Shown: one piece after another, positions 1-64,000 of the stretch | Position numbering within the stretch: the stretch's first letter is position 1 | How the letters are laid out: every line of letters starts with the position of its first letter | Source of the DNA: Firmicutes bacterium UBA4881 | Lineage (GTDB): Bacteria; Bacillota; DTU065 | NCBI GenBank assembly: GCA_002399235.1 | Contig: DHDH01000001.1 | Location: 97,366-161,365, forward strand | Length of the DNA: 64,000 bases | Reading direction: 5' to 3' | Program-made: the position numbers and the translations under genes | Notes under the pieces: generated by a model | What the model saw: only the letters and a program-made list of their open reading frames with translations | Told to the model about the DNA's origin: nothing | Databases searched by the model: none

Positions 1-164
1 TTTCGGATACACAAAACATGTAAAACATGATCTTATTTAAATGATTAGAAGGAATTTTTTGTGGGTAAGGGAATAATATAGATTAGGTGAACAGCCAAAG
101 TAAAAACGAGTTTGCCGTACCGTAGTTGCTCTTTTGCTGTCAAATCACAGAAGGAGGTTAGGCT

Positions 165-425
165 ATGGAAGTACTTAAAGTTTCTACAAATTCCACCCCT
201 AAATCTGTTGCTGGTGCTTTAGCTGCTGTTTTAAGAGATAAAGGTACTGCTGAATTGCAAGCAGTGGGTGCGGGGGCAGTTAATCAAGCTGTAAAGGCTA
301 TTGCAATTGCTAGAGGTTTCGTAGCTCCTAATGGTATTGATCTGGTTTGCATCCCTGCATTTGCAGAGATCGAAATCGACGGCGAAGAGCGCACAGCAAT
401 CAAATTCATTGTTGAGCCCAGATAA
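165..425 (+). CDS. spoVS: Stage V sporulation protein S (SpoVS)
   Basis: 86 aa with near-identity in pattern to SpoVS (MEVLKVS...AIARGF...ERTAIKFIVEPR). RBS AGGAGG precedes the ATG. Confidence 0.9.
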   Translation: MEVLKVSTNSTPKSVAGALAAVLRDKGTAELQAVGAGAVNQAVKAIAIARGFVAPNGIDLVCIPAFAEIEIDGEERTAIKFIVEPR

Positions 426-545
426 AAAAATCACCTGGGAATGAATTTACTGGACTGCCATTAAGGCAGTCCCTCTTTTTTGGCATAAATTCAGACTTCC
501 TCCCATAAGTATTAGTAGACAAGCAAGAAAAACGGGGGGAAAACT

Positions 546-1235
546 ATGCCAGATAATTTGCATCTTAGTGAGCATGAGTTAATTATTCTTTGCCGAAATC
601 GTAATGAGGAAGCGCTGGAGATAATGCTTAAACGATATTTACCCATGGTTAGACACATAGTTTCCCGTTATCGCTTTAGTGTTGTCGAAAGAGAAGATTT
701 GTTGCAGGAAGGATTAATGGGATTATACGCAGCATTACTTCAATACGATGAAAAATATGGGATTAAGTTCAGTTCTTTTGCTTACATCTGCATTCTAAGA
801 AAAGTCCTTAACTCGGTAAAACAAAGTACCAAGGCTGGTAATAAAACTCTAAATGAAGCTATATCTTTAAATAATCAAATTAATATGGATGAAACTAGGT
901 CGCTTTTAGATGTCATTGAAGCTGAAGACGGAGATCCCTGGGAAAGACTAGAAAGAAACCATGGGAATTATGCTTTTTATAAAGTTTTGTCAGAACAATG
1001 TTCGATGTTGGAATTTGCAGTTAGTGTTTTATTAACTGAGGGTTATTCCACAGCAGAAATTGAAAAAGAATTAGGAGTGGAGGCTAAAGTTATCGATAAT
1101 GCTCGTACCAGGCTCAAACGTAAATTGAATAAGATTTTAGTAGAAAATGGGTCAGTAGCTCAAGCCTGTGGTAAGAAACGCAGGAAAAGAGAAGACCTTT
1201 ATTATAGGCTCCCCTACACTCTTTTTCAAAAATAA
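546..1235 (+). CDS. Sigma-70 family sigma factor, SigH(Spo0H)-like paralog
   Basis: Region 2 motif EREDLLQEGLMGLY. Region 3/4 resembles B. subtilis SigH (TRSLLDVI..., ...IDNARTRLKRKLNKIL). Genomic context is not the canonical sigH locus. Confidence 0.7.
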   Translation: MPDNLHLSEHELIILCRNRNEEALEIMLKRYLPMVRHIVSRYRFSVVEREDLLQEGLMGLYAALLQYDEKYGIKFSSFAYICILRKVLNSVKQSTKAGNKTLNEAISLNNQINMDETRSLLDVIEAEDGDPWERLERNHGNYAFYKVLSEQCSMLEFAVSVLLTEGYSTAEIEKELGVEAKVIDNARTRLKRKLNKILVENGSVAQACGKKRRKREDLYYRLPYTLFQK

Positions 1236-1242
1236 GTAAAAA

Positions 1243-1273
1243 AGCTGTTAGCTATAGCTAACAGCTTTTTTTA
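1243..1273 (+). terminator. Rho-independent terminator after the sigma factor gene
   Basis: Perfect 11 bp inverted repeat AGCTGTTAGCT..AGCTAACAGCT followed by a T7 run. Confidence 0.8.
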
Positions 1274-1397
1274 GGTTAATGCTAATAAAGTTAATGAATT
1301 GCAAAACCTTAGGCAGCAGGAAAAATAGTTCCTATGGCGAAGAGTTTGTAGGGCAAACTTAAGCAATAATACCCGGTTCCTTCTAGGAGGTTAGAGC

Positions 1398-1712
1398 ATG
1401 CACGAAGCTGGTAAAATTATCAAGATTAATCGTGTTATTCATGAACCTGTGCGATTAGCGATTATGGCTTGCCTCTATGAGAAGGAGTATGCAGATTTTA
1501 ATGGATTACTACAAGAATTTACATTGACTAGAGGCAACTTAGCTAGTCACATTAAAAAATTAGAACAATCTCGTTATTTAGAAGTTATAAAAACTTTTCG
1601 TGATCGTATACCACATACAACATATACATTAACGAATAAAGGGCGTAAAGCCTATGAAGAATACTGGCGTCTCTTCGACGAAATACGTCAGGATATTGTC
1701 TTGGGGGGATAA
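1398..1712 (+). CDS. Winged-helix transcriptional regulator
   Basis: 104 aa with a wHTH-like core (LTRGNLASHIKKLEQSRYLE). Its stop abuts the smc start. Confidence 0.55.
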   Translation: MHEAGKIIKINRVIHEPVRLAIMACLYEKEYADFNGLLQEFTLTRGNLASHIKKLEQSRYLEVIKTFRDRIPHTTYTLTNKGRKAYEEYWRLFDEIRQDIVLGG

Positions 1713-1713
1713 C

Positions 1714-4700
1714 ATGCGTTTAAAAAAACTTGAGATATATGGATTTAAATCATTTGCTGACAAAACAGTAATCGAATTCCCTCAAGGTATAACTGCTATT
1801 GTTGGACCAAATGGTAGTGGCAAAAGCAATATAGTCGATGCCATACGCTGGGTTTTAGGCGAACAATCTGCTCGTGAACTAAGAGGTGAGAGAGTAGAAG
1901 ACTTGATCTTTAACGGTAGTGCCTTAAGACGCAAGTTAGGATTTGCTCAGGTTTCTCTCACTTTCGATAACTCTGATGGACTATTACCTACAGAGTTTAA
2001 CGAAATATTGATCACGAGAAAGGCTTATCGTTCAGGAGAAAGCGAATACTATATTAACAAAGCACGTTGCCGTTTAAAAGATATACAAGATCTTTTTCTT
2101 GATACTGGCCTAGGGAAAAACTCCTTTGCTATGGTTGGGCAAGGGCAAGTTGAGTCGATTATAGAAGCTAAACCCAAAGATAGAAGATTACTTTTTGATG
2201 AAGCAGCTGGTATTAATAAATATAAAGCCAAAAAAGACGAAACTTTGCGCAAGTTAGAGAGAACAGAGATTGATCTGGCAAGAGCAACTGATATAGCAAG
2301 CGAGTTAGAAAAAAGGATCGAGCCTTTGAAAGAGGCTAAAGATAAAGCGAAGATCTATTTAGACTTAACAGCCAAGCTAAATAAGGCGCGAGAGAACCTA
2401 GTTATGGCTGAAGCATGGGAACTCTTTCAGAGTATTGATTTAGCTAATAGCCGTAAAGAAGACTATGAAAACGAATTGATTGCACATGGGGCTAAGCTGA
2501 ATCGTTTAGAGAGTTCTGAGATTACTCTTAAAGAAGAATTAAGAGAACTTGATGAAAAGATGATGGTAAAGCAAAACAAGCTTTACCAAAGAGAACAAGA
2601 GTTACAAAATATAAACGCTGATCTACGTGTTATTAAAGAGAAACGAGAAAGTTTAAAAGACAAAATAGAGATGGCTAGAAACCTAATCAAAGAGAGAAAT
2701 GTGCAGATCACAGAAAAAGAAAACATAAACCAAAGCGCTCTCGATCAGGAGATTAATTTAAAAAAAGAACTAGCTGAAATAAAAGCCTCATTACAGCAAA
2801 AACAACAGGAGTTAAATAACTATTTAGCCGAACAGAAAAAGACCCAACAAGGTATTGAAGACTTAAAAGATTTATTGTTTGAAAAAAGCCACCAGTTAGC
2901 AGAAAAACGCAATGAAAAAGCTAGGTTAAATCGAGAAATTGAATTATTATTACTAAATATCGAAAGAAGTAAGGAAACACTTGGTCTGAAACTGGATGAA
3001 AGTTCAGCAAAAAAAGGTCTAATTAACAAGCTCGAAGTAGCTAAAGAACAATCTAAGCAAAAAGGTGCAGAAATCTTAACTCAGATCGATAATCTTACAG
3101 AATTGATCAAGTTAAGAGAAATAGAACTAAAAACAGAGCAACATGAATTTAATGTTTTAGAAGATGTTTACAGGGAAAAGAGTGCTAGACTAAAAGCTTT
3201 ACAAGCTACCGAAGCTGAATACTCAGGATATCAAGGTGGAGTGCGAGCAGTATTAAAAGCCTCCCTGCCTGGCATATTGGGCCCTGTAGCTAGACTAATT
3301 AAAGTTTCTGATCAGTTCACTAAAGCAGTGGAGGCAGTCTTAGGTGGTCAATTACAGGGTTTGGTAACCACAACCGATGTAGCTGCTGAAAAAGCGATTA
3401 CTTACCTTAAAGAAAAGCGTTTAGGGAAAGCTACTTTTTACCCCTTAAACCTTTTAGAGGCAAGAGTATTACCTAAAGATGACAGGCATCTTCTTTCACT
3501 TCCTGGAGTGCTAGGGCTCTTAACTGATTATTTAGATTGTGATCAGAATCTCCAGGTTTTGGCAGACTTTTTAGGAGGCAGAACCTTTGTTACAGATAAT
3601 CTAGCTAGTGCTAGGGCTCTTGCCCATAACTGTAAAAGTCGTTATCGTATTGTTACCTTAGACGGAGAAGTCATTAATAGCGGTGGGACAATGACTGGCG
3701 GTGAAGAGAAAGAAGAAAGAGTTGGACTTTTAAAAAGACAAGCCCTAATTGAGCAATTACAAAAAGAATGCGAAGCTGAAGGTATTCAACTGACACAAGG
3801 CAAAAAAGCATTAGAAGGCAAGCTAAATGAATTTAAAGAAAAGCAATATCAACTAGCTACAATTAAAGAAGAGTTGCAAGCAGAAATTCTGCATACAGAG
3901 ACTCTTAGTGCACAAATAAAGCCTATTCAATCTCTGGTAGAGGGCCTCTCCTTAGAGATTGAGACTTTTAGAAAAGATATTAATGAAAGCGAAGAACAAC
4001 TAAAGTCATACCAAATTCAACTAACTACTCTAGATAACGAAAATGCTATCTTAATAACAGAAGAAGCTACTACAAGAGAGCAGTTAAAAAATTTAACAGA
4101 GATTGAATGGACAGATGAAACTAAACTCCGCGAAGAATACCAAGCTCTCAAGGACAGGGAAACCAGAGCTTTAGAAAGAGTAAATTATGCTGTAAAGGAA
4201 AGGCAGGTTCTCGAAGCTGAACTGGCTAAGATCAAGATAGAAAATGACGAGACTTTTGCCGATTTAAGAGGACTATTTCTTGAAGAGACCAAAGAACGCT
4301 TGCAAACGTTACAAAAGAATCAAGCTTGGCAAGTGACGTTACTAAAAAGCGAATTTTTAAGGCAAAGCTTAACTCAAAATAAAGAAGAAAAGGCATCACT
4401 TTTACAACGGTTAGAAGACTGTGAAGTAGAAATTAAAAAGATGCGACCAATTGTATCTAGGTCCGAGAGTGATTTAAGAGACGCTAGCACAGAACTAGCC
4501 AGGTTAGAAGGGCAAAAAGAAGCAATTGTGAATAAGGCTGAGGAGCTAGGTATAAACTTAGAAAGTCTTTCCCCTAATATAGCTTTGCCAAGTGAAGAAA
4601 GACATAAATTAAATAGTTTTTGTAAGAAATTAGATAGAGATATTGTAGAACTAGGTGCTGTAAATGTAGGCGCTATTGATGAATTTAAGGAAGTTTCGGA

Positions 4701-5268
4701 GCGTTATAGTTTCCTCTCTACCCAAATTAACGATCTTGTTGAGGCCAAAACGGATCTTTTAGAGGTGTTAGCAAAATTAGATAAAGCAAGCAGAGAACGC
4801 TTTCAAGAAGCATTTCAAGAGATTAAAGCAGAATTTGAAAAGCTATATAAAGTACTTTTTGGGGGAGGAGAGGCTACCCTCGTCTTAGAAGAAGGCGATC
4901 TTCTTGAAGCAGGTGTTGATATTAAAGCACAACCTCCAGGGAAAAAATTACAGAATATTGTACTTTTAAGTGGAGGAGAGAAAGCCTTAACGGCAATTGC
5001 TCTCATCTTTGCTGTGCTTTGTGTTCGCCAAGTGCCATTTTACCTATTAGACGAGATAGATGCACCTTTAGATGAGGCCAATTTAGAGCGTTACGGCTAC
5101 CTCATTAAAGAGAAGGCCAAGACTTCGCAGATCATTCTTATAACCCATAGACGTCGCAGTATGGAGTCAGCTCACCTTCTCTATGGTGTAGCCATGGAAG
5201 AAAAGGGTGTAAGCAAGATTCTTACCCTACGTCTCGAGGATGAGCAAGCAGCGATTGCTACAGAATAA
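1714..5268 (+). CDS. smc: Chromosome segregation protein SMC
   Basis: N-terminal Walker A (GPNGSGKSN), long coiled coils, a hinge, and C-terminal signature [16 protein letters not shown] plus Walker [11 protein letters not shown]. The true start is ATG 1714 ([14 protein letters not shown]), downstream of the ORF-track start. Confidence 0.95.
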
Positions 5269-5295
5269 TAAGGAATATTTTTGAGGTGAAAATAA

Positions 5296-6201
5296 ATGGG
5301 ATTCTTTGATAAACTAGTTAGTGGTTTAACAAAAACCAGAGATAATCTGGTTAAACAGATTAAAAGCGTTCTTAGTGGCAAAAAGATCTCAGAAGAGCTT
5401 TTTGAGGAACTAGAAGAGATATTAATAGGTGCAGATATTGGTGTTACTAGTACAATGGAAATAATGGAGAATGTTAGAGAGCGTTGCCGTCAAGAAAAAG
5501 TTCAAGAAGGTTCTCAGGTTGAGAAGATTTTGCAAGAAGAGATTCGCAAAGTTATTGGTGAAAAAACTGAATTAGAGCCACCAGCAACTACACCTTGGGT
5601 TATTATGGTTGTGGGTGTTAATGGTGTAGGAAAAACTACCACTATAGGTAAATTAGCTGCTCGTTTTACAGCTGAAGGCAAAAAAGTAGTTCTAGCTGCT
5701 GGAGATACCTTTAGAGCTGCAGCTGCTGAACAATTAGCTATTTGGGCAGAACGTTCTAAAGCACAGCTAATTCGTCATGAAGAAGGTTCTGATCCAGCCG
5801 CTGTAGCTTATGATGCTGTGCAAGCAGCGAGAAATCGTAAAGCCGATGTCTTGATAATCGATACTGCTGGTAGACTCCACACTAAAAGTAACTTAATGGA
5901 AGAATTGAAAAAGATAAAAAGAGTTATTAGTAGAGAAATGCCTGACGCGCCACACGATGTTTTGCTGGTGATGGATGCAACAACAGGCCAAAACGGCTTA
6001 AGCCAAGCTAAAGTTTTCAAAGAAGCTACCGAAGTTAGTGGTATTGTCCTTACCAAATTAGATGGTACTGCTAAAGGTGGTATTGTAATAGCAATCAAGA
6101 GAGAACTAGGGATTCCAGTTAAACTAGTTGGTGTTGGTGAAGGAATTGATGACATGCAAAACTTTAATCCCGATGACTTTGTTGAGGCTTTATTTAGCTA
6201 A
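5296..6201 (+). CDS. ftsY: Signal recognition particle receptor FtsY
   Basis: SRP GTPase motifs: GVNGVGKTTTIGKLA, DTAGR, TKLDGTAKGG. Confidence 0.95.
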   Translation: MGFFDKLVSGLTKTRDNLVKQIKSVLSGKKISEELFEELEEILIGADIGVTSTMEIMENVRERCRQEKVQEGSQVEKILQEEIRKVIGEKTELEPPATTPWVIMVVGVNGVGKTTTIGKLAARFTAEGKKVVLAAGDTFRAAAAEQLAIWAERSKAQLIRHEEGSDPAAVAYDAVQAARNRKADVLIIDTAGRLHTKSNLMEELKKIKRVISREMPDAPHDVLLVMDATTGQNGLSQAKVFKEATEVSGIVLTKLDGTAKGGIVIAIKRELGIPVKLVGVGEGIDDMQNFNPDDFVEALFS

Positions 6202-6264
6202 TTAGCTGTCAAGTGAAAAAGCTTGACAGAGTTTGTTTCATACTCTATACTAGCAAAGGAAGAG

Positions 6265-6615
6265 ATGCTCATGGAGATTATTAAAACTGTGCGCATGGGC
6301 CTTCTTCACGATTTTTATGGTCCATTACTAACGCCCAAACAAAGACGGTGTATACAGCTTTATTATGAAGCCGATCTCTCACTTGCTGAAACTGCCGAGA
6401 AGTTTGGTAGTAGTAGGCAGGCAGTCTACGATCTTCTCAAAAGGACAGAGAAACTTCTTGAGGAGTATGAAAGCAAGCTGGGGCTTCTCCAAAAATACGA
6501 AGAGAGAGAAAAGCGTTATGCTGACCTTTTATCTTTAGTAAAAGGAAATCCTCTCGAAAAAGAGGTCCGTGCTCTAGTAGCTGAACTGGAAAGGATTGAG
6601 ACCGGTGATATTTGA
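6265..6615 (+). CDS. ylxM: YlxM/UPF0122 HTH protein preceding ffh
   Basis: A small HTH protein in the conserved position between ftsY and ffh. The likely start is ATG 6265, which has a good RBS; the ORF-track start 6223 is probably too far upstream. Confidence 0.75.
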   Translation: MLMEIIKTVRMGLLHDFYGPLLTPKQRRCIQLYYEADLSLAETAEKFGSSRQAVYDLLKRTEKLLEEYESKLGLLQKYEEREKRYADLLSLVKGNPLEKEVRALVAELERIETGDI

Positions 6616-7939
6616 GAATCTTGCTGATAAGCTGCAAAACACTTTTAATAACCTTAAACGTCGTGGTAAACTGACCGAAAAAGAAGTGGAGTTAGCTTTA
6701 AAGGAAGTACGCTTAGCGCTGTTAGAAGCTGACGTTAACCACAAGGTTGTCAAATCGTTCACAGAACGAGTTAAAAACCGGGCGATAGGTGAAGAGGTTC
6801 TAAAAAGCCTAACACCGGCTCAGCAGGTTGTTAAAATTGTCTATGACGAATTAACCAGTCTTATGGGTGGCTCGGCAGCCCAATTAAATCTATCTTATAG
6901 TCCTTCTATTATCATGATGGTCGGTCTACAGGGTGCAGGTAAAACCACAACAGCAGGTAAATTAGCCCGTACCATTAAAGAAAAGGGACGTAGACCATTA
7001 TTAGTTGCTTGCGATGTATATCGTCCTGCTGCTGTTAAACAACTACAGGTTGTAGGAAATCAAATAGGCGTTAATGTGTTTAGCCAAGAAGGACAGAAAC
7101 CTGTTTCGATTGCCCAAGCTGGTATTAAATATGCTAACCAGAATGGCTTTGATGTCATCATTATTGATACAGCTGGTAGACTCCATGTTGATGAAGAATT
7201 AATGCAAGAACTAGTAGATCTAAAAACTAGTTTCAAACCGCAAGAAATTCTTTTTGTAGCTGATGCTATGACTGGCCAAGATGCAGTCAATGTAGCAGCT
7301 AGTTTTAATGAAAGACTAGACATTTCAGGCATTATTCTGACCAAAATGGATGGCGATGCCCGTGGTGGTGCAGCACTTTCTATCCGCGAGGTAGTAGGTA
7401 AACCAATTAAATTTGCCGCCTTTGGTGAGAAGTTAGATGCGTTAGAAATATTTCATCCGGATAGAATGGCTTCGAGAATCCTTGGTATGGGCGATTTAGG
7501 TACTATTTTAGAAAAAGCCCAACAAGCTATTGATGAGAAAGAAGCTGCCCAACTAGTTCAAAAACTTACTACAGATGATTTTAATCTGGAAGACTTTTAT
7601 GAACAGATGCAGCAGATGAAGAAAATGGGGCCTTTAAATCAACTTATGGACATGGTACCTGGAATGAACAAGATGAAAGGCCAAGCTGATTTCAGCGCTG
7701 CTGAAAAAGAGATGAAACAGCTCGAAGCTATTATAAATTCAATGACTCCTAAAGAGAGAAGGCAACCTGATCTTATCGACGCCTCCCGTAAAAAGCGGAT
7801 TGCTAACGGTTCTGGTGCAAGGGTACAGGATGTCAATAGATTGTTAAAACAATTTGGTGAGACCAAAAAGGTAATGAAACAATTTGGTGGTCTGAGCCAA
7901 AAAGGTAAGAAAAAATTTAAAATGCCATTCTTTAATTAA
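6605..7939 (+). CDS. ffh: Signal recognition particle protein Ffh
   Basis: MIFENLADKLQ matches the Ffh N-terminus. GTPase motifs GLQGAGKTTT, DTAGR, TKMDGDARGG are present, as is a Met-rich M domain. The likely start is GTG 6605, not TTG 6596. Confidence 0.95.
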   Translation: MIFENLADKLQNTFNNLKRRGKLTEKEVELALKEVRLALLEADVNHKVVKSFTERVKNRAIGEEVLKSLTPAQQVVKIVYDELTSLMGGSAAQLNLSYSPSIIMMVGLQGAGKTTTAGKLARTIKEKGRRPLLVACDVYRPAAVKQLQVVGNQIGVNVFSQEGQKPVSIAQAGIKYANQNGFDVIIIDTAGRLHVDEELMQELVDLKTSFKPQEILFVADAMTGQDAVNVAASFNERLDISGIILTKMDGDARGGAALSIREVVGKPIKFAAFGEKLDALEIFHPDRMASRILGMGDLGTILEKAQQAIDEKEAAQLVQKLTTDDFNLEDFYEQMQQMKKMGPLNQLMDMVPGMNKMKGQADFSAAEKEMKQLEAIINSMTPKERRQPDLIDASRKKRIANGSGARVQDVNRLLKQFGETKKVMKQFGGLSQKGKKKFKMPFFN

Positions 7940-7960
7940 GTGTGAGGAGGTGAACTAGAG

Positions 7961-8257
7961 ATGAGTGTTAAGATCAGATTACGTCGTATGGGTAAGAAAA
8001 AACAGCCATTCTATCGTCTGGTTGTAGCGGATTCCCGTACTCCTAGAGACGGCCGCTTTATTGATATTCTTGGTTATTATAATCCAGTAACTCAGCCAGC
8101 TGAAGTCAAGATTGATGAAGAGAAGGCTCTAGATTGGTTAAAGAAAGGTGCTCAACCTTCAACTACAGCTAAAAACCTTCTTTCTCAAGCTGGAGTATTA
8201 ACCAAGCTTGCTGCCTCCAAGAATGACTCTACAGAAGGCTCAGACGCCAATAACTAA
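7961..8257 (+). CDS. rpsP: 30S ribosomal protein S16
   Basis: [26 protein letters not shown] is the S16 signature. Confidence 0.95.
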
Positions 8258-8271
8258 GGAGGTCTGAAGCA

Positions 8272-8499
8272 ATGAAAGAGCTTGTGGAAATTCTAGCTAA
8301 GAGCCTTGTTGACAATCCAGATCAAGTTGTGGTTAAAGAGATCGTCGAAGCTAATGAACTTCGTTACGAACTAAATGTAGCCGAAACTGATATGGGTAAA
8401 GTTATCGGTAAACAGGGAAGAATAGCTAAAGCCCTGCGAATTGTCTTAAAGGCCGCAGCTAATAAAGAACAGAAGAGAGTATCACTAGATATTGTCTAA
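8272..8499 (+). CDS. KH-domain RNA-binding protein (YlqC family)
   Basis: 75 aa with a KH motif (VIGKQGRIAKALR). Sits in the conserved position between rpsP and rimM. Confidence 0.85.
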   Translation: MKELVEILAKSLVDNPDQVVVKEIVEANELRYELNVAETDMGKVIGKQGRIAKALRIVLKAAANKEQKRVSLDIV

Positions 8500-8543
8500 G
8501 AAGCAGGAGCCTTTAGAAGCTCCTGTTTTTTTGGAGGTCATGT

Positions 8544-9062
8544 ATGGAACTCTACACCATTGGTAAAATAGTCGGTGCGCAAGGGATCAAAGGTGAGCTA
8601 AAGGTTTATCCTCAAACTAGTTTTCCTGAGAGATTTTTACAAATGGAAAAAGTTATTGTTGGTAATGACCTGACAAAGAGAGAATACAAAATTCTTAATG
8701 TTCGTGATCACAAAAATGTTATAATTCTCAATTTAGATGGTATAGATGACCGTAATCAAGCTGAGGCCTTAGTTGGTCAGGAGCTCTTTGTTACCAGAGA
8801 AGAACTCTATGAACTTCCTGAGGACTGTTTTTATATCTTTGATCTGATTGGCCTTAAGGTTGAAGACAAAAAGTGGGGCCTATTGGGTAAGATAAAGGAT
8901 GTTATCGAAGGAGCCCAAGATTTGTACTTAGTTACCCCTGAGGAAAGTGCTCCAGCAAAAGTGGAGTTTTACATTCCTGCAGTGAAAGCCTTTGTTCTAG
9001 CTATCAATTTAGAAACAGGTGTCATGCAGGTAGACCTACCAGAAGGTTTGTGGGAAGAATGA
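8544..9062 (+). CDS. rimM: 16S rRNA processing protein RimM
   Basis: N-terminus IGKIVGAQGIKGELKV plus a PRC barrel. Lies in the conserved rpsP-rimM-trmD order. Confidence 0.9.
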   Translation: MELYTIGKIVGAQGIKGELKVYPQTSFPERFLQMEKVIVGNDLTKREYKILNVRDHKNVIILNLDGIDDRNQAEALVGQELFVTREELYELPEDCFYIFDLIGLKVEDKKWGLLGKIKDVIEGAQDLYLVTPEESAPAKVEFYIPAVKAFVLAINLETGVMQVDLPEGLWEE

Positions 9063-9751
9063 GAATTGATATTATTACTTTATTTCCAGAGATGTTTGGT
9101 CCTGTCTTCTCCCAGAGTATTTTGGGTAGAGCTCAAAGACAAGGCTTAGTCCAGATTGTTTTGCACAACTTAAGGGATTACACCTATGATAGGCACCGCA
9201 CTGTTGACGATACTCCTTATGGTGGTGGTTCTGGTATGGTGTTAAAACCGGAACCATTATATGAAGCAGTTAACTCTGTAAAATCAATACCAGTCACTTT
9301 TCAAAGAGAGGCTATCAGGAAAACAGCTTTTCTTACACCTCAGGGGCAACCTCTCAAGCAAAATTTAGTCCAAGGATTAACCAAATTGGACCAGTTAATC
9401 TTGGTGTGTGGCCATTATGAGGGATTTGATGAACGCTCACGGATATTATTAGCTGAACTAGAGATATCTTTGGGTGACTTTGTGCTAACAGGTGGAGAGA
9501 TTGCTGCTATGGCAGTTACAGACGCAGTGGCAAGACTACTTCCTGGAGTATTAGGTGATGAGTATTCGGCCGAAGAAGAATCTTTCACTGAAGATCTTTT
9601 AGAATATCCCCAATATACCAGACCCCGAGTTTTTCAGGGTTTAGAAGTACCAGAGGTATTACTTAGTGGTAACCATAAAGAGATTGCTTTATGGCGAAGA
9701 AATCAGTCCTTAGAAAGGACTAAAAACCGCCGTCCCGACCTATTGAAATAG
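9059..9751 (+). CDS. trmD: tRNA (guanine37-N1)-methyltransferase TrmD
   Basis: MRIDIITLFPEMF is the TrmD N-terminus, and the SPOUT knot motifs are present. The ATG at 9059 is preferred over the GTG at 9050. Confidence 0.95.
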   Translation: MRIDIITLFPEMFGPVFSQSILGRAQRQGLVQIVLHNLRDYTYDRHRTVDDTPYGGGSGMVLKPEPLYEAVNSVKSIPVTFQREAIRKTAFLTPQGQPLKQNLVQGLTKLDQLILVCGHYEGFDERSRILLAELEISLGDFVLTGGEIAAMAVTDAVARLLPGVLGDEYSAEEESFTEDLLEYPQYTRPRVFQGLEVPEVLLSGNHKEIALWRRNQSLERTKNRRPDLLK

Positions 9752-9849
9752 CTTGCCACTAAAAAAAGAAAATGTTATAATTAAGGTTGTTAATGCGGAT
9801 GGTCCGCTGTCGAGGACGACATGAACATCCTAAGAGAGGGGGTACCGCA

Positions 9850-10191
9850 ATGGACCTGATTAAACTAGTTGAACAACAATATGTGAAGAACGATATTCCC
9901 GAGTTTCGTCCTGGCGACACAGTAAATGTTGGTTACAAAGTCGTCGAAGGTGGCAAAGAGCGTATCCAAGCTTTCCAAGGGGTTGTCATTAAACGTCAAG
10001 GCAGTGGCATTAAAGAGACATTTACAGTTCGTAAGCTCTCTAATGGTGTTGGCGTCGAAAGAACTTTCCCAGTTCACAGCCCAAAGATTGCTAATATTGA
10101 AGTTACTCGTAAAGGTAAAGTACGTCGTGCCAAACTTTACTACTTGCGTGAACGTCAAGGTAAAGCCGCCAGAATTAAAGAGCGCATCTAA
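9850..10191 (+). CDS. rplS: 50S ribosomal protein L19
   Basis: From ATG 9850 ([25 protein letters not shown]...) the sequence is an L19 signature. The ORF-track start 9787 is an upstream extension. Confidence 0.95.
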
Positions 10192-10254
10192 AAATAGGGG
10201 ACTGCCAAAAACAGTCCCTTTTTTATACACTTTTCCAAATAGTGAGGTGAGATT

Positions 10255-11115
10255 ATGCTACCTGATTTTAAAATACAATGGTACCCTGGTCATATGGCTA
10301 AAGCCAAACGAAATATTAAAGAAAATCTAAGCTTAGTAGATTTAATCATTGAAGTTCGAGATGCAAGAGCTCCTCTAGCAAGTGCTAATCCTACTTTAAG
10401 TTCGTTAGGTGAACATAAAAAAAGAATTATTGTACTTAATAAAGCTGATTTAGCTGATGATGCTGTCACCCAAAAATGGCAAGCTCTTTTTCCAGAAGCA
10501 ATAGTTTTTTCAGGTAAGGAAACGCAATCTATTAAGATCTTGCAAAAAAAATTAGACCAGATTGGTCAGAAGTTAAAAGCAGATTGGTTACAAAGAGAGA
10601 AAGGCTTAAGACCATACAGAGCCCTTATTTTAGGTATGCCTAATGTGGGTAAGTCCACAATTATTAATGCTTTATCAAGATCGTCGAAGGCAAAAACCGG
10701 TGAGAAACCAGGTGTAACCCGGGGTAAGCAATGGATATCATTACCTAATGGATGGCAATTATTAGATACTCCTGGGGTGATGGTACCAGAAGCTGTTATA
10801 GGTAATACAGGTCTTTTTCTTGCTTTAATAAATGCCATAGAAGAGAAGCTTTACGATGAAGAACTTGCTGCCCTTCATTTTCTCAAATGGCTTCTAGAAA
10901 ATAAACCTCAAACCTTAAGTGAACGATATAAAATTAGTAATATAGATGACCCTTTAGCCTTATTAGAGGAGATTGGCCGTAAAAGAGGTTGTTTAAGAAG
11001 TGGTGGCTATGTCGAAACATCTAAGGCAGCACTAATTCTTTTAAGAGATTTTAGAGAAGGTCATCTTGGTCGTCTGTCTTTAGAAATACCAGAAACATTA
11101 GTAGAGAGGAGCTAA
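10255..11115 (+). CDS. rbgA: Ribosome biogenesis GTPase A (RbgA/YlqF)
   Basis: Circularly permuted GTPase with IQWYPGHMAKAKR, GMPNVGKST and DTPG. Confidence 0.9.
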   Translation: MLPDFKIQWYPGHMAKAKRNIKENLSLVDLIIEVRDARAPLASANPTLSSLGEHKKRIIVLNKADLADDAVTQKWQALFPEAIVFSGKETQSIKILQKKLDQIGQKLKADWLQREKGLRPYRALILGMPNVGKSTIINALSRSSKAKTGEKPGVTRGKQWISLPNGWQLLDTPGVMVPEAVIGNTGLFLALINAIEEKLYDEELAALHFLKWLLENKPQTLSERYKISNIDDPLALLEEIGRKRGCLRSGGYVETSKAALILLRDFREGHLGRLSLEIPETLVERS

Positions 11116-11120
11116 TAAGT

Positions 11121-11918
11121 TTGCTTGATCCTCACGAACTAAGTTTAACTCAGATAAAAACCTTATTGGAAGATTTAGTCAACCAAGAAGAGTTTCCACC
11201 AAAGCTTATCAAACTATTAAAAGAAGATGAGCGTGTAGGAACCCAAAAAATGCTCCTGACTTATTTACACAAACGAGAGTCTTTTGAACTAAAACGTAAG
11301 TATCTAAAGGAACTAGCAAACTTTGATAGAAGTTTTTCTTTAGAATTAGTCGGCATAGATGAAGCAGGTCGTGGACCTTTAGCTGGACCTGTAGTAGCTG
11401 CGGCTGTAAGGCTCGATCTAAGTAATATTAGTTGGGCGAAAGGGATTAATGATTCTAAAAAGTTAAGTCGCTCCGAGAGACAAAAACTTTTTAAATTAAT
11501 TAAAGAAAATGCTTTAGATATTGGTGTCGGAATAATTGATGCTCCTACTATCGACGAGATTAATATATTAGTAGCGACTCATCAGGCAATGCAACAAGCT
11601 ACTGAAAATTTAGCCCAACCAAATTTTCTTTTATTAGTAGATGGGTTACCTGTACCTCTCTTAGGGCCACGCCATGTTGCGGTTGTGCAAGGAGACGCTA
11701 AATCACTCTCAATTGCTGCTGCATCGATTATAGCTAAAGAGACAAGAGATTGTATTATGGAAAAATTAGACCAGGAATATCCTGGTTATGGTTTCGCGGA
11801 ACACAAGGGTTATGGAACAAAAGAACATATAAAAGCTTTAGAAACTCTGGGAATGTCTCCAGTACACAGAAAAAGCTTCCTAACTAGATTAACTTATAAA
11901 CAAGGTGCTTTATTTTAA
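11121..11918 (+). CDS. rnhB: Ribonuclease HII
   Basis: GIDEAGRGPLAGPVVAAAV is the catalytic motif. There is an N-terminal extension. The position after rbgA matches Bacillus. Confidence 0.9.
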   Translation: MLDPHELSLTQIKTLLEDLVNQEEFPPKLIKLLKEDERVGTQKMLLTYLHKRESFELKRKYLKELANFDRSFSLELVGIDEAGRGPLAGPVVAAAVRLDLSNISWAKGINDSKKLSRSERQKLFKLIKENALDIGVGIIDAPTIDEINILVATHQAMQQATENLAQPNFLLLVDGLPVPLLGPRHVAVVQGDAKSLSIAAASIIAKETRDCIMEKLDQEYPGYGFAEHKGYGTKEHIKALETLGMSPVHRKSFLTRLTYKQGALF

Positions 11919-11957
11919 TTCATTGTTAGCAATGTTTTTGGGAAGGAGGCAGGGTCA

Positions 11958-13007
11958 ATGCAACTAGTACGAGTCCAGCAATTAGCTGAAGGCATGATTT
12001 TAGCTAGAGATGTCTTTGATTATAATGGGCGCGTGCTTCTATACCAGGGAATGCCTCTAAAAAAAAGGTACATCGACCGGTTAAAAGAAATTGGACTTTT
12101 TGCTGTTTATATAGTCGATAATGAAAGCGATGATCGTTTTCTTTTCCCTTTCGGGAAAGAAGAGATAATTAAAGAAACATCAAAAGCCCTTGATGATATT
12201 ACTAATCAGAAAAGTGTTTGTACAGGTATTTTAAGAGAGAAGATCGCAGAATTAATCGAAGATATTATAACTAGAGAACCGATAGCAATTTTTTTATCCG
12301 AAATTAAAAACTTCGATAATTACACTAGTGAACACAGTTTCAATGTAGCGGTGTTGAGTATTCTAATTGGTCTAACTTTAGGATTAAAACGCAGCGAGAT
12401 GGTTGACTTAGGCGTAGGTGCCCTCCTTCATGATGTCGGTAAAATGCTTTTACCACGTTCATTAATTAACAAACCAGAAAAACTAAATACCTCTGAATGG
12501 GAACAAATCAAAAAGCACCCAGAAAATGGTTATAAGCTACTAGAAAAACATAAATTATCTATAAACACCTTATCGGTAATCAAAGAGCATCATGAAAGAA
12601 TAAATGGTACTGGCTATCCTTTGGGGTTAAAGTATAACCAGATTACTTTAAATGCTAAAATCGCTATGGTTGCAGACTCTTTTGATGCGATGTCTTCCAA
12701 TCGAGTGTATAGAAAAGGGGTAACTCCATATAAAGCGATTAAAGCAATTGAAACTATGAGCGGCCTTTATTTTGATGCTAAAGTAGTGGAAGCTTTCCTG
12801 TCTAACTTTGTACCATACCCAGTTGGTGCTGCAGTAAGATTAAGCGATGGCCAAATAGGGATTGTGATTGCAAGTGGAGCAGAAAAACAACCAGAGCCTG
12901 TTGTACAGGTTGTTTTCGATAAGTTAGGTAACATGACACACATCAAAGAAGTTATCCATCTTACTAAAGAAAAAGCGGTGCAAATAGTAGGGTTGGCTAG
13001 TTATTAA
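11958..13007 (+). CDS. HD-GYP domain phosphodiesterase (c-di-GMP hydrolase family)
   Basis: Metal-binding HD motifs (HSFNVAVL, GALLHDVGK, HHER..GTGYP) define an HD-GYP protein. Confidence 0.85.
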   Translation: MQLVRVQQLAEGMILARDVFDYNGRVLLYQGMPLKKRYIDRLKEIGLFAVYIVDNESDDRFLFPFGKEEIIKETSKALDDITNQKSVCTGILREKIAELIEDIITREPIAIFLSEIKNFDNYTSEHSFNVAVLSILIGLTLGLKRSEMVDLGVGALLHDVGKMLLPRSLINKPEKLNTSEWEQIKKHPENGYKLLEKHKLSINTLSVIKEHHERINGTGYPLGLKYNQITLNAKIAMVADSFDAMSSNRVYRKGVTPYKAIKAIETMSGLYFDAKVVEAFLSNFVPYPVGAAVRLSDGQIGIVIASGAEKQPEPVVQVVFDKLGNMTHIKEVIHLTKEKAVQIVGLASY

Positions 13008-13029
13008 AGCTAGCTAACCTTGCTTTTTA
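12991..13029 (+). terminator. Terminator overlapping the HD-GYP stop codon
   Basis: GGTTGGCTAG..CTAGCTAACC 10 bp stem (one G-T wobble) followed by a T-rich tail. Confidence 0.5.
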
Positions 13030-13659
13030 TCTGGTAATTTAGTTTAATTTAAATACCAAGTCATTTCGCAATAGTAGCTGATTAAAACGGTTTAAATCTA
13101 GGGAAAATTCATTTATTGGGAGTTTTTTAGGACCTGTTTTTTGCTATTCCTTCATTTTTGGCTAGTAAAAAAATGGAATAGACCTAATAGGCAAAAAAAT
13201 ATTACGTTTTGCATTATTTCTCTTGACTCCTAGTAGTAAGATCATGTATTCTATAAAATAAAACCTAAGTTATAAGGTTGCTGTTTGGTTGGCAGGCTTT
13301 TTAGTAGAGGTTAAGTATTAAGTAAACTAATAAATCTTACCGCAATAATTGGGTAAAAAGGTTTCAGACAGTGAATCTTATTAGTCTGTAGCCTTTTTTG
13401 GCTATTTTGAGGAAGATAAGAGAAGAGGTAGATAATTGGTTAATAAGAGTGATTTTAGTGTTAAAGTAGTTCTGACTATCATAGTATAGATAAACTTTCT
13501 CAATCAATTATCATACACTTGGTGTTAGCTAAAAAGTACTTCTAATTCATGCCAATACTTACTTAAATAGATTAAAGCTAATAGTACTTTCTGCAAAAGC
13601 AAAAAGCATACTCATGCGATGGTGACGAATAACGCAATGTATACACGGTACATGGTGTT

Positions 13660-13695
13660 TTTTCTTACCTTTTTTCAAAAAAATCTGCTAGAATA
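13660..13695 (+). promoter_or_regulatory. Candidate sigmaA promoter for the liv operon
   Basis: Extended -10 TGcTAGAAT at 13686-13694 with a weak -35 (TTACCT) about 18 bp upstream. It lies about 70 nt before the livJ start. Confidence 0.3.
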
Positions 13696-13766
13696 TGTCT
13701 AAATAGCAGGGAAACTGCTAGGCTTGTAGAATTAGAGAGAAACAATTGATAGGAGGACAGCATTAA

Positions 13767-14933
13767 ATGAAGAAAAAGGGACTTGTAGTTGCGATTGTTG
13801 CTGTTTTGGTTCTTACTGTTGTTGTCTATTTTGCTTTTTTTGCTGGCAAGAGCAAGCAAGCAAATACAAATGGTAAGGTAGTTAAGATTGGCTTTATTGG
13901 TCCTTTAACTGGAGGCGCTGCAGCCTATGGAATTAACGCTAAAAATGGTGCCGTAATTGCCATAGATGAAATCAATGCTGCTGGTGGCATTTTAGATGGT
14001 TACAAAATAGAATTGCTAATTCAAGATAACCGGGGAGATACCTCAGAAACCCTTACTATTATGAATAAACTCATAGATCAAGACAAAGTGGTGGCTATTA
14101 TTGGGCCAGTAACCACTGGTCCTACTACTGTAGCTGCAGACATTGCCGGACAGAAGAAAGTGCCTATAGTTTCTCCAACAGCTACTGGTGATAAAATTAC
14201 TTCCTTAAGCGATTATGTTACTCGTGTTTGCTTCTATGACTCTTACCAAGGTTTGATTATGGGTAAGTTTGCTGCCGATAATCTTGGCAAGAAGACAGCT
14301 GCTATTTTATTTGACAATACCAATGACTATTCTATGGGGTTAGCAGATGCTTTTGCTCGTACTTTCCAAGAGCTTGGCGGTACTGTTGTGTCTAATGAAG
14401 CTTTTAGTGAAGGTGACCAAGACTTTAACGCTCAATTAACTAACATTGCCGCTAAAAATCCCGAGGTAGTCTTTGTACCTGCTTACTATAGCGATGACGC
14501 ACAAATCCTTTTACAAGCTAGAGCCTTAGGAATTGATGCTATCTTCCTTGGTGGCGATGGCTGGGATTCACAAGAATTAATCAATGGTGCAGGTGTTGCT
14601 GCCGAAGGATGCTATTTCACTACTCACTATTCCCCAGAAGATACTTCCGAAAAAGTACAGAATTTCCTTATTAAATATAAAGAAAAGCATCAATCTGAAC
14701 CCAACTTCGCCGCTCCACTTGCTTATGACGCCGCTTTATTGTTAGCTGACGCTATCGAGCGTGCTGGAGAACTCGATTCTGTAAAAATTAATAACGCTAT
14801 TACTGAGACATCAGGCCTTTCTGGTGTTACTGGTGAGTTCAGCTTCGACGAAAATCGCAATCCAATCAAAGAAGTTACTATTGCAACAGTCAAAGATGGC
14901 AAATTCGCTTTAGTTGACAAAGTTCGTCCTTAA
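13767..14933 (+). CDS. Branched-chain amino acid ABC transporter substrate-binding protein (LivJ/K-like)
   Basis: N-terminal TM/signal anchor followed by a periplasmic-binding-protein type I fold (KIGFIGPLTGGAA...). It is followed by LivHMGF homologs. Confidence 0.85.
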   Translation: MKKKGLVVAIVAVLVLTVVVYFAFFAGKSKQANTNGKVVKIGFIGPLTGGAAAYGINAKNGAVIAIDEINAAGGILDGYKIELLIQDNRGDTSETLTIMNKLIDQDKVVAIIGPVTTGPTTVAADIAGQKKVPIVSPTATGDKITSLSDYVTRVCFYDSYQGLIMGKFAADNLGKKTAAILFDNTNDYSMGLADAFARTFQELGGTVVSNEAFSEGDQDFNAQLTNIAAKNPEVVFVPAYYSDDAQILLQARALGIDAIFLGGDGWDSQELINGAGVAAEGCYFTTHYSPEDTSEKVQNFLIKYKEKHQSEPNFAAPLAYDAALLLADAIERAGELDSVKINNAITETSGLSGVTGEFSFDENRNPIKEVTIATVKDGKFALVDKVRP

Positions 14934-14996
14934 TTAATTATTAAAGAGGGAGGCCTCGGCCTCCCTTTGTCTTTATCAGGAAGGAAGGTGTAGAGA

Positions 14997-15875
14997 GTGG
15001 GGCTCTTTGTGCAGCAGATCGTCAATGGCCTAGCCCTTGGCAGCATCTACGCCCTAATTGCGTTGGGATATACAATGGTCTATGGTATTATTCGTCTTAT
15101 TAACTTCGCTCATGGCGATATCTATATGATAGGTGCCTTTGTAGGTTATTTTGCTTTAACTACTTTCAATTTGCCTTTTGGAGTTAGTTTGGTTTTAGCC
15201 ATGTTAATACCAGCTATTTTAGGTATGCTAATTGAAAGAGTAGCATATAGACCACTTAGAAAATCACCTAGTATTGCAGTACTTATTACCGCTATTGGGG
15301 TATCATTGCTGATTGAAAATTTAGCAATACTTTGGTTTTCGCCTGATCCAAGACCATTTCCCCAAATATTTCCTAATATGCCACTGGATTTTTTTGGTAT
15401 AAAGATTTCCATACCACAAATTATTGTCTTTCTGACCTCAGTCGCTCTGATGATTGCTTTAAATTTCTTAGTGCAAAAAACTAAAATTGGCAAAGCGATG
15501 CGTGCGGTTAGTCAGGATAAAGAAGCAGCTAGCCTTATGGGCATTGACACTGATCGTATCATATCATTAACCTTTGCTATTGGTTCTGCTTTAGCAGGAG
15601 CTGCTGGTGTTATGGTTGGCGTTATTTACCCCCGCATTCAACCATTAATGGGGGTAATGCCAGGGTTGAAAGCTTTCGTGTCAGCTGTTTTGGGTGGGAT
15701 TGGTAGTATTCCTGGGGCTATGCTCGGCGGCTTAATTATGGGCCTTACAGAGAGTTTAGTTACAGCTTTAATCTCTTCTACTTGGCGTGATGCTATTGCT
15801 TTTGGTTTATTAATCGTCATATTGTTAGTTAAACCCTCTGGTATTTTAGGCAAATCAACTCGAGAGAAGGTGTAA
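14997..15875 (+). CDS. Branched-chain amino acid ABC transporter permease (LivH-like)
   Basis: Polytopic membrane protein with LivH-like motifs. Confidence 0.9.
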   Translation: MGLFVQQIVNGLALGSIYALIALGYTMVYGIIRLINFAHGDIYMIGAFVGYFALTTFNLPFGVSLVLAMLIPAILGMLIERVAYRPLRKSPSIAVLITAIGVSLLIENLAILWFSPDPRPFPQIFPNMPLDFFGIKISIPQIIVFLTSVALMIALNFLVQKTKIGKAMRAVSQDKEAASLMGIDTDRIISLTFAIGSALAGAAGVMVGVIYPRIQPLMGVMPGLKAFVSAVLGGIGSIPGAMLGGLIMGLTESLVTALISSTWRDAIAFGLLIVILLVKPSGILGKSTREKV

Positions 15876-15877
15876 GC

Positions 15878-16843
15878 ATGGCACAGCAAACAAAAAAGAA
15901 TTCAACTTATGATGGTTATATCGCTTTAGCAAGTGCCCTGCTTCTCTTAATACTCAATTTAATTCTAGTAAGTGGGAAAATGCCTGCTTATTATAGTGGT
16001 ATTTTGGGATTTATGGGAATCAATATCATTTTAGCAGTTTCTTTGAATCTCATTAATGGTATTGCTGGACAATTCTCCTTGGGGCATGCCGGCTTCATGG
16101 CTATAGGCGCGTATGTATCAGCTTTAATCTCTATCTATTTGCAGTGGCCCTTTATTGTTGCTCTACTCTGTGGCGGTTTAGCAGCAGCTTTTATTGGTAT
16201 CTTAATTGGTTTACCAACCTTGCGACTAAAAGGAGATTATTTAGCCATAGCTACCTTAGGACTTGGGGAGATTATTCGTGTTGTTATCTTGAATCTAGAC
16301 ATTACTAAGGGTGCTAGGGGTTTGACTGGCATACCTCGAACAACCACAATCTTTTGGGTCGAAGCTATTGCTATTATAACGGTTATAGTTACAATAAATC
16401 TTATGCGTTCAACCCATGGTAGAGCCCTTTTATCAATCAGAGAAGATGAGATTGCGGCAGAAGCCATGGGGATTAACACAACTTATTATAAAGTCTTTGC
16501 TTTTGCCACAGGAGCTTTTTTTGCTGGTATTGCTGGTGGGCTTTTTGCTCACATAATGGGTTACATCGCTCCTAAGAACTTTGATTTTATGCGCTCCATT
16601 GAGATTCTAGTTATTGTTGTTCTTGGCGGTCTTGGCTCTATAACAGGCTCAATTGTGGCGACAATTGTTTTAACAGTTTTACCAGAAGCTTTAAGAGGAT
16701 TTGCTCAATATAGAATGGTGTTATATTCGGCCATGCTAATAATGATGATGCTTTTCAGGCCACAGGGGTTATTGGGTACTAGAGAACTTAAAGTTTCCGA
16801 TGTATTTAAGTTCTTTAGTGGCGGAGGTGAAAGAGATGACTGA
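15878..16843 (+). CDS. Branched-chain amino acid ABC transporter permease (LivM-like)
   Basis: Polytopic membrane protein, second permease in the operon. Confidence 0.9.
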   Translation: MAQQTKKNSTYDGYIALASALLLLILNLILVSGKMPAYYSGILGFMGINIILAVSLNLINGIAGQFSLGHAGFMAIGAYVSALISIYLQWPFIVALLCGGLAAAFIGILIGLPTLRLKGDYLAIATLGLGEIIRVVILNLDITKGARGLTGIPRTTTIFWVEAIAIITVIVTINLMRSTHGRALLSIREDEIAAEAMGINTTYYKVFAFATGAFFAGIAGGLFAHIMGYIAPKNFDFMRSIEILVIVVLGGLGSITGSIVATIVLTVLPEALRGFAQYRMVLYSAMLIMMMLFRPQGLLGTRELKVSDVFKFFSGGGERDD

Positions 16844-17624
16844 GAATCAAAATATCCTAGAAGCTAACAGCTTGACTATGAGTTTTGGTGGTCTAACAGC
16901 TGTAGCAAATCTCAGTTTTTGCCTTCGAAAAGGAGAATTAGTTGGTTTAATCGGTCCAAATGGTGCAGGGAAAACTACGGTATTCAATATGCTAACGGGA
17001 GTCTATGCTCCTACGGAAGGAAGCATCTTATTAAACCAAGGAGACAAAAAACAAGCTATTTCAGGACTACCTCCCTATAAGATTACCCAAAAGGGGATTG
17101 CTAGGACCTTTCAAAATATACGTCTCTTTAACAAATTGAGTGTTTTAGATAATGTACGTATTGCTTTTCACTTTAGTCGTAGTTATTCCATGTTTCATTC
17201 CTTTTTTCTCACACCTTTATTCTGGCGTGAAGAGAAAAAAATTACCGCTGATGCAACTGAACTTTTAGCACTTCTTAGATTAGAAGAAAGAAAAAATGAC
17301 TTAGCGAAAAACCTTTCTTATGGTGAGATGCGTCGTTTAGAAATTGCTCGTGCCTTAGCAACTCACCCTCAAATTTTGCTTCTAGATGAACCTGCTGCGG
17401 GTATGAATCCCCAGGAGACAGAAGAATTAAGCGAGTTAATTAATTTAATTAGAGAAAAATTTAGTCTAACTATTTTGTTAATAGAACACGATATGAGTCT
17501 AGTGATGAAACTATGCGAAAAAATTATGGTTCTAGACTACGGAATGATGATTGCTAGTGGAACACCCGAAGAAATTTGCCATAGCAAAAGAGTCATTGAA
17601 GCATACTTGGGAGAGGAGGTATAA
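16836..17624 (+). CDS. Branched-chain amino acid ABC transporter ATP-binding protein (LivG-like)
   Basis: Walker A GPNGAGKTT, ABC signature LSYGEMRRLEIARAL, Walker B LLLDEPAAG. Start set at ATG 16836, which follows a GGAGGTG RBS. Confidence 0.9.
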   Translation: MTENQNILEANSLTMSFGGLTAVANLSFCLRKGELVGLIGPNGAGKTTVFNMLTGVYAPTEGSILLNQGDKKQAISGLPPYKITQKGIARTFQNIRLFNKLSVLDNVRIAFHFSRSYSMFHSFFLTPLFWREEKKITADATELLALLRLEERKNDLAKNLSYGEMRRLEIARALATHPQILLLDEPAAGMNPQETEELSELINLIREKFSLTILLIEHDMSLVMKLCEKIMVLDYGMMIASGTPEEICHSKRVIEAYLGEEV

Positions 17625-17627
17625 GTC

Positions 17628-18332
17628 ATGCTGGAAGTCAAAAACCTCCACGTCTATTATGGCCAGATTCATGCTATAAAAGGGGTCTCCTTTACGGTGA
17701 AAAAAGGAGAAGTTGTTACATTAATTGGTGCTAATGGCGCAGGTAAAACCACTACTTTAAAAACAATTTCCGGTTTACTTCCTTATAAAGAAGGGGAGAT
17801 TCACTATAAAGGAGAAAACTTGTCTGGAGCCAAAGCACACAACCTAGTTGGAAAAGGGCTTATTCAAGTACCAGAAGGTAGGCATGTTTTTCCTAACATG
17901 ACTGTACAGGAAAACTTGGATTTAGGTGCCTACCTGCGTAAGGATAAAAAAGCTCTCGCTGGTGAATTAGAGAAGGTTTTCTCACTTTTTCCCCGTCTCA
18001 AAGAGAGAAAACAACAATATGCTGGCACCTTATCAGGTGGCGAACAACAAATGTTAGCGATGGGTCGCGCTTTAATGAGTGGCCCAGAACTATTACTGTT
18101 AGATGAACCTTCTATGGGACTGGCACCTTTATTAGTTAGAGAGATATTTACCATTGTTACCGAAATTAACAAAACAGGTGTCACCATTTTGCTGGTAGAG
18201 CAGAATGCTAATATGGCGCTTTCAATTGCTCACCGTGGTTATGTGATTGAGACTGGCCGTGTTGTTTTAGAAGGTGATGCGCAAAGCCTAGCTACCAATG
18301 AGGCAGTGCGTAAGGCTTATCTTGGAGGATAG
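17628..18332 (+). CDS. Branched-chain amino acid ABC transporter ATP-binding protein (LivF-like)
   Basis: Walker A GANGAGKTT, signature LSGGEQQMLAMGRAL, Walker B LLLDEPS. Confidence 0.9.
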   Translation: MLEVKNLHVYYGQIHAIKGVSFTVKKGEVVTLIGANGAGKTTTLKTISGLLPYKEGEIHYKGENLSGAKAHNLVGKGLIQVPEGRHVFPNMTVQENLDLGAYLRKDKKALAGELEKVFSLFPRLKERKQQYAGTLSGGEQQMLAMGRALMSGPELLLLDEPSMGLAPLLVREIFTIVTEINKTGVTILLVEQNANMALSIAHRGYVIETGRVVLEGDAQSLATNEAVRKAYLGG

Positions 18333-18346
18333 GGAGGAGATCGGTT

Positions 18347-18991
18347 ATGTTTGTTAAGCAGATTATGAGTGCTAACCCTATTACCATATCCCCAGATGCA
18401 GGCATTTTAGAAGCTGCTAACCTAATGAGGGAAAAAAAGATACGTAGGCTACCAGTAGTAAAAGGTGACAAAGTAGTTGGTATTGTAACAGAGATGGACA
18501 TTCTTAAAGTTCAGCCATCTCAAGCTACAACATTAAGTGTTTTTGAAGTAAATTATATTTTAGCTAAGATGAAAGTTAGCGATGTGATGGCGAAAAAACT
18601 ACTAACTGTGCAAGCAGAAGCAACACTAGAAGAAGCTGCACTTATTATGAGAGAAAATGAAGTCGGTGGTTTACCAGTAGTCTCTGGTAATAAATTAGTT
18701 GGTGTAATTACCGAAAGTAATATTTTTGATGCCTTTATTGATCTTCTGGGCTTAAAAAGAGCTGGTACTAGACTAACTATTGAAGTAGATGATAGGCCGG
18801 GGATTTTGCGGGATATAGGTGAAATTACAGCTAAGCATAATGTAAATGTAAGTAGTTTTGCTGCTTATTATCCAGAAGAAAAGAAGTCGATCTTAGTAGT
18901 TAGATTAGAAACAACTCAAGTGGACAAGATATGTGCTGATATTAAAGCTCATGGTTTTAATATTACTCATATCGCTCATTACGGTAAATAA
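18347..18991 (+). CDS. CBS-pair plus ACT domain protein (AcuB-like)
   Basis: Two CBS motifs (IRRLPVV, VGGLPVV) and a C-terminal ACT-like fold. Confidence 0.7.
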   Translation: MFVKQIMSANPITISPDAGILEAANLMREKKIRRLPVVKGDKVVGIVTEMDILKVQPSQATTLSVFEVNYILAKMKVSDVMAKKLLTVQAEATLEEAALIMRENEVGGLPVVSGNKLVGVITESNIFDAFIDLLGLKRAGTRLTIEVDDRPGILRDIGEITAKHNVNVSSFAAYYPEEKKSILVVRLETTQVDKICADIKAHGFNITHIAHYGK

Positions 18992-19050
18992 TAGCTGTAT
19001 AAATAATGCTAACTATGTCTATCCTAATTCTGCTGAAAGGGGCTAGGAAG

Positions 19051-19269
19051 ATGGACATAGGCAAGACACAGGTCTATCGCTGTCCAGTTTGCCGCACTGA
19101 CACCAGCCACTCAGTACGCAATCGGCGGGGTAGTTTATACGGCGTTGTCTGCAATCGTTGCAAGACAGCTTCTTTGGTACGCAAAGATGATCTGTTGTTC
19201 TATCAAGATCTCTGGGAAGATGAAGTTAAAGCAATTCTCATGAGTTTAGAAAATCCTGAGGACAAATAA
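19051..19269 (+). CDS. Small zinc-ribbon protein (CxxC...CxxC)
   Basis: CPVCR...CNRCK pairs of cysteines. ATG 19051 has an AAAGGGG RBS; the ORF-track start 19006 is a less likely extension. Confidence 0.4.
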   Translation: MDIGKTQVYRCPVCRTDTSHSVRNRRGSLYGVVCNRCKTASLVRKDDLLFYQDLWEDEVKAILMSLENPEDK

Positions 19270-19270
19270 A

Positions 19271-19299
19271 CCCTAGGCAGTCAAACTGCCTAGGGTTTT
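19271..19299 (+). terminator. Rho-independent terminator
   Basis: CCCTAGGCAG-tcaaa-CTGCCTAGGG 10 bp perfect stem followed by TTTTG. Confidence 0.8.
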
Positions 19300-19543
19300 G
19301 CTTTGGCTAGACAGAAAAGCTTATTTAAGATATGCTTTTCACTAGGTTAAATGGCCAGTTTTGCCACTGAATTTAAGCAGGTTAATTAAAAGAAACAGAC
19401 AATACTATAGTAATTGCTATTTACCAAGAAAAAGTTCTTTACAAGGGAGCTATTTATAACGACAATAGTAAAGTGGCATTGTATACAATTAGTTTCAGAT
19501 TCTTCTTTTGACGGTAAAAAGAGATAAATAGAAACGAAATTAA

Positions 19544-20020
19544 TTGGAAAAGAGGCTAAAGACGATGGATGATAAATTAGCAGCAGTTTTAGCTGAAATG
19601 ATTAAAAGCTTGCTTAATGGTGACAATGAATATCCCGAAGAAGCAAATATGATAGCCCGAGCAGTTCAACTAGGCATAGACCGAAACGAATTGGATATTA
19701 TAGGTTCGTTAGTATTTCCTGAACAAACAGACGAAGGTCAACCGTATAGGTGTGAAGAAATAAATGGTAAGCGTGTTTTTTCTAAAAAAGAACAAATACT
19801 TCTTGGTAAGGATAAGATCAATACTTTGCTCTATTTAAATAATCATGGTATAATCTCCGGCGCAGAGCTTGATGCTATTTTAGTATTTGCCGAAGGATTA
19901 GCTACAGATCCTAGGGAGGAAGACTATCTTATGAAAGCACTTAATATTGTTCTAACTGACAAAGTTAGGGCTGACTTCCTAACTGGGGTAATTGAAGGTG
20001 CTAAGGAACTTGTTAACTGA
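19544..20020 (+). CDS. Hypothetical acidic protein upstream of topA
   Basis: 158 aa with no recognisable motif. It occupies the position usually held by dprA/smg-type genes upstream of topA. Confidence 0.4.
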   Translation: MEKRLKTMDDKLAAVLAEMIKSLLNGDNEYPEEANMIARAVQLGIDRNELDIIGSLVFPEQTDEGQPYRCEEINGKRVFSKKEQILLGKDKINTLLYLNNHGIISGAELDAILVFAEGLATDPREEDYLMKALNIVLTDKVRADFLTGVIEGAKELVN

Positions 20021-20037
20021 GAAAGGACTGAGCCAAG

Positions 20038-22107
20038 ATGGCTAAATATTTAGTGATTGTAGAATCCCCTGCGAAAGCCAAAACCATAAAAAAATTCTTG
20101 GGATCAAATTACATGGTTGAGGCGTCTATGGGACATGTAAGAGATCTTCCCAAAAGCCAGTTTGGCGTGAATATAGAAAAGGGCTTTGAACCAAAGTATA
20201 TCACCATTCGTGGTAAAGGTGACCTAATTAAAAAACTAAAAACACAAGCTAAAAAAGCTGACCGAGTCTACCTTGCTACTGACCCTGATCGAGAAGGTGA
20301 AGCTATTGCCTGGCATTTAGCTGAGATCTTAGAGCTAAATCCTAGAGACTCTATTCGCATAGCTTTCAATGAAATAACTAAAGACGCAGTTAAAGAAGCT
20401 AGCAAAAAACCACGTAATCTCGATTTGCAACTTATTGAAGCACAGCAAGCTAGGCGTATTCTCGATCGAATAGTTGGCTATAAGCTAAGTCCATTACTTT
20501 GGGCGAAAATAAAAAAAGGATTAAGTGCAGGTAGAGTTCAATCGGTAGCTGTAAGATTAATCGCCGAACGAGAAGAGGAAATTAATAGTTTTAGTCCAGA
20601 AGAGTATTGGACAATCGAAGGAATATTCAATACCACCAATGGTGATATAACTGCTAAACTTAACAAATGGCAAGGTGAGAAACCTTTATTACCTAATGAA
20701 GAAGAGACTAATAAAATACTTAACATTATTAAGACGGAGAACTTTATTATTAGCGATGTAGAGAAGAAAGAACGGAAAAGAAACCCTGCTCCTCCTTTTA
20801 CTACCTCTACCTTACAACAAGAAGCTTGGAAGAGGCTTAACTTTGCTGCTTCAAGAACAATGCGGGTGGCCCAAGAGCTTTATGAAGGTGTAGAGATTGG
20901 CAAAGAGGGTTCCTTAGGTTTAATTACTTATATGCGTACAGACTCTGTGCGGGTATCTGATCAAGCTGTGGAGCAAGCAAGACGTTTTTTACAAAATGAG
21001 CTAGGCGAAACATATGTTCCTAAAGATAAACGAGTTTACCAAACTGGGAAAAAAGCCCAAGATGCTCATGAAGCTATCCGTCCTAGCTATGTAGATAAAA
21101 CACCTGCTAACCTAAAAGCGTATCTATCTAGAGATCAATATAGATTATACGAATTAATCTGGATGCGTTTTCTTTCTAGCCAGGCAGAAAGTGCGGTCTT
21201 TGATACTATATCTATTAAAATTAATAGTTCTTCCGCCCAATTTACTGCTTCTGGTTCAACGCTAAAATTCCCCGGTTTTTTGAAACTTTATCCAGATCAA
21301 GAAAAGGAAACAGACTCTAAGTTGCCTAGCTTAAAAAAGGGCACTGCTGCCAAACTTAAAGATGTAAAAAGTGAGCAGCATTTTACTCAACCACCTCCAC
21401 GTTATAGTCAAGCTAGTTTAGTTAAAGAATTAGAAGAATTAGGTATTGGGAGACCAAGTACTTACGCTACTATTATTGAAACAATTAAGAAGCGTGGGTA
21501 TGTAGTAGAAGAAGAAAAACGCTTTGTACCTACTGAATTAGGGCAGGTAACAGTTGATCTTTTAAAAGATCATTTTAGTGATATCGTTGATGTGGATTTT
21601 ACTAGAGAATTAGAAGAAAAGTTAGATAATATTGAAGATGGTCAAAGCTCATCAAAAGAAATATTGGCTCAATTTTACGATGCCTTCGAATTAGAGTTGA
21701 AAAAGGCTGAAAAGTTAGCTGATAAGGTATCTATTGCTGATGAAACCACAGATGAACCATGTCCTAATTGTGGCAGGTTTTTAGTCGTCAAGATGGGGCG
21801 CTTTGGTAAGTTTTTAGCTTGTCCAGGTTTTCCTGATTGTAAATTTACTAAGCCACTTTTAAAACAAATGCCTGGGACCTGCCCTTTAGATGGCGGCAAT
21901 TTAGTAGAAAGAAGATCGAAAAAAGGCCGTGTTTTTTATGGTTGCGCTAATTACCCCAACTGTGAATTTAGTAGTTGGTATCCACCAACAAAGAAGAATT
22001 GTCCTAAATGTGGCACAACCATGGCTATAAAAGGTAGAGGTGCAAAAAAAGAGCTAATCTGCCTCAATAAAGATTGTGGTTATAGTGAAGCAGCTGGAGA
22101 TGAATAA
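20038..22107 (+). CDS. topA: DNA topoisomerase I
   Basis: TOPRIM N-terminus MAKYLVIVESPAKAKTIKKFLG, the active-site Tyr region, and C-terminal C4 zinc ribbons (CPNCG, CPKCG). Confidence 0.95.
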   Translation: MAKYLVIVESPAKAKTIKKFLGSNYMVEASMGHVRDLPKSQFGVNIEKGFEPKYITIRGKGDLIKKLKTQAKKADRVYLATDPDREGEAIAWHLAEILELNPRDSIRIAFNEITKDAVKEASKKPRNLDLQLIEAQQARRILDRIVGYKLSPLLWAKIKKGLSAGRVQSVAVRLIAEREEEINSFSPEEYWTIEGIFNTTNGDITAKLNKWQGEKPLLPNEEETNKILNIIKTENFIISDVEKKERKRNPAPPFTTSTLQQEAWKRLNFAASRTMRVAQELYEGVEIGKEGSLGLITYMRTDSVRVSDQAVEQARRFLQNELGETYVPKDKRVYQTGKKAQDAHEAIRPSYVDKTPANLKAYLSRDQYRLYELIWMRFLSSQAESAVFDTISIKINSSSAQFTASGSTLKFPGFLKLYPDQEKETDSKLPSLKKGTAAKLKDVKSEQHFTQPPPRYSQASLVKELEELGIGRPSTYATIIETIKKRGYVVEEEKRFVPTELGQVTVDLLKDHFSDIVDVDFTRELEEKLDNIEDGQSSSKEILAQFYDAFELELKKAEKLADKVSIADETTDEPCPNCGRFLVVKMGRFGKFLACPGFPDCKFTKPLLKQMPGTCPLDGGNLVERRSKKGRVFYGCANYPNCEFSSWYPPTKKNCPKCGTTMAIKGRGAKKELICLNKDCGYSEAAGDE

Positions 22108-23035
22108 AATGGAGCAAACTCTGAGTAAGGAAGTAGTTGAGAAATGGCTACAACGCTTCATCTTCTATATAGAAGTGGAAAGAGGTTATTCTGAGCACAC
22201 TGCCAGTGCTTATGCTACTGATCTAAAAGAGTTTTTTACCTTTTTAGAAACAGAGGGAAACTTCACTCTGTCACCACAAATTTTCAGGCGTTATCTGGCT
22301 TTTCTCCACGAATTAGAGCGAGAAAAAAGTACAGTAGCTAGGAAGCTCGCAGCTTTGCGTAGCTTCTTTCGCTATTTAGGAAAACGCGATCTTTATGAAG
22401 ATAACCCCTTAGCCGATATTAAAACCCCTAAAAGAGGCCACTACTTACCAACATTTCTCTATCCTAAAGAGATCGAGTTACTACTAGATGCACCAACTAA
22501 AACAACTACACTTGGCAAAAGAGATCGAGCTATACTAGAAGTTTTTTATAGTTCTGGACTACGTTTAGGTGAACTGGTTGGCTTAAATCTCAAAGATATC
22601 GACTGGGAGTTAGATTCGCTACTTATCCGCGGTAAAGGTAATAAAGAACGATTAGTACCAATTGGTTTTTATGCTGTAGATGCTTTACACGATTATCTGC
22701 AAAATAGCCGTCCCCAACTAATTAAAGCAGAGAAAGAAGAAGCTGTCTTTCTCAGTAACCGTGGTCAGAGGATAAATCGCCGTACAGTAGAATACATGGT
22801 TGATAAATATGTAAATCAAGTAGGATTAAACAGCAATATTTCGCCCCACTCGATTAGGCATACCTTTGCGACTCATCTACTAGAGAATGGTGCCGATATT
22901 CGTTCAGTCCAAGAATTACTCGGGCATGAGAATGTTTCCACTACCCAAATCTACACTCACCTTAGTCGCAAGAAATTACGTGAAGTTTATTTTTCTGCCC
23001 ATCCTCGTGCCAAAGGAGGCCCAAATGATGTTTGA
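22100..23035 (+). CDS. xerC: Tyrosine recombinase XerC (CodV-like)
   Basis: Phage-integrase fold with the R..HxxR..Y catalytic residues ([38 protein letters not shown]). The topA-xerC-hslV-hslU order mirrors B. subtilis codV-clpQ-clpY. The start is ambiguous between ATG 22100 and ATG 22109. Confidence 0.85.
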
Positions 23036-23564
23036 GGGAACCACAATTATTGCTGTAAAAAGAGATAACCAAGTTGCTATTGGTGGCGATGGTCAAGTTA
23101 CTTTTGCTGAAAAAACTATCTTTAAAGCCAAAGCTAAAAAAGTTCGTTATCTCTATAACGGTCAGATCTTAGCTGGATTTGCAGGTTCTGTAGCTGATGC
23201 TTTTACCTTGTATGAAAGATTTGAGAAGAAATTAGAAGCTCATAAAGGGAATCTAGTTCGAGCTAGTGTTGAATTGGCTAAAGATTGGCGTAGCGATCGG
23301 GTTTTGCAAAAACTAGAAGCAATGCTATTAGTTGCAGATAAAGAACAGCTTTTGGTGGTCTCAGGATCAGGAGAAGTTATTGAACCTGATGATAACATTG
23401 CTGCGGTTGGTTCTGGTGGTAGTTATGCTTTAAGTGCTGCTAGAGCACTTTATCGCCATTCTTCTTTAAACGCCAAAGAAATTGTGGAAGAAAGTCTGAA
23501 GATTGCTTCGGAAATATGTGTATATACTAATGATCAAATCTCTGTTTTGGAATTGGAGGTTTGA
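23025..23564 (+). CDS. hslV: ATP-dependent protease subunit HslV (ClpQ)
   Basis: From ATG 23025, [26 protein letters not shown] places the N-terminal Thr nucleophile. The ORF-track start 22887 is an upstream extension overlapping xerC. Confidence 0.95.
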
Positions 23565-24928
23565 ATATGGAAGGTATGACTCCTAAAGAAATTGTTGCTT
23601 ATTTGAATAAATATATCATAGGCCAGGATAAAGCGAAAAGAGCAGTTGCCGTAGCCTTAAGAAATAGACAAAGGCGTCGTGAACTTGCTACTGAACTAAG
23701 AGAAGAAATTGCGCCTAAAAATATTCTTATGATTGGCCCGACAGGTGTAGGAAAGACTGAGATTGCTAGACGACTAGCTCGTTTAGTTGGAGCACCTTTT
23801 GTTAAGGTCGAAGCAACTAAATTTACCGAAGTAGGTTATGTTGGTCGCGATGTCGATTCGATTATCAGAGATTTGGTTGAAGAAGCTAGACGTATGATTA
23901 AAAAAGAGAGTATGGAAGAAGTTAGGGAAAAAGCTAAAAAGCAAGCGGAACTAGCTTTGATTGAGATATTAGCACCATCGAAAAAGGGAGAACAAAAGAG
24001 CCCTTTTTCTGTTTTGTTTGGTGGGGAGGAAAAAAGTGAACCGCTAATTTCTCCACCTGAAGAACGAGAAGAGATTATAGCAAAATTAAATAATGGTGAA
24101 TTGGAAGAACAGTTAGTAGAACTAGATGTCCCTGAGAAAGAAGCTAAAGTAGATCTATTTACCTTAGGACTAGATGATATGAGTTTTAATCTCCAAGATC
24201 TTTTTAGTGGGGTCTTACCAGGTAAATCTGTTAAGAAAAAGGTAACTGTGAAAAAAGCTAGAGAAATATTAACTGATCTTGAGGCTGAAAAGCTCTTAGA
24301 TCCCGATGAAATTAACCAAAAAGCTATGATCTTAGCTGAGAATGAAGGTATTGTTTTCATTGATGAAATAGATAAAATCGCTGGCGGTAATTCTTCTAGA
24401 GGGCCTGATGTTTCAAGAGAAGGTGTACAAAGAGATATCTTACCGATAATTGAAGGTTCAGTTGTACCCACCCGCTATGGTCCAGTAAAAACCGATCACA
24501 TTCTTTTTATTGCTGCTGGTGCCTTCCATATCTCAAAACCTTCGGAATTAATTCCAGAATTACAAGGCCGTTTACCTGTGAGGGTTGAATTAGCAAGTCT
24601 TTCGGAAACTGATTTTGTGCGTATACTTACAGAACCAGAGTTTTCCCTTTTAGTACAATATAGAGAACTATTAGCAACCGAAGGAGTTAAATTAGAGTTC
24701 ACTAAAGACGGTATAGCAGAAATTGCTGCTTCAGCGTGCAAAGTGAATGAGAATACTGAAGATATTGGTGCAAGGAGACTCCATACAATCCTCGAGAATG
24801 TTCTTGAAGATGTCTCTTTTAATGCACCTGAATTTGTTGGCAAAACCGTAGTTATCGATAAAAAATATGTCGTCGATAAACTAGGCGATCTAGTTGCCGA
24901 TAGGGATCTGAGCCAATATATTCTTTAA
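23561..24928 (+). CDS. hslU: ATP-dependent protease ATPase subunit HslU (ClpY)
   Basis: Walker [16 protein letters not shown], an I-domain insertion, and the sensor motifs. Confidence 0.95.
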
Positions 24929-25431
24929 TTAAGATGATCATTTTCAGATAAGGTTTATAGTTTTAGCTCTAAAAAATAAAAGTAGCCATAAGATATAATT
25001 GGTTTTGACGAAAAAGGTGGATAAATATAGTACCTATTTCTGTTAAAAAATTCGCTAAGATGTTTGTTAAAGCTAACCCTGATTATTTTCTCAACCAGAT
25101 CACCAGTAGCTTAGAAGTAGCAATTAAGAGAAAAAAAGAGGGCTGAAAGTGTTCTAACTTCTGAAATACTATTTGGGCCATTGGAAGTGCAGTAACAGGG
25201 TAGGATATCAGTTTTACCTTCCTTACAGGTGAAACCAATGAAGCAAACAACTTCGAAATAACTTAGGTCTGTTATTAAATCAGTTTTTATAAGAAAGATG
25301 TTCTTTTTCTACAAGGAAGGGAGCATCTTTTTTTGTGATTAAGTGAAAAGCATTGCTTAAAAAAATAGAAGGGTAATCTAGCCTGAGTTATTAAAGTAGT
25401 ATAATAGATTGTTAAAATTGGAGGTGACAAG

Positions 25432-26202
25432 ATGGAGGGAGCAATTAATATACTTAACTTTGATCAGGTATACCAAAATCAAAAGTCTTGGCAGAGTAAT
25501 AAGTGTGAGTGGATTAACCTACTTGATCTAAAAAGTGTTAATGGTTATTGTTCATCAGGATCTTTGCGAGTAATAGATAAAAAGTTACGAAAGCGTCATA
25601 ATAAAGATATTACTTTAATTGGTAGTGGCAACTATCATTATGTTACTTATCTGCTTTTGGCGGAAAGGAAATCACCATTTTCTTTGGTTTTATTTGATAA
25701 CCATACAGAGATGATGCCACCTCCATGTAAGTCATTAGTTTCTTGCGGATCTTGGGTATTAAACTCGCTTAAGCACCTACCTTTATTGAAAAAGGTAGTA
25801 ATTATTGGGGCTAGAGCTGATCTAGCAGCAGTAATACCCAGAAAATTCAACAGTAAGGTAGCTGTTTTTTCTACGCTAAATTGGCAAGCAACTTTAGCTA
25901 ATGAGATTCTTAACGCTATTCCCACTCAAGATATCTATATTAGTATAGATAAAGATGTTCTTAATAAGTCGGAGGCTATAACTAACTGGGATCAAGGTAG
26001 TATGAAATTAGCTGATTTACTTGTTTTACTTAAGTTTCTAGGCCGCTATAAAAAAGTTTATGGTTTAGATATCTGTGGTGAGTTGCCAACGTCACCTGTA
26101 GACTTTTTTAAAAAGAAAGTTGTTAAAGCTAACCGTATTAACGAAAAAGCTAATTGTCGAATTCTAGAAGTTGTGAAAAGAGATTATCGGGAGGGTTGTT
26201 AA
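25432..26202 (+). CDS. Divergent arginase/ureohydrolase-fold protein
   Basis: Three motif blocks align with arginase-family metal sites but are degenerate: GSGNYH (vs GGDHS), FDNHTE (vs DAHxD), SIDKDVLNK (vs SxDxDxLDP). Confidence 0.45.
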   Translation: MEGAINILNFDQVYQNQKSWQSNKCEWINLLDLKSVNGYCSSGSLRVIDKKLRKRHNKDITLIGSGNYHYVTYLLLAERKSPFSLVLFDNHTEMMPPPCKSLVSCGSWVLNSLKHLPLLKKVVIIGARADLAAVIPRKFNSKVAVFSTLNWQATLANEILNAIPTQDIYISIDKDVLNKSEAITNWDQGSMKLADLLVLLKFLGRYKKVYGLDICGELPTSPVDFFKKKVVKANRINEKANCRILEVVKRDYREGC

Positions 26203-26287
26203 TAACATCAGCTTACTGATTGAGACCTAGGTTAGAAGCAAGACTATTTTAGATTCTCTACTCCTACTAAAATAGTATAATACCTAG

Positions 26288-26324
26288 AAGGCCTAGCCAG
26301 GTGATAGAAACCTAGCTAGGCCTT
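26288..26324. terminator. Bidirectional terminator between convergent genes
   Basis: Perfect 10 bp inverted repeat AAGGCCTAGC..GCTAGGCCTT between a + strand gene end (26202) and a - strand gene end (26350). Confidence 0.6.
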
Positions 26325-26349
26325 AAATCAACAGTTATTTGGGTTTTGG

Positions 26350-27429
26350 TTAATAACGGTAAATCACAGGATCCCTATTTTGCGAATCCTCTAAAACAGG
26401 GCTTTGAACGAAACGATTATCTTTTAGGAGATTAATCTCTCTAGCCATGGCATATTTAGTGTAAGTGAAGATTTCTTGAACTGTAATTTTGCGATCTTGA
26501 TTGAAATCAGCACTACGGTTAATTAAACCTAGAAGAAAATGCTTAGTAAAAAAGCCTAAGCCGCCATCATTGATGTATTGATAGGAGTTTTGTTCGGCAG
26601 TAGAAGAAGCTAAAACTACATAACCAGAATTTTGCAAAGCTCTAGTGGCAACCTTGCCATCAAAAAGTGAACCAGCGTTACAAGAATCGACAATGAGAGT
26701 AATATCTTTGGTAGGCATAGAGTTAAAGATCTCTTTTAGCTCGGTGTCAGTTAAACAATCAGGATTGGGGTCAGAGTTAGAGAAATTGTAGAGAGCTAAA
26801 AGATCTTGTGTACCATGACCAGAAAAATAAACTACCAGATAATCTTCTGGTTTTAGTTGGTTTTTAATCTTTTGGAATAGCGAAAGGATATTTTCTTTAT
26901 TAGCATCCTCGTCGCGTACGGTGATAACATTGCTAGGACCTTTAGTTAGAAACTCCTCTACAGCAGTTGCATCAGCAGAGTTAAGCGGACTGTAATTAGC
27001 ATAATTACTAACACCAATAATTAGATAATGGGCTTTGCCAACAGGGAAAAAAACTGTGTTTATTACATTAGGTAGGACTTCAACATCATATTGGTAAGGC
27101 GCACTTAACTGTGGAGCTTCCACTGTGATTGTTTGCATTCCTTCTAATAAGCCTTCTAGGAGGAAACAGCCATCTTCTTTAACTAAGGTTGCCTTCTTAG
27201 TTCCGTTAACAGAAACTTTGGCTCCAGAGAGAGGGGCATAACCAAGAGGTATAGCTGAGCTTGGTTTAAGGGTTGTTATTTCCTCTAAACTAGGATAGAG
27301 AATCTCTTCTCTAATGACAATTTTACCAGCGATACTTCCCTTTTTTATATTTTGGATAAGACATCCTGTTAACAATGTACTAAGTAATAATAACCAAACT
27401 AGGGCTAATAACCATTTAGTTTTTTTCAT
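26350..27429 (-). CDS. Caspase-domain (peptidase C14) lipoprotein with C-terminal EF-hand-like loop
   Basis: Lipobox LLTGC, then a beta-sandwich N-domain. The His/Cys dyad sits in YFSGHG and DSCNAG. The C-terminus carries a DFNQDRKITVQE Ca-binding-like loop. Start set at MKKTKW. Confidence 0.75.
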   Translation of the reverse strand: MKKTKWLLALVWLLLLSTLLTGCLIQNIKKGSIAGKIVIREEILYPSLEEITTLKPSSAIPLGYAPLSGAKVSVNGTKKATLVKEDGCFLLEGLLEGMQTITVEAPQLSAPYQYDVEVLPNVINTVFFPVGKAHYLIIGVSNYANYSPLNSADATAVEEFLTKGPSNVITVRDEDANKENILSLFQKIKNQLKPEDYLVVYFSGHGTQDLLALYNFSNSDPNPDCLTDTELKEIFNSMPTKDITLIVDSCNAGSLFDGKVATRALQNSGYVVLASSTAEQNSYQYINDGGLGFFTKHFLLGLINRSADFNQDRKITVQEIFTYTKYAMAREINLLKDNRFVQSPVLEDSQNRDPVIYRY

Positions 27430-28309
27430 ATATATCACCTTTATTAGGTACATAAAGATTTAGTTTTTCGGTATGTATTGAGGCAACAAGAGGTGTAACT
27501 CCTCTGATTTCGCCATCACACATCTTAGGATGGGGTTCTAAACTTTCTATTTTAATATTTTTAGCTTTAATAAACTCAACTTTAGGGTGATTAACATGGG
27601 TACCAGAATAAGCTTTAGGAAGTACCTTTAATAGTTCTAAACCTTTGATATCGTTAACAATAACTAGATCTAACATACCATCAGTAGGATCTGCCATGGG
27701 AGCTAAAAATAGACCACCACCTGTGTAAGCGGTATTCATTACATAGGTAAGTACTGATTCGAGTTCGCGAACTTTATCATCAGCTTCAATACATAACTTC
27801 ATCGGTTTTAGAGTCATAGCAGTTTGGATTATAGCCAATAAGATGGCCAAAGGTCCTTTAATTAGGCGATTTTGACGCCGGCTGTTAACTTTAATCATTA
27901 CTTCCGAAGCGAGTCCTAAAGCTACAGAACAGACAAAGAGACCATCAGCTTCAAGGCCTAGATCAAGAGATATAGTCTTTCCTGAGACGATCGATTGTAA
28001 GCTCTCAAGACCAAAAGGTATCTGTAAAGAACGAGCTAGGTCATTACCAGTTCCTAATGGTACAATGCAGAGAGGTTTGTTTTTAGGCATACCACAGACA
28101 ACTTCGTTAATGGTACCATCGCCTCCAACGGCAATAATGCCATCATAGTCGACTGCATCTGCTGCTAGGGAAGAAGCGTGCCCAGGTTCTTTAGTTAAAT
28201 ATATTTCGTAAGGGATTTTTAATTCATCTAACTCCTGTTTTAACATGGGTAGAGCAGCTTTGGTCCGCCCTCTCCCAGCAACAGGATTGGCAATTACTTT
28301 ATAAGTCAT
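27416..28309 (-). CDS. Diacylglycerol/lipid kinase family protein (YegS/DagK-like)
   Basis: NPVAGRGR and AVGGDGTINEV motifs of the DAGK catalytic domain. It overlaps the caspase gene start, suggesting an operon. Confidence 0.85.
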   Translation of the reverse strand: MTYKVIANPVAGRGRTKAALPMLKQELDELKIPYEIYLTKEPGHASSLAADAVDYDGIIAVGGDGTINEVVCGMPKNKPLCIVPLGTGNDLARSLQIPFGLESLQSIVSGKTISLDLGLEADGLFVCSVALGLASEVMIKVNSRRQNRLIKGPLAILLAIIQTAMTLKPMKLCIEADDKVRELESVLTYVMNTAYTGGGLFLAPMADPTDGMLDLVIVNDIKGLELLKVLPKAYSGTHVNHPKVEFIKAKNIKIESLEPHPKMCDGEIRGVTPLVASIHTEKLNLYVPNKGDIYEKN

Positions 28310-28412
28310 TTTTTTGCCTCACTTTATATCTTGGTATATTTGAAATGATTCGCTTGTTAGATGCTGGTTCCTCCTGTAATCTTTAGTACTCTAATGATTA
28401 GAAGAGATAAAA

Positions 28413-28449
28413 GGAGAAAAAAGCAAAGAAGGGTTCAAAGCCCTTCTTT
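28413..28449 (-). terminator. Terminator downstream of the dnaE2-like gene
   Basis: AAAGAAGGG-ttcaaag-CCCTTCTTT hairpin with a T-run on the minus strand. Confidence 0.5.
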
Positions 28450-28455
28450 GTTAGC

Positions 28456-31245
28456 CTAAACTTGCCGGGGAGCACCCAGATAAGTTAAGTCGTTAAGAAG
28501 CAAGTTAGAAGCACGCTCCTTGTCTATTGTTCCAGACACTAAAGCTATACCACCTTCTCTGATAGGTAATTGTTTACCACGAGGGAAGTAGGTGACATCC
28601 ACTTGGCCGGTCTCATCTTCCATAACGAAAAAGACTACGGGGTTACCACTTTTTGTGGGTGGTCGGTGAGGTCTTAGGATTTGTCCGGCAAAGAGGATCG
28701 AGCCTGGGCTTTTTAAAGCTTTTTCTGCGGTAAGAGTAGCGGCAGGTAGTTGAGAACGATAAAACTGCATAGCATGAGCGGTAGGTGAGAGACTTAGGAC
28801 CATCATTTCACGGAGAAAACGCTCCCAGGGAGTGAAATCACCAGGGATAGATTTTGTTCCCCAAAGTTCCCACAACAAGCTCCGACGACTAGAAGAAAAG
28901 CTATCTAGGGCACCTGCTAAAACTAAAGGACGTAGTTGAGCAGGTGATATAAAATCTAATTCAGCAAGAGAATGAAATGGTCTTTTTTGGCTAATTGCTT
29001 TCAGGACAGGATCATGAAGGCCCTTAATAAGATTCAGTCCTAGGCATAGTTCGCCATTTTTCCCCATAGTAGCAAGTGGTGATAAATTAATATTTAGAGG
29101 GATAACCTTTACGCCACAACGCTTAGCTTCCCATAGCACCGATTGCGGAGGATAATAGCCAAGTGGCTGATTATTAAGCAGGGCGCCAAAGAATTCAGCA
29201 GGATAGTGACAGCGTAGGTAGGCTGTTTTGTAGGCTGTTTGAGCAAAGGAGGCTGAATGGGCTTCACATAGACCATAACCGGCAAAACTTTGTAAGAGAT
29301 CAAAAACAGCTTCAGCAGTTTCAGAAGAGGTACCTCTGTCGAGAGCTCTTGCTAAAAAGAGATCTCGGAATTCTTTTAACTCAACTTCACGTTTCTTTTG
29401 TGTCAAGGCTTTGCGCAACCGATCAGACTCTCCGGGCGTAAAGCCACCAAGAGCAGTAGCAATCTGGATGACCTGTTCTTGAAAGACAATTAGCCCATGG
29501 GTTTTCTCTAGATACGGTTTTAATTCTTCGTCTAGATAAGTTATTTTTTCTTCCTTACGTTGACGTTTAATAAAAGGTTCAACCATATTGCCTTTAATAG
29601 GGCCGGGACGGATTAAGGCTACACTAGAGACAATATCGCTAAAGTTTTGGGGTTTGATTCGTTGTTGTAAACTTCTTTGTGCAGGGCTCTCTATTTGGAA
29701 TACACCGAGTGTTTTTCCAGAGGAGATCATCTCGTAAGTAGCCTTGTCGTCAGCTTTAACAGGTAAGTCCATCTCAGCTAAGGCGCCTAAGGTTCGCAAA
29801 GATAAAAGGTCTAGTTTTACTAAACCAACCTCTTCCACATCATCTTTATCTAAGGATATGATAGTTCTACCGGTAACTGCCTTAATAAGGGGTACGTGAG
29901 AAGAGAGGGATTTAGAAGAGATAACTAGCCCACTCGAGTGGGTAGCGATATGTCGAGGTAGACCATAAAAACTCTCAATAAAACTAGGTATAAGTTTATC
30001 AGGAAGGCCAATGCGAAGAAGATCGTTTTTAGCCATATCTTCTCTGTAACAGTGAAAACTACATATACCAGCTACAAATTCATGGCCATATTTGTGTTCT
30101 AGATAATCCCAGAGTTCGTTGCGTTTTTGCCAATCAAAATCGATATCAATATCAGGTTGCTGACTACGTTCGATACTAAGAAAACGTTCAAAGACTAAAT
30201 TATGAGCTACAGGATCGACTTGAGTCAGATCTAAGCAATAGCTAACTAAAGAACCAGCAGCAGAACCACGGCCTTGATAGCAGATCTGCCGTTTTTTAGC
30301 CACCGACACTAGATCATAGACAATAAGAAAATAACCAGAATAGCCTAGAGTTGCGATAACCTGCAATTCATGTTGTAGACGAGCAGGAGCTTGTTTATTA
30401 GTGGGGGAATACTTTCTGGCTAAACCTTGCCAGGCAATACTGGCTAATTTTTCATCGGCATCAGGCCAAACAGGTAGTAGGTTAGGTGGTCGTAGAGGTT
30501 CTACTTCACACATTTCTGCCAGAGCATAAGCTCCTTCTAAGGCTTTAGGGAAAGAACCAAAGCGTTCTTTGAGTTCTGATTCTGTGCAGAGATAACTAGC
30601 ATTGTTAAAGGATCTTTCTGGATTAACATCATTTAGTTTAATACCTAATCGAACACAGCTTAAAGCGTCGTGAACGGGGAATTTTTCCGGGTAGGCATAA
30701 TGCACATCCACAGTAGCAACAGTAGGTAGAGAGAGTCTAGTCGCTATCTCTGTAAGGGCTGAGAAAATCTCTATAGTACGAGGTAGTTGGTCATGACTTA
30801 GTTCAAGAAAAAAGCGCCCGGGCCAAAAGCGAGCCCAAACTTGGGCCTGCTCTAAAGCTTCTCTATAGCGTTTTTGCAGTATTAATCTTTGTAAACGCCC
30901 ATTACGACAACCAGAGAGGATAAAAATGCCATCACCGGTGGGCAGATTATTATCCCCTTTGTGGGTTGAATTGAGGTAACGACAGATTTTTTCGTACCCC
31001 AGATAATTTTCGGCTAAAACAGTTAGGTGGCTACCATCAAATAAAGTAAACTCACAGCCTATAATAGGTTTAATACCAGCCTCTAGAGCTAAACGTTGGA
31101 ACTCCCAAACCCCTGAGACATTGTTATGATCAGTTAGAGCCATAGCCTTATAACCAAGTTCACTACCTCGAGTAATTAACTCGCGAGGGAGACTAGCACC
31201 ATCTAAAAGCGAGTACGCGGAATGGGTGTGTAAAGAAACTGTCAT
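28456..31245 (-). CDS. Error-prone DNA polymerase III alpha-like protein (DnaE2/ImuC-like)
   Basis: N-terminal PHP domain (LHTHSAYSLLDGA), a polymerase palm and HhH region. At 929 aa it is shorter than a replicative DnaE. It is adjacent to a Y-family-like gene and a LexA box. Confidence 0.8.
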   Translation of the reverse strand: MTVSLHTHSAYSLLDGASLPRELITRGSELGYKAMALTDHNNVSGVWEFQRLALEAGIKPIIGCEFTLFDGSHLTVLAENYLGYEKICRYLNSTHKGDNNLPTGDGIFILSGCRNGRLQRLILQKRYREALEQAQVWARFWPGRFFLELSHDQLPRTIEIFSALTEIATRLSLPTVATVDVHYAYPEKFPVHDALSCVRLGIKLNDVNPERSFNNASYLCTESELKERFGSFPKALEGAYALAEMCEVEPLRPPNLLPVWPDADEKLASIAWQGLARKYSPTNKQAPARLQHELQVIATLGYSGYFLIVYDLVSVAKKRQICYQGRGSAAGSLVSYCLDLTQVDPVAHNLVFERFLSIERSQQPDIDIDFDWQKRNELWDYLEHKYGHEFVAGICSFHCYREDMAKNDLLRIGLPDKLIPSFIESFYGLPRHIATHSSGLVISSKSLSSHVPLIKAVTGRTIISLDKDDVEEVGLVKLDLLSLRTLGALAEMDLPVKADDKATYEMISSGKTLGVFQIESPAQRSLQQRIKPQNFSDIVSSVALIRPGPIKGNMVEPFIKRQRKEEKITYLDEELKPYLEKTHGLIVFQEQVIQIATALGGFTPGESDRLRKALTQKKREVELKEFRDLFLARALDRGTSSETAEAVFDLLQSFAGYGLCEAHSASFAQTAYKTAYLRCHYPAEFFGALLNNQPLGYYPPQSVLWEAKRCGVKVIPLNINLSPLATMGKNGELCLGLNLIKGLHDPVLKAISQKRPFHSLAELDFISPAQLRPLVLAGALDSFSSSRRSLLWELWGTKSIPGDFTPWERFLREMMVLSLSPTAHAMQFYRSQLPAATLTAEKALKSPGSILFAGQILRPHRPPTKSGNPVVFFVMEDETGQVDVTYFPRGKQLPIREGGIALVSGTIDKERASNLLLNDLTYLGAPRQV

Positions 31246-31269
31246 AGCATTTTCTGTGTTTTTCCCTCC

Positions 31270-31515
31270 TTAGTCAAAACTTTGATAGAGAAGGGTTTCA
31301 CCCTGGGGAGTAATAGCAATTTCAAAGAGTCCTTGTGGTTTGGTGGCTACAAGCACAAACTCCAACATGGGCTCGCCTAACCACCAAGCACCACTTTCCA
31401 ACCAGCGGTCAAGTTTCTTACAGATAGTATACTCGACCCCATGAAAGACAAAACTATCCTGCTCAATTGTTATGGGTAATTGCCAAATATGGGTCAAATT
31501 CAAACCCCCAAACAA
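31270..31515 (-). CDS. Possible frameshifted C-terminal segment of the ImuB-like gene
   Basis: 81 aa ORF overlapping the upstream ORF by 53 nt. A G5 run lies in the overlap. No independent RBS or ATG is present. Confidence 0.3.
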   Translation of the reverse strand: MFGGLNLTHIWQLPITIEQDSFVFHGVEYTICKKLDRWLESGAWWLGEPMLEFVLVATKPQGLFEIAITPQGETLLYQSFD

Positions 31516-32305
31516 AGTTAGCTTGCCGAACTAGCTCTCGGCGGTTAGGAGTCAGGCCTAGTTTTAAACCACTTTCTTGGGCTAAAAGACTATAAAGAGC
31601 CTGAGGTAGATTAAAGTCAAAAAGATTACCTTGTTTGACAGGGGGTGAATCCCAGCTAATAACGACGAGTGTTTGCCAAGGCCAAAGACTTTTAAGCGCT
31701 CTTAGCAAAGAGTGCTTGCCAAATTTCTCTGGCCTAAAGTCAAGGCTTTTTTCTTCGGTTAAAAACCACAACTGAGCTATCTTGGCTGGTAATTGTTGTT
31801 GTAATTTAGCAAAAGTCTTTTCCAAAGATTCACTAGAAAAACGGCCTTCCCAAAAAGGGGGAGTGGCATTAATTGTTTCACTATACTCGCCACGACAATA
31901 AGAGAAGATCTTTTCCCCTAACTCCCCTAGTCTAAGTCTTAAGGCCTCAAGGGGAATTTGTTGTAAAGAACCTATGGTTTTAAAGCCCGCTTGAAAAAAT
32001 TCTGTCAAAAGTGGCGGGGGAACTGGCCAAAGACAATCGACTGGCAATTTGAAAAAAGCTTCGTTATTTTTTAACCAAAAAAGACCGGAACGTGCCTGAT
32101 AGATAGCGATCGCTTTAGCGATTAATAGATTGTCTGCGACAGCTAGGCAACTATTGAACTGTTTGCCCCATTCTAGAAGTTCTTCTTTGCTAGTGGGTCC
32201 AAGCTCAAGAGCATAGCCCTTAGATTCTTCCCTAAATCGTGGTGTCTTACAATAGACTAGGTAACGTTTTTCGAGACTAGGGGTTGAAAGAAGGTAAGCA
32301 AACAT
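31463..32305 (-). CDS. ImuB-like truncated Y-family polymerase protein (thumb/little-finger only)
   Basis: LPVDCLWPVPPPLLTEFFQAGFKTIGSLQQIPLEALRLRLGE resembles the DinB/ImuB HhH thumb. There is no palm with catalytic acids, and an upstream stop bounds the ORF. Confidence 0.55.
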   Translation of the reverse strand: MFAYLLSTPSLEKRYLVYCKTPRFREESKGYALELGPTSKEELLEWGKQFNSCLAVADNLLIAKAIAIYQARSGLFWLKNNEAFFKLPVDCLWPVPPPLLTEFFQAGFKTIGSLQQIPLEALRLRLGELGEKIFSYCRGEYSETINATPPFWEGRFSSESLEKTFAKLQQQLPAKIAQLWFLTEEKSLDFRPEKFGKHSLLRALKSLWPWQTLVVISWDSPPVKQGNLFDFNLPQALYSLLAQESGLKLGLTPNRRELVRQANFVWGFEFDPYLAITHNN

Positions 32306-32493
32306 AAACTTACAAGTTAAACTACATCCAGGCCATGGGCTTTAGCTGAATGCAGGATAACCTAGGCCTCCCTTCGTTTACAAAAATATAATTGAATCTT
32401 CGCGACCGAAGTCACGAGTTTTTTGGCTCAATATCATTAAACTTAATGCTTAGGTTATAGTTCTAAGTATGTGGACAAAAAATACTCACCCAC

Positions 32494-32506
32494 CGAACAC
32501 ATGTTC
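32494..32506. promoter_or_regulatory. Candidate LexA (Cheo/SOS) box
   Basis: CGAACACATGTTC matches the Firmicute consensus CGAAC-N4-GTTCG at 12 of 14 positions. It lies in the divergent intergenic region between the imuB-like gene and the DJ-1 gene. Confidence 0.5.
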
Positions 32507-32648
32507 TATATAGATTATATGCTGTCACCTAATAAAGTTCAACTCTTTCTAAGTGGTAAATATTGCTTTAAGGGTTGTTTTTAGGGGAAGGAAAGCAGAG
32601 CTTGTGCCAAGAATTAGAAAAACGAGCATACACTAGGAGGGGATTTAG

Positions 32649-33155
32649 ATGGCAAAGATAGCCATGGTAATTGCGAGAAAAGATTTTCGTGACGAGGAGT
32701 ATCTTCACCCCAAGGAAGAGTTTATGCAAAATGGGCATGAAGTAATTACTGCATCATCGTGGACCAAGGAGTGCACGGGACGCTTTGGTGCAATAGTTAA
32801 ACCAGATATTAATCTAGCCGAGTTATTGCCTGAGGACTTTGATGCTTTAGTGTTTGTCGGTGGTGGCGGAGCAAGTGAATATTTTGATTCTCCGATAGCC
32901 CAAGGTTTAGCACGTAAGGCGTATCGTGAAGGCAAAGTAGTTGCTGCTATATGTATTGCACCTCTGATTTTGAGTAGATCAGGTCTTTTACAAGGTAAAA
33001 AAGCTACTGTCTATCCAGATGGCCAAGAAGAATTGGTTCGTGGTGGTGCGGTTTATACAGGTAATATTGTTGAGACAGATGGACGTATTATTACAGGCAA
33101 CGGCCCGGCGGCAGCAAGAGATTTTGCCCAGGCTGTCATGGTGCAAATAAAGTAG
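32649..33155 (+). CDS. DJ-1/PfpI family protein
   Basis: Class I glutamine amidotransferase-like fold with the nucleophile elbow AAICIAP. Confidence 0.85.
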   Translation: MAKIAMVIARKDFRDEEYLHPKEEFMQNGHEVITASSWTKECTGRFGAIVKPDINLAELLPEDFDALVFVGGGGASEYFDSPIAQGLARKAYREGKVVAAICIAPLILSRSGLLQGKKATVYPDGQEELVRGGAVYTGNIVETDGRIITGNGPAAARDFAQAVMVQIK

Positions 33156-33156
33156 G

Positions 33157-34104
33157 ATGCATCTTGTTTTAATCACAGGTAGCATGGGATCAGGAAAAAC
33201 TTTAGTACTAAAAGAACTTTTTCTTAAACTTTTAAATAAGTACAAAACAGTCTTAATGGTACATGAAGCTGGATGTATCGGTATGGATGCAGCTTTTTTA
33301 GCACAAAACAATATTCCTGCACTTAACTATTCTTATTGTAAGGTTGCAGAAGATCCAGGGCAGACATTTATGTACAACCTCGAGAATGCTAGACAAAAAT
33401 TCAATCCAGATATTGTTTGTGTGGAAATAACTGGCAATGTAGCTACACCTGTAGTTATTAAAGAAGCTAAAAAGAGAGATTCCAACATACAGATACAAAC
33501 TGTTATCTATGTTCTCGATGCTACCAATTTTTTAAGTGAATATAGGAAAAAAAGAGAGTTCATCCAACTGCAAATAACCTGGTCTGATTATGTAATTATC
33601 AATAAAGAAGAACGGTTAAATTTGCACCAGAAAGAATCAATTAGAAAAATAATCAAGACCATTAATCCTGTTGCAACTGTTTTAGAGACTAGGTATGGGA
33701 TATTAACACGGGATTTGTTAGCCAAAATCGCTATCGACCTTCAATCTCCAAAGGGGTCTATTATTTATAGTACAGAAAATAATCAACTGGAAACTAAAAA
33801 ATCTCTTTGGACAAAAGGAACTGAAAACAAGATTCGCTGTGGCTTTTTATTTACCGAGGGATCAACAGATCCGAAAAAGATTACAAATTTCTTCTTACGG
33901 CATAAAGATAAGATTGTTAGGGCTAAAGGTAGATTTGTTACTGGTTATGGATTGTGTTACCTGCAGCTTAACCAAGGTAGTGTTGATTATCAGATTTTTG
34001 GGGTAGAAAAATTTTTCCATAATAAGAATATAGCTTCTTTACTGGTTCCTGCGGACTTCCAGGCTGATCTAAAACTGGAATTTATGGACTGCTTTGAGCG
34101 TTAA
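33157..34104 (+). CDS. CobW/COG0523-like G3E P-loop NTPase, lacking CxCC
   Basis: Walker A GSMGSGKT. The overall COG0523 layout is kept (VHEAG.IGMD, DIVCVEITGNVATP, NKEERL). The canonical CxCC metal site is replaced by SYCKV. Confidence 0.55.
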   Translation: MHLVLITGSMGSGKTLVLKELFLKLLNKYKTVLMVHEAGCIGMDAAFLAQNNIPALNYSYCKVAEDPGQTFMYNLENARQKFNPDIVCVEITGNVATPVVIKEAKKRDSNIQIQTVIYVLDATNFLSEYRKKREFIQLQITWSDYVIINKEERLNLHQKESIRKIIKTINPVATVLETRYGILTRDLLAKIAIDLQSPKGSIIYSTENNQLETKKSLWTKGTENKIRCGFLFTEGSTDPKKITNFFLRHKDKIVRAKGRFVTGYGLCYLQLNQGSVDYQIFGVEKFFHNKNIASLLVPADFQADLKLEFMDCFER

Positions 34105-34182
34105 ATGAGGCTTAAAATGCTAAGAAAATGAATACAATGGCATTGTAGTAAACCTCATTTGCAATAGGAAGGAGCAACTGTT

Positions 34183-35244
34183 TTGCATAGAAGGACCGGT
34201 CTAATAGCATCTATTTGGTTTCTGGTTACCATTCTATTTGTTAGTGGCCTGGTTTTTTCGGTGGGACCGAAAGAAGGAAAGGTGGCATCTAAAGAGCCAG
34301 CTCAAGTTATGATTAAGTTATATGTGTACGGGACAGGTCTTTTAGAGTTAGATCTAGAGGAATATTTAGTAGGTGTCGTGGCTGCAGAACTTCCAGCTTC
34401 TTTTGGCATCGAAGCCCATAAAGCTCAGGCAGTAGCCGCACGTACTTACGTCGTAAAAAGGTTAGAAAAGATTAGAAAAAACGGTTCTCCTTATCCCGAG
34501 GGAGCAGATATAACAAATCTTCCCCAAGAAGGCCAAGCTTGGATTTCCGAGGCTGAGCGCTTAGAACGTTGGCAGTCTTCGTATTCTTATAACCAGAAAA
34601 AGATTCAAGAAGCGGTCCTAGCTACTAAAAGTCAAGTTTTGACCTATAACGGACAATTAATCGAAGCATTATATTGTTCTACAGCAGGCCCACATACAGA
34701 AGATGCCCAAGAGGTATTTCGCATTCAATTGCCTTATTTAAAAGCTCAACCTAATCCCTTTGATAGTCATTCGCCTCGTTATAAAGATGCCAAAACGTTT
34801 AGTATTGCCGAACTAGGGAAGTCTTTAGGTGTAAAACTCAAAGAGAAAGAACTTCTTATGGCATTAAGGTCTCCTCAGGGACCGGAAGTAATACCAGTAG
34901 CTAGCTTACTAGACCCTTGGCTTAACCCTGATAAAGGAGCAAATTCTTTAAAAATAATAGCTCGTAACCGTTCAGGAAGGGTAAGTCAAGTTGCAGTAGG
35001 AGGGCGTATATTTTCAGGAACCGAGATACGTTCCAAACTAGGCCTAAGATCAACAAACTTTACCTATCAAATTAGTAGTGACGGGAAGAAAATAACCTTT
35101 TATACTACAGGGTATGGTCACGGTGTTGGGATGTCTCAATACGGAGCAGACGGGATGGCTAATAAAGGTTATAACTACAAAGAAATATTAGCTTTTTATT
35201 ATCCCGGTACAAATTTAGTTTCACTTGGCTTAAGAAGGGAATAA
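34183..35244 (+). CDS. spoIID: SpoIID/LytB domain protein (stage II sporulation protein D-like)
   Basis: N-terminal TM segment and SpoIID domain motifs (VVAAELP, AHKAQAVAARTY, ALYCSTAGPHTED). Confidence 0.8.
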   Translation: MHRRTGLIASIWFLVTILFVSGLVFSVGPKEGKVASKEPAQVMIKLYVYGTGLLELDLEEYLVGVVAAELPASFGIEAHKAQAVAARTYVVKRLEKIRKNGSPYPEGADITNLPQEGQAWISEAERLERWQSSYSYNQKKIQEAVLATKSQVLTYNGQLIEALYCSTAGPHTEDAQEVFRIQLPYLKAQPNPFDSHSPRYKDAKTFSIAELGKSLGVKLKEKELLMALRSPQGPEVIPVASLLDPWLNPDKGANSLKIIARNRSGRVSQVAVGGRIFSGTEIRSKLGLRSTNFTYQISSDGKKITFYTTGYGHGVGMSQYGADGMANKGYNYKEILAFYYPGTNLVSLGLRRE

Positions 35245-35330
35245 TAAAGATCTAAAGGAGTAGATGCACTAATGTTGAATTTTGTACGAAGAGCATCTAC
35301 TCCATACCAATTGGAAGGGGGAGGTTTTAT

Positions 35331-35561
35331 TTGGCTCTAAAACTAAGTAAAAATGCACAAACTGTTTTAGAAAAACGTTATCTGATGAAAAAAGATGGAC
35401 AAGTAGTGGAGACCCCGGAGGACTTATTTAAACGTGTAGCAGCTAATATTGCAGAAGCAGACAAACTCTACGATGAGAATGCAGATGTGGAAGCTAAAGC
35501 TGCTAGGTTTTACGAAGTGATGACTGAATTGAAATTCTTACCTAATAGTCCCACTCTGATG
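35331..35561 (+). CDS. nrdJ: Class II (B12-dependent) ribonucleotide reductase NrdJ, exon 1
   Basis: NAQTVLEKRYL...FLPNSPTLM is the NrdJ N-terminus. The reading frame breaks exactly where GTGCG begins. TTG start with a GGAGG RBS. Confidence 0.85.
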
Positions 35562-36827
35562 GTGCGCCAAGATAGTTAGCAGGTAGCGCCGGGCAAGCCG
35601 GTACGAAACTCGGGACAGGTTTCGTTAGAGATCTGCTTACCCATTAGGGGACAACAGCATGCACGATCTCTAGGTACCACAAGGCCAAAGCTGGATTGCT
35701 TGAACTCTAGTTCTACTGGATCAAGTGGGGATCTGCTAAGGCATCTGGCTGTAAAGAAGAGTATTCATCGATTCTTCTTTAGTCCCGAAGCCAGACAGGG
35801 TATCCTAAACTTAATAAGTTTTCGATACTAAAAGAACGAACGGAGAGCCTAAATGGTACAATTTATCTGACTAGCGAACTTGGGATAGGTTTTTGTCAAA
35901 AAACCTACGGAGCTCTCATAGTAGTCAAGGCGGTAACACCGTCCTAAAGGCGAAGGGGAGCAGGCCAGTTGGTAATAAAGAAGCGGAGGTATGCGTAATG
36001 CAAGATAGCCTCGTTGTCTTGAATTGCCTAGAAAAGAGTTCTGCAAACAAAGTTCTTCAGAGAGTCTATAGACAACTATTTAACTTAAATTTCTATGGAA
36101 CAAAAGGTCAGGAGATTGTAGCAGCATTAAAAAAAGAAAGTTATCGTCAACTACCTACTGCGCAATTAAACGAACTAAAAGCAGTAGTACAAAAGATTTT
36201 ATCAGTTGTCTTTGCTGCTAAATTTGCTGAAACAGGTATTTATAAAGAGTTAAAAGGACAGTGTTTACCAGCTAGCTTAGTAGAAAAACCTGAAGAGATA
36301 CTGGTAAAACGTATCGCTGATGGACGCTGGTGGCAGCTGTATAATTTTTTACGTCCCTGGCGTATGTATCTGCCCCAAGAAAAGTTACTTATTTGGGACG
36401 AAAACTTTTATAGATGGCTACCAGATGATGGAACTATTTATAAGATAGATCTAGCAGGGTTTACTTGGCAACTAGGTAAGATAACACTGCAAAGCTCTTT
36501 TAAAACCACACTACTTAAACCATACCTGCGGTATGGGAAACCTTTACATCGAAGCGGTCTCCTTAACCTACCAGAAAAGGTAATTATTGCCACTTACAAG
36601 GCGGAAGAGTCTCGGTTTCGGCAGATTTTATCTGTTCTAACCGAACCTAAGAAAGAAGCTGAGATGCTCTATCTTTTACGGCAGAGTCTCTTAAAAACCT
36701 TAGCTTGTAAATATAGAACATCGACACGTGATATTGAAGAACGTTTTGAACTTTTTTGACACTGGCTGGAGAGCCGTATGCTTCGAAAGATGCACGTGCG
36801 GTTCGGAGGGGGGGAAACCTACCCTAC
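35562..36827 (+). mobile_element. Group II intron 1 in nrdJ, encodes a maturase-only protein
   Basis: 5' GUGCG at 35562. Domain V GAGCCGTATGCTTCGAAAGATGCACGTGCGGTTCG at 36771-36805. A G-rich domain VI with a bulged A and a 3' CUAC. The flanking exons join in frame as ...SPTLM|NAGREL.... Confidence 0.85.
35998..36759 (+). CDS. Intron-encoded maturase-like protein (domain X only, no RT domain)
   Basis: Carried in intron 1. The C-terminus [21 protein letters not shown] matches the maturase domain X motif (as in MatK, ...SLARTLARKHKST). No YADD or other RT blocks are present. ATG 35998 has a GGAGG RBS. Confidence 0.6.
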
Positions 36828-37421
36828 AATGCAGGTAGAGAATTACAACAGTTATCAGCATGTTTTGTGTTACCCATTGATGATTCAATGGAAAGTATCT
36901 TTGAAAGTGTAAAAAACGCTGCCTTAATTCATAAAAGTGGTGGTGGAACAGGCTTTGCCTTTTCACGTATCAGACCCGCCAGTGACAGTGTAAAAAGCAC
37001 TGGTGGTGTTGCCTCAGGACCGATTTCCTTTATGAAAGTATTCAATGCTAGCACCGAGGTAATCAAACAAGGAGGAGTGAGAAGAGGCGCTAATATGGGT
37101 ATCTTAAGGGTCGATCACCCAGATATCCTTGAATTTATTACATGCAAAAAAGATAATACGGAATTAACTAACTTCAACATTTCCGTAGGAGTTACGGAAG
37201 CTTTTATGAAAGCTGTTGAAGAAGATACCGATTATGATCTTATTAATCCTAAAAATAAAAAAGCTGTAGCTAAATTAAAAGCCAGAGATGTTTTTGCGCT
37301 TATGGTAGAAATGGCCTGGCTTAATGGAGAACCAGGTATTGTCTTTTTAGATAGGATCAATAATGAAAATCCTACACCTTCGCTTGGCGAAATCGAATCT
37401 ACCAATCCATGTGGTGAGCAG
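36828..37421 (+). CDS. nrdJ: NrdJ, exon 2
   Basis: [21 protein letters not shown]...STNPCGEQ are conserved RNR core motifs. The frame is broken again by GTGCG at 37422. Confidence 0.85.
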
Positions 37422-45590: not shown

Positions 45591-47141
45591 ATGAACTCAT
45601 TGGCGCAGCTAGGTTCACAAACAAAAGAATTCTGGGGAAAATTAGACAAAAAGATCAAGTGGCTCGCCATTATACTCACCGCCCTGGTCTTCATAATTTT
45701 GATTGGAATTACTTTTCTTAATAAAGGAGAAAAGCTAGCTCCTCTCTTTTATGATTTAGAACCAGCAGATGCTGGTCATATCATAGCAATGCTTGACGAA
45801 GACAAAATTACCTACAAGCTGCAAAATGATGGCCGGACTATATTAGTTCCTGCTGATAAAGTCGACAGCCTCAGAATTACGCTAGCAGCCACAGGAAAGG
45901 TAACAGGCGGTGTAGTTGGTTACGAGATATTTGATCAAACCAAATGGGGAATTACCGATTTTGAACAGAAACAACGGTATAAAAGAGCTTTAGAAGGTGA
46001 ATTGATTCGTAGTATCCGTACTCTCGAAGAAGTAAGAGATGTAAGAGTTCACGTAGTTTTACCAGAGCCTTCTCCTTTTATTAGGGAGGAAAGTGTAGCT
46101 ACAGCTTCCGTTGTTTTAACCTTAGAACCATATGCCAAGATTAGTGCGGACAGAATTAAAGGTATCGCCAATTTTATGGCTGGAGCTATTCCAGGTCTTT
46201 TACCGGAAAATGTAACTATTATGGACTCATCTTGGAATATTTTATCAGATCCAGCAATGTTTAAAAGTCTTGGTTATAACCAAACTACTCAACCTACAGA
46301 TCAAATTGAATTGAAGAAAGCTACAGAAAGAGAACTTGAACTAAGATTACAGAGTATGTTAGAACGAGTTTTTGGCTTTGGAAAAGCTGTAGTAAGGGTC
46401 TCGGGAGATTTAGCTTTCGATTATAAAGAAACCAAAGCTGAGATATACGAACCTGTTAATGGTTCCAAAGGAATCATTCGGAGTGAGCAGCAGAATAAAG
46501 AATCACAGACGGGTTCATCATCTCAATTACCTGTGGGCGTTCCAGGTGTAACCAGTAATATTCCGGGTTACCAGATTGCCAATAACACAGAAGATAATAG
46601 TACCTATGATCGAACTGAATCAGTGACAAATTATGAAGTTTCAAAGAGATTAGAACACCATGTGGTAGCTCCAGGTACGATCTCTAGACTCTCTGTTGCT
46701 GTTTGGCTAAACGGAGACTTAGATGAGACAACTAAAAATAAAGTAAGAGAAGTTGTTATCGCTGCTGCAGGCTTGAACTTCGATAGGGGCGATCAACTTA
46801 CGGTCGATAGTCTACCGTTTGCATCTTTGGATGATGCGGCAGATGTAGCTCCGACTACTACAGGAACAGAGGACTTGAAACAATTGGCCTATTTAGCAGC
46901 TGGAATACTGGCTTTAATCATTGTTGCAGTTGTTTATGTAAGACGACAAGCAAGGAAGAAAAAAGAACAGAAAGCGGTTCTGGAAATGGCTGCTGTCTCT
47001 GAAGTAGACCAAGCTATCGAAAACACAATTAAACCAGAAGATACTGGCAAAATGATCCTGGAAAAAGATGTTAAGATATTGGCCCGACAAAAACCTGAAG
47101 AAGTAGCTAAAGTTCTACAAACTTGGCTTAATGAAGAATAA
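45591..47141 (+). CDS. fliF: Flagellar M-ring protein FliF
   Basis: Two TM segments flank a large periplasmic YscJ/FliF domain. 516 aa. Confidence 0.9.
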   Translation: MNSLAQLGSQTKEFWGKLDKKIKWLAIILTALVFIILIGITFLNKGEKLAPLFYDLEPADAGHIIAMLDEDKITYKLQNDGRTILVPADKVDSLRITLAATGKVTGGVVGYEIFDQTKWGITDFEQKQRYKRALEGELIRSIRTLEEVRDVRVHVVLPEPSPFIREESVATASVVLTLEPYAKISADRIKGIANFMAGAIPGLLPENVTIMDSSWNILSDPAMFKSLGYNQTTQPTDQIELKKATERELELRLQSMLERVFGFGKAVVRVSGDLAFDYKETKAEIYEPVNGSKGIIRSEQQNKESQTGSSSQLPVGVPGVTSNIPGYQIANNTEDNSTYDRTESVTNYEVSKRLEHHVVAPGTISRLSVAVWLNGDLDETTKNKVREVVIAAAGLNFDRGDQLTVDSLPFASLDDAADVAPTTTGTEDLKQLAYLAAGILALIIVAVVYVRRQARKKKEQKAVLEMAAVSEVDQAIENTIKPEDTGKMILEKDVKILARQKPEEVAKVLQTWLNEE

Positions 47142-47160
47142 GTGAGGAGGGAATGGCTTA

Positions 47161-48183
47161 ATGCAGCAATACAAGACTAGCCGTGGTGCGATAACAGGTA
47201 GGCAAAAAGCCGCCATCCTCATGGTGACTTTAGGACCTGAACTTTCTGCTAATATCTACAAGCATCTACGCGAAGAAGAAATTGAAGATCTCACGTTAGA
47301 AATTGCTAATATTAGGCGCGTGGAACCTGAGGCTAAAGAAGCGGTACTCTCTGAATTCAAAGAAATTGCTTTAGCTCAAGAGTATATAACTAGTGGTGGT
47401 ATTGAGTATGCTAGAGAACTATTAGACAAAGCTTTTGGTACAGCAAAAGCTGAAGAAATTATCCGGAGACTGACAGCCTCCTTACAAGTAAGGCCCTTCG
47501 ATTTCGCCCGCAGGGCCGATCCTTCTCAACTATTTAACTTTATACAATCCGAACACCCACAAACAATATCGTTAATTATGGCTTATTTACAACCAGAGCA
47601 AGCAGCAACAATACTCTCCGCCTTATCACCAGAACGACAGGCAGAGGTAGCTAGACGATTAGCTACTATGGATAGAACTAATCCAGAAGTGTTAGGTGAG
47701 GTAGAATCGGTTTTAGAGAAAAGACTGGCTAATTTTATCAATCAAGATTCTACTAGTGCTGGAGGTATCCAAGCTACAGTTGAGGTCTTAAATCGAGTTG
47801 ATAGAACAACCGAAAAAACTATTATGGAATCGCTAGAGGATACTGATCCTGAACTAGCCGAAACAATTAAGAAGAGAATGTTTGTCTTTGAAGATATTGT
47901 TATTCTTGATGATCGTTCCATTCAAAGGGTTATTCGTGAAGTCGACTCGAAAGATTGGGCACTATCTCTTAAAGCTAGCAACGAAGCTGTTAAGGAGCGA
48001 GTGTTTAAAAACATGTCGCAAAGAGCTGCGACTATGCTTAAAGAAGAGATTAGTTATCTTGGACCTGTTCGTTTGCGCGATGTTGAAGAAGCCCAGCAAC
48101 GTATCGTTGGCATCATAAGAAAACTTGAAGATGCTGGCGAAATTGTGGTAGGCAGGGGCGGTGAAGATGAGATCGTCCTCTAA
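47161..48183 (+). CDS. fliG: Flagellar motor switch protein FliG
   Basis: FliG architecture with the C-terminal torque helix motif. Confidence 0.9.
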   Translation: MQQYKTSRGAITGRQKAAILMVTLGPELSANIYKHLREEEIEDLTLEIANIRRVEPEAKEAVLSEFKEIALAQEYITSGGIEYARELLDKAFGTAKAEEIIRRLTASLQVRPFDFARRADPSQLFNFIQSEHPQTISLIMAYLQPEQAATILSALSPERQAEVARRLATMDRTNPEVLGEVESVLEKRLANFINQDSTSAGGIQATVEVLNRVDRTTEKTIMESLEDTDPELAETIKKRMFVFEDIVILDDRSIQRVIREVDSKDWALSLKASNEAVKERVFKNMSQRAATMLKEEISYLGPVRLRDVEEAQQRIVGIIRKLEDAGEIVVGRGGEDEIVL

Positions 48184-48922
48184 AATTATTAAAAATAAAT
48201 ATCAAGCGCTAGGCGAACCGGTAGTTATAGAAAACGAAAAAAAAATAGTTGTCGAAGAATTAGCAGCAACTTACGATTATTGGCCAGAAGATATCCCCGA
48301 AGAGGAGCCACAGCCAGTTGATTTAGAGACTCAAAGTGAAGAGCTATACCGAGAGGCTCAAATTAAATCAACTCAGCTATTACAAGCCGCAGAACAAGAT
48401 GCCATAAAAATTAAAGAAAAAGCCTATAATGAGGGTTACAACCAAGGCTTAGAAAAAGCTAAAAATGAATGCGAATTAAAACTACAGTCTGAACTCCAAT
48501 TACTAGGTCAAGTACTAAACGAAGTACCAGATTTAAAAACTAGAACAGTTAAAGAAGCAGAATCAACTCTAACAAAAATATTAGCCTTAGCGGTAGAGAA
48601 AATTATTAGAATTAAAACCGCCAAAGACAACGAGGTAATAGTGAGGCTTTTAGATGAACTATTGCCTCAGGTAGCAGAAACAGAAGAGTTAGTAATTCAG
48701 GTCAATCAAGATGATTTAGAAAGAGTAGCAGAATATAAAGATACCATCGAAGCTCTTTGCCCTAAAGTGAGCGAGATCAAGATAGTTGCTTCAGAAGAAA
48801 TTGAAAAAGGCGGTTGTACTCTTGGTACTAGTGTAGGCAATATTGATGCTAAGCTTGATGTTCAAATTCAGCGTATCTTAGAGAAGATTTATGCTGTAGG
48901 AGCAGGTGATAACCATGAATAA
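48161..48922 (+). CDS. fliH: Flagellar assembly protein FliH
   Basis: In the conserved position between fliG and fliI. Has the charged coiled-coil N-terminus typical of FliH. Confidence 0.7.
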   Translation: MKMRSSSKIIKNKYQALGEPVVIENEKKIVVEELAATYDYWPEDIPEEEPQPVDLETQSEELYREAQIKSTQLLQAAEQDAIKIKEKAYNEGYNQGLEKAKNECELKLQSELQLLGQVLNEVPDLKTRTVKEAESTLTKILALAVEKIIRIKTAKDNEVIVRLLDELLPQVAETEELVIQVNQDDLERVAEYKDTIEALCPKVSEIKIVASEEIEKGGCTLGTSVGNIDAKLDVQIQRILEKIYAVGAGDNHE

Positions 48923-50228
48923 ATGGCAGCATCTGCTTGATGAAATCGCCAGAGTGAAACTGGTTAATGTTCAAGGTCAAATTGACCAGATTACAGGTTT
49001 AGTAATGGAATCGACAGGTCCCAAAGCGAGTATTGGTGAGATCTGTTGTGTAGAAACCTTAAACGAGGAAAAACCTATTCAAGCTGAAGTAGTAGGGTTT
49101 AGAGATAAAAAATTGTTATTGATGCCACTAGGAGAAATGAATGGCGTAGGACCCGGAGCTAAAGTAACAGCTTCTGGGGAACCTTTAACAGTTAATGTAT
49201 CTTCTAAATTACTGGGAAGAGTACTAGATGGATTAGGTCAACCACTAGATGGATTAGGAGATATTGAACTGAGTGTACGTTATCCTATTTTTAATAAACC
49301 TCCTCATCCTTTGAAAAGGCAGAGAATTAGGGAGCCCTTACCCCTTGGCATTAGTGCGATAGATGGACTTTTAACCTGTGGTAAAGGGCAACGGTTGGGT
49401 ATTTTTGCCGGTAGTGGCGTTGGTAAATCTACTTTAATGGGCATGATTGCTCGTAACACAGCTGCTGATGTCAATGTAATTGGCTTAATTGGTGAGCGAG
49501 GCCGTGAGGTAAGAGAGTTCTTAGAAAAAGACTTGCAAGAAGAAGGCTTAGCCCGTTCAGTAGTTGTTGTTTCAACTTCTGATCAACCAGCCTTGTGCCG
49601 ATTAAAGGCAGCTTTTGTCGCCACTACCATAGCCGAGTACTTTCGTGATCAAGGTAAAGATGTTTTACTTATGATGGACTCGGTTACCAGATTTGCCATG
49701 GCTCAAAGAGAAGTTGGCCTCGCGACAGGCGAACCACCAACCACAAGAGGTTATACACCATCGGTTTTTGCTCTTTTGCCACGGTTATTAGAGCGAGCTG
49801 GCGCTGGCGAAAATGGTTCAATTACTGGATTATACACAGTTTTGGTTGAAGGTGATGACCTTAATGAACCTGTGTCTGATACAGTACGGGGAATTCTTGA
49901 TGGGCATATTGTCCTTTCGCGTGACCTAGCATCTAGAGGTCATTATCCAGCGATAGATATTTTAGCTAGTGTTAGCCGTTCAATGCCAGATATAACAACT
50001 AACGACCAAAGAACTCGGGCTAATGAGCTGCACAAAATATTGGCCAACTATAAAGATGCAGAAGATCTAATCAATATTGGCGCTTATGCATCTGGAAGTA
50101 ATCCCGATATTGATTATGCATTAAAGAAAATTGAGCCAGTGCGGAAATTTTTGCAGCAATCAGTACATGACAAGCTAGATTGGCAAGCAACACTAGCGAA
50201 TTTAGAGGCAATATTTGCGGAAGAGTGA
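48906..50228 (+). CDS. fliI: Flagellum-specific ATP synthase FliI
   Basis: Walker A GSGVGKST and an F1/T3SS ATPase core. Confidence 0.9.
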   Translation: MITMNKWQHLLDEIARVKLVNVQGQIDQITGLVMESTGPKASIGEICCVETLNEEKPIQAEVVGFRDKKLLLMPLGEMNGVGPGAKVTASGEPLTVNVSSKLLGRVLDGLGQPLDGLGDIELSVRYPIFNKPPHPLKRQRIREPLPLGISAIDGLLTCGKGQRLGIFAGSGVGKSTLMGMIARNTAADVNVIGLIGERGREVREFLEKDLQEEGLARSVVVVSTSDQPALCRLKAAFVATTIAEYFRDQGKDVLLMMDSVTRFAMAQREVGLATGEPPTTRGYTPSVFALLPRLLERAGAGENGSITGLYTVLVEGDDLNEPVSDTVRGILDGHIVLSRDLASRGHYPAIDILASVSRSMPDITTNDQRTRANELHKILANYKDAEDLINIGAYASGSNPDIDYALKKIEPVRKFLQQSVHDKLDWQATLANLEAIFAEE

Positions 50229-50235
50229 TTGAAAG

Positions 50236-50676
50236 ATGAAAAAATTTCGCTTCCGTTTACAAACTGTATTAGATGTTGCCAAGACAGAAGAAAAATTAGC
50301 TTTAGAGAAGTTTGCTCTTGCTCAAGGAGCAGTATTGAAGGAAAAAGCAATTGGAGAACAATTAAAGCAAAAACTAATTAATCTCCGATCTGTAGGCTAT
50401 ACAACTAGCATCAATGATGTAAAAATGCGTGAGAGTTATGATCAAGTACTCCAAAAGCGACTGAAATTTTCGCGCCAGAGACTTTTGGAACTAGAGAAAG
50501 AGTTGGAAGACAAGCGCCTTGAGCTTCTCAGTAAAGTACAAAAGCGACAATTGCTGGACAATCTTAAAGGCAAGGCTTGGCTGAAATATAAACTGGAAGC
50601 CCAAAGAGAAGAACAGCTCTTTCTGGATGAACTTGGTGTTACTCGCTTCTCCAGAAAAGAGGGGGAGAGCCTATGA
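50236..50676 (+). CDS. fliJ: Flagellar export chaperone FliJ
   Basis: 146 aa coiled-coil protein following fliI. Confidence 0.65.
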   Translation: MKKFRFRLQTVLDVAKTEEKLALEKFALAQGAVLKEKAIGEQLKQKLINLRSVGYTTSINDVKMRESYDQVLQKRLKFSRQRLLELEKELEDKRLELLSKVQKRQLLDNLKGKAWLKYKLEAQREEQLFLDELGVTRFSRKEGESL

Positions 50677-51251
50677 AGTGGTTTACCATTATTTTGATAG
50701 TCATAATCGCCTTAGGCGTTGGTGTTTATGTTTTAAGCGTTGCTAATCTAATAGATCCTGGAGCATTTATCCTTGCAAGGTTAGAAAAAGGGCGCTTAAC
50801 CAAGGAGTTTATGGAAACTTACAAACTTGGTTTGCAAGACCAAGAGTTATTTCAAAAAAAGCAAAATGAGGTTGCAGCAGCGCTAAATGCTTTAGAAGAA
50901 AAACGTTTAGAATTAGCTCAAAAAGAAGCTGCTCTTTTAAAAAAGGAAACTGAATTAAAAGATCAAGAAACCAGAATTTCAGCGAGTATAAACAAACTGC
51001 AATCAGCTGAAGACAAGGAAGTAAAAGTTGTTAATGAAAAAAAAGCTATTAAAGAAGAAGCTATTTTACTTGCCGAGATGGAACCCGGGAAACTGCAAGC
51101 AATTTTAGAGACCATGCCAACAGAAAAGCAGGCTAAAATTCTTGCCGAAATGGACCCGGATACCATAAGAAGCATGCTAGGTAATATGGACCCCCAAAAG
51201 GCTGCTAGCATGCTATCACAAGTTACTAATATTAAGATGGGAGGTGAATAG
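50673..51251 (+). CDS. Flagellar protein, YlxF/MgtE-N-like (FliJ-adjacent)
   Basis: N-terminal TM segment plus a coiled coil and a C-terminal MgtE-N-like segment. Matches the ylxF position in the B. subtilis fla operon. Confidence 0.5.
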   Translation: MKWFTIILIVIIALGVGVYVLSVANLIDPGAFILARLEKGRLTKEFMETYKLGLQDQELFQKKQNEVAAALNALEEKRLELAQKEAALLKKETELKDQETRISASINKLQSAEDKEVKVVNEKKAIKEEAILLAEMEPGKLQAILETMPTEKQAKILAEMDPDTIRSMLGNMDPQKAASMLSQVTNIKMGGE

Positions 51252-52850
51252 ATGGAGATAGTTATAAACTCTTTGCCTTTACCAGTAAAAAAAGATGTTA
51301 GCCCCGAAGATAGTAGTGCCTCTAGAGTAAACTCTGATTCTAATAGCTCATTTAAGCAATATATATCCCAAATTTCTACTACTAAAGGTGATGCTAAAGT
51401 TATCAGTAAGAAACCAGATAATAAAGAGGATTTCTTAACAGAAGAACAAGATAACTCAGTTCCTCCAAGCTTACTTTGGCAACTACTGTGGCAAATCACT
51501 CTTCAAAACGAAAATGCCGAAGCTATAAAAGAGATTAATGGGTCTGATGATTGGCAAACACTCATCAAGAGCCAAGGTGGGCTTGATTCTAGCAAAATAG
51601 AACTTTCTAAAACGAATCCTTTATCTCAAGAAACATTAGACATGTTACTTAGGCAAATAAAGGAACTAGGCTTAACAGAGTCTGCCAACACTGTGCTTAC
51701 CAATATAGCTACTGAAGATGTAACTAATCTTGTTGACATGCAACTCTTAGAGACCTACGAAAGTAGCGAGAACGAATCATTTCTAATAAAAGATGAAACA
51801 GGACATTTAGAAGTCAGACATCTTAATTTAGCCACCAATAATAAAGACAAGTTAGTGGAGGAGCTAAAGGTAGAGAATAATATTTCAATTTTAGAAGAAT
51901 TAAACCTCGGACCTATCGCTAAGAAAGCTAGGCCTAGTGAAGCAAAACCTTTGTTTGGTTTAGTAGCACCAGAAACTCCAGTTAACGCTAGAGAAAAATT
52001 GTTATCTTTAGGTCAAATAAACGCAGCTATATCGGCTTATAGGCTTGGTAAACCTAAACTGCTAAATTCAGAACTTAGTACTTTAACTAAAGATGGAATA
52101 GCAGGAATTGGTAAGGAAAAGATTGCTTTAGCTGGAATTAGTTTAGCAGAGCTAGAAAATAAAGAGTTCCTTCCTGTTAGCAACAGTGAAATTATTCTTT
52201 CTGCTACTAGACTTAGTTTGGAAGCTGACAAAGCTAAGTTGGAGCTACAGAGTAAAAACAACCAAGCAAACATTAGGGAGTCAAGTGACGAAGATAGGCT
52301 TTTCTCAGAGCAAGAAAATGACATTAATTTCCACAACCTTGTAAGTGAGAACTCCTGGCAGGAGAAAATTAATAAGCAATCAGATACTAAATTGGATGTT
52401 TATCAACCAGAAAAGCTTTTCGAGCCCAAAGAGATTCCAGATATTGTTGTGCAAAGAATCAACTTAAATAAACTAGGCAATGAAGAATTAAAACTAAAAT
52501 TGTATCCTAAGGAACTTGGCGAAGTACGCATTGCCATTAATTTCAAGCAAGGCCAGTTAAATGCAGAGTTTAAAACAGAAAATCCTCTTAGTCAGAAATT
52601 AATTGAACAGCAGCTGCCTTTGTTGAAAAAAGCTTTAGAAAGCCAAGGGTTACAACTAGGAGAGTTTAGTTTAGGGACAGGGACTTTTAATCAACAAGGC
52701 AACCACTACACGCAATTAGAGATTGCCAGTGAGTTCTCCTATCTAATGAATGGCAATGTAGATAATGAGGATTACCCACAAAAAGAAAACACAGAAACGG
52801 TGATAGCTTCAACTACACCTAAAGATAGCTTAGTAGACTATAAAGCTTAA
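51252..52850 (+). CDS. fliK: Flagellar hook-length control protein FliK
   Basis: The C-terminal FliK domain (PKELGEVRIAINFKQGQLNAEFKTENPLSQKLIE) follows a long low-complexity N-terminal region. Confidence 0.75.
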   Translation: MEIVINSLPLPVKKDVSPEDSSASRVNSDSNSSFKQYISQISTTKGDAKVISKKPDNKEDFLTEEQDNSVPPSLLWQLLWQITLQNENAEAIKEINGSDDWQTLIKSQGGLDSSKIELSKTNPLSQETLDMLLRQIKELGLTESANTVLTNIATEDVTNLVDMQLLETYESSENESFLIKDETGHLEVRHLNLATNNKDKLVEELKVENNISILEELNLGPIAKKARPSEAKPLFGLVAPETPVNAREKLLSLGQINAAISAYRLGKPKLLNSELSTLTKDGIAGIGKEKIALAGISLAELENKEFLPVSNSEIILSATRLSLEADKAKLELQSKNNQANIRESSDEDRLFSEQENDINFHNLVSENSWQEKINKQSDTKLDVYQPEKLFEPKEIPDIVVQRINLNKLGNEELKLKLYPKELGEVRIAINFKQGQLNAEFKTENPLSQKLIEQQLPLLKKALESQGLQLGEFSLGTGTFNQQGNHYTQLEIASEFSYLMNGNVDNEDYPQKENTETVIASTTPKDSLVDYKA

Positions 52851-52862
52851 GGAGGCGCCGAA

Positions 52863-53282
52863 GTGAGAGTAGAAGGACAACAGTATAGTACTTTAGACCA
52901 AAAGAAAATTAAACCAGAAGGACAACGTGATGTCCTAGGTAAAGACGACTTTCTCAAACTACTGTTAACTCAGTTACAGTACCAAGATCCCTTAAATCCA
53001 GTAAATGATCGGGAATTTATTGCTCAAATGGCTCAATTTAGTAGTCTAGAACAGATGCAAAACATGAACAAGCTCTTGGAGACCTTCACAGGAACTCAAC
53101 ATGCGCTGAGCATGTTTGCCCAAGCGACTAACCTTATTGGATGTAAGGTTAAAGTTGACGATGGTTCCGGCACAGCCAAAGAGGGCACTGTTGATGCAGT
53201 ACGCTTTAGCCAGGCAGGTCCAGTGATCATTGTAGATGGCCATGACTATATGCTTGACGATCTATTAGAGGTAAGCAGGTAG
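52863..53282 (+). CDS. flgD: Flagellar hook capping protein FlgD
   Basis: DFLKLLLTQLQYQDPLNPVNDREFIAQMAQFSSLEQ is the FlgD signature. Confidence 0.85.
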   Translation: MRVEGQQYSTLDQKKIKPEGQRDVLGKDDFLKLLLTQLQYQDPLNPVNDREFIAQMAQFSSLEQMQNMNKLLETFTGTQHALSMFAQATNLIGCKVKVDDGSGTAKEGTVDAVRFSQAGPVIIVDGHDYMLDDLLEVSR

Positions 53283-53290
53283 GTGATTTT

Positions 53291-53659
53291 GTGACCCAAA
53301 TCATTAAAACTAGATTAACACCACCTATTAGACAAGAGCAGACAACGGCTCCTAAACTGCAATCTTCTCAAATGGGGTTCGAACAATATTTAAGTCAAGC
53401 TATAGAGGAGCTGAAGTTTTCTAAGCATGCACTCTCTCGCTTAGGAAGTCGTAATTTGACACCCCAACCAGAACAAATAACCAGGTTAAAAGAGGGCATT
53501 GCGATTGCTAGAAATAAGGGTAGCAAAAACTCTTTAGTTCTCATCGATCGACTGGCTTTTGTGGTTAGTATAAAGAATAACACTGTTGTTACCGCTTTAA
53601 GTTGTGATGAGAAAGACGGCAAAGTATTCACGCAGATTGACAGCACAGTAATTAATTAA
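53291..53659 (+). CDS. Flagellar operon protein (TIGR02530-like, between flgD and flgE)
   Basis: About 120 aa in the characteristic Firmicute position between flgD and flgE. Confidence 0.5.
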   Translation: MTQIIKTRLTPPIRQEQTTAPKLQSSQMGFEQYLSQAIEELKFSKHALSRLGSRNLTPQPEQITRLKEGIAIARNKGSKNSLVLIDRLAFVVSIKNNTVVTALSCDEKDGKVFTQIDSTVIN

Positions 53660-53735
53660 AAAGAAGCGGGACCCGAAAGGGGCGCTTTATGTCGCTGATC
53701 GATGGAAGCGGCATGAATTGGAGGTAAATGTCAAT

Positions 53736-55343
53736 ATGATGCGTTCTCTTTACTCAGGTGTAACAGGCCTGAGAACACACCAAACCAAAATGGACGTAAT
53801 TGGCAATAACATTGCTAATGTCAATACCGTAGGTTTTAAAGGATCAAGAGTTACTTTCCAAGAAATACTCACCCAAACTTTGCGTGGACCAAGTGCACCT
53901 CAAGGAAATAGGGGCGGTATAAACCCTATGCAAGTTGGTCTAGGTGTAGGTCTGGGTACCATTGAAGCTGTTCACTCTCCAGGAAACTTGCAAGGAACAA
54001 GTAACACCTCTGATCTGGCTTTAGAAGGTGATGGATTTTTTATTGTTAGCAATGGCACAAAAAATTACTACACCAGAGCCGGTGCCTTCACTTCCGAAGG
54101 TTTATCGAAGTTAGTAGCTGGCAATAACGGTATGACTGTTATGGGCTGGCGTGCCGATAGAGGCAAAATAGACACTAACAAACCGTTATCTGCACTTGAA
54201 ATCAATAAAGGTGAAGTTCTCGAACCAATAGCTACTACCCAGTTAATTTATAATGGCAACCTTGATGCTAGAACAACAGGTGCTTTTACACTTAAAGTTA
54301 GTCCCTGGACCATCCAAAATGGTAGTGATATAGCTAGACTCAGCTTCAGTCTTGAGCCTACTGGTAATTTTAATGAGTATCGGTATATTGCTTCAGCTAC
54401 AGCGGGCAAGATTGTTGATAACTCAACTAATACAACGGTGGAAAAAATTACAGGAACTATTAAAGTACAAGAAGACGGAACAGTAGAAACTATTACTCAA
54501 GACTCTCCTAATAGTTTCTCTATCTGGGCCAACGACACCGCAAATATTGGCGATTTTAGTTTTAATGAAGCTGATCCTGCAAACTTATTTGCGGTCGGTA
54601 CTAGTGGCAGTCTAGCTCAAACTGATTTTAGTTTTACACCTTCATCCTCTGCGGTAACAGCTGTACAAGTAGTTGATTCACTAGGTACTGAACACGAAAT
54701 AGTTATGAAGTTCACCAAAAAAGACAACAATCTGTGGAAATGGGAAGTTGAATCACCTACTTTAACTGCCTTAGCAGCAACCAATGGTGAGATTGCTTTT
54801 ACTTCTAGCGGTGCAGTCCAAACTATCACCTATATGGATGCTGGTGGTTCACCAGCAGCTTCTTCGGCTATGCGTTTTAGTGTACCTGGCAAAGCAGATA
54901 TTTTAGATATCACACCTGATTTTTATAATATCAATCAATTTGCTCAAACCACTGATCTTAAGAGAGACCAAAATGGTTACAAAATGGGTGTGCTAGAGAA
55001 CTATCTCATCGACTCTAATGGTGTTATTACAGGTATCTATTCTAACGGTTTAAATAGAGCATTAGGTCAGATTGCTGTAGCTAATTTTGCAAACCCAGCT
55101 GGCCTTTTACGAGCTCCTGGTACTTTGTTCGAAGAATCAAGTAACTCAGGTGCTGCTCAGATAGGTACAGCTAACACTGGTGGTAGAGGTTCAATTAAAC
55201 CATCTACTTTAGAAATGTCTAATGTGGATCTATCACAAGAGTTTACCGAGATGATTGTTACTCAAAGAGGCTTCCAGGCTAATTCCCGAATTATTACGAC
55301 TAGCGATGAGATGCTACAAGAAATAGTTAACTTGCGTCGTTAG
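53736..55343 (+). CDS. flgE: Flagellar hook protein FlgE
   Basis: MMRSLYSGVTGLRTHQTKMDVIGNNIANVNTVGFK at the N-terminus and the rod/hook C-terminus QRGFQANSRIITTSDEMLQEIVNLRR. A large central insertion is present. Confidence 0.9.
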   Translation: MMRSLYSGVTGLRTHQTKMDVIGNNIANVNTVGFKGSRVTFQEILTQTLRGPSAPQGNRGGINPMQVGLGVGLGTIEAVHSPGNLQGTSNTSDLALEGDGFFIVSNGTKNYYTRAGAFTSEGLSKLVAGNNGMTVMGWRADRGKIDTNKPLSALEINKGEVLEPIATTQLIYNGNLDARTTGAFTLKVSPWTIQNGSDIARLSFSLEPTGNFNEYRYIASATAGKIVDNSTNTTVEKITGTIKVQEDGTVETITQDSPNSFSIWANDTANIGDFSFNEADPANLFAVGTSGSLAQTDFSFTPSSSAVTAVQVVDSLGTEHEIVMKFTKKDNNLWKWEVESPTLTALAATNGEIAFTSSGAVQTITYMDAGGSPAASSAMRFSVPGKADILDITPDFYNINQFAQTTDLKRDQNGYKMGVLENYLIDSNGVITGIYSNGLNRALGQIAVANFANPAGLLRAPGTLFEESSNSGAAQIGTANTGGRGSIKPSTLEMSNVDLSQEFTEMIVTQRGFQANSRIITTSDEMLQEIVNLRR

Positions 55344-55397
55344 GTAAGGAAAGGCGGCCTTAGTTAGGCCGCCTCCTCGAAGCGGGAGGGATAACTC

Positions 55398-55595
55398 GTG
55401 ATTAAAGTAACAAGGTTAGATGGTAAGGTTATGTACATTAATCCTCAACTAATTGAGTCTATAGAGTCAACACCCGATACAGTTATAACGTTTACTAGTG
55501 GTAAGAAGCATCTTGTTCAAGAGGATGCCGAAACAATAGTAGAGCAGATCTATACTTACAGGCGAAATATCAATTTTAGAGTTCTTGAAGGTTAG
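55398..55595 (+). CDS. flbD: Flagellar protein FlbD
   Basis: 65 aa, MIKVTRLDGKVMYINPQLIESIE matches FlbD. Positioned before motA. Confidence 0.8.
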   Translation: MIKVTRLDGKVMYINPQLIESIESTPDTVITFTSGKKHLVQEDAETIVEQIYTYRRNINFRVLEG

Positions 55596-55608
55596 GGGGT
55601 GAAGGCAC

Positions 55609-56415
55609 ATGGATCTAGGAACAATAAGTGGTTTAATTTTTGGCTGGGTAGTTATTATTATATCAATTATGATGGAGCCTAAAAGCGCAAGTGTCTTTAT
55701 TCATATACCATCGATGCTAATTACTTTTGGTGGTACAATTGGTGCTACAATCACTTACTTTCCTCTGCGAGATATTGTTCAGATTCCAAAATTGTTTTCT
55801 ATTGCGATGAAAGAAACTACAAATGATCCCGCTGAGGTAATTTCGTCGCTGGTACGTTTAGCAGAAAAAGCTCGTCGTGAAGGACTGTTAGCTTTAGAAG
55901 ATGATCTGCAAAATGAACCTGATGAATTTTTGCGCAAAGGTATCCAGCTTGTAGTTGATGGAACCGATCCGGATTTGGTAAGAAGTATTCTGGAAATAGA
56001 AATCTCCTACTTAGAAGAGAGACATCAACTAGGACAAAATATATTTAAGTACATGGGTAGTGTTGCACCAGCTTTTGGTATGATAGGAACCTTGATTGGT
56101 CTAATTCAAATGTTAACAACCCTCGAAAATCCAGATGCTATAGCTTCAGCTATGGGTGTAGCGCTAGTAACTTCTTTCTATGGTGCCATGCTAGCTAACG
56201 TTATGGCTAATCCTATTGCTGGTAAACTAGAGATCCGTTCTCGACAGGAAGTTTTGCTAAAGGAATTGATGGTCGAAGGAATACTATCGTTACAAGCTGG
56301 GGAGAATCCTCGCATTGTAGAAGAAAAACTAAGATCGTTCCTGTCATCCAAAAGAAGAAGCGAGCAACAAAGCGAGAGAAGAGGCCAAGAGCAGGTGATG
56401 CGCAGTGCTTCGTAA
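55609..56415 (+). CDS. motA: Flagellar motor stator protein MotA
   Basis: Four TM segments with PAFGMIGTLIGLIQML at the proton channel. Confidence 0.9.
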   Translation: MDLGTISGLIFGWVVIIISIMMEPKSASVFIHIPSMLITFGGTIGATITYFPLRDIVQIPKLFSIAMKETTNDPAEVISSLVRLAEKARREGLLALEDDLQNEPDEFLRKGIQLVVDGTDPDLVRSILEIEISYLEERHQLGQNIFKYMGSVAPAFGMIGTLIGLIQMLTTLENPDAIASAMGVALVTSFYGAMLANVMANPIAGKLEIRSRQEVLLKELMVEGILSLQAGENPRIVEEKLRSFLSSKRRSEQQSERRGQEQVMRSAS

Positions 56416-57217
56416 GAAGAAAAATACTAATAGCGATGACTTTAGTTCAGCTCCAGCCTATATGACTACATGGGGCGACATGATGAGTTTGCTCCTATGT
56501 TTTTTCGTTTTACTTTATAGCTTTTCCTCAGTTGATGCCCAAAAGTTCAAAGCAATTTTAACTGCCTTCCAAGGGATGTCTGGAGTATTAGATAGTGGAC
56601 GTAGTATAACCCCAGATGGTACTATGACTGATCCTGCCGCAACTTTGTCAAGCTTAGTCGGTAGAGATGGAAGTTCCGAAGCCCAAGAATTAGAAATGTT
56701 AGCACTTAAGGTTTCTGAACTTTTAGAAGAAGAAGGATTTACAGATCAAGTGGAGTTAGGAATTGAAAACCGTGGTTTAATTATGCGATTTAAGGATGTA
56801 GTATTATTTGATTTAGGTTCTGATGAACTAAAGGAAGAACCTAAAGTTCTGCTGAAAAAGCTAAGTAAGATCTTAGAACAGGTCCCTCTGCCGATTAGAA
56901 TTGAAGGTCATACTGATAACTTACCAATTAAAAATCTTAGGTTTCCCTCTAACTGGGAACTCTCAGTTGCTAGAGCGACAAAAGTAGTTCGTTACCTAAT
57001 TGAAGAAGGTTCTTTACCACCTGATAGGTTGTCAGCATTAGGTTTTGGCGAATATCGTCCTATCGCACCTAATAACTCAGTTGACGAAAGAGCAAAAAAC
57101 CGACGTGTAGATATTGTGGTACTAAGGCCTTCATTAGCAGAGAGCGAACCAGGAACGCCTTGGCTTAATGAATTAAGTAAAATCTACAAGGCTATACCTG
57201 CAGGAGAGGATGAGTAA
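56405..57217 (+). CDS. motB: Flagellar motor stator protein MotB
   Basis: Single TM segment with a C-terminal OmpA-like peptidoglycan-binding domain (NRRVDIVV). Confidence 0.85.
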   Translation: MLRKKKNTNSDDFSSAPAYMTTWGDMMSLLLCFFVLLYSFSSVDAQKFKAILTAFQGMSGVLDSGRSITPDGTMTDPAATLSSLVGRDGSSEAQELEMLALKVSELLEEEGFTDQVELGIENRGLIMRFKDVVLFDLGSDELKEEPKVLLKKLSKILEQVPLPIRIEGHTDNLPIKNLRFPSNWELSVARATKVVRYLIEEGSLPPDRLSALGFGEYRPIAPNNSVDERAKNRRVDIVVLRPSLAESEPGTPWLNELSKIYKAIPAGEDE

Positions 57218-57680
57218 TATGGCAGAAAAAGGCAAAATTGTAGTTGATGCAAAATTTGTCATTTTCTTAATTGCACTAGTGATCATAGCAACATCTGGTA
57301 GTGCATTGTTAACTAACCGATTATTTGCTAATTCCGCTGGAGGACTGGTGCAAGTAAAAACAATTCCCGAATTTGGCCCTCGAGTTGAATTAGATACTGT
57401 TGTTGTTAATCTTTTTTCTGAGAATTCACGTGCTAGCCGCTACCTTCGTGTTAAAATCGTTATGGAATTAAAAGATGATAAAGCGATAAAGGAATTAGAT
57501 AAGTTTAAACCAATACTACAAGACAAAATAATCTCGATTTTAAGAGATAAAAGTGCTGAGGAATTAAATGGAGGAGATTCTCAGGTTAAGCTAAGCCAAG
57601 AGATTCGTAGTGCCTTCAACAATATTTTGCCTGGAGCACCTGTTATTAGCATTTATTTTGTTGAGTTTATCATTTCATAA
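57210..57680 (+). CDS. fliL: Flagellar basal body-associated protein FliL
   Basis: N-terminal TM segment, about 150 aa, preceding fliM. Confidence 0.7.
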   Translation: MSNMAEKGKIVVDAKFVIFLIALVIIATSGSALLTNRLFANSAGGLVQVKTIPEFGPRVELDTVVVNLFSENSRASRYLRVKIVMELKDDKAIKELDKFKPILQDKIISILRDKSAEELNGGDSQVKLSQEIRSAFNNILPGAPVISIYFVEFIIS

Positions 57681-57708
57681 CAATAATTTTGACAGGAGGT
57701 GAGCTAAT

Positions 57709-58680
57709 TTGGCGGAAATACTTTCGCAAAAAGAATTAGATGCATTACTCTCCGGAGTTAGTAGAACAGTTAAGGGTGAGGGAAAGAAAATCAAACGATA
57801 TGATTTCAAACACCCTGACAAGTTTTCTAAAGATCATATCAGGACCTTGCAAATGCTTCATGAGAATCTCGCCAGGCTCTGGTCTTCCTCAATGTCAGCT
57901 CACCTAAGAGGGTCTGTTCAGGTTGAAGTGATCTCCATTGAGCAGGTAAGTTACGAAGAATTTATTAAGCAACTACCGAATCCAACAATTATGGCCACAA
58001 TAGCTCTACAACCTTTGCCAGGTATGATGGTATGGGAAATTAATCCAGATATTGGGTTAAGTATCGTAGAGCGTTTACTAGGTGGCAGTGGCGATACCGA
58101 ACAATTTCGTCGCGAATTAACTGAAATTGAGCTTACAGTTATTCGCAATACACTTAGTAAAATGACCAATGATATTCGTTCAGCCTGGAGCAATGTATTA
58201 AGTATTAGTCCAGAATTAACTTCAATCGAAGTTAATCCTCAATTTTGTCATGTAGCACCACCTACTGAGATGGTTATCTTGGTAGGGATAGAGATGAAAT
58301 TGAACCGGAAAACCGGGCATATGAATATTTGTCTTCCTTATAATTTACTGGAAGTGGCTCTGCCAAGGTTAAGTGCTCAATATTGGTTTGCAAGTGGCGA
58401 ACAAGGTAATGACGAAAAGTCCAAAGAAAAAATAAAAAACCTTTTGGAACCAACTTATCTTCCCCTTCATGTGGAGTTAGGTGAAACCCTACTTACAGTA
58501 GGAGATGTGTTGGAGCTTGAAGAGGGAGATGTAATTAGGTTATCGACAAAAGCAAATAATGATTTGAAAATAAAAATGAATAATCAGGTTCGGTTTATGG
58601 GAAGGCCTGGTTTGGTTGGTAAAAGGTTGGGCGTAGAAATAACCAAGGCCTGTTCTAATAGGGGTGAGACAGATGAGTGA
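57709..58680 (+). CDS. fliM: Flagellar motor switch protein FliM
   Basis: N-terminal CheY-P-binding peptide (LSQKELDALLSG) and the FliM middle domain. Confidence 0.9.
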   Translation: MAEILSQKELDALLSGVSRTVKGEGKKIKRYDFKHPDKFSKDHIRTLQMLHENLARLWSSSMSAHLRGSVQVEVISIEQVSYEEFIKQLPNPTIMATIALQPLPGMMVWEINPDIGLSIVERLLGGSGDTEQFRRELTEIELTVIRNTLSKMTNDIRSAWSNVLSISPELTSIEVNPQFCHVAPPTEMVILVGIEMKLNRKTGHMNICLPYNLLEVALPRLSAQYWFASGEQGNDEKSKEKIKNLLEPTYLPLHVELGETLLTVGDVLELEEGDVIRLSTKANNDLKIKMNNQVRFMGRPGLVGKRLGVEITKACSNRGETDE

Positions 58681-59722
58681 ACGGATGTTGTCACAAGATG
58701 AAATAGATTCTCTAGTCAAAGAAAAACCTTCATCTTCTCCAAATGTAGAAATAAATACAAATGTTGTTCCCCCCAAAGCATTAGCTCTGTTTGATTACCT
58801 AGAGCCCAAACTAGGCGAAACAATTGCTTTGCTTACTGGAGTAGAAGCTACTACCAGAAAATACCAAGCCCAGGTACAACCAGCTGTACAGATCGAAAAT
58901 TCTCGACTTTTAATTAGCTTAGGTAATATTAATGATGGTCAAGATATTATCTTTTTTATGGAAGAAACTGTAGGGAAACAACTTCTTGGTAAGGTCTCCG
59001 AAGTACCTGGTGTTGATAATATCTGGAATGATAATAACATCGCGATTTTGGGTCGAGTGTTTGAAGCTTTAGCAACTGATATAGCTAAAGGCATTTCGAC
59101 ATTAGTTGGCAAACATTACGGTTTAGCGGTAGCCTTACCTAATGGGCTAAGTGGATTACAAGACTTTTTGAATATGACCAAAGAGTATCTTATTTTTGAG
59201 TACTCATTAGTATGGGAAGGAAGCGAGGTGGGCACTTTGGGATTTATAGTAGATAATAGTGAAGCCAATCACATCTTTACAATGATGGAAGAGAAAGTAG
59301 ACGAAGTAACCCCGAGTATTGATGAACTAATCGAGAGTATGGATGAACAAGATGATGTTTTATCCCACTTTATTGATGCAGAAGAAGAACAAAGTGATGT
59401 AGTGGTTAAACCTGTTCATTTTGCACCACTTGGAGGTAGCGATGTTAAACTAGCAGGTGATGATCCCAATCTAGATATTATAATCGACCTACCAGTTACC
59501 TTAACTGTTGAGCTAGGTAGAACTCATAAAACCCTCAAAGATATTCTCAACTTAAAGCCAGGTTCTGTAGTTGAATTAGAAAGACTTGCTGGCGAACCAG
59601 TTGATGTTTTAGCGAATGGTGTCTTTATAGCTAAAGGAGAAGTTGTTGTTATTGATGAAACCTTTGGTGTGAAAATAACAGAGATCGCTAGTAAAGACCA
59701 ACGCATGAATAAAATTAAATAA
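58664..59722 (+). CDS. fliY: Flagellar motor switch protein FliY (CheC-like domain plus FliN domain)
   Basis: N-terminal LSQDEIDSLV peptide, a CheC-like middle domain, and a C-terminal FliN/SpoA domain (TLTVELGRTHKTLKDILNL..GEPVDVLANG). Confidence 0.85.
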   Translation: MRQMSERMLSQDEIDSLVKEKPSSSPNVEINTNVVPPKALALFDYLEPKLGETIALLTGVEATTRKYQAQVQPAVQIENSRLLISLGNINDGQDIIFFMEETVGKQLLGKVSEVPGVDNIWNDNNIAILGRVFEALATDIAKGISTLVGKHYGLAVALPNGLSGLQDFLNMTKEYLIFEYSLVWEGSEVGTLGFIVDNSEANHIFTMMEEKVDEVTPSIDELIESMDEQDDVLSHFIDAEEEQSDVVVKPVHFAPLGGSDVKLAGDDPNLDIIIDLPVTLTVELGRTHKTLKDILNLKPGSVVELERLAGEPVDVLANGVFIAKGEVVVIDETFGVKITEIASKDQRMNKIK

Positions 59723-59728
59723 GAGGGG

Positions 59729-60031
59729 ATGAACGTGGACTGGACTTTTACCCTCAAATGGATTTTTTCAACTATTGGTGTTTTAGGTTTAGTTTATCTG
59801 GCATTTTACTTGAGTAACAAAAATATCAAACGTAAGGGACGCGATTTAGAAATTCTCGAAGGCTTACCTCTGGGAAGCAAGCAAGGTATTTATTTGGTAA
59901 GAGCACGCGACCGCATCTTGGTTATTGGCATAACGGCAAGTGGCATGCAAGTGTTAACTGAGTTTGCCAATGATTCGCTAAAAAAAGACGAGGCCATAGC
60001 CGTGACAAAGGAAGGAAATTCTAGTGAATAA
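59729..60031 (+). CDS. fliO: Flagellar biosynthesis protein FliO/FliZ
   Basis: Single TM segment, about 100 aa, immediately before fliP. Confidence 0.6.
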   Translation: MNVDWTFTLKWIFSTIGVLGLVYLAFYLSNKNIKRKGRDLEILEGLPLGSKQGIYLVRARDRILVIGITASGMQVLTEFANDSLKKDEAIAVTKEGNSSE

Positions 60032-60785
60032 AAATTGGTCTATAATGTTTAGCCTGCTTTTACTTTTATTCGTTTGTACAATATCAGTGCAAGCCGCGCC
60101 AGAGACGATTCCGATACCTTCTCTAAAACTTGATGTAGGTCAAGCTAAAGGTCCTGAAGATGTTGCAGTTACTTTACAATTAATTGCGCTTTTAACTCTA
60201 CTATCCTTGGCACCGTCACTATTAATTTTAACTACTGCTTTTACAAGAATAATTATCGTCTTATCTTTACTACGTAACGCTATAGGTACACAACAGGTGC
60301 CTCCTAACCAAGTAATAATCGGTTTGGCTCTCTTTTTGACCTTCTTTGTTATGGCACCTGTTTTAAATAACATTAATACTAATGCATTACAGCCTTATCT
60401 AAAAGAAGAAATCTCTTTTAACGAAGCTTTACAAAAAGCCATGTTACCACTAAGGGAATATATGAGAAACCAAACTAGAGAGAGCGATTTAAAACTCTTT
60501 TTAGAGATGCATGGAGAATCGCAGGTTAGTGATGCCGAAGCTATTCCTGATTATGTATTAATGCCAGCTTATCTTATTAGTGAATTAAAAACTGCCTTCC
60601 AAATGGGTTTTATACTTTTTATCCCGTTTATTGTTATCGATATGGTGGTTGCCAGTATTTTGATGTCCATGGGTATGTTGATGCTACCACCTGTAATGAT
60701 CTCGTTACCATTTAAAATATTACTGTTTGTGATGGTAGACGGCTGGAGTTTGGTTACTCGTTCTTTGGTTCTTAGCTTCAGATAG
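60024..60785 (+). CDS. fliP: Flagellar export apparatus protein FliP
   Basis: Signal peptide and the conserved FliP TM core (AFTRIIIVLSLLRNA..). Confidence 0.9.
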   Translation: MNKNWSIMFSLLLLLFVCTISVQAAPETIPIPSLKLDVGQAKGPEDVAVTLQLIALLTLLSLAPSLLILTTAFTRIIIVLSLLRNAIGTQQVPPNQVIIGLALFLTFFVMAPVLNNINTNALQPYLKEEISFNEALQKAMLPLREYMRNQTRESDLKLFLEMHGESQVSDAEAIPDYVLMPAYLISELKTAFQMGFILFIPFIVIDMVVASILMSMGMLMLPPVMISLPFKILLFVMVDGWSLVTRSLVLSFR

Positions 60786-60796
60786 GAGAATGTACC

Positions 60797-61066
60797 ATGA
60801 GTGAAGCTTTAATAATTGATATTGGCCGAGATGCTGTGCTAACAGCGCTTTTAATATCTGCTCCTGCTCTTATAATTGGTATGGTAGTTGGTTTAGTTAT
60901 TAGCATCTTTCAAGCTACGACCCAAATTCAAGAGCAGACTTTAACATTTGTACCTAAAGTTGTCGCGATATTGTTATCTATAGTTATCTTTGGCCCCTGG
61001 ATGTTGCAGGTTGTAAAAGCTTTTGCTGAGAGATTATTATTTGACCTGCACACTTTCATTGGTTAG
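60797..61066 (+). CDS. fliQ: Flagellar export apparatus protein FliQ
   Basis: 89 aa with two TM segments and a FliQ pattern. Confidence 0.9.
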   Translation: MSEALIIDIGRDAVLTALLISAPALIIGMVVGLVISIFQATTQIQEQTLTFVPKVVAILLSIVIFGPWMLQVVKAFAERLLFDLHTFIG

Positions 61067-61076
61067 GTGAAGCATT

Positions 61077-61859
61077 ATGTATGAACAATTAGTACAGGTT
61101 GGTGCTTCTATCTTGATCACAATGGCTAGAGTTGGAGGCGTAATTGCTGCTACACCATTGTTTTCCAGCCCAAACCTACCTGGGGTATTTAAAATAGGCC
61201 TTATTCTTGGTCTGTCTTTTCTTCTCTATCCCTTAGTAGGAGTAAGTAGTTCAGTTTTGTCCCTCTCCTTGCTCAGCTTGGCTGGGCTTCTTTTTAAGGA
61301 AGTTATAGCTGGTTTGTTCTTTGGCGCTATAACTTTTATGTTTTTCAGCATCTTTCAAACAGCTGGGCAGCTGATCGATGTCCCTATGGGTTTTGGCGTG
61401 GTAAACTTTCTCGATCCTAATATGGGTGGACAAGTGCCACTTATGGGTAGGTTCCATTTTACCCTCACTGTACTTACATTTTTAACTTTAAATGGTCATC
61501 ACTTAATTATTAAAGCCTTAGCTGAAACCTATAAACTTGTTCCAGTAGGCGAACTAGTTTTGAATCCTTATAGTGTGGAACATTTTGTTTATTGGCTTAG
61601 TCAAACATTTTATATCTCTGTCCAATTAGCAATGCCTGTTATTGCAGCTATGTTACTTGTTGACGTAAGCCTTGGCCTTTTAAACCGAGCTGTTCCGCAA
61701 ATAAATGTCTTTATCATAGGCTTCTCAGTGAAAATTGCTTTAGGTATGGCCTTAGTAGCTTTAGGATTGCCTTTTTATTTGGAACTAGTGAATAGATTAT
61801 TTACAGCTAATGGTAAGCTCATGGAGGCAATATTTGGTCTTTTAAAGACTCTGAGGTAG
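61077..61859 (+). CDS. fliR: Flagellar export apparatus protein FliR
   Basis: 260 aa polytopic membrane protein following fliQ. Confidence 0.85.
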   Translation: MYEQLVQVGASILITMARVGGVIAATPLFSSPNLPGVFKIGLILGLSFLLYPLVGVSSSVLSLSLLSLAGLLFKEVIAGLFFGAITFMFFSIFQTAGQLIDVPMGFGVVNFLDPNMGGQVPLMGRFHFTLTVLTFLTLNGHHLIIKALAETYKLVPVGELVLNPYSVEHFVYWLSQTFYISVQLAMPVIAAMLLVDVSLGLLNRAVPQINVFIIGFSVKIALGMALVALGLPFYLELVNRLFTANGKLMEAIFGLLKTLR

Positions 61860-61870
61860 GTGGTAGGAGG

Positions 61871-62968
61871 TTGGAGAGTTTATCTAGAGGTATTATTCAA
61901 ATTAACCTTCAATTCTTTGCAGGTGAAAAGACTGAACCAGCTACCCAGAAAAAACGCCAGGATGTACGTAAAAAAGGTCAAGTTTTTAAAAGCCAAGATC
62001 TAATTGTCTCTGCTTCAATTCTCCTAGGTTTTGGGCTCATACCAAAGTTATTAGTGCTAATCAGGGAAAGAGCACTAGCCTACATGGAAAGCTCACTTTC
62101 GATAGTTGCCAATAACGATTTAACAATCACTTTTGTTAGTCAACTAATGAGGGCTGGTATTTTAGAGATAGCTATCTATGCTATACCATTTATGCTAATA
62201 ATTGGTATGGGTGGAGCATTAGCAAGTGTAGTACAGACAGGACTACTACATGTACCAGATTTACTCAAACCAAAGTTTGAAAGGATTAATCCGTTAGAAG
62301 GGTTTAAAAGAATCTTCTCTAAAAAAGCGTTAGTCAATTTAATTAAATCGTTATTGAAGATCACTCTGATCGGTTACGCAGTTTACGGAGCTTTAAAAGA
62401 TAAGCTGACTCAGGTTTCAAGTTTAGGACAAACTAGTCTGCCCGATGCTTTTATACTTATTGTCGATATGATTTCTGCTGTTGGCATACGTATAGGACTT
62501 TTATTACTCGTAATTGGTCTCTTGGATTACTTTTATCAATGGTGGGAGTTTGAAGTTTCTATACGAATGAGTAAACAAGAGATTAAAGAAGAGTTCAAAC
62601 AAATGGAAGGTGACCCTTTAATCAAGTCACGTATTCGCTCACGGCAAAGGCAAATAGCGCAATCGAGGATGATGCAATCTGTACCTAAAGCTGATGTGAT
62701 TATTACTAACCCTACCCACGTAGCTGTTGCTTTAAGATATGAACCAGAAAAAGGAGCACCTGAGGTTTTAGCTAAAGGTCGAGGGCTCTTAGCTCAAAAA
62801 ATTAAAGAAATAGCTAGGGAAAATGAAGTGCCAATTGTCGAAAAACCAGAACTAGCTAGAACAATCTACAAGTTAGCTGATGTAGGTAGTTTAATTCCTC
62901 CAGAACTATATAAAGCAGTAGCTGAAGTATTAGCCTTTGTCTATAGTTTAAAGAAACGTAAAATCTAG
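61871..62968 (+). CDS. flhB: Flagellar export apparatus protein FlhB
   Basis: Four TM segments plus a cytoplasmic domain carrying the autocleavage NPTH motif (ITNPTHVAVAL). Confidence 0.9.
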   Translation: MESLSRGIIQINLQFFAGEKTEPATQKKRQDVRKKGQVFKSQDLIVSASILLGFGLIPKLLVLIRERALAYMESSLSIVANNDLTITFVSQLMRAGILEIAIYAIPFMLIIGMGGALASVVQTGLLHVPDLLKPKFERINPLEGFKRIFSKKALVNLIKSLLKITLIGYAVYGALKDKLTQVSSLGQTSLPDAFILIVDMISAVGIRIGLLLLVIGLLDYFYQWWEFEVSIRMSKQEIKEEFKQMEGDPLIKSRIRSRQRQIAQSRMMQSVPKADVIITNPTHVAVALRYEPEKGAPEVLAKGRGLLAQKIKEIARENEVPIVEKPELARTIYKLADVGSLIPPELYKAVAEVLAFVYSLKKRKI

Positions 62969-62983
62969 AAGGGAGGCCGAGAT

Positions 62984-64000
62984 ATGGATAAACAAAGTAC
63001 TTTTGTTAGTCGTCTAGCCCAAGCAAGTGATCTTATTGCGGTTTTAGGTATTCTTTTTATCGTTATTATGCTGATTATTCCTCTCTCACCTCTAGTATTA
63101 GACCTGCTTTTAGCAGTAAACATAAGCTTAGCAGTTCTAATTCTGCTTTTAACTATGAATGTATCTCGTTCCCTGGACTTCGCTATATTTCCTAGCCTCC
63201 TTTTAGTCATGACTCTGTTTAGATTGGCCTTGAACGTATCTTCTACTAGATTGATTCTTCTAGATGGCAATCCAGGTGAGATAATTAAAGCTTTTGGTAG
63301 TTTTGTGGTAGGTGGCAACCCTATTGTCGGTTTTATCATTTTTATTATCTTGGTTGTTATCCAGTTTGTGGTTATTACCAAAGGTGCCGAACGTGTAGCT
63401 GAAGTGGCTGCTCGTTTTACTCTTGATGCTATGCCAGGGAAACAGATGAGTATCGATGCTGATCTTAATGCTGGTCTAATTACAGATCAACAAGCAAGGG
63501 AAAGGCGCCGAAACATAGAAAGAGAAGCTGATTTTTACGGTGCTATGGATGGTGCTTCAAAATTTGTTAAAGGCGACGCTATAGCTGGTATTGTTATTAC
63601 AATTATCAACATCTTAGGTGGGTTACTAATCGGTATAGTTCAAAAGAATATGGACTTCTCGAAGGCATTAAATGTTTATACCCTTTTTACAGTTGGTGAT
63701 GGGTTGGTTTCTCAAATCCCAGCCCTTTTAATCTCTACGGCAATGGGTATCTTAGTAACTCGTGCTGCATCAGAAAGTAATTTGGGCCACGACTTAACCA
63801 AGCAGCTCTTTTCGCAACCTAAAGTACTTTATATCGCAGCTGGTCTTTTAGTTGTTTTAGGCTTAATTCCTGGTCTACCAACGATACCTTTTCTTCTAAT
63901 CGCTGCTTCTTTAGGAGGAATTGGTTATTTAACTAGTCGAACAGCTAAAGAAGAGACTGCCCAGTTAGCAGAAAAAGAAACTGCAGCTGAACTACAACAA
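62984..64000 (+). CDS. flhA: Flagellar export apparatus protein FlhA (5' partial, runs off the window)
   Basis: ATG 62984 with a GGGAGG RBS. The FlhA TM region and FHIPEP motifs are present. No stop codon before the window end. Confidence 0.9.

Follow-up and report, generated by a model that had tools for sequence, protein, structure and literature searches.

What kind of system is encoded by a DnaE-like polymerase gene and its short upstream neighbours on the minus strand of the 64-kb window (the whole stretch of DNA analyzed here)? A preliminary description had read them as an SOS/LexA-controlled translesion-mutagenesis cassette that combines a DnaE2 paralogue with a catalytically dead Y-family partner, and had counted two genes. 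The functional reading agrees with our results and the cassette is real, but it contains a third gene, ORF-B (31270–31515), which had been overlooked. ORF-A, ORF-B and ORF-C are co-oriented and tightly packed, and an intrinsic terminator (28424–28450, minus strand), formed by a 10-bp stem with five GC pairs and a subsequent T-run, lies directly past the stop codon of ORF-C. The region is very probably a LexA-repressed, DNA-damage-inducible operon for a putative multisubunit translesion or mutagenic polymerase of the published DnaE2X-iPolY-ImuB-C-RecA type.

Comparison with known mutasomes

Canonical ImuA-ImuB-DnaE2 (ImuC) SOS cassettes belong to Proteobacteria and Actinobacteria, for example M. 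tuberculosis, P. aeruginosa and Caulobacter. The operon in the window shares their logic, which is that a dead Y-family protein bearing a clamp motif serves as the scaffold to recruit an error-prone C-family polymerase, all of it under the control of LexA. It also shares with them the ImuB-C domain (DUF6504). It differs from them, including the Agrobacterium pTi locus L017 used in the comparison, in that ImuB-C is a separate protein here and a C-terminal domain of ImuB there, that the polymerase lies outside the DnaE2A group, and that imuA, which is present in the canonical reference loci L017, L019 and L022, is absent from the operon and the window. A motif scan found neither an ImuA/RecA-like nor a LexA gene in the 64 kb, in line with the earlier statement that an ImuA/RecA-like gene is missing, and no RecA/ImuA-like gene adjoins the cassette in the loci L001–L016. 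The genes recA, lexA, polC and dnaE3 are located outside the window.

The first example of the DnaE2X-iPolY-ImuB-C-RecA type, a putative mutasome, came from the Firmicute Kyrpidia tusciae (PMC6511836, NAR 2019). ImuB-C is as a rule a standalone protein in this type (PMC6511836), imuA is missing genome-wide, and the type is reported with all three types of replication system, including PolC plus DnaE3 (PMC12926913, NAR 2026); that its subunits form a complex, that RecA takes part and that it is mutagenic is predicted. The operon in the window has in common with it an inactive PolY, a standalone ImuB-C and a DnaE2 in the same order, the absence of imuA from the window, a Firmicute host, and an iPolY C-terminus composed of a clamp motif, a putative RecA-NT-like segment and an RR(E/R) tail. 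What had appeared to be a severely truncated ImuB with a missing ImuA, unusual for a Firmicute, is a case of ImuB functions divided between two genes, one for an inactive PolY and one for a standalone ImuB-C, in a published type that lacks imuA. A difference is that the window operon has no lexA and is predicted to be controlled by its operator only. The order iPolY-ImuB-C-DnaE2 is kept in the orthologous operons L001–L012, in Thermanaeromonas, Alicyclobacillus and other Firmicute loci, and on one Thermus plasmid, with lexA adjoining the cassette in Thermanaeromonas and Thermus.

Promoter and candidate LexA operator

The best sigma-70-like promoter in the scanned stretch 28000–33000 consists of TTGAAC (−35) and TATAAT (−10), separated by a 17-nt spacer (32514–32542, minus strand; 10 of 12 matches), and the arrangement TTGxxx-17-TATAAT is kept upstream of L001–L012. 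A LexA-type box had been reported in the divergent upstream intergenic region, and we recovered it there as a predicted operator at 32494–32507, facing the DJ-1/PfpI gene, which reads CGAACACATGTTCT on the plus and AGAACATGTGTTCG on the minus strand. The Cheo box CGAAC-N4-GTTCG is the operator of the Bacillus subtilis-type LexA (DinR). The candidate in the window matches nine of its ten specified bases, the exception being a T for G at one flanking base, and no other site of this type occurs in the window, where 0.54 per 64 kb would be expected by chance. Both contain the palindrome GAAC-N4-GTTC, AT-rich at its centre, and lie over the promoter or transcription start; in the window, the box overlaps the predicted start because it begins 6 nt past the −10 hexamer.

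The position of the box after the −10 hexamer is constant in every orthologous locus examined, where the same palindrome reads CAAACATATGTTCG (L001–L004, L011, L012), AGAACATATGTTCG (L005–L007, L008, L010) or AGAACGTATGTTCG (L009). Among four Firmicute systems that are more distant, three (L014, L015, L016) also have one or two boxes upstream. The site thus has the features of a Cheo box: a GAAC-N4-GTTC palindrome that overlaps the promoter and is conserved across orthologous promoters.

The operator is followed by a long 5′ leader of 188 nt (32306–32493, minus strand), which carries a lineage-specific insertion also found in L023 and L024 from the same species; in all other orthologous loci the distance from box to start codon is 10–25 nt. 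The ancestral Shine-Dalgarno sequence and TTG start (GGGTGAGTATTTTTTG) are still recognisable directly past the box, and the new ATG of ORF-A has no obvious Shine-Dalgarno sequence. The leader had no match in Rfam and its folding is unexceptional (z = −1.6). Given the insertion of about 190 nt between operator and ORF-A, and the nature of the new start, expression of ORF-A may be altered.

ORF-A, a miniaturised inactive Y-family homologue

ORF-A (31463–32305, minus strand; 280 residues) is identified by its Y-family matches and its AF2 fold as a Y-family polymerase homologue that is miniaturised and inactive (iPolY). Its sequence matches only the end-of-palm and thumb region of the family (PF21999; approximately positions 140–320 of DinB models). 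The AF2 model (pLDDT 81) comprises a vestigial palm core (residues 1–77), a thumb with HhH (∼85–140) and a shortened little finger (∼150–220), followed in the sequence by a β-clamp-type motif (Q225-x-x-L228-F229), a putative RecA-NT-like helix-strand (∼233–250) and a conserved RRE tail (255–257); the protein has no fingers domain and none of the catalytic carboxylates. Strand β1 reads FAYLL, and the DE strand has TPRFREESKGYALELG where TPxVEPxSxDEAFLD would stand, D-E being replaced by G30-Y31 in a gapless alignment. The operon thus includes, next to its polymerase, a Y-family homologue with a disrupted active site. This gene had been said to retain only thumb, HhH and little-finger sequence and no catalytic palm; the catalytic carboxylates are indeed gone, but the AF2 model contains a palm remnant.

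The QxxLF clamp-type motif is conserved. Residues 233–250 (QALYSLLAQESGLKLGL) form a helix and then an LxLG strand-like segment, short and of low pLDDT, which we aligned by eye to ALEAVRRQVGPGCIRPAL of the related iPolY P0137 and to AL..IEKQFGKGSIMKLG of RecA; the resulting putative RecA-NT-like motif is shorter than that of RecA itself.

ORF-A is considerably smaller than its counterparts in five modelled DnaE2X-type systems (393–429 residues), from which it differs by the lack of the fingers domain, the vestigial palm and the shortened little finger. The cassette could therefore be viewed as a decaying remnant that no longer functions, with ORF-A as an imuB pseudogene created by truncation or a frameshift. 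Besides the deficit of about 120 residues relative to published iPolYs, the overlap of ORF-A and ORF-B in different frames beside a G5 run resembles a frameshift, and the insertion in the leader and the ATG without Shine-Dalgarno sequence point the same way. However, ORF-A homologues at 53–97% identity are all 275–280 residues long, with the same ends and a conserved stop codon, and have about 70 invariant residues. Purifying selection is evident for both ORF-A (dN/dS 0.18) and ORF-B (dN/dS 0.05), the ORF-A model folds confidently, and in other lineages ORF-B starts independently and a spacer lies between it and ORF-A. Because of the uniform length of the homologues and the purifying selection, we conclude that the short form is native and that the gene, previously termed truncated, did not undergo a truncation event in this genome; decay is very improbable.

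Genomic setting

The preliminary description had placed the cassette in an accessory segment. It is part of a five-gene minus-strand block in a window otherwise read from the plus strand, and its G+C content is slightly elevated (0.42 versus about 0.38), as might be expected of a recently acquired accessory or mobile island. Nevertheless, related genomes whose ORF-A is only 53–61% identical have this operon flanked by the same genes: DJ-1/PfpI, SpoIID and RNR on one side, DAGK/YegS and a caspase-like protein on the other, where the L001–L004 lineage also has HslU. Further, no integrase, transposase or other mobility gene was found among the Pfam-scanned ORFs at 23.5–37.4 kb around the cassette. 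Since the synteny is conserved, the accessory segment is unsupported, and there is little chance of a recent acquisition.

ORF-C, a DnaE2X-like polymerase

The 929-residue PHP-domain DnaE-like ORF of the preliminary description was confirmed as a PHP/Pol III-alpha ORF at 28456–31245 (minus strand). Its domains (PHP, palm, fingers, (HhH)2 and OB, from Pfam), its intact catalytic Asp triad (D401/D403/D555 equivalents) and its position in the tree identify ORF-C as a DnaE2-type (DnaE2X-like) C-family DNA polymerase. The phylogenetic placement that had been suggested for it was carried out with a neighbor-joining tree containing a single DnaE1 and no DnaE3 reference, in which ORF-C is sister to the Firmicute DnaE2X-like group; it thus groups with DnaE2X polymerases and has an intact active site. 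The N-terminal 365 residues score 274–304 bits against DnaE2X-type proteins (281 for Kyrpidia and 274 for Alicyclobacillus, at 41–42% identity), compared with 192 bits for E. coli DnaE1 and 139–164 bits for DnaE2A, the latter showing that ORF-C is not of the DnaE2A group. All four of the nearest relatives looked up outside its clade are preceded by an ImuB-C ORF and by a divergent ORF resembling PolY. ORF-C is also shorter than the polymerases of the modelled DnaE2X-type systems (1022–1095 residues), with a 38-residue deletion at approximately E. coli residues 460–497 and loss of the linker that bears the E. coli clamp motif.

A replicative DnaE of the organism (DnaE3 or DnaE1-like), preceded by two unrelated small genes, would be compatible with an overall identity to E. 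coli DnaE1 (32%) that is no lower than to canonical DnaE2A (30–32%), with the intact PHP HxH motif, and with the absence of DnaE3 from the tree. It would also be compatible with the score of 689 bits against NF004225 ('error-prone DNA polymerase'), which is below the cut-off of 939. Yet this error-prone subfamily is the best NCBIfam model, and ORF-C stays far below the cut-off of every other DnaE equivalog model listed. The preference of the N-terminal region for DnaE2X over DnaE1, the absence of an internal clamp motif region like that of E. coli and of a tau-binding domain at the C-terminus, and the invariable location behind ImuB-C and a dead PolY under a LexA-type box all argue against a replicative enzyme, and the published type coexists with PolC and DnaE3 (PMC12926913). 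We consider the replicative role extremely improbable.

ORF-B, a standalone ImuB-C

ORF-B (31270–31515, minus strand; 81 residues from TTG 31515) is a standalone ImuB-C domain protein (DUF6504) by its match to PF20114. Its start is more likely TTG 31497 (75 residues), which follows a Shine-Dalgarno-like GGGGG run. PF20114 was matched by eight of eight orthologous or related small ORFs (best E = 1e-11) and covers the C-terminal 70 residues of the canonical ImuB of Agrobacterium and Komagataeibacter. ORF-B has 40% identity to the K. tusciae ImuB-C (ADG05749, E = 6e-14).

In the lineage of the window and in that of L001, the 3′ end of ORF-A runs into ORF-B, which is in the +1 frame, but programmed +1 ribosomal frameshifting into a canonical fused ImuB-like protein has next to no probability, since ORF-B of L001 has its own Shine-Dalgarno sequence (GGAGG) and ATG, a spacer of ∼105–130 nt with stop codons parts the two ORFs in L005–L010, where their relative frame varies with poly-A length, and a standalone ImuB-C is customary in this system type (PMC6511836). 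From the separate start in L001 and the spacer with varying frames in L005–L010, ORF-B is a gene of its own within the operon, in all lineages, and not a frameshifted tail.

Proposed mechanism

Published AlphaFold models and the genetics of canonical ImuA-ImuB-DnaE2 systems suggest how a LexA-controlled operon of this type might operate. Upon damage, RecA* would prompt LexA self-cleavage and the operon would be transcribed. ORF-A would serve only as a scaffold, contacting the β clamp through QxxLF, RecA through the RecA-NT-like segment and DnaE2 through the thumb, while ORF-B would bind the conserved tail with RRE in ORF-A and, on DnaE2, the PHP domain. DnaE2 would then carry out error-prone synthesis across lesions, with RecA presumably standing in for the ImuA of Proteobacteria and Actinobacteria.

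Miniaturisation of the scaffold

The novelty of the locus is modest: its iPolY is about 120 residues smaller than the modelled examples and has neither fingers domain nor catalytic residues, and that of Thermanaeromonas toyohensis ToBE (L013), with 177 residues, is shorter still. A 'very short ImuB1' of 334 residues, including ImuB-C, is known from Thermogutta terrifontis (supplement of PMC12926913). In these two proteins and in ORF-A the Y-family scaffold is naturally miniaturised, and each retains a little finger, a clamp motif and a RecA-NT-like segment (putative in ORF-A) and has ImuB-C as a partner. Unlike ORF-A, the Thermogutta protein is a fused ImuB that works with ImuA and DnaE2A, and the Thermanaeromonas iPolY has wholly lost palm and thumb, whereas ORF-A retains a palm stub and the thumb.

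We tentatively raise the possibility, which we regard as rather doubtful, that the scaffold subunit was miniaturised recurrently and independently in anaerobic Firmicutes, to 280 residues here, where a short little finger remains alongside the thumb and a palm stub, and to 177 in Thermanaeromonas, where the little finger alone is left. If so, the only indispensable parts would be the little finger together with the QxxLF clamp motif, the RecA-NT-like segment and the RRE tail, which presumably holds ImuB-C; the contact between thumb and DnaE2 predicted by published AlphaFold models would be dispensable, and the natural minimal versions would define a minimal clamp-to-DnaE2 adaptor.

The cassette leaves the current picture of bacterial translesion synthesis unchanged. 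It adds a lineage of uncultured Clostridia from biogas and fermentation settings to the DnaE2X-iPolY-ImuB-C class of putative SOS mutasomes, for which it provides, as judged from the conserved sequence, a clean example of apparent Cheo-box control, and its naturally minimised scaffold protein could guide truncation experiments on the tethering of DnaE2 to the clamp.

Type and layout of the cassette

Judged by its sequence, the cassette belongs to the putative DnaE2X-iPolY-ImuB-C-RecA type of mutasome, whose testable defining features it has. The type example is found in the Firmicute Kyrpidia tusciae, with RecA as the presumed substitute for ImuA (PMC6511836); the name comes from a 2026 survey, which interprets ImuB as split in this type and considers the type possibly ancestral to the canonical system (PMC12926913). 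From the canonical ImuA-ImuB-ImuC arrangement the cassette differs in that it has no imuA, its ImuB is unfused and its polymerase is not of the DnaE2A group. Neither the RecA Walker-A nor the LexA S24 motif was found when the window was scanned in all six frames.

The cassette forms one compact minus-strand transcription unit, in which a sigma-70-type promoter (TTGAAC-17 nt-TATAAT, 32542-32514) is followed by a palindrome, a leader, three genes and a stem-loop/T-run terminator (28450-28424). The palindrome, AGAACATGTGTTCG (CGAACACATGTTCT on the plus strand), lies at 32507-32494 and starts 6 nt past the −10 hexamer. ORF-A (32305-31463, 280 aa) is an inactive Y-family polymerase homologue (iPolY); it is overlapped in the +1 frame by ORF-B (31515-31270, 81 aa), and ORF-C (31245-28456, 929 aa) encodes the polymerase. 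The divergent neighbour of the operon is a DJ-1/PfpI gene.

With at most one mismatch allowed, the palindrome is the sole match to CGAAC-N4-GTTCG in the 64-kb window, where 0.54 matches are expected by chance (about 0.002 per 240-nt promoter region). In the orthologous loci, a corresponding box follows TATAAT by 6-10 nt (AGAACATATGTTCG in L005-L008 and L010, AGAACGTATGTTCG in L009, CAAACATATGTTCG in L001-L004, L011 and L012). Promoter and operator are thus kept as a phylogenetic footprint within diverged intergenic sequence, and boxes of the same type also lie upstream in more distant systems (Alicyclobacillus macrosporangiidus, L015 and L016).

The leader (188 nt, 32306-32493, minus strand) carries an insertion of about 190 nt, specific to this lineage, that parts the LexA-type box from the start of ORF-A; in every other orthologous locus, the distance from box to start codon is 10-25 nt. 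The ancestral Shine-Dalgarno sequence and TTG persist beside the box and now open a 7-codon ORF, and the replacement start of ORF-A is an ATG without an obvious Shine-Dalgarno sequence. An Rfam search of 28300-36900 gave no match in the leader, its central 30 nt have no further copy elsewhere in the window, and its predicted folding is unexceptional.

ORF-B and the native split

Sequence comparisons identify ORF-B as a standalone ImuB-C domain. A word-indexed homology search with its 81 residues returned only its own cluster, and the comparison set consisted of orthologues taken from the loci. Each of the eight small ORFs compared, whether an orthologue or a related ORF, matches Pfam DUF6504 (best E = 1e-11), a domain that in the canonical ImuB of Agrobacterium and Komagataeibacter makes up the last ~70 residues. 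ORF-B is 40% identical to the ImuB-C of Kyrpidia tusciae (E = 6e-14; sequence from the supplement of PMC12926913).

A frameshift or sequencing error as the origin of the separate ORF-A and ORF-B is rejected, because all homologues share the ORF-A stop and other lineages have a spacer between the two genes. A conceptual fusion of both ORFs, used as query, found only proteins of 275-280 aa (53-97% identity), all ending at the ORF-A stop. ORF-B has its own GGAGG and ATG in the L001 lineage, and in the L005-L010 lineages a spacer of ~105-130 nt separates the ORFs, whose relative frame varies between near-identical contigs. A poly-A run in this spacer (~6850-6870) is not equally long in L005 and L006; the relative frame changes with it and both ORFs are unaffected, which is evidence for their independent translation. 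The dN/dS ratios of the L005 and L008 orthologues are 0.18 for ORF-A and 0.05 for ORF-B (restricted to this pair; more distant ones are at or near synonymous saturation). The short ORF-A and the split are therefore native and not damage, and the severely truncated ImuB of the preliminary description is better read as a gene that is short by nature.

ORF-A, a miniature iPolY

The sequence matches of ORF-A are confined to the end-of-palm/thumb region of Y-family polymerases. When 1.84 billion representatives were searched with a profile, its kind comprised one full-length 50%-identity cluster and two short fragments; beyond these there were only distant Y-family proteins, mostly of 350-430 aa, to whose residues ~140-310 residues 50-205 of ORF-A align. 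Comparisons of A1 and A2 with a single Agrobacterium ImuB by hhalign aligned the expected regions, at low probability (8-26%), and serve here as supporting evidence only. Among 185,579 species genomes, a two-peptide pattern scan found the 280-aa form in at least four. The form is a small variant specific to its lineage.

The AlphaFold2 model of ORF-A built from a 69-sequence alignment is confident (pLDDT 81.2) and was used here; one from eight sequences (pLDDT 50.9) was set aside. The protein has no fingers domain. In a gapless alignment, the catalytic strand 'TPxVEPxSxDEAFLD' is replaced by TPRFREESKGYALELG, with an invariant G30-Y31 in place of D-E, and strand beta-1 (FAYLL) carries no acidic residue. 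Past the little finger, a conserved Q225-x-x-L228-F229 corresponds to QLxLF in the Y-family consensus and is, by its sequence, a clamp-binding-type pentapeptide. Two more conserved elements follow, a helix with an LxLG segment that is similar to the RecA N-terminal motif (assigned by eye) and a tail with an invariant RRE.

ORF-C, a DnaE2-type polymerase

ORF-C comprises PHP, Pol III-alpha, finger, HHH_6 and OB domains and retains residues equivalent to E. coli D401, D403 and D555. Its C-terminus falls at about E. coli position 1079, so that the tau-binding domain is absent; the linker bearing the internal clamp motif of E. coli is also missing, and 38 aa are deleted at about E. coli residues 460-497.

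Its N-terminal 365 residues score 281 bits against DnaE2X of Kyrpidia and 274 bits against that of Alicyclobacillus, compared with 192 bits for E. coli DnaE1 and 139-164 bits for DnaE2A. In a neighbor-joining tree, which contained no DnaE3 reference, the sister of the window clade is the Firmicute DnaE2X-like group; assignment to DnaE3 was weighed by NCBIfam scores, operon context and literature. The top NCBIfam model is NF004225 'error-prone DNA polymerase' (689 bits, under its cut-off of 939), and ORF-C falls far below the cut-offs of the remaining listed DnaE equivalog models. Distant relatives (40-43% identity, ~1016-1100 aa) include several annotated 'error-prone DNA polymerase', and in all four that we looked up, the polymerase gene is preceded by ORFs for ImuB-C (77-84 aa) and for a divergent PolY-like protein (177-444 aa).

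Genomic neighbourhood

The loci compared come from metagenomes and MAGs of biogas and fermentation origin ('Clostridia bacterium DTU065' and 'Bacillota bacterium' MAGs). Throughout the L001-L007 lineages, the three genes are flanked by DJ-1/PfpI, SpoIID and RNR on one side and by DAGK/YegS and a caspase-like protein on the other, with HslU next after the latter in L001-L004; in L008, flagellar genes replace the upstream neighbours. Since the same genes stand between the same neighbours in L001-L007, the locus is syntenic within the lineage, and the accessory segment originally proposed is not supported; the slightly raised G+C content (0.42 vs ~0.38) and the minus-strand orientation are common to related loci.

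Directly 3' of the operon terminator lie two co-oriented genes (26350-28309, minus strand), a pairing kept in related genomes. One encodes a lipid kinase of the DAGK/YegS family, the other a caspase-like protein (Peptidase_C14) that has a hydrophobic segment at its N-terminus and a CarboxypepD_reg-like domain. Two group II introns interrupt the RNR gene (35331-39770, plus strand), whose coding sequence is thereby split in three (35331-35579, 36756-37439, 38355-39770); domain V/VI of Rfam Intron_gpII matches at 36769-36827 with 63 bits and at 38257-38351 with 67 bits. A 288-aa ORF in the first intron (35893-36759) shows only a weak maturase match and lacks a reverse-transcriptase domain, whereas no long ORF is present in the second. 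RNR is split likewise in L005-L007. Just 3' of the first exon, in the intron region, is a perfect palindrome, GAACTAGAGTTC (GAAC-N4-GTTC, ~35702-35713, plus strand), kept at the corresponding position in L001-L007; rather than a LexA site, it is probably part of the intron's sequence or structure.

Reduction compared with related systems

What is new in the window cassette is only its degree of reduction. The five modelled examples of the type have an iPolY of 393-429 aa and a DnaE2X of 1022-1095 aa (PMC12926913). In comparison, the iPolY of the window is ~120 aa shorter, with a vestigial palm and no fingers domain, and its DnaE2 is ~100 aa shorter. Drastic reduction has been reported for canonical ImuB as well, in the 'very short ImuB1' of Thermogutta, which keeps thumb, little finger and ImuB-C (PMC12926913).

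A still more reduced scaffold than ORF-A occurs in the cultured Firmicute Thermanaeromonas toyohensis ToBE (LT838272.1; L013 4268-8135), where the iPolY partner of ImuB-C and DnaE2 has just 177 aa, comprising the little finger, a QLAIF clamp motif, a RecA-NT-like segment and an SRRE tail; lexA is divergently adjacent to this locus. On the Thermus brockianus plasmid pTbrSNM4-1b (L021 1-4485), genes for a LexA-like S24 peptidase and a hypothetical protein of 410 aa, along with a 50-aa ORF and a gene annotated 'dnaE' (1014 aa, with a degenerate PHP motif), look like another lexA-iPolY-ImuB-C-DnaE2 module.

Proposed mechanism

From published AlphaFold models and the genetics of canonical systems, we infer how an operon with the anatomy, conserved operator, inactive ORF-A fold, ImuB-C domain and catalytically intact polymerase obtained here may work. 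LexA would repress it by occluding the transcription start, and RecA*-induced cleavage of LexA would relieve this repression. ORF-A may then tether the complex to the beta clamp and RecA, with ORF-B as a likely bridge from the ORF-A tail to the PHP domain of DnaE2, whose extension across lesions would give rise to damage-induced mutations.

Follow-up and report, generated by a model that had tools for sequence, protein, structure and literature searches.

Intron-encoded proteins that have degenerated to a splicing-only role are textbook knowledge for chloroplasts and mitochondria. One of them, MatK from the chloroplast trnK intron, can be aligned with reverse transcriptases (RTs) over motifs 5-7 only and not over motifs 0-4 (PMC4424553). 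For bacteria, the 2015 review by Zimmerly and Semper gave a single known case of such a protein, O.i.I2 (PMC4424553). This intron lies in radC of Oceanobacillus iheyensis, and its ML-class protein lacks YADD and other RT motifs, but its frame is open and it is presumed to be a maturase only (PMC4424553, section 9). In the mobile Lactococcus lactis intron Ll.LtrB, the N-terminal extension of LtrA anchors the protein at DIVa, and its fingers-palm and thumb contact DI, contacts that are essential for splicing (PMC7641739). Finally, group II introns are found in RIR (nrdJ) and dnaN of the cyanobacterium Trichodesmium erythraeum, where one protein helps related ORF-less introns (PMC12584367, PMC4424553, PMC4143802); the helper is described as the RT of a full-length intron (PMC12584367).

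The locus analysed here lies in a 64-kb stretch of DNA (the window) and consists of nrdJ, the gene for class II ribonucleotide reductase, interrupted by two group II introns (Table 1). Their in-frame removal yields a NrdJ of 747 aa, colinear with 1xjk over PNSPTLM/NAGREL (E 3.7e-131). We consider it likely that the protein encoded in intron 1 is an RT-dead maturase which splices this intron and which arose by miniaturisation of a mitochondrial-like (LtrA-type) group II intron RT/maturase. Its closest known cases are O.i.I2, with which we compare it by description, and MatK.

Table 1. Features of the nrdJ locus (window positions; RNA letters for intron and exon motifs)
Feature	Position	Strand	Basis or remark
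nrdJ exon 1, 77 codons	35331..35561	+	Pfam Ribonuc_red_lgN, E 2.5e-22; spliced protein aligns over junction with T. maritima NrdJ
IBS2 and IBS1 (CCCACU/CUGAUG), last 12 nt of exon 1	35550-35561	+	Read from sequence
Group II intron 1, 1266 nt; GUGCG 5′ end, DI-DIII, DIV with ORF, DV, DVI	35562..36827	+	RF00029; covariation; in-frame splicing
EBS2 AGUGGG, perfect complement of IBS2 CCCACU	35724..35729	+	Hairpin loop of consensus fold; invariant in six orthologues
Loop with delta (U) and EBS1 (CAUCG)	35764..35771	+	Loop of covarying hairpin
DIVa-like element GGAGGUAUGCGUAAUGCA, holding Shine-Dalgarno and start codon	35985..36002	+	Core invariance; proposed high-affinity maturase binding site
Intron-encoded protein, 253 aa, pI 9.6; no YADD, no D/En domain	35998..36759	+	Homology, purifying selection, structure model
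Protein layout: 1-119, vestigial RT0-RT3 helices; 120-170, weak RT6/7 remnant; 170-253, domain X/thumb			
DIV basal stem, 3′ strand ACUGGCUG; partner CAGGCCAGU at 35961-35969, one bulged G	36761..36768	+	Two compensatory changes
DV with AGC triad and bulge (36771-36804); DVI (36805-36827)	36771..36827	+	Rfam alignment, sequence
nrdJ exon 2, 198 codons, active-site motif NPCGEQ at end	36828..37421	+	Pfam Ribonuc_red_lgC, E 5e-61; 1xjk alignment
Group II intron 2, 930 nt, ORF-less	37422..38351	+	RF00029, 67 bits; blastn blocks shared with intron 1
Intron 2 DIVa-like remnant AGAGGUAUGCGCAAAGCA; AUG changed to AAG, no ORF after it	38007..38024	+	Conserved in all five intron-2 orthologues
Intron 2 DV; branch A at 38345	38259-38292	+	Rfam
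nrdJ exon 3, 472 codons and stop	38352..39770	+	Pfam Ribonuc_red_lgC, TSCPD; 1xjk alignment

Intron 1 is a canonical group II intron with an intact, covarying ribozyme, EBS/IBS pairings and a branch-point A. Its termini (GUGCG...CUAC) conform to the group II pattern of GUGYG at the 5′ end and AY at the 3′ end with restoration of the frame, RF00029 matches at 36769-36827 with 63 bits (gathering score 40), and the bulged branch-point A of DVI lies at 36821, 7 nt from the 3′ splice site. DI-DIII are compact (~400 nt), and an Rfam search of intron 1 at a permissive threshold returned no match to the D1-D4 class models. Six orthologues yield a consensus fold of 127 pairs, of which 14 show compensatory changes, and the 5′ part of the ribozyme retains 85% identity between deep lineages versus 75% for exon DNA. 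At the base of DIV, GCCAGU/ACUGGC in one lineage stands against GUCAGC/GCUGAC in another, i.e., two compensatory changes; this covarying stem encloses the ORF, which places the protein in domain IV. By eye, EBS1 pairs with UGAUG of IBS1 and the delta U with the A at which exon 2 begins, which resembles class IIA. The probable assignment of the intron to class IIA/ML is based on these by-eye delta-delta′ pairs and on the relatives of the protein.

As stated in a preliminary description of this DNA, intron 1 has one ORF of about 253 aa, the only sizeable one on the sense strand, which runs from the ATG at 35998 to the TGA at 36757-36759. We take this ATG as the start, and not the TTG at 35893, because the orthologues share the start at MQxSLV and a Shine-Dalgarno sequence (GGAGG, 35985-35989) is present, 8 nt 5′ of the ATG. 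The form of 288 aa extended to TTG 35893, for which the possibility of a complete RT palm had been raised, has no such palm and gave no match to RVT_1 or anything else; the extension overlaps conserved DII/DIII RNA, and no orthologue starts there.

The C-terminus, which the preliminary description had read as domain X, is by homology a genuine domain X/thumb. Pfam Intron_maturas2 matches the window protein with E 0.0016 and 18.8 bits, below the cut-off of 20.8 bits, which is exceeded in an orthologue (P0004, 22.8 bits). In hhalign, the C-terminal 80 residues align with full-length intron proteins at 99.3% probability (E 1.6e-20). A family profile run against 1.84 billion proteins returned 121 remote matches (best E 1.2e-10), nearly all through residues ~165-252, and those that were scanned with Pfam carry Intron_maturas2 there. 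The sole significant PDB sequence match is LtrA, at the N-terminus and in domain X; a PDB search with the single sequence gave nothing meaningful, and an NCBIfam search of the protein gave no match.

The remainder of the protein is also recognisable. Residues 1-119 are colinear in hhalign with RT0, the start of RT1, RT2 and the tail of RT3 (97.6-98%, E 4.5e-12 to 3e-13), and residues 122-170 prolong the C-terminal alignment into RT6/RT7 (EKLLIW aligned with EKTxIT), but when residues 112-185 were searched alone, the RT6/7 match was not significant (probability 8%). Apart from its start, RT1 is deleted in the alignment, as are RT2a, the Asp of RT3, RT4 (PQG) and RT5 (YADD); about 150 aa are lost with RT4, the RT4a insertion and YADD. 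The earlier claim that the protein has no YADD or other RT block and no En domain thus stands for YADD, for RVT_1 (absent in Pfam from both the 253-aa and the 288-aa form) and for HNH/En (not found in Pfam, the protein stopping 10-15 residues past domain X), but not for residues 1-119. Since the RT3 Asp, the PQG of RT4 and the YADD of RT5 are deleted and an En domain is missing, the sequence predicts that the protein can have neither reverse transcriptase nor endonuclease activity. It is not a free-standing domain X, as two thirds of it are a conserved RT-derived scaffold made of N-terminal extension and fingers helices. The orthologous proteins are all basic (pI 9.2-9.6). An AlphaFold model from an alignment of four sequences was unusable (pLDDT 47); with 22 sequences, full-length relatives included, pLDDT was 65.5, with residues 120-180 still unreliable, and the top structural matches of this model are RTs, with LtrA first in Foldseek.

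We asked how common such proteins are among 51 N-terminally complete relatives, each representing one cluster at 50% identity. YADD is absent in 45 of them, and 31 of these 45 have no RVT_1 match. The alignment contains a graded size series (about 600 aa, 505 aa, 330-420 aa, 253 aa) with shared RT0 and RT1 deletions, in which the window protein is, on present sequences, the most reduced YADD-less member. The series is largely unannotated, and those YADD-less relatives that carry a taxon name are Bacillota. A protein search with a mixed alignment recovered mostly full-length proteins and one intermediate among the matches listed. The view that a maturase-only protein is uncommon in bacteria agrees with the literature of 2015, where O.i.I2 stood alone (PMC4424553), but sits poorly with the number of YADD-less relatives found here.

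How far does the window protein resemble the described systems? Like O.i.I2, it is an LtrA-type protein without YADD and with an open frame, encoded by a group II intron that interrupts a housekeeping gene of Bacillota. Going by the description of O.i.I2, it differs in its 253 aa as compared with 330-420 aa for the relatives of O.i.I2 grade that we found, in the loss of all of RT4-RT5, in its host nrdJ and in having an ORF-less sibling intron alongside. With MatK it has in common the degenerate state with conserved domain X and lost RT activity, the residence in an essential gene and vertical inheritance, and also, if it acts on intron 2 as we propose below, the service to several introns (PMC4424553). 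However, the pattern of retention is the opposite one, since the window protein keeps vestiges of RT0-3 and deletes 4-5, whereas MatK keeps RT5-7 and X; moreover, MatK is about twice as long, plastid-encoded and hosted by trnK, while the window protein is bacterial, is hosted by nrdJ and has no Pfam match to MatK_N. The locus therefore shows the degenerate maturase-only state of MatK and O.i.I2 (loss of RT catalysis with domain X kept, an open frame under selection in a housekeeping gene), but not the marks of the MatK family proper (MatK_N, RT5-7 remnant, trnK host). The earlier term of a free-standing, MatK-like domain X is apt as regards the kept domain X and the lost RT, and misses both the RT-derived two thirds and the inverted retention. 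As in LtrA, the start codon and Shine-Dalgarno sequence lie inside a DIVa-type element and the by-eye delta-delta′ is IIA-like; LtrA differs in its length of 599 aa, its mobility and its active RT, DNA-binding and endonuclease domains, and the window ribozyme is far more compact. Of the features of LtrA/aI2-type proteins, the location in domain IV and domain X are present, but a complete RT 1-7 and DNA-binding/HNH domains are not.

Intron 1 and its ORF occupy the identical nrdJ codon, between the same neighbouring genes, in six loci, each from a different lineage of uncultured Bacillota. Purifying selection acts on both halves of the protein: dN/dS is 0.13-0.31 in the N-part and C-part alike, third codon positions differ about 2-3.5 times more than the first two (unsaturated pairs), and the ORF stays intact in six lineages despite differences at 44-49% of residues and saturated synonymous sites, keeping a length of 253-261 aa down to 51% identity. 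This bears on the idea that the ORF has no function and simply remains from a deleted RT gene, and that splicing proceeds without an intron-encoded protein. The massive internal deletions would fit such a relic, as would the compact, well-conserved ribozyme, which might self-splice, and C.te.I1 is a bacterial intron without any IEP-related gene in its genome (PMC4424553). Nevertheless, we hold a relic to be very unlikely, given a frame of constant length and constraint on both halves across such divergence, and given that an unneeded ORF vanishes, as it has in intron 2. Because domain X is kept and selection is purifying, a splicing-only role is the best reading, and with the catalytic motifs and En gone, the protein would aid splicing without retrohoming, in agreement with the preliminary description.

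The intron has been inherited vertically at a fixed nrdJ site. Protein and ribozyme divergence follow that of NrdJ with the same lineage grouping, the dN of the protein being about three times that of NrdJ in shallow and deep pairs alike, and the RT-dead protein and its intron have been passed on over a period in which identity of the host NrdJ fell to 85% and synonymous sites became saturated. All family members found share the nrdJ site and its synteny, and within the window tblastn detected neither a remnant of the protein, be it in intron 2 or outside it, nor a second copy. Immobilisation and domestication of intron 1, as proposed earlier, are supported by the shared codon and synteny in six lineages and by divergence in parallel with NrdJ. 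One could object that a full-length RT of a related intron retrohomes intron 1 in trans and that the shared site reflects repeated homing, since 64 kb are only part of a genome and since related YADD-less proteins in other host genes (radC, the noc-soj region) require some past mobility. Yet repeated homing would have to account for divergence that tracks NrdJ and for the presence of every recovered copy at this one site, and we regard continued mobility as highly improbable.

Intron 2 is distantly paralogous to intron 1, with which it shares conserved blocks in colinear order (blastn); the global alignment of the two was uninformative, such that local blocks were used. It occupies the same site in five of the loci, and in none of its orthologues does a stop-free stretch exceed 82 aa. 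The preliminary description had overlooked this sibling. Domain IV opens in both introns with an element whose core, AGGUAUGC-NN-AA-N-GCA, shows no change across 11 copies (six of intron 1, five of intron 2), and in intron 1 a small UGC/GCA hairpin holds the start codon in its loop. By analogy with LtrA (PMC7641739), we propose this DIVa-like element as the binding site of the maturase, although in intron 2 its conservation could also reflect an RNA-structural role apart from protein binding.

In our favoured scenario, a full-length mitochondrial-like (LtrA-type) RT/maturase lost all but the helices of its N-terminal extension and fingers, a short beta region and the thumb (domain X), parts that would correspond to those which anchor LtrA on DIVa and contact DI. 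The protein would be translated from the pre-mRNA or from the excised intron and bind the AGGUAUGC...GCA hairpin; because this hairpin contains its own Shine-Dalgarno sequence and start codon, it could, like LtrA, repress its own translation. By stabilising the active ribozyme fold, it would allow intron 1 to splice and NrdJ to be made, and retrohoming by the intron would no longer be possible. Since the ORF-less intron 2 keeps the same element, this intron is probably spliced in trans by, and dependent on, the same protein. A full-length RT/maturase encoded elsewhere in the genome, beyond the window, could also serve both introns.

LtrA-type maturases are known to act preferentially in cis, and introns 1 and 2 are merely distant paralogues. 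Hence the protein may help intron 1 alone, with intron 2 splicing by itself or with another factor and the AGGUAUGC...GCA element being structural or a relic. This restricted role strikes us as rather unlikely, if worth serious consideration: a 15-nt core is invariant in the five intron-2 orthologues amid ~270-430 nt of unalignable DIV, where a relic would have decayed likewise, and among bacteria, Trichodesmium provides a precedent for an intron protein that acts in trans on related introns without an ORF (PMC12584367, PMC4424553). The locus resembles that system in that a related ORF-less intron, namely intron 2, accompanies the ORF-containing one in the genome. In that cyanobacterium, trans-splicing was demonstrated by experiment and the helper is described as an RT, whereas the helper proposed here is RT-dead and its trans action is deduced from sequence.

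A maturase for both introns has also to be weighed against retention of the protein for a host role other than splicing, e.g., in the control of nrdJ expression or in general RNA chaperoning. There are group II-like RTs that cells have domesticated for other purposes (PMC12337344), and a site inside nrdJ would tie expression of the protein to dNTP synthesis. Such an exaptation seems improbable to us, because the regions that contact intron RNA in LtrA are retained, the gene still lies in domain IV with its start codon in the DIVa-like hairpin, and all family members found are at a single locus.

With respect to its wider meaning, the locus may hold a natural minimal maturase of ~250 aa that is sufficient for the splicing of two introns, and may mark the extreme of a large, unrecognised, Bacillota-centred set of RT-dead proteins kept vertically in nrdJ, radC and noc-soj; we advance this tentatively and put its chances at somewhat below even. 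If true, a few helices of the N-terminal extension and fingers plus the thumb would suffice to drive group II splicing, and bacteria would have a parallel to the domestication of organellar introns and to the route from RT to Prp8, contrary to the view that non-mobile derivatives fail to persist in bacteria. What would be new relative to the literature is the vertical inheritance of an RT-dead protein and an ORF-less second intron of the same gene with the same putative binding element. The 253-aa protein, with its RT0-RT3 helices and thumb, would serve as a deletion map, made by nature, of the parts required for maturase function; such a map could help structural studies of intron RNPs and bear on how a splicing scaffold came to be made out of the RT-like core in Prp8. 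Because dozens of YADD-less relatives are unannotated and surveys search for the RT ORF, bacterial intron domestication may be under-counted. The host sites of other YADD-less relatives are radC and the noc-soj region; in Metalysinibacillus jejuensis, a YADD-less relative of 365 aa lies directly 3′ of a radC fragment.

The protein encoded within intron 1 of nrdJ carries a maturase domain at its C-terminus, as the preliminary description had recognised. Its sole Pfam match is to Intron_maturas2 (E 0.0016, 18.8 bits, below the 20.8 cut-off), and an NCBIfam scan of the protein returned no match. A word-indexed search of 5.8 billion proteins retrieved only three clusters (90, 54 and 53% identity), and a profile built from these, run exhaustively against 1.84 billion representatives, brought in P0004 (261 aa) and the fragment P0005 as further close relatives, together with 121 remote matches (best E 1.2e-10). 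Nearly all of the latter match through residues ~165-252, which correspond to the Intron_maturas2 region of 330-610-aa proteins in those matches that were scanned with Pfam. In profile-profile comparison with eight full-length RVT_1 + Intron_maturas2 + AI2M-HNH proteins, residues 170-251 matched at 99.3% (E 1.6e-20), and LtrA, the intron protein of Ll.LtrB from Lactococcus lactis, was the only PDB match. Judged by these alignments, the identification as domain X is correct, far beyond chance.

The second claim, that the protein has no reverse transcriptase (RT) sequence, stands for the catalytic part only. Pfam and motif checks found no YADD, PQG, RPLG or RVT_1 in the protein, and RVT_1 was equally missing from a 288-aa form extended upstream to 35893, where a hidden RT domain might have been sought. 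Nonetheless, the N-terminal two thirds are RT-derived by alignment, so that the domain X is not free-standing. Residues 1-119 are colinear with positions 1-192 of full-length proteins (97.6-98%, E 4.5e-12 to 3e-13) and form an RT0-RT3 vestige, in which the RT0 helix, the helix opening RT1, RT2 and the tail of RT3 are kept, while the RT0 loop, the RT1 strand (IPK..G..RPLG), RT2a (HGFRP) and the RT3 aspartate are deleted. A second segment, residues 122-253, matches positions 341-481 (98.5%, E 1.5e-15), EKLLIW falling on the RT6 motif EKTxIT; the stretch 112-185 by itself gave no significant RT match. Missing are ~150 residues with RT4, the RT4a insertion and RT5. An AlphaFold model of moderate quality (from a 22-sequence alignment; pLDDT 65.5 overall, confident at 1-76, 98-119 and 181-253) had LtrA in its RNP as best Foldseek match in the PDB (probability 0.96, E 0.03), which is weakly supportive of this relationship.

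Although the sense-strand reading frame in intron 1 is open as far back as TTG 35893, its true start is the ATG of the 253-aa ORF, which has GGAGG 8 nt upstream. A start at the TTG was rejected, because the 35 codons it would add lie over conserved DII/DIII RNA and every homologue (253-261 aa) begins with MQxSLV; antisense ORFs of 51-88 aa in the intron were likewise unsupported. The ORF fills domain IV, starting 35 nt past the DIV 5' strand and ending with its stop codon against the 3' strand, and two compensatory changes between lineages prove the basal stem of DIV. With a pI of 9.2-9.6, the protein is basic. In the L014 orthologue, GUG replaces AUG as start (3125-3127). In the L001, L002, L010 and L014 lineages the ORF is four codons longer (FDAD/FEAD; L001 5763-5774) and crosses the 3' strand of the basal stem; coding and RNA-pairing constraints therefore overlap there.

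The host gene encodes a class II (B12-dependent) ribonucleotide reductase and consists of three exons interrupted by two group II introns, which share a GUGCG 5' end and an AC 3' end. Excision of both yields an in-frame NrdJ of 747 aa that matches Thermotoga maritima NrdJ (1xjk) at E 3.7e-131, unbroken across both junctions (PNSPTLM/NAGREL and NPCGEQ/PLLPYE); the insertion of intron 2 splits nrdJ within the codons of the active-site NPCGE/QPLLPYE region. Exon 1 and exon 2 frames both close five codons into the following intron, so that translation of an unspliced transcript stops almost as soon as it enters either intron. An Rfam scan of the 64 kb found nothing beyond domain V/VI of the two introns; neither tRNA nor rRNA was detected.

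Features of the nrdJ locus, in window coordinates
Feature	Position	Remark
CobW-family (G3E GTPase) gene	33157-34104	
nrdJ exon 1	35331-35561	
Intron 1	35562-36827	
Stop closing exon 1 frame	35577-35579	frame continues as VRQDS*
EBS2 of intron 1	35724-35729	AGUGGG
ORF in intron 1	35998-36759	253 aa
Domain V/VI, intron 1	36769-36827	Rfam, 63 bits
nrdJ exon 2	36828-37421	
Intron 2	37422-38351	
Stop closing exon 2 frame	37437-37439	frame continues as VRKLA*
SD/start-like element, intron 2	38007-38024	AUG changed to AAG
Domain V/VI, intron 2	38257-38351	Rfam, 67 bits
nrdJ exon 3	38352-39770	

Both introns occupy identical positions within a syntenic block (DJ-1/PfpI, SpoIID, nrdJ, a sugar-phosphate isomerase-like gene, LysM hydrolase) in six lineages, namely the window, L006/7, L001 (= L009, a Bacillota MAG), L002-5, L010 (another Bacillota MAG) and L014. 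Across the deepest split among the five of these six loci that were compared, NrdJ is 85% identical, with synonymous sites saturated, and the intron protein 51-56%. In unsaturated pairs the intron protein has a dN/dS of 0.13-0.31, in the N-terminal 170 residues and the C-terminus alike, and the third codon position of its ORF changes ~2-3.5 times more than positions one and two. Its dN is ~3 times that of NrdJ in shallow and deep pairs alike, and the lineages group in the same way, which fits vertical co-descent with NrdJ. The RNA is conserved as well: over the deep split the 5' ribozyme is 85% identical as against 75% for exon DNA, and compensatory changes occur in 14 of the 127 pairs in the consensus fold of intron 1. 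Read by eye, EBS2 is perfectly complementary to IBS2, and EBS1 (CAUCG) pairs with IBS1. Also by eye, both introns allow a pair between the base 5' of EBS1 and the opening base of the 3' exon, which is the arrangement of IIA introns, and we tentatively assign the two to the IIA/ML class. Within the same block, the window and the L006/7 lineage have the CobW-family gene a short way 5' of the B12-dependent nrdJ, flanked by the DJ-1/PfpI-like gene and spoIID; the L001, L002 and L014 lineages lack it at that place. Nearly every 2-kb bin of window positions 1-64000 shows positive GC skew, and cumulative skew climbs monotonically.

Intron 2, which the preliminary description had missed, is an ORF-less partner: its longest stop-free stretch is at most 82 aa in any orthologue, and tblastn found no trace of the intron 1 protein in it. 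It shares colinear blocks with intron 1 (DV 86%, DIII 90%, DI 73-93%), and its domain IV is mostly unalignable between lineages (0-35% invariant columns). The exception is one block, AGGUAUGC-NN-AA-N-GCA, which does not vary in 5/5 intron 2 and 6/6 intron 1 copies; in intron 1 it is the Shine-Dalgarno/start-codon region, and in most copies it forms a small UGC/GCA hairpin within a GAGG/CCUC-type stem. A ribosome-binding site that has no gene and is kept amid decaying surroundings is best explained as a putative protein-binding site.

LtrA offers a model for this. Its N-terminal extension anchors on DIVa, the element that holds SD and start codon, such that translation is autoregulated, and its fingers-palm and thumb contact DI, both being essential for splicing (PMC7641739). 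The intron 1 protein keeps just these DIVa-anchoring and DI-contacting regions, which leads us to propose a role as RT-dead maturase. It would bind the DIVa-like hairpin in intron 1 and, acting in trans, probably its counterpart in intron 2 as well; once bound, it would promote folding and splicing and hence production of NrdJ, with retrohoming presumably lost. Of this picture, the homology, the loss of motifs, the selection and the conservation of the RNA are demonstrated, whereas binding, help with splicing and action in trans are inferred. In the Trichodesmium nrdJ/dnaN system one intron protein serves ORF-less relatives, which provides a precedent, although the helping protein there is reported to be the RT that a full-length intron encodes (PMC12584367), whereas the intron 1 protein is RT-dead. 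The motif loss, the dN/dS values, the six-lineage synteny and the co-descent with NrdJ all support the original view of an immobile, domesticated protein dedicated to splicing; the observation behind that view was essentially right, yet it overstated the absence of RT sequence.

Less apt was the comparison with the organellar MatK-like state. MatK aligns to RT over motifs 5-7 and X only, whereas the intron 1 protein, half its size, shows the opposite pattern, 0-3 and X. Degenerate intron proteins are typical of organelles, and the single bacterial case listed is the ML-class intron O.i.I2 of Oceanobacillus iheyensis, whose protein lacks YADD and which is located in radC (Zimmerly and Semper, PMC4424553). 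The intron 1 protein is an extreme, new variation on a known theme. Among 51 N-terminally complete remote matches of at least 300 aa (from P0006-P0126), 45 lack YADD; 31 of these have no RVT_1 Pfam match, 39 have Intron_maturas2, and one matches Pfam MatK_N (E 5.7e-06). RT-dead intron proteins may hence be much commoner in bacteria than the literature states. Aligned, the proteins form a graded size series (~600, 505, 330-420 and 253 aa) with RT0 and RT1 deletions in common, and the named relatives are Bacillota (Metalysinibacillus jejuensis, Ca. Wallacebacter cryptica and MAGs). P0046, a 365-aa protein without YADD, lies ~530 nt 3' of a 163-aa RadC fragment (L011 2977-5098, a Metalysinibacillus jejuensis-type contig), the same host gene as that of O.i.I2; it and a second such M. 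jejuensis protein (P0007, 377 aa) are labelled 'hypothetical protein' or 'reverse transcriptase/maturase' at NCBI. P0120 (370 aa), YADD-less and RVT_1-negative, belongs to a genuine group II intron within L012 4001-5213 (also L013; Bacillota MAG GCA_040756655.1), with RF00029 at 5124-5213. Flanked by a parB-like (noc) gene and parA/soj within a gidA-gidB-noc-soj-spo0J block, this is a further housekeeping-region intron with a degenerate protein.
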